Of a stretch of DNA of 32,000 nucleotides, positions 1 to 32,000 are shown piece by piece. The notes below the pieces were generated by a model that was not told the origin of the DNA, did not search any database, and saw nothing but the letters and a program-made list of their open reading frames with translations. The translations under genes were made by a program, and so were the position numbers. Origin of the DNA: Candidatus Helarchaeota ASGARD archaeon Hel_GB_B (GTDB lineage Archaea > Asgardarchaeota > Lokiarchaeia > Helarchaeales > HEL-GB-B); contig SUPR01000033.1 in assembly GCA_005191425.1 (NCBI GenBank), positions 1,857 through 33,856 of the forward strand. Direction: 5' to 3'. Numbering within the stretch: position 1 is the first letter of the stretch; each line of letters starts with the position of its first letter.

Positions 1-1042
1 ATAGTGTTTTTTTCTTGATTTCATTGAGAGCATTTTGTACTATAGCGTCAGTTTCACTTCCGTTAAAATCTGTAAAGAAATAATATTCCCATGGATTTTT
101 TCTACTTGGTCGAGATTCTAATTTTAAGAGGTTAATCTTTTTTTCTTCGAAGACTTTTAGTACATTAACTAGAGCGCCAGGTTCATGTTTTACTGAAAAT
201 ATTATTGAAGTTTTTTTAGGGTTATCGGAATCAATAGATTTATTTCCGATGATTAAAAAGCGAGTATAATTATTAGGGTTGTCCTCAATTCCAGAATATA
301 AGATTTGCATATTATACAAATCTGCAGCAGTTGATGTCCCAATTGCAACGCTATATGGGACTTCAGAAAGCATTTTAACAGCTGTTGCAGTGCTTTTAAC
401 TTCGAGTATTTTAGCTTGAGATAAATGGTCTTCAATAAATGATCTACATTGCCCAAGTGGTTGGGGATGAGATATTACATATTGGATCTCATTTAAATTA
501 TAGTTAAACTGACCAATTAAATTATGAGTTATCCGTTCAATTATTTCACCACATACTTTCAATGGAGTTTCAATAAGAAGGTCTAATGATTGAGAAACAG
601 GGCCTTCCATTGAATTTTCAACCGGAATTACGCCATATTCTGCGTTATTATTTTGTACTTGCCTAAATATACTAGAAATTGTTTTACATGGATAAAATTC
701 ATGGTCATTTCTTGTAAAAAATTTTTTAGTAGCATATTCCGAAAATGTCCCTTCAGGCCCCAAATAAGCAATGATACTTTTAGGTTGTTGCAATGCCCTA
801 TTTGCGGAAATTATTTCTTTATATATACTTTTAACTGCTTCTTGTGATATATTTTCTAATTTCATTTTAGAGATTTTATTGTAAATATTTTTTTCTCTGG
901 CTTGGTCAATTATCGGGATATTGTGTTCTTTCTTAACTATTGCAATTTCTTTTACGATTTTTGCCCTTTGGTCCAATAATTTACAAATATCTTGGTCAAT
1001 GATATCTATTTTTTTCCGTAATTCATCTAATTCTTTGCTCAA
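1..1042 (-). CDS. pheA: Bifunctional chorismate mutase / prephenate dehydratase (P-protein), 3' end outside window
   Basis: Not in the ORF track; translated by hand. It is open for 347 codons from TTG at 1042 to the window edge. N-terminal AroQ-type CM (LDELRKKIDIIDQDICKLLDQRAKIVKEIAIVKKEHNIPIIDQARE), then PDT motifs IAYLGPEGTFSE, GVIPVENSMEG, SHPQPLGQC and NYTRF, then an ACT domain (HEPGALVNVL, ESRP, WEYYF). AGTGATT lies just upstream, with an in-frame TAA at 1057-1055. Confidence 0.95.
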   Translation of the reverse strand, partial: MSKELDELRKKIDIIDQDICKLLDQRAKIVKEIAIVKKEHNIPIIDQAREKNIYNKISKMKLENISQEAVKSIYKEIISANRALQQPKSIIAYLGPEGTFSEYATKKFFTRNDHEFYPCKTISSIFRQVQNNNAEYGVIPVENSMEGPVSQSLDLLIETPLKVCGEIIERITHNLIGQFNYNLNEIQYVISHPQPLGQCRSFIEDHLSQAKILEVKSTATAVKMLSEVPYSVAIGTSTAADLYNMQILYSGIEDNPNNYTRFLIIGNKSIDSDNPKKTSIIFSVKHEPGALVNVLKVFEEKKINLLKLESRPSRKNPWEYYFFTDFNGSETDAIVQNALNEIKKKTL

Positions 1043-1350
1043 AATAATCACTATTTAAAAATTCATAATTATTATTTATAAATATAATATGTTAAGGAAA
1101 ATGCTTTAGGTTATGTAATAGGTATATTTTAAGGCTAAGATGATAAAAATTTTTATTCATTAGAGGGATATTCATACAATTAATACGAAAAACTAATAGT
1201 TTTATTTTATTTTATTTTTAATACTGTCGGTCAGTAATGTTTTTTAAAAATTGATTTACTGGAGAATATATTTTTATAAACTAAAAATTTCAAAAAATAT
1301 TTGCTAAATTCAACTTTAGTCAAAATTACTTTTTAGAGAATTTCATTAAT

Positions 1351-1809
1351 TTATCTTATTGGTTTTTCCTTTTTCCCTATAATTAAAGCATTTAGAGATA
1401 TTCCATTAACTTTAACTACTTTCCATCTTACACCAGGTAAATCTCCGATAGACCTGCCTTTTGACCCACCAATACCTTCTACTAATACTTCATCATGTTC
1501 ATCTACATAATTAAGTGCACCATCACCCGGTAAGAAAGCAGTTATTTGTTTTCCAGTAGCCACAAGTTGTATTCTTACACATTTTCTTATAGCACTATTT
1601 GGTTGCTTGGATTCAATTCCAACTTTTTCTATTACAATTCCTCGAGCTTGGGGGGCACCTCTTAATGGGTCAGTTTTAATGTCTAACCTTAAAGTCCTTC
1701 TTTTATAATTAATATCATGCCATCTGAATTTTTTTCTACGTTTTTTTAACTGGCGGCCTGCAAACTCGCCCCGTGGTGATTTTGATCTTCCGATTTTTGA
1801 CACATCCAT
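1351..1809 (-). CDS. rps12: 30S ribosomal protein S12 (uS12)
   Basis: Archaeal/eukaryotic-type uS12 motifs: [50 protein letters not shown]. Confidence 0.98.
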
Positions 1810-2344
1810 TAAATTTGTTTATATTATATTTAACTTCACATTTTAAATTGAAATTAATTAAGATAAGTTCATCATATAAAACCTTAAAAATTTTTCACTT
1901 TACAAAAAATAAAAGTTTTTGACCTATTAATTTATTGCTTGAATCTATAGCGAGTTTTAAGTTTTTATGATAAAGCAAAATACAAGTAATTTTATTAATG
2001 AGAAAATTAGAAATGTATACTTAAATTATGGTTATTAATTCTTTATATTTTAGAATGATATACTAAAAAAGATATGTATTGTCAATCTTTATCATAAATA
2101 AGTTTCATTAAATTTAAACAAGATTTTCTTATAAATTCTCACTAAATACATAAAGCATTTTAGTTTTTTTAATGCAGATATTTTATGAATAAATAAACCC
2201 AAAATTTTTAATCCAATTTTTAGATATTCACATTAACAAATTTTTAAAAGAAAAAAGTAAAAATAAAATGAGCCGGTTTACAACGGAACAAAATGGAATT
2301 TAGGACTCCAATTAAAAAATAAAGCAAAATTATGTGAAAAATCC

Positions 2345-3466
2345 ATGCATATAGAAAAATATATTGAGGATATATATACTTGTAATAGGTCCAGGTGTGG
2401 CTTTTGTAGAGAAGAATGCCCTACATTTGGAGAGTTTCGGTTTGAAGCATATAGTTGTAGAGGCAGAATACAAATTGCACGAGGGATAATTGAAAAAAAG
2501 GTTCAATTTAGTAAAAATTTACTAGAAGCAATAAATATATGTACCACATGTGGGTATTGTGAATATAAATGTGCATTACATAATGTAGAAATTATTGAAG
2601 CGTTAAGAGCGGATCTTATTGAAAATGGCTTTAGAAATAGAGACCATGAAAAAGCCAAAAATTTTATATTAAAGAGTGGGAATCCAATTAATCAACCCAG
2701 GTCCAGCAGGGCTAAATGGGCTGAAAATTTAGAATTTGATAATAATTCATCCGAACTTTTTTTTGCAGGGTGTATTTATTCGTATATGTATCCGGAACGT
2801 CTAAAGAAGATGATTACAATTTTAAACAAGTTAGGGATTAAATTTAATTATTTAGGAGAAGAGGAGAATTGTTGTGGAGACTTATTATATACTACGGGTT
2901 ATTGGAATGAATTTAATCAATTAAAAATTGAGAATGAGAAGCTATTCAAGTCGAAAAATATTAAAAAAATAATAACGCCTTGTCCTGGATGTGCCAAAAC
3001 TTTATTAAAAACATATTCAGAGCAGTCGAATAAAAAATCTGAATTTGAAGTTGTCCATATAATCCAATATCTGGACCAATTAATACAAGAAGGAAAATTG
3101 CGATTTAAAAAGGAAACAAACCTGAAAGTGACATGGCACGACCCTTGTGACCTCTCAAGACATTTGAAAATAATTGAAGAACCGAGACGAATTTTAAATA
3201 GTATTCCAAGTCTTAAATTGATAGAAATGGAGCATAATAAATATAATTCAAAATGTTGTGGCGCAGGTGGGGGTATGTTAAATGCTTATGCGGATATAAG
3301 CATGGACATAGCTGAAAAAAGGTTGAGAGAGGCGGAACAGACTGGTGCAGATTATATAGTTACAAGTTGTCCCACTTGTGAATCTACATTTGAAAAAATT
3401 ATTCGATATGAAGATTCTGAGATGAAAATTTTAAATATTTTTGAGTTAATTGAGATGGTAATTTAA
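2345..3466 (+). CDS. (Fe-S)-binding oxidoreductase, HdrD/GlpC family (two 4Fe-4S motifs plus two CCG domains)
   Basis: CNRSRCGFCREECP and CTTCGYCEYKC ferredoxin-like motifs. CCG-domain signatures FFAGC...CCG...TPCPGC and TWHDPC...CCGAGGG...TSCPTC. Substrate is not assignable. Confidence 0.88.
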   Translation: MHIEKYIEDIYTCNRSRCGFCREECPTFGEFRFEAYSCRGRIQIARGIIEKKVQFSKNLLEAINICTTCGYCEYKCALHNVEIIEALRADLIENGFRNRDHEKAKNFILKSGNPINQPRSSRAKWAENLEFDNNSSELFFAGCIYSYMYPERLKKMITILNKLGIKFNYLGEEENCCGDLLYTTGYWNEFNQLKIENEKLFKSKNIKKIITPCPGCAKTLLKTYSEQSNKKSEFEVVHIIQYLDQLIQEGKLRFKKETNLKVTWHDPCDLSRHLKIIEEPRRILNSIPSLKLIEMEHNKYNSKCCGAGGGMLNAYADISMDIAEKRLREAEQTGADYIVTSCPTCESTFEKIIRYEDSEMKILNIFELIEMVI

Positions 3467-3527
3467 TATTCTAATTTCTGATAAATTGGAAAAAAAATAT
3501 AAATAAGAAATAGGAAATTTTAATTCG

Positions 3528-4520
3528 TTGAGAGTTAATATTTATATAGATTCGGGTACTCATATCGAATTAAAGGACTATAGAATAGTTATTGATCCGA
3601 CAAAAAAGTATGATGATGTTGATCTTGCAATAATATCGCATGCTCATAGTGATCATTATACTTCATCTATTTTTAAGACAGACTATCCTAAATTAATGAG
3701 TTTTGAAACTTTAGAAATTTTAAATTCAAGGATTAGAAAAGAATCAAATAAAATAAAAAATTTCCAATTAATTAAAGAAAATGAAACGTTAAAATTTGGT
3801 AAAAATAAAGAGGTTAAAATTACAGCTTATAATTCAGGGCATTGTGTGGGAGGATTAGAATTTTTAATAGAAATTAACGATAGAAAAATAGTTTATACAG
3901 GTGACTTTTGTTTAGAAAGCCGTCTCGGGTTTAAAAGAGGTAAATTAATTAGAGGGACCGATTTAATAATAGATTCCACCTATTTTGATGAACAATTTCA
4001 GTTTCCTCCTAGAAATCAAATATACTCAGATATTTTAAAATGGATAAAATCACGTCTAATAGACCAAAATCAAGAGCAATTGATAATATTTGGGAGAAGA
4101 TTGGGGACATGTCAAGAACTAACAAGGTTATTAAATTTTAGTACATTAAAAAAAGATTATAATTTGTCAATATATACACATCCTTTAGTATATTGGATAA
4201 ACCAGGTCCATTCAGACTATTACGAGAATTTAGGCGATTATGAATATTTGAAAAATCCTTTGAAAAATAAAACAGAATATGGTACAAAAGTAAATAAGGA
4301 TGGCAAATCAGTTTATATTGCACCGTTCTTTCTTTCTACTAGAAAGAAAATTGAAAAGTTATTCCCAGATTATAATATCGCTAATTTTGGATTAGTAACA
4401 GGGTGGACTATAAGCAATAGATTCTATATTAAAGGTTTTCCTTTGACTTCCCATGCAGATTATAACCAAATAATGTATTATAAATCCAAAAGTGGAGCTA
4501 AGAATGTTTATTTCGTATAA
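3528..4520 (+). CDS. Metallo-beta-lactamase fold (beta-CASP-type) nuclease
   Basis: HAHSDH (HxHxDH), SGHCVGG, YTGDF, IIDSTY and C-terminal FPLTSHADY motifs. The TTG start is required because the first ATG falls after the metal-binding motif. Confidence 0.85.
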   Translation: MRVNIYIDSGTHIELKDYRIVIDPTKKYDDVDLAIISHAHSDHYTSSIFKTDYPKLMSFETLEILNSRIRKESNKIKNFQLIKENETLKFGKNKEVKITAYNSGHCVGGLEFLIEINDRKIVYTGDFCLESRLGFKRGKLIRGTDLIIDSTYFDEQFQFPPRNQIYSDILKWIKSRLIDQNQEQLIIFGRRLGTCQELTRLLNFSTLKKDYNLSIYTHPLVYWINQVHSDYYENLGDYEYLKNPLKNKTEYGTKVNKDGKSVYIAPFFLSTRKKIEKLFPDYNIANFGLVTGWTISNRFYIKGFPLTSHADYNQIMYYKSKSGAKNVYFV

Positions 4521-4536
4521 ATATTAAAATCAAAAA

Positions 4537-6111
4537 TCAACTTTTAAATTTTGCTTTTTTTTCCGCTTGAAAATTATATAATTCCTTTATATCCTTAAGG
4601 GAACTTATTTCATTTACAGATTTGTCATTTCTAATATTTTTAATTCTTGCAAACCTTAATGCATAACCGCATTTATATTTTGAACTCTTTTGAATTTCAT
4701 TAAAAATTACTTCAACTACTATTTCAGGGCGGACAAATACAGTATTTTTTATTTGTTTTATTTTTAAATTCAATAATTTATTAGTTAATTCATCAAATTC
4801 TTTATCAGTTAAGCCTTTAAAGGTTTTACCGACCATTTTAAATGACTTTTGGTCTTTTACTGCTAGGTGATAATTACTGAGCCATTTATAACGACGCCCA
4901 GAACCCCAGTCAGCAGCAATAATAACAAGGTCTAGACTATATTCTTTTTTAAATTTTAACCACTCGTTATTTCTAGTACCTAAATAATATTTACTATTAA
5001 TTTTTTTAGCAATTATTCCCTCATTGCCTGAACTTATTGATTTTTGGAAAAAATTATCGATACTATTAAGGTCTGTTTCTATTATTGAGGACGCCATTTC
5101 TAGTCCTCGTGAAATTTCGTTCAGTTTGTTTTTCCTCTCTATTAATGGTAAATCAATTAATGGATTGCCATTAAGGTATAAAATATCAAAGAAAATGATC
5201 TTATATGCATAATTTTCGGAAGAAGATTTAAGATTTTTCTTAATTATATCTTGGAATGAAAATGGTCGGTTTAACTTATCTACTTTAATTAATTCTCCGT
5301 CCAAAATTACAGTTTTCGCATCAATGAGATGTTGTAAGTTAGAGATTAGATTTTTAAAACTATTAGTAATATCATTGAGTTTTCGAGTATATAGTTTGAT
5401 TTTATTTCCATTTTTATGTAATTGTATTCTAATTCCATCATATTTGTATTCAAAAATCGTTTGATTAGTATGCTTTTGTAGGATTTCTTGAATACTCGTT
5501 GAGATTCTTGCAAGCATTGGTCTGACTGGTGTAAAAACTTGAATTTGTATTTTTTTAATTGCATTTATTCCTTCATTTATTGCTTTAAACCCAATTTCTC
5601 CAATATTTCCAGAGATCATATATGAATTTCTAAGAAAGTCATAATCAATTTTTGATGCCTTTGCAATTGCTTGTAAAATAATACCTTCTGAAGCCCCTAA
5701 CCTCAAATTTCCAGTAATAATGTTAAACAAATATCTTTTTTCAACTTCAGATAATTGCGAAAATAAGCTTAATAATAGTTTTTTCTTTTCTTTTACTGAA
5801 TCTTTACCTGAAATTTCAGAAATTTGGTGTAATGAGCTGTAAATATCATTGATATAAATTTCTTTTTTAAAAAGGACTTTTTGGTCTTTAAATTGAGTTA
5901 ATAAATTAACAATCGAATTATAACTTAAATTTAATGGCTTGTTTGTTTTGTCTATAGAGATTCTTCCATTTAATAGAAGTATAAAATTTTTAATCTCATT
6001 TTTATCAAGTTTTAAAAGAAAATTTTTAATCAATTCAACTTTTATAGTTTGTTTTGCTTGTTGCTCTAAATCGATGCATAATTTTGTAAAGTCTAAAAAT
6101 TTAGTAGGAAT
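4537..6111 (-). CDS. lig: ATP-dependent DNA ligase (DBD, adenylation and OB domains); probable start at ATT 6111, upstream of the ORF-track TTG at 6033
   Basis: EYKYDGIRIQLH (KxDG adenylation motif), EGIIAKK, WLKFK, DLVIIAADWGSGRR and ALRFARIKNIRNDK. The frame stays open 26 codons further upstream (IPTKFLDFTKLCIDLEQ...) to TAA at 6114-6112, with GGTGA 7 nt before the ATT. Confidence 0.95.
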   Translation of the reverse strand: MPTKFLDFTKLCIDLEQQAKQTIKVELIKNFLLKLDKNEIKNFILLLNGRISIDKTNKPLNLSYNSIVNLLTQFKDQKVLFKKEIYINDIYSSLHQISEISGKDSVKEKKKLLLSLFSQLSEVEKRYLFNIITGNLRLGASEGIILQAIAKASKIDYDFLRNSYMISGNIGEIGFKAINEGINAIKKIQIQVFTPVRPMLARISTSIQEILQKHTNQTIFEYKYDGIRIQLHKNGNKIKLYTRKLNDITNSFKNLISNLQHLIDAKTVILDGELIKVDKLNRPFSFQDIIKKNLKSSSENYAYKIIFFDILYLNGNPLIDLPLIERKNKLNEISRGLEMASSIIETDLNSIDNFFQKSISSGNEGIIAKKINSKYYLGTRNNEWLKFKKEYSLDLVIIAADWGSGRRYKWLSNYHLAVKDQKSFKMVGKTFKGLTDKEFDELTNKLLNLKIKQIKNTVFVRPEIVVEVIFNEIQKSSKYKCGYALRFARIKNIRNDKSVNEISSLKDIKELYNFQAEKKAKFKS

Positions 6112-6254
6112 TTAGATTTCACCAATTAAGAAATTTAATGATTAAAATATGATATGAACTATTCTAATTTTTTTAATTCGAATAATTACATAAGTTTATT
6201 ATTTTTAGGATTAAACATCTCTTAAAAATTTATATTAATTAAATATTAATTTGA

Positions 6255-7226
6255 TTAAAATAACTTTAAACCCTTAGGTAAGTTCCCAAAATTCTTTTCA
6301 AATCTATCAAAGAAGTTTTCTTTATCAAATAAATGACCTTGTCCGCCTGCATTCTCCACAATATAAGATCCAACTACGGATCCAACTTTACAACAATCAT
6401 AAAGATCAATGCTATCGACGATTCCGGATAATAGCCCAGACCGATAGCCGTCTCCTGCTCCTGTTGGATCTACAATTTTATTTGGTTTGGCGACACCAAT
6501 TTCAGATTTTTCACCATTGTCATATAGAATAGACCCTTTTTCGCCTAACGTAATAATTAATTTTGGAATTTGAGAAATTAATTTGCTTTTAGTATAATTT
6601 AAGCGCCTTCTTAATAACTCAAATTCATGTTCATTGACAATAAGAAAATCAATAGTTTTGACCAATTCATTTAATTTTTCTTGAGAGAATTGACCAATTT
6701 GCTGGCCTGGATCAAAAATTTCCGGGATTTTCAGACGTTTTAATTGATAATGAAATGATTCCATAGCATTAATAGGATTAGGTGCATTTATAGATATTTT
6801 TATATTATCAAATTGAGATATCTTGCGGAATAAATTAATTTTATAGGCGTTTTTTAAAGCTCCCGCATAAAAAATAATAATCTGATTCTTATTGGTATCA
6901 GCAGTAATATAACAACGAGCCGTAAAATCGTTTTCAGAAACATTGAACCTTAAATCAACTAATTTCGACTGCAGTATATTGGGATAGTTAGTCTGAAAAA
7001 AATCTTTACCAACGCTTGAAATACTGATCGAGTGCCTTTTCAAAAGACCGAGACTATAACAAATATTTCCAGCAGTCCCACCATATCTTATTTGATGCGA
7101 ATCGACTACTAATGCCATTTGCATATTTGTTTTGTTGTCTGATACAATTTGATTTAAAAAAAGGTCATTAAATTGCATGATATAATCAAAAGCAATAGAC
7201 CCAAGAACGAGAATATTATTCCTCAA
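6255..7226 (-). CDS. PfkB-family carbohydrate/nucleoside kinase (adenosine/nucleoside kinase-like)
   Basis: GSIAFD, GGTAGNI, DPGQQ, VNEHE, ITLGEKGS and the PfkB signature VDPTGAGDGYRSG. TTG start. Confidence 0.9.
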   Translation of the reverse strand: MRNNILVLGSIAFDYIMQFNDLFLNQIVSDNKTNMQMALVVDSHQIRYGGTAGNICYSLGLLKRHSISISSVGKDFFQTNYPNILQSKLVDLRFNVSENDFTARCYITADTNKNQIIIFYAGALKNAYKINLFRKISQFDNIKISINAPNPINAMESFHYQLKRLKIPEIFDPGQQIGQFSQEKLNELVKTIDFLIVNEHEFELLRRRLNYTKSKLISQIPKLIITLGEKGSILYDNGEKSEIGVAKPNKIVDPTGAGDGYRSGLLSGIVDSIDLYDCCKVGSVVGSYIVENAGGQGHLFDKENFFDRFEKNFGNLPKGLKLF

Positions 7227-7286
7227 CTATGTCATATCCAAATTTTTTAAATTAAAAGGTCGAATCAGTTTTAAAATTAATATAAA

Positions 7287-7721
7287 TTATTTTATAATAA
7301 CATCGGTAATATTGAAATGCCTTTTTGCAAGCATTCTAGCTTTAGCGATATTTCGACCATTTTTACCAATTGCAATTCCTCTATCTCTACTATCTACATA
7401 GATATTTGCAATTTGTTTATTGTCCCGAGAATTATTTATAATTATATTCTTTACTCGAGCCGGCGCCAAAGTGTTTTTTAAAAATTCTTCAGCGTTCGGG
7501 GCATATTCAACTACATCAATAGTTTTCTTTAAAAATTCACGAGCTCTTCTAATATTGGCACCTTTTTTACCAATTGCAAGTGCAATATTTCCCGGATTTA
7601 CTACAAAAACTATTCGGTCATCATCTTCATCGATTATACAATCTCTTACAGATGATCCTGTTATACTTTCAAAAATCGATATAAATCGAATCTCATTTCC
7701 ACCAAGTTTAATGCTGGCCAA
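7287..7721 (-). CDS. nusA: Archaeal transcription factor NusA (two KH domains)
   Basis: IRFISIFESITG...DCIIDE, AIGKKGANI, AIGKNGRNI. Lies downstream of rpl30e as in the conserved operon. TTG start with GGAG upstream. Confidence 0.96.
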   Translation of the reverse strand: MASIKLGGNEIRFISIFESITGSSVRDCIIDEDDDRIVFVVNPGNIALAIGKKGANIRRAREFLKKTIDVVEYAPNAEEFLKNTLAPARVKNIIINNSRDNKQIANIYVDSRDRGIAIGKNGRNIAKARMLAKRHFNITDVIIK

Positions 7722-8018
7722 TGTATTTTTACTCCAATTCCTTAAATTTTTTTATAAATAAATTACCAATTTGTTTATTTTTTTTAAATAACTTAAATTT
7801 TGATATTTAAAATTCTTTATGATACACATTTCTATTTTTTATCTTTAATAGGATATATAAAAAATATTCCATATTACTTTTTTATTAGTATTCGTTTTAT
7901 AAATTAACAATGATTCTGACAAATTCTTCATAAAGTTTTAGAGATTGTTACGAATATTTTCATAATAAATTACGAAATTATATTTTTAAATTTACTCATT
8001 TTTTTTAGGACATGGAAA

Positions 8019-8357
8019 TTATTCATTTTTTTCCAATAATTTTGTTATATCTGAGTCACCTTCAGATATTATCCCTAAAACTGAAATCATATAAGGTTTA
8101 CCGCATAAAAAACCTAAATCTAAGCTTGATCCTTTGAACTCATAAATATCTATTTTTGGTTCAAATTCGTTACAATATTTGTAGATATCAGATGCGATAT
8201 GGTCAGGACAATTACTTGCCTTAATGACCATTCTGACATTACCTTGTTTTATTGCTTTCAATGAGCGCTTACTACCAATAATTACTTTACCAGTCTTTAA
8301 GGTGATTCTAAGTGCGTTTTCTAAGTTAATGCTAGAATTTTGACTCATAATATTCAC
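8019..8357 (-). CDS. rpl30e: 50S ribosomal protein L30e (eL30); start at GTG 8357 or ATG 8348
   Basis: LKTGKVIIGSKRSLKAIK, ASNCP, GSSLDLGFLCGKPYMIS, EGDSDI. Canonical position between rpoA and nusA. Confidence 0.96.
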   Translation of the reverse strand: MNIMSQNSSINLENALRITLKTGKVIIGSKRSLKAIKQGNVRMVIKASNCPDHIASDIYKYCNEFEPKIDIYEFKGSSLDLGFLCGKPYMISVLGIISEGDSDITKLLEKNE

Positions 8358-8761
8358 ATTTTGTTAATTTTAAATAAATGTCAATTAAATTACTTGATTT
8401 TTAAATTTTTAAATAGAATATTTTTGAATTTTATTACAAGATTATCATTATTAAAGTTTTATTTCAATTTGATAAAATTGTAATCATTCTAAAAAATTTT
8501 TCTGAAATTATTTAGATTTTGAATTTTAGATAAATTTTAATGGTTAGTATAAATTATAAAGAACAATTTAGGTTATAATTATTTCTAATGTATGAATTAG
8601 CATAATTAAAATTTATCTATCAACCAGTTTTAAAGGATCATTATGTTAAGTATTTTAAACGTTGATTTTAGGTCAAATATAAGTAGTATTGAAATATAAA
8701 AAGCAAAATCATTTTAAAAAATATAAGAAAAAAGTTATGAGAAAATATTTGACCAAAAAAC

Positions 8762-11700
8762 TTATTCATTTTTAGCTGGGGGTTTAGGGGGCATTACTAA
8801 TAAATCAATATTACCAGTCCCTAGTGGTATAATCTGGCCAATAATTACATTTTCTGTGATACCATTTAATGGGTCAATATCGCCTCTTAAACTTGCGTCT
8901 AATAAATGTTTAATAGTAATTTCAAATGAAGCTCTAGCAAGTGCTGATGCTTTTTTACCACTTATCCCATGACGCCCAATTTGTCTTAGATTTCCAGTGT
9001 TTGTCATTATATCAGCAACGAGCATTATATGTCGTATATCAACATCGAGTCCTTGTTCATCTAATACACCTAAAGCCTCGTTAATAATAGCATTTCTACA
9101 TGCTTCTATACCGAGGACTTCATATATTTCTCGTAAATGGTTTGTAGTAGTCCTAGTATGGTCAACTCCCTTTACTAATAAGACTTCTTTGAGATTAGTA
9201 CCTTCAGAATGAATAACATATTCATCAATATCTTTTTCTTTACGAATTATTACTCTTTTTATGCCTTCAATACCTTTTATTGGGAAATCTTGGATATTTT
9301 CTTTTTCTTTTTGAAGTTTGTCTAAATCGCCAGCTTTAGGTTTATAAATAATTTGATTTCTTGTCTTAAGAATTTTAACCTCGCCTTTTTTCTTCCAGTC
9401 CTTGGTTTTAGCCTCGATTATATCATATGTAATTCCTTTGTCCTCCATCAATGCGGGGTCGAGCTCGATAATAATTTCCATATTTGCGATATCAATGGCG
9501 ATATGATCAGCAATATTTTCAATCCTTGTCAATTCAATTTTTTGTGATATTTCTTTTGCTATATCTTTATTTTTTGCAATATTTTTCTCGAGAAATATTT
9601 TCATCATTGGAGTGCTGGGTATTCGTCTTGCATCAACAATTTCTATTAACCTGGGTAGACCTAAAGTAACATTAAACTCTGCTGCTCCTGCATAATGGAA
9701 TGTTTTAAGAGTATTATGGGTAATTAATCCTTCAGATATCGTGAAAGTTTCAAGTCCACCTACTGTAAAATCGTAGACATATTCGGTTGGTGAATCTATT
9801 AATTCAATATTTGTAATTTCGTCCCAAATAATGTCACTTTTAATAGACTTCTGTAAAACAGAAAGTTCTTCATTTATATCAATGTTTTTCTCCCTTGAAA
9901 ATACCAAAAGTTTTTCAACTAAATCATTTAATATGGATCTTTTAATTATTTGCTTCTCTATAATTCTATTGATATTTTTTCCTAATTCTGAATCATTTGA
10001 AATTAGGAGTTTTTCCTTAATAGTTTGAAATATTGGTCCAAACCCTGTTATAACGTCAAAATCACCATAATTGGACTCAAATTTTTTAATTTTATTGATC
10101 AATTTTGAAAATTTCTTTAATTCTTTAGGATTAGATATTTTGGTACCAATTTCATTAAGAAAAGATATTATATGCTCTTGGTGAATTAATAGGGTATATT
10201 GACCTTTTCTATTCATTTTAAATGAGGGAATACCGATTCTTGATAATAATAAACAAAGTTTATCCCTTAATTCTTTAGAGTTAGAACTCAACTCTATTTG
10301 ACATTTCTTAATATTTATTTTACCTTTAAAATCAAAATAGCTCTTCAACAAACCCTTGATAAATGTATCGTCAGAATTAATGACCCAATCGGGGATTATT
10401 TTATTATTATTCAATTCCCAGTTAATCTCGAAGATTTCAGCCAATTTACTTGAAGTAATTATGATTTTCTTTTCTTTTTTATAATAATCTTCTAATTTAT
10501 AGTTAAGTCCATGTTCTGATATAAACTTAGTAATCATATCGGAATTGATTTTATTGTTAATTACAATAGAAATTTTATCGCCAGAATTTTTCCCGTTAGC
10601 AAGATAAGCTCCAGTAAAATAGCCAGTCATAAAGTCTAATTCCCATTTATTTACATAGGAATTATAGCTATTGGAATCGGAAGTATTATTTAATTGAATA
10701 TTATTTTTAGTAAATACTTGAGAGCTCCCAAAGTTTGTTGATACCGATAGTAATTCTACTTGAAAATTATCTTCATTTATTATCGTTTGATTATTATCCA
10801 TTATTTTTTCTGAGTTATCAATTCCTATTGATATTTGATTTGATACATTTTTGTTAAAATCAATTACTTTTAGAGGGTTTTGCGCGGGTAATTTTTTGAC
10901 TAAAGGAATTCTATCACCAATTTTCAAATCTTTACCCTTAATAGGGATGATATTATTATTTTCTCTAATGACAAATGAATGAGATAAAGTAGAAGAAATA
11001 GTCCTACCGCTTTTTGTAGATATTTTGACAAGTTTTCCATTAGGTAGGTGTCGGCTTACTTGTAACAATAGTTGCCAATGAACATGTTCATCTTTTCCTA
11101 ATGAAGGTACAAAGATTGTCATATTTTTTGGGATATCACAAATAGTTGACCCGAAGCTTGTAAAAACATTATCAGAATTGGATAGTCTTGTTATTAATTT
11201 ATCGACAAATTCTCCAATAGGAGTTATAAGTGCCCTATTTTCTTGAAGAATAATTACTTTTTCATTTCCAGGAATACTCATTTGAGTGCCGGGTTCACCA
11301 ATTGATTGTGCTGCCACAGTACCGACTGCTTCTCCCGGGTCTACCAATGCTTGTTTATAATAGTTTATGGAAATATCAATTATGTTGTTAAGTATTTTTT
11401 CAGTAACTTGAATTTTTTCTAATGCACTAATTAATTTATTTATTATAGAGTAAGGAAGCTTATTGGAATCATATTGAAATTTTAACCTAGATGCAATTTC
11501 TTCATTTGATAAGACAGGAGTTTCGTCATCTTCAATCTCACTTAATACTTTTTCAATGACAATACCAATATTAAAAGCGATGCCATGGTCGCTTTTTGCG
11601 GGATCAATTCCATCTTCGCCATATTGAAATTGGATTATGTCTCCGGCAGCATTTCTTACGGTTCCATCGTATTCTACTTTAATATCTTGAAGCGCATTAA

Positions 11701-14700
11701 TCAATCTTCGTTGCATATAACCGCTTGTACTTGTTCTGACTGCAGTATCCACAAGTCCTTCACGACCGCCCATTGCATGGAAGAAAAATTCGATTGGTGT
11801 TAAACCGCTATAATAACAATTAACGACAAAACCATGAGCTTTTGCGCTTAAATCCTCTTTTCTAAAATGAGGTAATGTCCGTTTCTTATAACCCCTCATA
11901 ATTCTAGCTCCTCTAACAGATTGTTGCCCGACACAAGCAGTCATTTGTGCTAAATTTAAAGTATTACCTCTTGCACCAGTTTTTGTCATAATCACAGCAT
12001 GTTTATCAATTCCCAAATATCGGCCAGCAATATCGCCTGCTTCGTCTCTTGCTTTTGATAATGTTTCCATTATACGCATTTCAAGAGTGTCCTCTAATGT
12101 CCTACCGGGCGCACGTTGTAATTCGCCTTGTCTATATGTTTCAATAAAATTGTTTACTTTTTTATCTGCTTCATTTAAATTGTATCTAATTCTATTTTTC
12201 GCTTCTTCTTGTATTTCAACATCATCGATCCCCATAGTGAACCCAATATTTGTGATTATTTCTATAATCATCCTAGCACATGAATCTAAAAATTGTCTGG
12301 CCCTTGTATTTCCATAATCTTTGACTATTCTATGTAATAAACTATTTGGCTGCCCAGCTCCAAATGCTTTATTATCAATTACACCTGTAAGGAGTCTACC
12401 ACGTCTAATTAATACATACGCATCATATGGGCACTCAAATTCTTGGCATACTTTACAATTTTGACATATCTTGGCCCTTAAAGATAAATTAAGATATTTT
12501 GGTAGAAGGATTGAGATTATTTGTTTTCCAGTCCAATATTGAGTTGGATATTTTATTACAGGTTCAGGAATTTCATAATGTTTTTTCTTTTTATCAGTTT
12601 GATATCCTGCAGCCATTAATAATTGACAAACAGTTTCTCTATCTAAAAGGTTGCTTTTTCTTGTTAACAAAAATGCTCCAGAGATATAATCTTGGATACC
12701 ACCAATAATTGGGCCACCATATCTGGGAGATTCAATCTGTTCTTGAACTTTCATTAAAACTAAAGCTTCTGACCTTGCTTCTTCACTTTGCGGGACATGT
12801 AAGTTCATTTCATCTCCATCAAAATCTGCATTATAAGGTGGACAATTTTTAGTTAAAAATTCTGCTGCAATGAAATTGTGATTTTCATCTGTTGTTGTAA
12901 TATCATAAGCATAAGGAAGTTCAATTTCCTCGATTTTAACTATTTCGTCCCAAACAAAGCCATTATTCAGACCTTCGGTAGCCTTAATTTTCCAAGTAAA
13001 AAAATCAGGGAAATTTTTAAGTATATCAATATTTTTTGATTTATCTTCGAATAAATAAGAAACTATACTCCACGAATCTTGACCTATCATTTCAGCAATT
13101 TCGTTATAATTAAATCCTTTATTTACTAATTCAACTACTTTTAATGCTATCTCGTTAATTTCATTCTTTGTTCTGATTTTTGTTGTTAAATATTCAGTGA
13201 TATGTCTGGCTAAAATTTCTTTTTCATTTGCGAATTCATATCCAATATTATTGAAAAAAGCTAAAAAGTTTTCATCATCTGGTGTCAAATAGCATGAATA
13301 TATAATTTTTTTAGGGTCATCTTTTTTTGAATTGATAATGACATTTGAAATTTTTATATTAAAGATGTTAAGTAATTCTCTTATTCCATCTATGAATGGT
13401 TCAGGTGATATACCATCTATTTTTGTTATTTCAAAATATAATCGATCGAATTCTTTGTTAGAATCAGAATTTAATTCTGGTAAAGACATTTTAGACCCGA
13501 AATATGCCCTTAAAAATGCTCTTTTTGCCATTTTTGGAGCTTGCATAATCCATTTAGGTGTTGAATATTCTTGAACTGTTTTATCACCAACAGGCACACC
13601 TAAGATATTAAATGCTAATGCTAAAGATTTGTTTCTAATTTCAAAATAATATGTCTCATTATCTGGATTAACTGTTTTATCGTTAGTAATAAAATCAGAT
13701 TTAAAGTTAAGTTTATTTATTTGAATAGGAATATCCGTTAAGTTCAAAGATTTAATAAGATCATGCATTGATTTTATATCATTTTTATTATTAGCCCTAA
13801 AAATGATTCTGGCATCATTTTCTGATATGTCTAAAGAGCCATTACCAAATAAATGACCGACTAAGCTAGCTAATTTAATTTGCTTATCAGAACCTGCTTT
13901 AATATCAATTAAACCGAGTTGTTTTAATTCATTAAATATATAATCGAAGTCAAAATTATCAGATAAAGCATTAGATATTTGTTGTTTTGTTAGGATATCT
14001 GGACATCCACCAATTTCTGGATATTCAATTGGATAAATAGCTAAATAATCGCCTATTTTCAAATCACCACAATTTACTATCCCATTTTTTGAATAAAATG
14101 GATGTTCTTGTGTTGCCTCAATAATTCTATTATTTTTAGTAATGATTCTAAAAGATTTAAGTCCGAGTTCTTTTGGTTTAATAATGTGAGATTTAGAGAT
14201 TCCTGAATAGTAAGTTTTTTTATTAGTAGTCCAATTACAAGATAAGGGACTAAAATTGTTATGATTCTTAACAATTTCTGAGATTTTTACTTTACCAAGA
14301 TTAGTAAAAAGATAAGTATCACCAGATAGACAGACGCAGAGAGATAGTCTAAATGTTTTAAAAGGCATTACGACTACTTCATGTGCCATAATAGATAAAC
14401 GATGTAAAGAAGGTTGCCTATTAAAAAGTACAATATCTTTATCTTTAAGATGCCGTTCTACAATGAAACCAGGTTCTAATATATCTGCAACTGCTTCTCT
14501 ATTTTTTACAAATCTTAGATCAATACGATTACCGTCAGATCTTATTACATAATTTGCGCCAGGATGTTTTTCGGGGCCTCTTATAACTATTTCTTTCATT
14601 TCTTCAATATTCCACTCAGTAACCCTCTCAGGAATAGTCAAGACTTTAGCAATTTCCTCAGGAACTCCGACCTCATTAATACTAAGGTTAGGGTCGGGTG

Positions 14701-15697
14701 AAATTACAGTCCTTGCTGAGAAATCAACTCGTTTTCCTGATAGATTACTCCTAAACCTTCCTTCTTTACCTTTTAATCTTTGGGATAATGTCCTCAAGGC
14801 GCGACCAGAACGGTGGCGAGCTGGAGGAATCCCAGAAACTTCATTATCAAAATAAGTGGTAACATGGTATTGAAGTAATTCCCATAAATCTTCTACGATT
14901 AATTGAGGAGCTCCAGCATCGATATTTTCTCTTAATCTTTGGTTTATCCTAATAATATCGACTAATTTATGTGTCATATCATCTTCTGATCGAACTCCAG
15001 AGTCAAGAGTTATAGAAGGTCTAACGCAGACTGGAGGTACTGCAAGTACTGATAAAATCATCCATTCTGGACGAGCAAATTTTGGATTAATCCCGAGTAG
15101 TTTACAATCTTCATCTGGAATTCGTTCAAATCGGTCTCGAATATCGCTGGGATTTAACCTAATAGTCCCGCTCTCGGTTTTTTCGTAATATGTTGTTGGT
15201 TTTTCAATCTTGATCTTAAGTTGTTGTTCATTACAATATGGACATTTTTGGGTCTTAATTGCTTCTTTTAAAGCAATTTTAACAATATTTTTGTCCAATT
15301 CGCCATATTTACTTTCATAATCATTCATTTTTTGTAAAAGTTCTTCATAGAGGTCATTATTAAGCATGATTCTGCTACATTGACGACATATTGCTCGTAA
15401 AATTTTCTGAATTTTACTGGCGAACCCCACATGGATAACGGGTCGAGCTAATTCAATATGGCCAAAATGGCCCGTACATTCAGTTGTTCTATTACCACAA
15501 GTCCTGCACCTATGGCCAGGTTCAACAGTACCAAGACGTCCGTCCATTAGACCAGAGTCAATAGGAAGACCATCTTCGTCATAAGTATCGGGTGTAATTA
15601 TACGGATATGACTAATTTTTCGGATATCTTCGGGCGAAAATAATCCGAATTGGATTGATTTGATTTTTTTTAATGAATGGATAGGCATAACATTCAA
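8762..15697 (-). CDS. rpoA1: DNA-directed RNA polymerase largest subunit, unsplit A'+A'' (Rpo1N-Rpo1C in one ORF), 2311-aa precursor with two inteins (about 1290 aa after splicing); start at TTG 15697 or ATG 15688
   Basis: Zn ribbon CRTCG...CTGHFGHI, RFRSNLSGKRVDFSAR, LFNRQPSLH, catalytic NADFDGD, bridge helix TAVRTSTSGYMQRRL, then without a stop the A'' motifs PGEAVGTVAAQSIGEPGTQM/TLKTFH, VTLGLPRLIEI, ARASFE and ENVIIGQ. Confidence 0.97.
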   Translation of the reverse strand: MNVMPIHSLKKIKSIQFGLFSPEDIRKISHIRIITPDTYDEDGLPIDSGLMDGRLGTVEPGHRCRTCGNRTTECTGHFGHIELARPVIHVGFASKIQKILRAICRQCSRIMLNNDLYEELLQKMNDYESKYGELDKNIVKIALKEAIKTQKCPYCNEQQLKIKIEKPTTYYEKTESGTIRLNPSDIRDRFERIPDEDCKLLGINPKFARPEWMILSVLAVPPVCVRPSITLDSGVRSEDDMTHKLVDIIRINQRLRENIDAGAPQLIVEDLWELLQYHVTTYFDNEVSGIPPARHRSGRALRTLSQRLKGKEGRFRSNLSGKRVDFSARTVISPDPNLSINEVGVPEEIAKVLTIPERVTEWNIEEMKEIVIRGPEKHPGANYVIRSDGNRIDLRFVKNREAVADILEPGFIVERHLKDKDIVLFNRQPSLHRLSIMAHEVVVMPFKTFRLSLCVCLSGDTYLFTNLGKVKISEIVKNHNNFSPLSCNWTTNKKTYYSGISKSHIIKPKELGLKSFRIITKNNRIIEATQEHPFYSKNGIVNCGDLKIGDYLAIYPIEYPEIGGCPDILTKQQISNALSDNFDFDYIFNELKQLGLIDIKAGSDKQIKLASLVGHLFGNGSLDISENDARIIFRANNKNDIKSMHDLIKSLNLTDIPIQINKLNFKSDFITNDKTVNPDNETYYFEIRNKSLALAFNILGVPVGDKTVQEYSTPKWIMQAPKMAKRAFLRAYFGSKMSLPELNSDSNKEFDRLYFEITKIDGISPEPFIDGIRELLNIFNIKISNVIINSKKDDPKKIIYSCYLTPDDENFLAFFNNIGYEFANEKEILARHITEYLTTKIRTKNEINEIALKVVELVNKGFNYNEIAEMIGQDSWSIVSYLFEDKSKNIDILKNFPDFFTWKIKATEGLNNGFVWDEIVKIEEIELPYAYDITTTDENHNFIAAEFLTKNCPPYNADFDGDEMNLHVPQSEEARSEALVLMKVQEQIESPRYGGPIIGGIQDYISGAFLLTRKSNLLDRETVCQLLMAAGYQTDKKKKHYEIPEPVIKYPTQYWTGKQIISILLPKYLNLSLRAKICQNCKVCQEFECPYDAYVLIRRGRLLTGVIDNKAFGAGQPNSLLHRIVKDYGNTRARQFLDSCARMIIEIITNIGFTMGIDDVEIQEEAKNRIRYNLNEADKKVNNFIETYRQGELQRAPGRTLEDTLEMRIMETLSKARDEAGDIAGRYLGIDKHAVIMTKTGARGNTLNLAQMTACVGQQSVRGARIMRGYKKRTLPHFRKEDLSAKAHGFVVNCYYSGLTPIEFFFHAMGGREGLVDTAVRTSTSGYMQRRLINALQDIKVEYDGTVRNAAGDIIQFQYGEDGIDPAKSDHGIAFNIGIVIEKVLSEIEDDETPVLSNEEIASRLKFQYDSNKLPYSIINKLISALEKIQVTEKILNNIIDISINYYKQALVDPGEAVGTVAAQSIGEPGTQMSIPGNEKVIILQENRALITPIGEFVDKLITRLSNSDNVFTSFGSTICDIPKNMTIFVPSLGKDEHVHWQLLLQVSRHLPNGKLVKISTKSGRTISSTLSHSFVIRENNNIIPIKGKDLKIGDRIPLVKKLPAQNPLKVIDFNKNVSNQISIGIDNSEKIMDNNQTIINEDNFQVELLSVSTNFGSSQVFTKNNIQLNNTSDSNSYNSYVNKWELDFMTGYFTGAYLANGKNSGDKISIVINNKINSDMITKFISEHGLNYKLEDYYKKEKKIIITSSKLAEIFEINWELNNNKIIPDWVINSDDTFIKGLLKSYFDFKGKINIKKCQIELSSNSKELRDKLCLLLSRIGIPSFKMNRKGQYTLLIHQEHIISFLNEIGTKISNPKELKKFSKLINKIKKFESNYGDFDVITGFGPIFQTIKEKLLISNDSELGKNINRIIEKQIIKRSILNDLVEKLLVFSREKNIDINEELSVLQKSIKSDIIWDEITNIELIDSPTEYVYDFTVGGLETFTISEGLITHNTLKTFHYAGAAEFNVTLGLPRLIEIVDARRIPSTPMMKIFLEKNIAKNKDIAKEISQKIELTRIENIADHIAIDIANMEIIIELDPALMEDKGITYDIIEAKTKDWKKKGEVKILKTRNQIIYKPKAGDLDKLQKEKENIQDFPIKGIEGIKRVIIRKEKDIDEYVIHSEGTNLKEVLLVKGVDHTRTTTNHLREIYEVLGIEACRNAIINEALGVLDEQGLDVDIRHIMLVADIMTNTGNLRQIGRHGISGKKASALARASFEITIKHLLDASLRGDIDPLNGITENVIIGQIIPLGTGNIDLLVMPPKPPAKNE
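9713..11278 (-). mobile_element. Intein 2 (522 aa) in the A'' trigger loop of RNAP, LAGLIDADG-type, probably endonuclease-dead
   Basis: Splits GEPGTQM|TLKTFHYAG. Block A SIPGNE (Ser1), block B STLSH, block F YVYDFTV, ends THN, +1 Thr. Endonuclease blocks read FTGAYLANGK and LLKSYFDFKG. Confidence 0.95.
12845..14332 (-). mobile_element. Intein 1 (496 aa) in the A' part of RNAP, LAGLIDADG-type, probably endonuclease-dead
   Basis: Splits RLSLCV|CPPYNADFDGD. Block A CLSGDT, block B ATQEH (TxxH), block F YDITTTDENHNF, ends TKN, +1 Cys. Endonuclease blocks read LVGHLFGNGS and FLRAYFGSKM. Confidence 0.95.
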
Positions 15698-15964
15698 CCT
15701 ATAGGGTCTTAAAATTTAAAATTTTAACATTTTTTTAATAATTAATTAAAGGGATTATAATTTATCATCCATGGTTTATCTTTTAATGAAGGAAATTGAT
15801 TTATTTCATAATAAAAAGTCGTTATCTGCATTTGTGATTTTCTAAAAATTAAAAACATAATGCTTTTTAAACATTTTGGTTAAAAGACATTTTCGTTATT
15901 TTTTAAAAAAGAAAGATCGGTTCAATAAAGATAAAATTTGAAAAAGTTAATGCTCCGACCGGGA

Positions 15965-15991
15965 TTTTCGCTCCTATCAACTGAACTGAGT
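15965..15991 (-). other. 27-nt tRNA intron at T-loop position 59/60
   Basis: Strict bulge-helix-bulge: central helix TTCG/CGAA, bulges AT^A and AA^T, flanking pairs CTC/GAG (intron side) and G53-C61 (exon side). Confidence 0.88.
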
Positions 15992-16029
15992 ATCGAACCC
16001 GGGGCTATGGGGCGAGAGCCCATAATGTA

Positions 16030-16078
16030 TAGGCACCATGATTTAATCTTAAGTTATATTTTAGTTGTAAATAAAGAT
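16030..16078 (-). other. 49-nt tRNA intron in the D-loop (about 20/21)
   Basis: Central helix GGCA/TGCC with bulges AA^A and TA^T, outer helix = D stem GTGT/ACAT. The intron-side helix is weak (relaxed BHB), so exact junctions are less certain. Confidence 0.7.
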
Positions 16079-16115
16079 TTTGCCTCTACACCATCGGAGC
16101 TTATATTAAAAAAAA

Positions 16116-16640
16116 TTATTTTTTACTTTTTGTTGATAACCGTTTTCCACAACTTGGGCAAGTGCCGTGAATCTTAAGATATTCAAGGAAGTGGTCTTTA
16201 TGGGCAACTACACCACAAGCAGGACATTTTATCTTGACATCACCTGGTTTTATTATTCCTTTACAGACTGGACAAACTAATGGAACTTGTGATATTAAAA
16301 GTAATCTTTTTTCTGAATTAAACTTGGCACTTTCTAAATTATCTATCCCGATGATAAATGGCTTTTGATTTTCTCTAGAATCCAAAAAAATTTCGATCCC
16401 CTTTTTTCCATCTCTACGGTCGCCTATCCATTTTACTGTACCTGAAATTTTTGAAACAGGAGAACCACTTTTAGAGATAGAGATTTCTGCTTTTAAAGGA
16501 GAATCAAAAATAAATGTCCTAAGTACTTTTGTTATTTCAAACGCTTCTTTAGTTCGTTCTGAATTTATAGCATTATTAATAGCCATTACTAATTTTTCTG
16601 GACCATTATCAATTAAGTTCTTAACATCAATTTCTACCAA
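16116..16640 (-). CDS. Hypothetical protein with C-terminal RING-like cross-brace zinc finger
   Basis: C123-x2-C-x12-C-x2-C-x4-H-x2-H-x10-C-x2-C164 (CPVC...CPAC...HKDHFLEYL...CPSC). TTG start with GGAG upstream. The N-terminal 120 aa are not recognised. Confidence 0.75.
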   Translation of the reverse strand: MVEIDVKNLIDNGPEKLVMAINNAINSERTKEAFEITKVLRTFIFDSPLKAEISISKSGSPVSKISGTVKWIGDRRDGKKGIEIFLDSRENQKPFIIGIDNLESAKFNSEKRLLLISQVPLVCPVCKGIIKPGDVKIKCPACGVVAHKDHFLEYLKIHGTCPSCGKRLSTKSKK

Positions 16641-17045
16641 TTCTAAATCTCCATTATTTATTTTACAATTTTGATAAACTTAATATTGATTATCATTTTA
16701 ATATTTTACTTCTATTTTTTATCATTACTCATTAAAAATTATCAATAAATTAATGAAAATATTATTAAAATACATTTTTTACCAGAAATAAAAAAATAAA
16801 AAATGTTGATATTATGATCTTTTTCAACAATGTATTAAACTTAAAAAAAATCTTATAAAAAATTAAGTTAAAATAATCATTCAAAGGTAAGAATAAATAA
16901 CTATTTTTATTCCAGCACCTTTTAGTTGAGTAATTATAATATTGGTATATTGGTAATAATTTATTCTCAAAATTTAAAAAATTATAAAACAATAAGGATA
17001 ATAAGTTATAAATTTAAATTAACTTGGTGTAGAGGAACATTAAAA

Positions 17046-18209
17046 TTGAATAGCTTAAATAACGAAAAAACGCGATTGCCAGCCAGTTTTTTTGAAATAA
17101 CAGACGAACTTATTGATAAAATAAAAAATGGATATTTTACAGATGTTTACTTTTTAAGAGCTTTAAACATAATAAACAGAGTAAAAAAAGAGAATAAAGA
17201 CTACAGACCAAGATTTTTGATGAATATTTTTTCTAGACATAAGAAGGGAAAAGCCGTAGTTTGTGGGCTGGATTATAGCATTAGATTAATTCAATCTGTA
17301 TCTTCAGGTGAAGTTGAAATCAACGCACTATATGATGGAGATATTATTGGCCCAAATGAAACGGTTATGACATTAGCAGGTCATTTGGAAGATTTTATTA
17401 CTCTTGAAACAGTTTATTTGGGGATAATAGCAAGAGCAACAAAGGTTGCTACGAGATCTTGGGAAGTAGTTGAAGCCAGCTTAGAAAAAAAAATACCGAT
17501 CTTGTTTTTTCCTGCTAGATTCGATTTATTTAGTAATCAATCTCTTGATGGATATGCAGGTCATATATCGGGAGTACTTGGAGTCAGTACAGAAGCTCAA
17601 TCAAAATGGTGGGGTGGTAAACCATTAGGGACTATACCCCATGCAATTATAGCATATTTTAAACCAGGAGAATTTGAAGGAAGATGGAAAGATTCAACTG
17701 TTGAAGCAACTAAGTGGTTTGCTAGGTTACATCCAAATGTAAATTGTATAAGTTTGGTTGATTTTGAAAATAATTGCCCTGAAACTTCTTTAAAAGTTGC
17801 GACCGCTCTTGAAGATGAAGGTCTAAACTTGTGGGGCGTTAGATTGGACACTTCTAGTTCACTTATTGATTTTTCAATTATCGAGAATGGCCAACTGGAC
17901 GCTTTTGATAAAACAGGTGTCAATCCAACCTTGGTCTGTAATGTCAGAGATATTTTAGATGACCATGGATTTACAAGAGATAAGGTTAAAATAGTGGTAT
18001 CAGGAGGATTTGATGCAGACAAAATTAGGTATTATGCAGAAAATAATGTCCCTATTGATGCAATTGGTGTTGGGAGTAGTCTATTTAAGGGTAATATAGA
18101 TTTTACTGCAGATATAGTAGCATATGAAAAGAACAACGAATGGATCTCATGTGGAAAAGTGGGTCGCCCTTATCCAAAAGATCTTACAAGACTTGAGAGA
18201 GTTGTCTAA
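17046..18209 (+). CDS. pncB: Nicotinate phosphoribosyltransferase (type II PRTase, NAD salvage)
   Basis: YFTDVYF, PARF, GTIPHA, LVDFENN, GVRLDTS, IVVSGGF, GVGSS, DFTADIV. The start is placed at TTG 17046 behind AGAGGA; the ORF-track extension to 16926 is AT-rich and motif-free. Confidence 0.85.
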   Translation: MNSLNNEKTRLPASFFEITDELIDKIKNGYFTDVYFLRALNIINRVKKENKDYRPRFLMNIFSRHKKGKAVVCGLDYSIRLIQSVSSGEVEINALYDGDIIGPNETVMTLAGHLEDFITLETVYLGIIARATKVATRSWEVVEASLEKKIPILFFPARFDLFSNQSLDGYAGHISGVLGVSTEAQSKWWGGKPLGTIPHAIIAYFKPGEFEGRWKDSTVEATKWFARLHPNVNCISLVDFENNCPETSLKVATALEDEGLNLWGVRLDTSSSLIDFSIIENGQLDAFDKTGVNPTLVCNVRDILDDHGFTRDKVKIVVSGGFDADKIRYYAENNVPIDAIGVGSSLFKGNIDFTADIVAYEKNNEWISCGKVGRPYPKDLTRLERVV

Positions 18210-19844
18210 TTGTCAATATTTGAATTAATAAGAGCTAGCGGTCTTGGTAGACTTGGTAAGTTAATTACCTCAAATGGTACTGTTTATACTCCAGAGTTAA
18301 TGCCTGTATTTAACCCAAATAAACCTTTAATCAGTACCAAGGAATTAATTAAAGAATTTAAAATTAAAATTTTGATAACGAATGCGTATATTATATATAG
18401 AACACCACACCTAAAATCAGAAGCTGAAAAAGGAATTCATAATTTAATTGAATTTCCTGGGGTAATTATGCTTGATTCAGGAGCTTATCAAGCATGGATG
18501 TATAAAAAAGATTTATCAGTTTCTAATAAAGAAATTATAGAATTCCAAGATTTACTTAGACCAAATATAGCAACTATTTTAGACATTTTCACAGATACTG
18601 ATGACTATGAAACTGCTAAAAAAGGAGTAATTGAAACTATTAATCGTGCCAAGGAATGTATTAAAGTAAGAGATCAAGATAATCAAGATATATTATGGGC
18701 TGCACCAATTCAAGGAGGAAAATTTTTAGATTTAATAGAATATTCAGCAAAAAAGTTGTCAAAACTAGACTTTAAATATCATCCTTTAGGTACTCTTGCA
18801 CCATCATTAATGAATTACGAATATCGTGGAGTATTAGATGCAATTGCAACTGCGAAACTTAATATGAATAGCTCTCGTCCGCTCCATGCCTTTTCGATTG
18901 GGCATCCAATGTTTTTTTCGTTATCTGTACTATTTGGTAGTGATTTATTTGATTCATCTTCATATGCACTATATGCTCAAAATAACAGATATATAACGAC
19001 TTTTAGGACTTTTAATCTTAATGACCTGGTTGAATTTCCATGTACATGTCCAATTTGTAGTAAATATACTCCAGAAGAATTAAAAAGAATGGACAAAGAA
19101 AATAGAATTAAAAATTTAGCAAAACATAATCTTTACGTTTGTTTAGGCGAAATGAAAATTATTAGAGAAGCAATTAGAAGGGATAAATTGTGGGAATTAG
19201 TACAATCAAGAGTTAGAGCTCATCCAAATTTAATTGATGCATATTTTTATAACCTAATGAAATATCATAAAAAAATTGAAATTTATGACACGCTTACTAA
19301 ACGCACTGCATTTTTTTACAGCGGATTAGATTCCTTATTAAGACCTGAAGTATTAAGACATAAAAAATGGCTGATTGATCGCTATAGCCCCCCGAGTGCT
19401 TCTATTTTAATAATTTTAATAGATATTATTTTTAGAACGTTAGAATCAAAATATTTTAAAGTATGGACTGAAAAAATTAAAGGAATTATCTATAATATAA
19501 ATAATTTATCTGAAAAAGATATCCATTTTTGTATTTTATCTCCAATTTTTGGTATAATACCGATAGAAATTGCAGAATCATATCCATTTTCTCAATATCT
19601 ATATCCAAATATATTTTTTGAATCACTTTCAGACCATGTGTCAAGTATCTTTAAAGATTATATAAAAGCATTCCATACAAATTATAAGAAAATCATAATT
19701 TTTTACCCAGAATTAACTTTAAAAAAGAAAGAAATTTATAAATATCCCGAAATTAAATTAGATACCCTTCCAGATGATATATTAAAAGAAAATAAGGTCT
19801 ATATTGTTAAAAATATTGAAGATATCGAAAAATTACTGACTTGA
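18210..19844 (+). CDS. tgtA: Archaeosine tRNA-guanine(15) transglycosylase
   Basis: TPELMPV, ITNAYII, MLDSGAYQ, PIQGG, DLFDSSSYALYA, Zn site CTCPIC...HNL, LWELVQSRVRAHP. C-terminal RPEVLR...FGIIPIEIAESYP region; no PUA domain recognised. Confidence 0.93.
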   Translation: MSIFELIRASGLGRLGKLITSNGTVYTPELMPVFNPNKPLISTKELIKEFKIKILITNAYIIYRTPHLKSEAEKGIHNLIEFPGVIMLDSGAYQAWMYKKDLSVSNKEIIEFQDLLRPNIATILDIFTDTDDYETAKKGVIETINRAKECIKVRDQDNQDILWAAPIQGGKFLDLIEYSAKKLSKLDFKYHPLGTLAPSLMNYEYRGVLDAIATAKLNMNSSRPLHAFSIGHPMFFSLSVLFGSDLFDSSSYALYAQNNRYITTFRTFNLNDLVEFPCTCPICSKYTPEELKRMDKENRIKNLAKHNLYVCLGEMKIIREAIRRDKLWELVQSRVRAHPNLIDAYFYNLMKYHKKIEIYDTLTKRTAFFYSGLDSLLRPEVLRHKKWLIDRYSPPSASILIILIDIIFRTLESKYFKVWTEKIKGIIYNINNLSEKDIHFCILSPIFGIIPIEIAESYPFSQYLYPNIFFESLSDHVSSIFKDYIKAFHTNYKKIIIFYPELTLKKKEIYKYPEIKLDTLPDDILKENKVYIVKNIEDIEKLLT

Positions 19845-20091
19845 TTTTAATCCAATTTATTCATTAAATAAGTTTTAAAAAAATTAAAAACAAAATTTTT
19901 AAAGCAAGTTTTTATTAAAACAAATACATTACACTATTAAATTTAATTTCTCATAAACAAAATAAATTTTTAATGTTTGTGTATTTACCTTTACATACTC
20001 TAATAATTATTAAAATCAATAATCAAAATAATTTGATTACTATAAATTAGAATTAATAATTTTTAATAATTACATTAACAGAGGTTATTAA

Positions 20092-20541
20092 ATGAGCGCA
20101 GAAAACAAATTTTATAGAGAGCTAGCTAATTTAATTGGTTCAAGAATTAAAGTCCAGACTAATTTAATTAATAATCAAGTTTATACGGGTACACTTGCTG
20201 CTTATGACCGTAATACAATGTCGCTGGTAATCCATAAAGCAGAAGACCAAGATGGGAATAAATACGAAAAAATTGTAATTTATGGACAATGGGTTCAATA
20301 TATTATAGAAACAGAGAAACCATTCGATTTAAAAGGTTTGGCTGATTCCCTTTCTAAATTATTTCCCCCTGGAGAGGTTGAATATATTGAATCTGCAGGG
20401 TCAATTATGATACTTAATAAAATTAAAGTAACTGAGGACGGAGTCCAAGGGGTTGGCCCACTGGCTGAAAGAGTACAAAGAGCTTTTGATGAATTTGTTG
20501 CTGAAAAGAAAGCAGAAAAAAAAACCAATAAAATAACTTAA
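20092..20541 (+). CDS. Lsm/Sm family RNA-binding protein with C-terminal extension (SmAP3 type)
   Basis: Sm1/Sm2 pattern (LIGSRIKVQ...YTGTLAAYD...SLVIHKA...KIVIYGQWVQYI) followed by the SmAP3-like domain PFDLKGLADSLSKLFP...IKVTEDGVQGVGPLAERV. Confidence 0.85.
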   Translation: MSAENKFYRELANLIGSRIKVQTNLINNQVYTGTLAAYDRNTMSLVIHKAEDQDGNKYEKIVIYGQWVQYIIETEKPFDLKGLADSLSKLFPPGEVEYIESAGSIMILNKIKVTEDGVQGVGPLAERVQRAFDEFVAEKKAEKKTNKIT

Positions 20542-20556
20542 TAATAGGTGTAAAAA

Positions 20557-20907
20557 ATGTTGCAATTTGAAACAAAAGTAATTAAAATTGAACCTACAGA
20601 AACTAGCGGAGTATCATTTATTTATTTCTCAAGCAATAAAGGCGAGTTAAAACTTGAATTGCCAGATAAAATAAATTATTTTACTAAAGAAGACGAAATA
20701 AAAATACGACTTGTAGATGAGGATAAACCAGAAGATGATGACAAACTTTTTGTCAAGGGATTTATATATTCAAACACAAAAACAGAGAATGATAAAAGAA
20801 TTATATTAATAAGTATTGGAGGTCTTATTTTTAAATTAGTCATGGAAGATAATTCAGAATTAACTAATCTTAAGCCAAAACGCGATATTTATATCGGCTT
20901 CAAATAA
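20557..20907 (+). CDS. rpo8: RNA polymerase subunit Rpo8 (RpoG, Rpb8 ortholog)
   Basis: Rpb8-like pattern: F-x-x-KV-x-x-I, LKLELP, FVKGFIY, ISIGGLIFKL (cf. Rpb8 SFGGLLM), IYIGF. 116 aa, next to SmAP3 and tgtA, with GGTGT upstream. Confidence 0.78.
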   Translation: MLQFETKVIKIEPTETSGVSFIYFSSNKGELKLELPDKINYFTKEDEIKIRLVDEDKPEDDDKLFVKGFIYSNTKTENDKRIILISIGGLIFKLVMEDNSELTNLKPKRDIYIGFK

Positions 20908-21512
20908 AAATAAATGAAATTTATCTGTAACATTAATTATTGTAATATTAATTATAATTACAATAAATTTGATAAACAGATGGATAATATATATTTAGTA
21001 AATTTTAAATTGGTTAATTTATTATGAAAATAAATTACTAATTTATTTAATTAAAAGTAATGGTATTTCTTTTATTTTTTATTTATCTCCTATTTAAATT
21101 TAGAAATTATACCTTAAAAGGATATGTCAAGATTTTCTGGTTTAAATTAAAAAAGAAATAATTTTATTAAATAAAAAATAAAAATTTCTAATTATCACTA
21201 AATCAGATTTAGCCAAAAATAAAATATATAACTATTTTTTAAATTTTATTTAATTTTCCATAAAATTAATAAGTATTCTATCTAATTCAACTAATTAAAC
21301 ACTTTAAAATTAATAAATTTGAAATAAAAATTCTTCAATTTTTTGTAAACTAAAAATAGAGGAAATAATGGTGAAAAAATTTTTATAAAGATTTTAAGTA
21401 CCATGAGATTGAAATTTCAAGTTTTTAGTTATACTTTTAATTTTAGAAAATTTTACATAAAAACGAATAAATTTTGAGTAATTAACATATAATATAGTAA
21501 AAAGTAAAAATA

Positions 21513-21517
21513 GGTGA
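21513..21517 (+). promoter_or_regulatory. Shine-Dalgarno motif GGTGA of the thermosome gene
   Basis: GGTGA with a 7-nt spacer to ATG 21525. The same motif precedes lig (6123-6119) and the MaoC gene (31096-31100). Confidence 0.7.
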
Positions 21518-21524
21518 CCTTAAA

Positions 21525-23213
21525 ATGAGTCAGATAGGATCACTTGGTGGCCAACCTGTAATAATTTTAAAAGAAGGTACGAATAGGACTAGAGGTAAAG
21601 ATGCATCGAGAGTTAATATAATGGCGGCAAAAGTCATAGCTGAAGCCGTTAAAAGTACTCTTGGTCCTAAAGGTATGGACAAAATGTTAGTAGATTCATT
21701 AGGTGATGTAGTGATCACGAATGATGGCGCAACGATTCTTGATGAAATCGATGTACAACATCCAGCAGCAAAAATGCTTGTCGATGTAGCAAAAACACAA
21801 GATGATGAAGTTGGTGATGGGACTACTACAGCAACTATTCTTGCAGGAGAATTGTTAAAACTTTCTGAAGATTTGTTAGATCAAGGAATTCATCCTACTA
21901 CAATAGTTAGTGGCTTGAAGAAGGGTGGAGACAAAGCTCGAGAAATTGTTGAACAAATAGCTATTGAAGTCGATATTAACGATAAAGAAATTTTGAAAAA
22001 ATGTGCAAAAACTTCAATGAATTCAAAATCTATTTCTATGGGAAAAGATTATTTCGCAGATATCGCAGTTGATGCAGTTGATCAAATAAAAGAAAAACGC
22101 GGTGATAAATGGGTAGTAGATATTGACCAAATTCAAATCCAAAAAAAGCAAGGTAAAAGCGTAATGGACACAGAATTGATTAAAGGAATAATTATTGACA
22201 AGGAAGTAGTCCATTCTGCTATGCCCAAGAAAGTTGAGAATGCAAAAATACTTCTTATTGATTCAGCGTTAGAAATTGAAAAAACAGAATTCGATGCCGA
22301 AATCAGGATAACAGACCCTGCTCAAATGCAACAATTCTTAGACGAAGAAGAACGAATGTTGAAATCAATGATTGATAAAGTAATTGAAGTAGGAGCAAAT
22401 GTGGTCTTCTGTCAAAAAGGTATTGATGATGTAGCACAACATTTCTTAGCAAAAAACAAAATCTTAGCGGTAAGAAGAGTCAAAAAATCAGATATGGAAA
22501 AATTAAAGCGTGCCACCGGAGCTAATATAATCTCAAATATCGAGGATTTAACTTCAGATGATTTAGGTAGCTCAGCAAAAGTCGAAGAGAAAAAAGTCGG
22601 CTCTGATAAGATGGTCTTTATTGAAGGCTGCAAAGACCCAAAAGCGGTCAGTATTTTAATAAGAGGCGGCGTAGAACATTTAACCGATGAAGCTGAACGT
22701 TCTCTACATGATGCATTATGCGTGGTTGCAGATATTATAGAAAATAACAAAATAGTCCCTGGGGGAGGTGCCCCAGAGATTGAAGTTGCAATGAAATTGA
22801 GAGAATTTTCAGCAAGTGTTGGAGGACGAGAACAACTGGCTATCGATCAACTAGCATCAGCATTAGAAGTAATACCAAAAACATTATCAGAAAATGCTGG
22901 GTTAGATCCTATCGATATTCTTGTAGAACTTCGAGAAAAACATAGTCAACCTTCGGGGGTAAACTATGGCGTTGATGTATTCAGTGGTAAAGCAAGTGAT
23001 ATGGTAGAAATGGGTATAATAGAACCATTAGTAATAAAACTACAAGCAATTAAATCGGCAATTGAAGCCGCCAGTATGATTCTCAGAATTGACGATGTTA
23101 TTGCAGCAAAAGCTAGTTCAGGCCCACCAGGCGGTGGTGGTGGAATGCCAGGTGGGATGCCAGGTGGAATGGGCGGAATGGGCGGCTATGGTGGAATGCC
23201 CCCTATGATGTAA
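21525..23213 (+). CDS. ths: Thermosome subunit (group II chaperonin)
   Basis: [42 protein letters not shown] and a GGM-rich C-terminal tail. Confidence 0.98.
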
Positions 23214-23221
23214 AATATTTA

Positions 23222-23240
23222 TTTCTTTTTTTTATTATTT
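23222..23240 (+). terminator. Oligo-T tract, possible archaeal intrinsic terminator after ths
   Basis: TTTCTTTTTTTTATTATTT begins 9 nt after the stop. Evidence is weak in an AT-rich genome. Confidence 0.4.
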
Positions 23241-23744
23241 ATCTTATATTTTAGTATCAATACTGCGAAAGAACATTAATATCTTGATGGATTTTATAGC
23301 TTTTTGATAATGCTATTTATCTAAAATTCCTACTACACTATTATTGACTATTTTTTCAGTTTTAAAAAACAAACTAAATATTCTTTAAAATGAGATATTC
23401 GTTCATCTTAAATATTTCAAATTGATTAAACCACTTCAATGACTAATTTGAACAATTGATGAGCGATTTGAAAACAAGGAAATAAATTTATCAGTTATAA
23501 TTAATATAAAGAATTAAATACAAATAGATAAATCAATAAGTATAAATTTTAAAAGTTATCTGGAAGGAATTTAACATTTTACAAATTAAATATAACTTTT
23601 TAAGTCAATTAATTTTAAAAAAAATTAATTTATGAATTTAAAAAAAAGAAAATATATTATAAAATAAAAAAATTTTTGAAGAAAATTTGAATTGTTCTTT
23701 TTGATTTAAAATTATTAACATGATAAAATTAGCGGGTCAATCAA

Positions 23745-25259
23745 ATGAGTACATATGACGTTAATATTTTAGAAGTATTAAAAAATGAGAACGATTATAT
23801 TACTCCAATTGAATTAGCAATGAAAGCTAATCTAAAATTAGAGCAAGTTCAAACAATATTACCAAGATTAGAATATTATAAAGCAATAGAGATAAAAGAT
23901 GAGATTAGTGAATATATATTTTTAACAAAAGAAGGAAAAAAATATTTAGACCAAGGGTTACCTGAAATTATTTTGCTCAAATATATTTCAAAATCAGAAT
24001 GTATTTTAACAAAAGAATTAAAATCAAGTGACCTAGAAGATTTTGTTAAGAAAATCGGTATCAATTGGGCAAAAAAGAAAAATTATATTGAATTTAAAAA
24101 GAAAGACAAGGAATCTATAATTTGTTTAACTTCTCTGGGGAAGGACGTAATAAATAAAGGATCGCAAGAAGAGAAATTTATAAATTTGTTCAGATCAGTA
24201 CCTGAAATACTTACCAAAAATTTAGATAAGGAATATAATAAAATTATAAACGAATTTAGAGAGAGAGGACTTATAGATTCTAGAAGTGAAAAAAATAGAT
24301 TTGTTAAGATAAGAAAAGGAGTAAATATCGAAGATTTTAGAATTAAAGAAATAACCAGGTTAACTCAAGATATAATTAAAAATAAAGAATGGAAAAAAAG
24401 AAAAATAAAAGAGTTTGATATAAGTTTAAGTCCAAGAATTGTATATTCAGCTAAGAGGCAGCCATATCTTGAGTTTTTAGATGAAGTTAGATATTTATTA
24501 ATTGGTATGGGGTTCAAGGAATATAAAGGACCTTTTGTAGAGGCAGAGTTTTATAATTTTGATTGTTTAAATCAAGCTCAAGATCATCCAGCTAGAGAAA
24601 TTCATGACTCATATATATTAAAAAAACCAAAAGAAGCCGTTATAAAAGATATGGAATTAGTAGAAAGAGTAAAACAAACACATGAAAATGGTTGGAAAAC
24701 AAATTCGTCCGGATGGGGTTATAAATGGAGTTTTGATTTAGCGAGGAGATTAATTTTACGATCTCAGACTACAGCAGTTTCCGTACGGACTATCTTAAAA
24801 GAGAAAAAACCACCGATTAAAATGTTTACTTTAGACCGGGTATTCAGGCCTGATGTCCTTGATGCAAAACATGCTCAAGAATTTGATCAATGTGAAGGAA
24901 TTGTACTTGGGGAAAATCTGAACCTACAAAATCTTTTGGGAATTTTAAAAGAATTTGCATTTCAGTTAGGTTTTAAAGAAATTAAATTTAAACCAGGATT
25001 TTTTCCATTTACGTCTCCTAGCGTTGAAGCTTTTGTTAAACATGAAAAACTTGGGTGGATGGAAATATTAGGTTCTGGTCTTTTTAGACCAGAAGTACTT
25101 ATCCCTCTTGGAATCGATTATCCAAAAGTTCAATGCTTAGCTTGGGGAGTAGGAATTGGTAGGTTAGCTATGGTAAGATTGGGATTGAACGATATTCGCG
25201 CTTTACATTCTCAAGATCTAAATTATTTAAGAAATTCGACTATTATTATAAAAAAATAA
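23745..25259 (+). CDS. pheS: Phenylalanine--tRNA ligase alpha subunit
   Basis: N-terminal winged-helix-like extension, then QAQDHPAREIHDSY, LRSQTTAVS, RVFRPD, EFDQCEG, GFFPFTSPSVE, EILGSGLFRPEV and AWGVGIGRLAM. Confidence 0.97.
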   Translation: MSTYDVNILEVLKNENDYITPIELAMKANLKLEQVQTILPRLEYYKAIEIKDEISEYIFLTKEGKKYLDQGLPEIILLKYISKSECILTKELKSSDLEDFVKKIGINWAKKKNYIEFKKKDKESIICLTSLGKDVINKGSQEEKFINLFRSVPEILTKNLDKEYNKIINEFRERGLIDSRSEKNRFVKIRKGVNIEDFRIKEITRLTQDIIKNKEWKKRKIKEFDISLSPRIVYSAKRQPYLEFLDEVRYLLIGMGFKEYKGPFVEAEFYNFDCLNQAQDHPAREIHDSYILKKPKEAVIKDMELVERVKQTHENGWKTNSSGWGYKWSFDLARRLILRSQTTAVSVRTILKEKKPPIKMFTLDRVFRPDVLDAKHAQEFDQCEGIVLGENLNLQNLLGILKEFAFQLGFKEIKFKPGFFPFTSPSVEAFVKHEKLGWMEILGSGLFRPEVLIPLGIDYPKVQCLAWGVGIGRLAMVRLGLNDIRALHSQDLNYLRNSTIIIKK

Positions 25260-25275
25260 ATTTGAGTGATTATTA

Positions 25276-26994
25276 ATGCCAACAATAAATGTATCATGGG
25301 AAGATTTGTCCAAATTAATCTTAAAAGGACTAAATAAAAATGAGATTTCTAAATTAGCATTCGAAGTTGATGAAGATATATTTTATAAAGATGATTTGGA
25401 AGAATTAATTTTTTTAAATAAAGGGGAAGTTGAAAGCTGGAAGGATGACCAAATTGAAATAGAAGTTACAAGTGATAGAATAGATTTATTATCGACAGAA
25501 GGATTTTCAAGAGCAATTAGAGGTTTTTTGGGTATTGAAAAAGGACTTCCTACTTATAAAGTTGAAAATTCAGGTATTGATTTAATAGTTGACCCTTCTG
25601 TTAATCAAGTAAGACCATTTATTGTTTCAGGAATTGTCGAAGGAGTAGAATTTTCCGATACGCAGGTAGCACAAATAATGCAAGCACAAGAAAAATTGCA
25701 CGCAACTCACTCCAGGAACAGAAAACAGGCATCAATAGGACTCCATGATTTGGATAAGATTGTACCACCCATAACATATTGTGCTAAAAAACCTGAAGAA
25801 ATTAAATTTATACCCTTACATGAAACTAAAGAAATGAATGGAAAAGAGATACTTGAGAAAATCCCGAAGGGCAGAGAATATAAATACATAATAGAAAACG
25901 CACCAGTATATCCAATTTTACATGATTCAAAAGGGACCATATTATCATTACCACCGATAATAAATTCCGTTGATACAGCAGTTACTCCAGATACAAGAAA
26001 TCTGTTTTTCGATATTACTTGTTTAAATAAAGAAATTGCAAAATATGCACTGAACGTCTTAGTTTGTAACATTGCTGAACGAGGTGGACAAATTAAATCC
26101 GTCAACATCAAATATCCAGACCACACGGAAGTACTACCAGATTTAACGCCGAATAAAAGAGATGTCCACCTTGGTTTCGCCAATAAAGTTTTAGGTTTAA
26201 ATTTGACAATTGAAGAATTAAAAGATTTAATCCTAAGAGCTAGAATGGGCTTTAAAGAGAAAAATAAAAATACTTTAACCGTGTTAATACCTCCTTTTAG
26301 GTCAGATAACCACCATGAAATAGACATAGTTGAAAGTATTGCTATTGCTTATGGATATAACAAATTTGAGCCAAAAATACCTAAAATTGTAACAGTTGGA
26401 GAGGAAGATTCTTTTGAGAAATTTATCAGAAAAATTACATACTTTTTAATTGGTCTAGGATTTCAAGAAGTCAACAATTATATAATGACGGGTAAGGAAA
26501 TACAATTTAAAAAGATGAATATTGACGAATCTAAAACTAATTTTGTAGAAATTAGTAACCCAATTAGTTCCAGCTTTGCTATATTGAGGAACGATTTATT
26601 ACCAATCAATTTAGATTTCTTATCGAAAAATACCCACGTAAATTTACCTATAAAGATTTTTGAGATAGGAGATATAGTCGAAATTGACGAATCGCTTGAA
26701 ACTAAAACTAAACAGACCAGGCAGTTGGCTGTGCTATATACGGATTATTCTGTATCATTTGAAAATATCCAAGCAGCTTTATTTGCACTTATGAAATATT
26801 TGAATATAGATTTTAAATTAGTAAAGTTGAAGAATACCACATATATCAATGGACGCGCCGCTAATATTGTGAACAATGGTGAAATTATAGGCGATCTCGG
26901 TGAAATTTCGTTAGAAATACTTGAGAATTTTGATTTGATCAATCCAGTCGCTGCTTTTCGGTTAAATTTAACAACATTATATAAATTAATTTGA
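25276..26994 (+). CDS. pheT: Phenylalanine--tRNA ligase beta subunit (archaeal/eukaryotic type)
   Basis: MPTINV, DRIDLLSTEG, VRPFIV, QEKLH, IGLHDLD, SLPPIINS, PPFRSD...DIVESIAIAYGY, NPIS, IFEIGD. Starts 16 nt after pheS. Confidence 0.97.
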   Translation: MPTINVSWEDLSKLILKGLNKNEISKLAFEVDEDIFYKDDLEELIFLNKGEVESWKDDQIEIEVTSDRIDLLSTEGFSRAIRGFLGIEKGLPTYKVENSGIDLIVDPSVNQVRPFIVSGIVEGVEFSDTQVAQIMQAQEKLHATHSRNRKQASIGLHDLDKIVPPITYCAKKPEEIKFIPLHETKEMNGKEILEKIPKGREYKYIIENAPVYPILHDSKGTILSLPPIINSVDTAVTPDTRNLFFDITCLNKEIAKYALNVLVCNIAERGGQIKSVNIKYPDHTEVLPDLTPNKRDVHLGFANKVLGLNLTIEELKDLILRARMGFKEKNKNTLTVLIPPFRSDNHHEIDIVESIAIAYGYNKFEPKIPKIVTVGEEDSFEKFIRKITYFLIGLGFQEVNNYIMTGKEIQFKKMNIDESKTNFVEISNPISSSFAILRNDLLPINLDFLSKNTHVNLPIKIFEIGDIVEIDESLETKTKQTRQLAVLYTDYSVSFENIQAALFALMKYLNIDFKLVKLKNTTYINGRAANIVNNGEIIGDLGEISLEILENFDLINPVAAFRLNLTTLYKLI

Positions 26995-27001
26995 GATTTA
27001 A

Positions 27002-27724
27002 ATGTATGCTATAAATTATACTAAATATTGCCAAGGACTCATTGAAAAAGTTAAAAATAATTACTGGAGAGTTAAAAAACTCTCAAAATTAGATTTTAAT
27101 AAAGACATCTTTTATTTAGTAGAAAAAACAAAAACTACTCCCATTATAGTTTTAAGGCAAAAACTAAAAGTTTTAGGCTATACAAATAAACAAATTAAAA
27201 GCATTATTAATTTAAATTTGAGTATGATCCCAAATAAACTTAAAGATGAAGTTCTGCTCGCAATATATAATGACCCAGTCTATTCACCAATAGGAATAAA
27301 ATATTTTGATGCTTTAGGCAGAGAAGGAGAAAATATTATAAAAGAATGGCTAGAGTCTCAGAATATTACATTTAAAAGAGACCCACGTAATAGTAAAACG
27401 GGCATGCCAGATTTTGTGTTAGAAAAAAAAATTCAAATTTTTAAACACGAGGTCAAATGGATAGAAAGTAAATGTACTTATGGAGATTTTATTGCCCAAA
27501 AAAATAATTTTAAACAATTTACACGATTTGACGACTTTTTTGGAAATTATGGATGTATTGTCTATTGGTTTGGATATGAAAAAAATAATAAATTTAAAAA
27601 AAGGTTAATATTAACATGGAATGAAATGCTAAAATTGACTCCAAACTTTTTACATCCACGAATTAAGAAATTAATTTCTGAAATACCTGAAGAGTTTGAA
27701 TATCTGCTAATTGACATTGAATAA
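27002..27724 (+). CDS. TPD-domain / C15orf41 (CDIN1)-like PD-(D/E)xK nuclease
   Basis: NDPVYSP, GREGE, MPDFVL (TPD motif variant), WIESKCTYGD, QFTRF, FG-x-x-GCIVYWFGY. This follows the CDIN1 family motif order as I recall it. Confidence 0.8.
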   Translation: MYAINYTKYCQGLIEKVKNNYWRVKKLSKLDFNKDIFYLVEKTKTTPIIVLRQKLKVLGYTNKQIKSIINLNLSMIPNKLKDEVLLAIYNDPVYSPIGIKYFDALGREGENIIKEWLESQNITFKRDPRNSKTGMPDFVLEKKIQIFKHEVKWIESKCTYGDFIAQKNNFKQFTRFDDFFGNYGCIVYWFGYEKNNKFKKRLILTWNEMLKLTPNFLHPRIKKLISEIPEEFEYLLIDIE

Positions 27725-27738
27725 TGGCTTTTTTTATC

Positions 27739-28419
27739 CTATAGGTTGAGAATAGTCTCTGATTTAATAAATTTAATACCATTTTTTGTCATGTCAGTTA
27801 ATACTTTCGAGATATTTCCTTCAGGCGAATCTATTCCACGAGTTAAATCTATAATAATGTAGACATCAAAGCCCAGTTTTTTCCCGTCAATCGCTGTGAA
27901 ATATACACAATAATCAAGAGCAAGCCCTGCAATAAATATCCTTTTTATATTTAATGAACTTAGGTACCCAGAGAGCCCAGTTAATGTTTTTCCATCATTT
28001 TCCACAAAACCCGAATAACTATCAATTTGAGGGTTTGTGCCTTTTCTAATAATTGCGTCAGCAAGGTCTGTATTTAAGGCTTCGTGAAATTCAGCCCCTT
28101 TTTGACCTTGAACACAATGGTCGGGCCATAATACCGGGCCAATTCCAAGTGCGCAGTATTCATCAAAAGGATTTTTTCCAGGATGTACTGATGCAAACGA
28201 TTTGTGATTTTTAGGGTGCCAATCCTGTGTTAAAGCTATCTTTAATCCGGCTTCTTTAAATTTTTGTGCAACTTTATTTACATCACTAATTATTTCGTCC
28301 CCTTTTTCTACTGGTAGTCTTCCTCCTGGAATGAAATCATTCTGAATATCGACTACAATTAATGCATCGTTCTTTAATAATTCAATATTAGTTTCAAAAT
28401 TAATATCAGAATAATTCAT
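27739..28419 (-). CDS. pncA: Nicotinamidase / pyrazinamidase
   Basis: VVDIQNDFIPGG, TQDWHP...H-x-SF, LWPDHCVQG, RKG...DSYSGF, IAGLALDYCV. Confidence 0.95.
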   Translation of the reverse strand: MNYSDINFETNIELLKNDALIVVDIQNDFIPGGRLPVEKGDEIISDVNKVAQKFKEAGLKIALTQDWHPKNHKSFASVHPGKNPFDEYCALGIGPVLWPDHCVQGQKGAEFHEALNTDLADAIIRKGTNPQIDSYSGFVENDGKTLTGLSGYLSSLNIKRIFIAGLALDYCVYFTAIDGKKLGFDVYIIIDLTRGIDSPEGNISKVLTDMTKNGIKFIKSETILNL

Positions 28420-28542
28420 ATTAATAATTATAATTTTTTATCAAAAATAATTTTTTCCATAATTTACAATTGTTTAAATATTTTGTTAGTACAATATTTG
28501 CAAATTATTATTGAAAAAATAAAATTTTTTTTGGAATATAAA

Positions 28543-28821
28543 ATGAGTAATTTAGACAATAATAATAAACAAATAAAAAGTAAAGAAGAGATTTTTTATC
28601 AAGATACACCAAAAGAACTAATAGAATACTATAAAAAAATAAATAAAAAAAGAATTTGTGTGTTTTGCTACAAACATGAAGTACCTAATAATGCAATGGC
28701 AGATATTTGTAAGGAATGTTGGGAGAAATTTATTAGATCAAGTTATAATGAAATATTAAAAAAAGATCCTAATGAAAATCAAGATAATAAAAGAAGAGAA
28801 AAAAAAGAGTTTTTTCTATGA
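28543..28821 (+). CDS. Small hypothetical protein with CxxC-x14-CxxC zinc-binding motif
   Basis: CVFC...CKEC in a 92-aa ORF with genome-typical K/E/N composition. ATG 28543 is preferred over TTG 28483. The 3' end may be frameshifted. Confidence 0.55.
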   Translation: MSNLDNNNKQIKSKEEIFYQDTPKELIEYYKKINKKRICVFCYKHEVPNNAMADICKECWEKFIRSSYNEILKKDPNENQDNKRREKKEFFL

Positions 28822-29121
28822 GGACACTACTATAAATAGATGTAAAGAATGTAAGTCAGAAAATTAATTAGGATCGTTTCAAACCAAAATTCAATAAATT
28901 CAGACCTTTTAGCCAAAAAATTAAGTTGAAACTTAGAAACATAAAAGATAATTAATATGATAATTTAGAAGATAACGTTATATTTTTTCATTTACGATTT
29001 TTATAGTTTCAAGCCAAATGTCATTATAAAATAAATTTAATAAAAAATATTGACCATCTTCTTTATATACGCTAATAAATAAATAAATTTTAAAATGACG
29101 AATCCTATAATTTTAGTAGAA

Positions 29122-29441
29122 TGATAGGTACTTTCCTTCATAGAGGGCACCTTGATTAAAAGATGATAGCGTGTGCAAATGAGGGAATACACTTGACAGA
29201 TACCACACTAATGTTCCGTATTGGATAGCGCCCTTACATGAGATGGATGTGTCATCCGACGATGAATGAGGTTTAATTGTCTCACATTAAACCTGAAAAT
29301 TAAGTCAACCCCTTTATGGTACAGTGTGGTATATGGGTATTGGTAATATGCCATCCACGAGAGGAACTTTAGCGATTTTGGATATTTCCGTAAATGAGCT
29401 ATTGAGTTAGTGTTTGATGGCAACAACCAATTACCCTCTTT
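29122..29441 (+). ncRNA. Candidate structured non-coding RNA of unrecognised class (about 320 nt)
   Basis: GC island (127 G+C in 320 nt versus 21 in the 120 nt at 28981-29100). Many helices, with G-U pairs mostly favouring the + strand. TATA-like TTTTAAAA at 29088-29095 upstream and TCTTTT at the 3' end. No convincing protein. Confidence 0.72.
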
Positions 29442-30305
29442 TCAGTATACATTAATGTCGAGACAGACATGAAAAGTATGTGGTTTATAGGACTTGATTT
29501 TTTCTAAATGTGCCAATTCGATTGTGCGATTATTTTTAACAGCAACATTTTCAACATCAGATAATAATGTTTCAGGAGAGTTATTATCGAGTAAAATACC
29601 TTCATAATGAATAACACATGGGCCTTTTTTTAATACTTTAAAAGCAGTATCTAAGCTGGATTTAGGACTAGGTAAAATTCCCATAATGATTCTATCGGCG
29701 TGTTCGGGAATTTCTAGTGCTTTAATTCTGCAGTCGCCAAAAATGGGTATTACTTTGTCCTTAGGAATTTTATTTAGTTTTAAATTTTCGATTAAATATT
29801 TATAAGAAGTTGGGTTTATCTCAAAAGCGTATATTCTCGATGCTTTTGAAAATTTCGCGATACCTAAAGTAAAGTACCCAATGCCAGCATAGAAATCAAA
29901 AATTATTTCTCTATTTTTTATCAATGGAATGTATCTACGTCTTTCATTTATATTTCCTTTAGCAAACATAATTTTCAATACATCGAACTTGTATTTAATG
30001 CCATTTTCAATTACAATAGTTTCTGTATCGCTACCTGCTAGCAATTCCAATTGAGGTTCCCGGAATTCGCCATAAATAGCTCCTTTTTTTAAACATACAG
30101 TACTGCAATTTTTAACAATTTTTAAAATTGCTTCTGCAATGATTTTTTTCTTGTCTAAAAGTTCATTTCTTAAATTTAAAATTACTACATGCCCAACTTG
30201 TTGATAACCCCTAGGTAAATATTGTTTTTCATCTTCATTTATTGAATTACCCAATGTATCTGCCAAGATCTTTCTAAAATTACCCCGCAATTTATTCTGC
30301 ACCAT
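29442..30305 (-). CDS. taw2: Trm5/TYW2-family tRNA G37 modification enzyme, most like Taw2/TYW2 (4-demethylwyosine aminocarboxypropyltransferase)
   Basis: LPRGYQQVGHVVIL, ENGIKYKFD...MFAKGNINERRR, DFYAGIGYF, EINP...NLKLN, ADRIIMG, IHYE. MF-x-x-GN-x-x-ER and IHY are TYW2-type rather than Trm5b-type. Confidence 0.82.
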   Translation of the reverse strand: MVQNKLRGNFRKILADTLGNSINEDEKQYLPRGYQQVGHVVILNLRNELLDKKKIIAEAILKIVKNCSTVCLKKGAIYGEFREPQLELLAGSDTETIVIENGIKYKFDVLKIMFAKGNINERRRYIPLIKNREIIFDFYAGIGYFTLGIAKFSKASRIYAFEINPTSYKYLIENLKLNKIPKDKVIPIFGDCRIKALEIPEHADRIIMGILPSPKSSLDTAFKVLKKGPCVIHYEGILLDNNSPETLLSDVENVAVKNNRTIELAHLEKIKSYKPHTFHVCLDINVY

Positions 30306-31108
30306 AAATATTATTCTAGGCCTTTTTATTCAACCTTAAGTATATTTAAATATTTGTTTAAATCAGACCGAGATTTCTAATACATTACTCAATTTATTTA
30401 TTTTATTTTTATTGATCTCGCTATTATTTATTATCACTTATTTTCAATAAAAGAGTATAATATTTTTAATTTCCACAAATAATGTTTGTTTTTCTATCTA
30501 TCACAATGAGATTTTTAAACTTTGAATTAAAAGATTTTTTCCCAGAAATTGAGAAGTTCCAAATTTTAAATTACTATTTCCAATTTCTTAATTAAGTTAA
30601 AATTTAAGTTGAATAGTAAAATTAGAAATTACACATTACTGGGCCAAAAAGCAATAAATTATTTATTTTTATTTTAAAATTCAATGAATAGATTCTAATA
30701 AGGACGATAAATATGGATAATTTAACCTGAAAATTGGATATAATTAACTTATACATATAAGAATATAAGAAATTTAAAAATGGTAAATAATAATTATTTA
30801 AAAGAATAGATTTTGTTAAATTTTTTAAAATTTTAATTTTAAATTTAACCAGCTCTCAAACTTATTAGATTTTTAAACTTAAATTTTTGTTCATTAGTCC
30901 ATGACAATAAATAAATCAATTAATAACATAATAAATGAAAATTTAGCAGAAAATTCGGGCTGTAAACCTAATAACTAATGAGAAAAAACATAAAAATTCT
31001 AAAGTAATTTGATAAATTTAGGAGTTAAGTCGTAATACATTCTTAAGGTCAAAATTTATTAATTAATAAAAATAAAGTACTTTCATAAGCTTAAAGGTGA
31101 TAAAGAAA

Positions 31109-31585
31109 ATGAGCCAAGATTTTTCAGGATTAATAGGATTAGAATTAAAGGGCACAACTTTTAAAGTAAAAAAGAAAAAATTAATTGAATTTGCTAAATC
31201 GATTGGGGCAAAACAACCCGAATTTTTGGATGAAAACGACCCAATTGCGCATCCAGCTTATGCAAATGCCTATGTATTTCCGGCATTAATGAAAATTAAT
31301 GATGCAAAATTACCAGATGGCAGTGCATTAATAAAAAATCCGTTAAAAATTTTACACGGTGGACAAGGTTATAGTTTTCCAAAGGGCGCCCCACCAGTAA
31401 AAGATGGAGATAAAATCAGGACTATTCCAAAAATTAAGAATATCGAAATAAAAGCTTCCAACAAAATGATGTTAATCACTGTTGAAGCTACTTCTAAAAT
31501 AGACAAAAGTAAGGACGAATCTAAAGTTGGAAAGACTGTTTGTGTAAGTGAAATTGGTATTGTTGTAATGCCAGGAGGTTATTGA
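31109..31585 (+). CDS. MaoC-family dehydratase, N-terminal/HadA-like hot-dog subunit
   Basis: IEFAKSIG, PIAHPAY, ILHGGQGYSF, PVKDGD. GGTGA lies 8 nt before ATG 31109 (the ORF-track GTG 31097 is part of that motif). Confidence 0.8.
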   Translation: MSQDFSGLIGLELKGTTFKVKKKKLIEFAKSIGAKQPEFLDENDPIAHPAYANAYVFPALMKINDAKLPDGSALIKNPLKILHGGQGYSFPKGAPPVKDGDKIRTIPKIKNIEIKASNKMMLITVEATSKIDKSKDESKVGKTVCVSEIGIVVMPGGY

Positions 31586-31586
31586 A

Positions 31587-32000
31587 ATGGTTAAATGGGA
31601 CGATTTGAAAGTTGGTGAAGTAGGTCCATCTATGGAATATGGACCATTAACAAGAAATGAATTTAAAGTATATGCAAATGCCGGTGGAGATACAAACCCA
31701 ATTCATCAAGATTATGTTGCTGCAATTCGAGCAGGCAATAAAGGTATAATAGCTCATGGGCTATATAGCCATGCCATGCTAGGTAAAATGTTGACAGATT
31801 GGGTAGGCGCGGATAATGTCCGTGCATATAATGGAAGAATGGTCGGAATGACCCGCCCAGGTGATATAGTATATTTTACAGGGATAGTCACTAAAAAATA
31901 TGAAAAAGATGGCGAAAAACTTGTCGATTTAGATATTAAGGCTACCACAAAAACTTATTATGTCCGGGGAGAGGCTAAAGCAGATTCATCACTATCTGAT
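31587..32000 (+). CDS. MaoC-family (R)-hydratase/dehydratase, HadB-like, runs off the window end
   Basis: Not in the ORF track. Reads MVKWDDLKVGE...YANAGGDTNPIHQD...GIIAHGLY...RPGDIVYFTGIV, the hydratase-2 motif. ATG is 1 nt after the upstream stop; open for 138 codons. Confidence 0.92.
   Translation, partial: MVKWDDLKVGEVGPSMEYGPLTRNEFKVYANAGGDTNPIHQDYVAAIRAGNKGIIAHGLYSHAMLGKMLTDWVGADNVRAYNGRMVGMTRPGDIVYFTGIVTKKYEKDGEKLVDLDIKATTKTYYVRGEAKADSSLSD

Follow-up and report, generated by a model that had tools for sequence, protein, structure and literature searches.

An Asgard archaeal RNA with box H/ACA anatomy as a probable ortholog of the three-motif guide HgcG/Pab40

The 32,000-nt stretch of Helarchaeales DNA analysed in this study (hereafter the window) contains a non-coding island, whose 3' end adjoins the stop codon of a convergent TYW2/Taw2 gene, as direct reading confirmed. 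The island raises the question of what kind of RNA it encodes. Direct counting reproduced the composition given in the initial annotation: 127 of the 320 nt between 29122 and 29441 are G or C (71 G and 56 C; 39.7%), versus 17% GC in the upstream spacer. The segment 29121-29441 of the + strand, with a GC content of approximately 40%, contains no ORF. We propose, with a probability of roughly 85%, that it is the Asgard (Helarchaeales-type) ortholog of HgcG/Pf7/Pab40/Afu-4, a three-motif box H/ACA guide directing the formation of pseudouridines in rRNA.

The TATA-like box and the closing U-tract claimed previously were both read on the + strand (Table 1). The box and its spacing are also present in a same-genus homolog (G001). 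In the best-sampled family, f4, homologs begin with a conserved GGGA, preceded at comparable spacing by boxes resembling TTTATAA. A U-run occupies the equivalent position in G001 and in many other homologs, and conservation with G001 begins at 29121 and stops at the U-tract. The box might act as a promoter, while the U-tract is likely an archaeal terminator at which transcription would end. The earlier view of an independently transcribed + strand RNA holds as far as structure, promoter-like box and U-tract are concerned, whereas transcription itself is presumed. The + strand folds better than its shuffled versions (z = -4.3).

Homologs were detected with two covariance models built in this analysis, R1 and R2, the latter constructed from close relatives only. 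R1 gave one full-length match each in 52 of the 151 genomes of the class, and R2 found one full-length copy per genome in 24 of the 25 genomes of family f4 and in 62 of 151 phylum-wide. The element is a single copy in its own genome as well, which excludes a mobile element or repeat. Compensatory changes affect 40 of 78 pairs in the MAFFT alignment, where 88.8% of the cells are paired, versus 30-45% with slid partners. The initial annotation had named covariation and conservation in relatives as a check, and both were found, with copies across the Asgard archaea and compensatory changes in 70 of the 77 base pairs of the phylum alignment.

The conserved fold consists of three hairpins with an ANA box after each lower stem (in 42/42, 41/42 and 41/42 homologs, respectively), i.e. 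the anatomy of a box H/ACA RNA. Among the 42 aligned homologs the flanking A's of the boxes are near-invariant and the middle base is variable (for box 1: ACA in 34, AUA in 4 and AAA in 4); in the window all three boxes are ACA, each located 0-1 nt past a lower stem. In archaeal H/ACA RNAs, 14-15 nt separate the ANA box from the pocket top or target U (PMC2377435). Motifs 1, 2 and 3 of the window RNA have distances of 14, 16 and 14 nt, with motif 2 exceeding the rule by one. A K-loop in motif 1 and K-turns in motifs 2 and 3 are, judging from their sequence pattern, predicted L7Ae sites. The lower stem (H1), expected to have at least 7 bp, has 7 bp in motifs 1 and 3, and 5 bp in motif 2 (or at most 9 bp with two U.U pairs). 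The upper stem (H2) departs overall from the Pyrococcus-derived rule of 5-6 bp: motif 1 fits it with 6 bp and one bulge, motif 3 has about 9 bp, and the 7 bp of motif 2 are split by an inserted hairpin, although the pocket borders were assigned by hand and are possibly misplaced. The genome also encodes the H/ACA partner proteins Cbf5 (TIGR00425), Nop10 (PF04135) and Gar1 (PF04410), with scores of 441.6, 61.9 and 32.6 bits, all above the cut-offs.

Table 1. Elements of the RNA locus and its flanks (positions refer to the window)
Feature	Position	Strand	Remarks
TATA-like box TTTTAAAA	29088..29095	+	about 26 nt ahead of the first conserved base of the RNA; read from sequence
Whole RNA, three-motif box H/ACA sRNA, about 320 nt	29121..29441	+	covariance-model matches 29109/29117-29448/29450
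5' leader AUGAUAGG, box-C-like K-turn strand	29121..29131	+	partner CUUGA 29192-29196
H/ACA motif 1	29133..29187	+	compensatory pairs; lower stem 29133-39 / 29181-87, 7 bp
Motif 1 5' guide AUAGAGG	29140-46	+	
Motif 1 upper stem	29147-52 / 29168-74	+	
Motif 1 K-loop	29153-67	+	U.U and tandem G.A
Motif 1 3' guide GCAAAU	29175-80	+	
ANA box 1 (ACA)	29189..29191	+	14 nt past first base of 3' guide
Closing helix round motif 2	29200..29208 with 29324..29332	+	3 compensatory pairs versus G001
H/ACA motif 2	29216..29319	+	lower stem 29216-20 / 29315-19
Motif 2 pockets	5' 29221-32; 3' 29305-14	+	
Motif 2 upper stem	29233-39 / 29266-68 plus 29301-04	+	
Motif 2 K-turn	GA 29240-41; GAUGA 29261-65	+	CAU-GA / GAU-GA-AUG
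Motif 2 tip hairpin	29242-60	+	
Motif 2 inserted hairpin	29269-94	+	genus-specific
ANA box 2 (ACA)	29321..29323	+	16 nt past top of 3' pocket; ANA in 41/42 homologs
Closing helix round motif 3	29335..29344 with 29426..29436	+	one bulged U; 2 compensatory pairs versus G001
H/ACA motif 3	29349..29422	+	compensatory pairs; lower stem 29349-55 / 29416-22, 7 bp
Motif 3 5' pocket CACGAGAGG	29356-64	+	
Motif 3 upper stem	29365-73 / 29398-29408	+	
Motif 3 K-turn	GA 29374-75; AAUGA 29393-97	+	GC-GA / AAU-GA-GC
Motif 3 tip	29376-92	+	
Motif 3 3' pocket AGUGUUU	29409-15	+	
ANA box 3 (ACA)	29423..29425	+	14 nt past top of 3' pocket; ANA in 41/42 homologs
U-tract	29437..29441	+	UCUUUU extends to 29442; touches TYW2 stop codon
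TYW2/Taw2 gene	29442-30305	-	Pfam PF02475 and PF25133

The guide elements of motif 1 are strongly conserved (CGAGG in 41/42 and GCAA in 38/42 homologs), as is the GA of its K-loop (38/42 and 39/42). The window RNA has AGAGG in place of CGAGG, the sole C-to-A change among the 42 sequences, and G001 retains UCGAGG. The C-stem and NC-stem of the leader K-turn (helices 2 and 3) show compensatory changes in relatives at 3/4 and 1/2 pairs in the MAFFT alignment and at 4/4 and 2/2 in the phylum alignment; in the window the C-stem, paired by hand, is weak or absent, which lowers our confidence in this element here. A 5' RUGAUGR and a 3' CUGA in some homologs suggested a terminal box C/D or U3-like RNA. 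This reading fails, as the 5' motif pairs with a GA motif just past motif 1 and the 3' CUGA is unconserved.

Phylum-wide, compensatory changes were found in all pairs of the closing helix of motif 2 (helix 7, 6/6), of its lower stem (helix 8, 5/5) and of the closing helix of motif 3 (helix 14, 5/5). One strand of the motif 2 K-turn, GCRAUGA, is conserved. The 5' pocket in the window RNA and G001 departs from the phylum consensus AAUGGGC, and motif 2 is diverged in this genus. The pocket strands of motif 3 are conserved as GAGAG (31/42) and UUAGUG (36/42). Its pocket sequence ACGAGAGGA is the same as the sarcin-ricin loop in sense, and a reading as a mimic of that loop or as a loop-E motif was considered but set aside.

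Several pairings drawn in the initial annotation are retained in this structure. The hairpins at 29244-58 and 29269-94 (9 bp) show compensatory changes versus the same-genus homolog and in the phylum alignments, and such changes also bear out the 3' rod over its full extent, tandem G.A pairs (29374-75 / 29396-97) included. The 10-bp helix 29200-09/29323-32, regarded as one half of a pseudoknot, covaries as 29200-08 with 29324-32, but it is a conserved closing helix. The other half was a long-range helix (29138-47 / 29310-19) with an extension (29152-57 / 29303-08). Both are complementary in the window, but hand pairing showed that 3 of the 10 pairs of the helix are lost in the same-genus homolog, where the extension is non-complementary, and RNAalifold places the 5' strand of the helix in hairpin 1. 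We conclude that there is no pseudoknot, because the long-range helix and its extension are not kept in the homolog and both overlap the phylum-conserved hairpin 1. A small hairpin at 29215-25 is unsupported, as CCGUA 29216-20 pairs with UAUGG 29315-19.

The RNA had been described as unrecognised, and this is also the outcome with Rfam: the window gave no match at the gathering score or at E<=10, and 18 close homolog loci were likewise without a match. As claimed earlier, it is neither an RNase P nor an SRP RNA. Both of these are encoded on other contigs of the genome (RNaseP_arch, 164 bits; Archaea_SRP, 99.5 bits) and neither is matched by model R1.

The connection to a known family was obtained through its relatives. 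The Asgard locus L121 is matched by R2 with E = 4.7e-24 and, over positions 1-276, by the HgcG model (RF00064) with E = 9e-5 and 2.6e-6. Full-length HgcG matches below the threshold come from relatives in other Asgard classes, and 13 Asgard genomes each gave a single match of this kind. R2, built without the loci detected with HgcG, matches four of them (L128, L130, L131 and L134) with E-values between 1e-18 and 1e-20, and in two genomes (G152 and G247) the R2 and HgcG models found the same places. The window RNA itself scores 80 bits with R2. The HgcG model gave no match in the window at E<=10 and none in its own genome at E<=0.01, and the best Asgard HgcG score was 51.9 bits versus a gathering score of 77, which none reaches. 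The assignment to HgcG therefore rests on transitive model searches. In the cmscan alignment, motif 1 of HgcG (GCGAGGA ... K-loop ... GUGCGA ... ACA) is placed against CGAGG ... GUGCAA ... ANA, and motif 3 (GUGUUA ... ACA) against GAGUUAGUG ... ACA; motif 2 is a large, insertion-rich pocket, and the three motifs follow in the same order.

HgcG of Thermococcales and Archaeoglobus and the Asgard RNA share three hairpin-ANA motifs within one RNA of about 280-320 nt, a K-loop in motif 1 with the guides CGAGG and GC(G/A)A, a large variable pocket in motif 2, and a K-turn and a GUUA-containing 3' strand in motif 3. The pocket of Pab40 motif 2 is known to be large and variable, as in the window RNA (PMC2377435, PMC4652768). 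In the Asgard RNAs, motifs 2 and 3, with their ANA boxes, are each bounded by a covarying closing helix of their own, and motif 1 is enclosed by a K-turn helix at the 5' end. All three elements are missing from the Rfam consensus structure of HgcG. Moreover, the 5' pocket of motif 3 reads GAGAG-AAC in Asgard archaea versus GGUUA in HgcG, and the stems are AT-rich, whereas those of HgcG are GC-rich.

Other archaeal box H/ACA sRNAs (Pab21, Pab35, Pab91, Pab105 and others) resemble the window RNA in the order of lower stem, pocket and upper stem with a K-turn or K-loop. They contain 1-3 motifs per RNA, with an L7Ae-binding K-turn or K-loop and an ANA box 14-15 nt from the target U (PMC2377435). 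However, most of them are lineage-specific and have ANA boxes in free linkers or at the 3' end, whereas the window RNA is a single-copy RNA traceable phylum-wide and into Euryarchaeota, with its ANA boxes inside internal loops. Eukaryotic H/ACA snoRNAs acting on the same rRNA regions use the same guide logic and enzyme family (Cbf5/dyskerin), but have two hairpins, lack K-turns and have their sites spread over separate snoRNAs. In yeast, snR46 directs Psi2865, snR10 the A-loop modification and snR191/snR3 those of helix 69.

If the RNA functions as a guide, it would be transcribed from its own TATA promoter up to the U-tract, L7Ae would bind the K-loop or K-turn of each hairpin, and Cbf5-Nop10-Gar1 would assemble on the lower stem and the ANA box. 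The internal loop would then pair with rRNA on either side of a uridine, which Cbf5 would convert into pseudouridine. Structure, conservation, H/ACA anatomy and family link are results of the present analysis; transcription, protein binding and the modified sites are inferred.

For Pab40, the guiding of 23S Psi2588 and of Psi2016 in helix 69 was demonstrated for motifs 1 and 3 (PMC2377435). The most likely target of Asgard motif 1 is the large-subunit U located two bases 5' of CCUCGAUGUCGG, beside the peptidyl-transferase centre, which is the site of Pab40 motif 1. The motif 1 guide is predicted to pair with UUGC-UU-CCUCGAU, the top-ranked LSU rRNA site in each of the three relatives with rRNA, with a score close to the best one of shuffled guides; per genome, target scores were no better than the best shuffled-guide score. 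In most Asgard lineages the A-loop and helix 69 are the probable targets of motifs 2 and 3, but these are weak assignments. The A-loop site ranks 1, 2 and 1 in the relatives and needs a UNN gap and a non-canonical ANA distance of 17-19 nt; the 5' pocket of motif 2 in the window shows no complementarity to the A-loop. The helix 69 site ranks only 5th to 12th for motif 3.

The rRNA genes of the host are absent from its assembly. A target scan of its whole genome returned AT-rich noise only, and a scan of RNase P RNA, SRP RNA and 8 ARAGORN tRNAs found nothing. Four further candidates in relatives were rejected. A small-subunit helix (GGGUAA-UG-GCCCA) matched by motif 2 occurs only in G003 and G005 and is missing from G032. 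An 18-bp motif 2 match at LSU U1795 of G003 and a 15-bp motif 3 match at LSU U2389 of G005 fall within variable regions and have no counterpart in other genomes. The 3' guide of motif 3 alone strongly matches GAGCACUAA-UU in the LSU of G005 and G032, without 5' pairing.

Three other explanations of this locus have to be weighed against a guide of the HgcG type. The proposal of the initial annotation, an undescribed RNA class with a pseudoknotted 5' domain and a 3' rod and possibly a catalytic function, is in keeping with the lack of Rfam matches at any threshold in the window and the close homolog loci, and with the unusual conservation of a single-copy, phylum-wide RNA. It is largely refuted and now very improbable: the pseudoknot helix is lost on hand pairing in the nearest homolog, its 5' strand folds into the conserved hairpin 1, and the three hairpin-ANA units with K-turns, together with the model-to-model link to RF00064, are those of a known family. 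The suggestion of a structured 3' UTR of the convergent TYW2/taw2 gene on the - strand is the least credible, and we consider its chance negligible. The island does adjoin the taw2 stop codon, the - strand also folds below its shuffles (z = -3.1), and the taw2 neighbourhood is retained in G001 and G005. However, the covariance-model matches in the window lie on the strand opposite taw2, as do the promoter box and the U-tract. Moreover, the RNA and the taw2 stop are 100 nt apart in G001. A different Asgard class has the RNA upstream of TYW2, with both in the same orientation, and the family f4 loci lack an adjacent TYW2.

An explanation closer to the HgcG assignment, which we regard as unlikely, though less so than the former two, is that the H/ACA-derived RNA of this genus has ceased to guide one or more of the three modifications. 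Degeneration or retargeting may have affected motifs 1 and 2, and the main role of the RNA, bound by L7Ae and Cbf5, might be that of a chaperone or scaffold for ribosome assembly, similarly to snR30. The altered motif 1 guide, found in the window RNA alone, and the deviating 5' pocket and extra inserted hairpin of motif 2 point in this direction. So do the pocket strands of motif 3, whose invariance exceeds what a simple guide requires and which have no convincing target, and the closing helices with the fourth K-turn, which suggest a compact architecture. On the other hand, the window RNA retains its ANA boxes and K-turns as well as the lower stems and the geometry of the pockets, which argues for continued RNP assembly. 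A guide arm of 7 nt may still work with a single mismatch, and G001 carries the intact UCGAGG.

With the HgcG/Pab40 reading, a candidate new RNA class is replaced by a concrete annotation, i.e. a single-copy Asgard ortholog of a known guide, which Rfam 15 overlooks in Lokiarchaeia and Helarchaeales. RF00064 could be extended with our alignment and covariance model, which would help in annotating Asgard genomes. The large-subunit rRNA of eukaryotes retains Pab Psi2588 and the Psi of helix 69 (PMC2377435), and Muller et al. reported the predicted target sites as pseudouridylated in eukaryotic rRNA as well. The RNA therefore connects archaeal with eukaryotic rRNA modification in a testable way.

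As a more speculative extension, which we hold to be doubtful, the Asgard form might be a distinct architectural variant of an ancient three-motif H/ACA RNA. Motifs 2 and 3 would be locked together with their ANA boxes in covarying closing helices and motif 1 in a box-C/D-like K-turn helix, forming a compact particle with four L7Ae sites. Its pockets would serve three positions of universal importance in the large subunit, one beside the peptidyl-transferase centre and the others in the A-loop and helix 69; in eukaryotes these would later have been split among separate snoRNAs. If this is true, the RNA would be the best-conserved H/ACA guide known, with a range from Euryarchaeota to those archaea most closely related to eukaryotes. 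The closing helices round the ANA boxes also constitute a small structural curiosity for studies of H/ACA RNP assembly.

The G+C-rich island at 29122-29441 contains 127 G+C among its 320 bases (71 G and 56 C) and is embedded in spacer DNA of about 17% GC. As the initial annotation had read it, the island ends at the stop codon of the convergent taw2 gene, whose product was identified by Pfam search as the TYW2/Taw2 methyltransferase (PF02475 and PF25133), and the RNA is preceded by a TATA-like box and closed by a U-tract, both of which recur in homologs. None of the ORFs within 29122-29441 has a Pfam match. Predicted folding energies are -94.3 kcal/mol (z = -4.3) for the plus strand and -81.1 kcal/mol (z = -3.1) for the minus strand. 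Rfam 15 gave no match in the window at gathering scores and none in 28950-29600 at E<=10. The source assembly, a 3.5-Mb Asgard MAG, carries the RNA as a single copy. Other contigs of the assembly hold an RNase P RNA (164 bits) and an SRP RNA (99.5 bits), both of normal archaeal type.

A copy with 75% identity adjoins the TYW2 gene of a same-genus genome, and RNAalifold predicted 75 pairs in the two-sequence alignment; at 11 of these, both bases have changed in a compensatory way. A covariance model built from these two sequences (R1) found exactly one full-length match (290-325 nt) in 52 of the 151 genomes of the class; at gathering score, Rfam matched 0 of 18 such loci. For f4, the best-sampled family, 36 homologs were aligned by MAFFT and a 78-pair structure was drawn by hand. 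In this alignment 88.8% of the cells are paired, versus 30-45% with slid partners, compensatory changes occur in 40 of the 78 pairs, and none of 500 shuffles reached the observed values. With a second covariance model (R2), built from this alignment and hence from f4 sequences only, 24 of 25 f4 genomes gave one copy each, as did 62 of 151 genomes phylum-wide, from at least 13 families. In a phylum alignment of 42 sequences, 70 of 77 pairs show compensatory changes and slid controls are about 40% paired, although this alignment leans towards the structure because it was fitted to the model. Two genomes depart from the single-copy pattern: in G024 a second, partial R2 match (C17:42363-42476) lies about 470 nt from the full copy, and in G061 the copy (C18:8509-8802) is divided into two adjoining R1 matches, possibly reflecting partial duplications or insertions.

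According to the alignments, the RNA consists of three hairpin units, each followed by an ACA box. The triplet after the lower stem is ANA in 42, 41 and 41 of the 42 homologs for units 1, 2 and 3, respectively; U or A occasionally replaces its middle base, whereas the A's on either side hardly vary. In the window, ANA lies 14, 16 and 14 nt from the top of the 3' loop strand. The hallmarks of archaeal box H/ACA RNAs are hairpin-ANA motifs, one to three per RNA, a K-turn or K-loop, and a spacing of 14-15 nt (Muller et al., PMC2377435). The host genome encodes Cbf5, Nop10 and Gar1.

Features of the RNA in the window and gene order at the distant Asgard locus L128
Feature	Position	Strand	Details
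TATA-like box	29088-95	+	TTTTAAAA; about 26 nt 5' of first conserved base
Unit 1	29133-29187	+	lower stem 7 bp; upper stem 6 bp with one bulge; internal loop strands AUAGAGG and GCAAAU; K-loop at the apex (UGA...GAU; U.U pair, tandem G.A pairs)
ACA box 1	29189-91	+	0-1 nt after lower stem
Closing helix 1	29200-08 / 29324-32	+	AUACCACAC / GUGUGGUAU; encloses motif 2 and ANA box
Unit 2	29216-29319	+	short lower stem, large loop; upper stem ends in K-turn CAU-GA / GAU-GA-AUG, then tip hairpin
Unit 2 inserted hairpin	29269-94	+	extra, in the window's genus
ACA box 2	29321-23	+	0-1 nt after lower stem
Closing helix 2	29335-44 / 29426-36	+	GGGUAUUGGU / ACCAAUUACCC; encloses motif 3 and ANA box
Unit 3	29349-29422	+	lower stem 7 bp; long upper stem; loop strands CACGAGAGG and AGUGUUU
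Unit 3 K-turn	29374-75 / 29396-97	+	tandem G.A pairs
ACA box 3	29423-25	+	0-1 nt after lower stem
U-tract	3' end of RNA	+	closes RNA
L128 pheT	52-1476	+	
L128 RNA	1539-1829	+	
L128 TYW2	1878-2717	+	

A link to a known family came from six comparatively distant R2 loci, which were compared with Rfam under relaxed cut-offs. Of these, L121 (R2 E = 4.7e-24) matches HgcG (Pab40; RF00064, type H/ACA box) over model positions 1-276 of 276 with 29.2 bits (E = 9e-5; 2.6e-6 on a 551-nt stretch). In the cmscan alignment, HgcG motif 1 (GCGAGGA, K-loop GAgCUuAAUGA, GUGCGA, ACA) and motif 3 (GUGUUA ... ACA) are in register with units 1 and 3, and the insertion-rich motif 2 lies between them. Scanned against the 151 Asgard genomes, RF00064 gave single full-length sub-threshold matches in 13 (best score 51.9 bits, gathering score 77) and none in family f4 or the host genome; the Rfam model reaches only the nearer part of the family. 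R2, built from f4 alone, matches the HgcG-detected Asgard loci at E = 1e-18 to 1e-20, the two models hitting the same place in G152 and G247, and gives the window RNA 80 bits. As both models meet at the same loci, the Thermococcales HgcG belongs to one family with the RNA in the window, those of Lokiarchaeia and the HgcG-like ones of Asgard genomes. HgcG (= Pab40 = Pf7) is a known three-motif H/ACA sRNA (PMC2377435; PMC4652768). The RNA is real, conserved and of a known family, and we consider it, with a probability of about 0.85, to be a divergent Asgard ortholog of HgcG/Pab40/Pf7 missed by Rfam.

A further helix surrounds each motif in the Asgard RNAs, whereas the Rfam HgcG consensus shows none. 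In most Asgard lineages the 5' end carries a box-C-like RUGAUGR; together with GA directly 3' of motif 1 it makes up a K-turn. These closing and 5' K-turn helices (helices 2, 3, 7 and 14) covary in both the f4 and the phylum alignments. The perfect 10-bp helix noted earlier at 29200-09 / 29323-32 is retained, as the closing helix of motif 2, but loses its role in a pseudoknot. The complementarity of the long-range strands that it was supposed to cross (29138-47 / 29310-19) is due to chance: when the sister species is paired by hand, 3 of the 10 positions are broken, and the 5' strand falls inside motif 1. The pseudoknot is accordingly rejected.

As no SSU or LSU rRNA genes were found in the host assembly, candidate targets were sought in the LSU and SSU rRNAs of three relatives carrying the RNA. 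ARAGORN detected only 8 tRNAs in the 3.5-Mb genome and none in the window. The conserved motif-1 guide (CGAGG in 41/42 and GCAA in 38/42 homologs) pairs with UUGC-UU-CCUCGAU, directly 5' of the conserved LSU rRNA sequence CGAUGUCGG, with the first 3'-guide base 14 nt from ANA. This candidate site, which we take to correspond to about position 2496 in E. coli and 2865 in yeast, ranks first for motif 1 in all three LSU rRNAs. It is supported by conservation and homology rather than by the raw pairing scores (10.5-12), which do not exceed the best of shuffled guides. HgcG shares this guide core in its consensus, and Pab40 motif 1 makes 23S Psi2588 in vitro and in vivo, at a position conserved in eukaryotes (PMC2377435); the shared guide suggests that the Asgard site may be equivalent. 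The A-loop contains GCCCAUU, to which the motif-2 5' strand (AAUGGGC phylum-wide) is complementary; CAG(C/U) likewise complements GCUG. The ranks of this candidate in the three LSUs are 1, 2 and 1. Contrary to the Pyrococcus rules, its pairing needs a UNN gap and it lies 17-19 nt from ANA. Motif 2 is structurally ambiguous according to Muller et al. (PMC2377435), and a target in the A-loop region had been proposed earlier for Afu-4. In the window and its sister species the strand has diverged (AGCGCC / AGGCCC), therefore the A-loop complementarity is lost in the genus. Since Pab40 motif 3 makes Psi2016 in helix 69 (PMC2377435), helix 69 is the target expected for motif 3 by homology. UAGU and GAGAG can pair with ACUA-UAA-CUCUC of its loop, 14-15 nt from ANA, but over only 9 bp and at ranks 5 to 12. 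In the LSU rRNA of G003 (L072, ~2095-2356) about 250 nt separate the helix 69 loop AGUAACUAUAACUCUCUU from the AAGGUAGCC that follows it, whereas the two are adjacent in G005 and G032; G003 thus appears to have an intron or insertion directly after helix 69.

The H/ACA anatomy, together with the HgcG link, rules out the undescribed or very divergent RNA class put forward in the initial annotation. Its alternative, a structured taw2 3' UTR on the minus strand, is excluded as well: in the window the R1 and R2 matches lie on the strand opposite taw2, another Asgard class has pheT, the RNA and TYW2 in this order on one strand, and in f4 no TYW2 gene adjoins the RNA. A partial loss of guide function in the window's genus seems improbable to us. 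It would accommodate the divergence of motif 2, the very conserved motif-3 pocket with no convincing target among the relatives' rRNAs, and a C-to-A change unique to the window, where the motif-1 5' guide (29140-29146) is AUAGAGG, in contrast to CGAGG in each of the 41 remaining sequences of the alignment. This change is either a tolerated mismatch or matched in the host's own 23S rRNA.

Several observations concern the surroundings of this HgcG-like RNA. In loci of one Lokiarchaeia genus (L043, L044, L053, L063 and others) a conserved stretch, AUAACAUACC.AUAG.AUCAGAUCUAAAUAAUUCCUUCAUUU, lies ~10-60 nt 3' of the RNA. It may be the terminal part of the neighbouring gene, a minus-strand ORF starting at 1810 in L053, or else another small RNA. 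The RNA-adjacent gene in f4 (L053 1813-2280, minus strand) has a weak Roadblock/LC7-type match below the cut-off (PF08923 MAPKK1_Int, E = 1e-4). The neighbourhood of pheT, the H/ACA RNA and TYW2 spans 26900-30305 in the window and is found again in L128 (1-2720), with TYW2 convergent to the RNA in the former and on the same strand in the latter. This placement of a guide for rRNA modification beside genes related to tRNA is possibly an ancient linkage.
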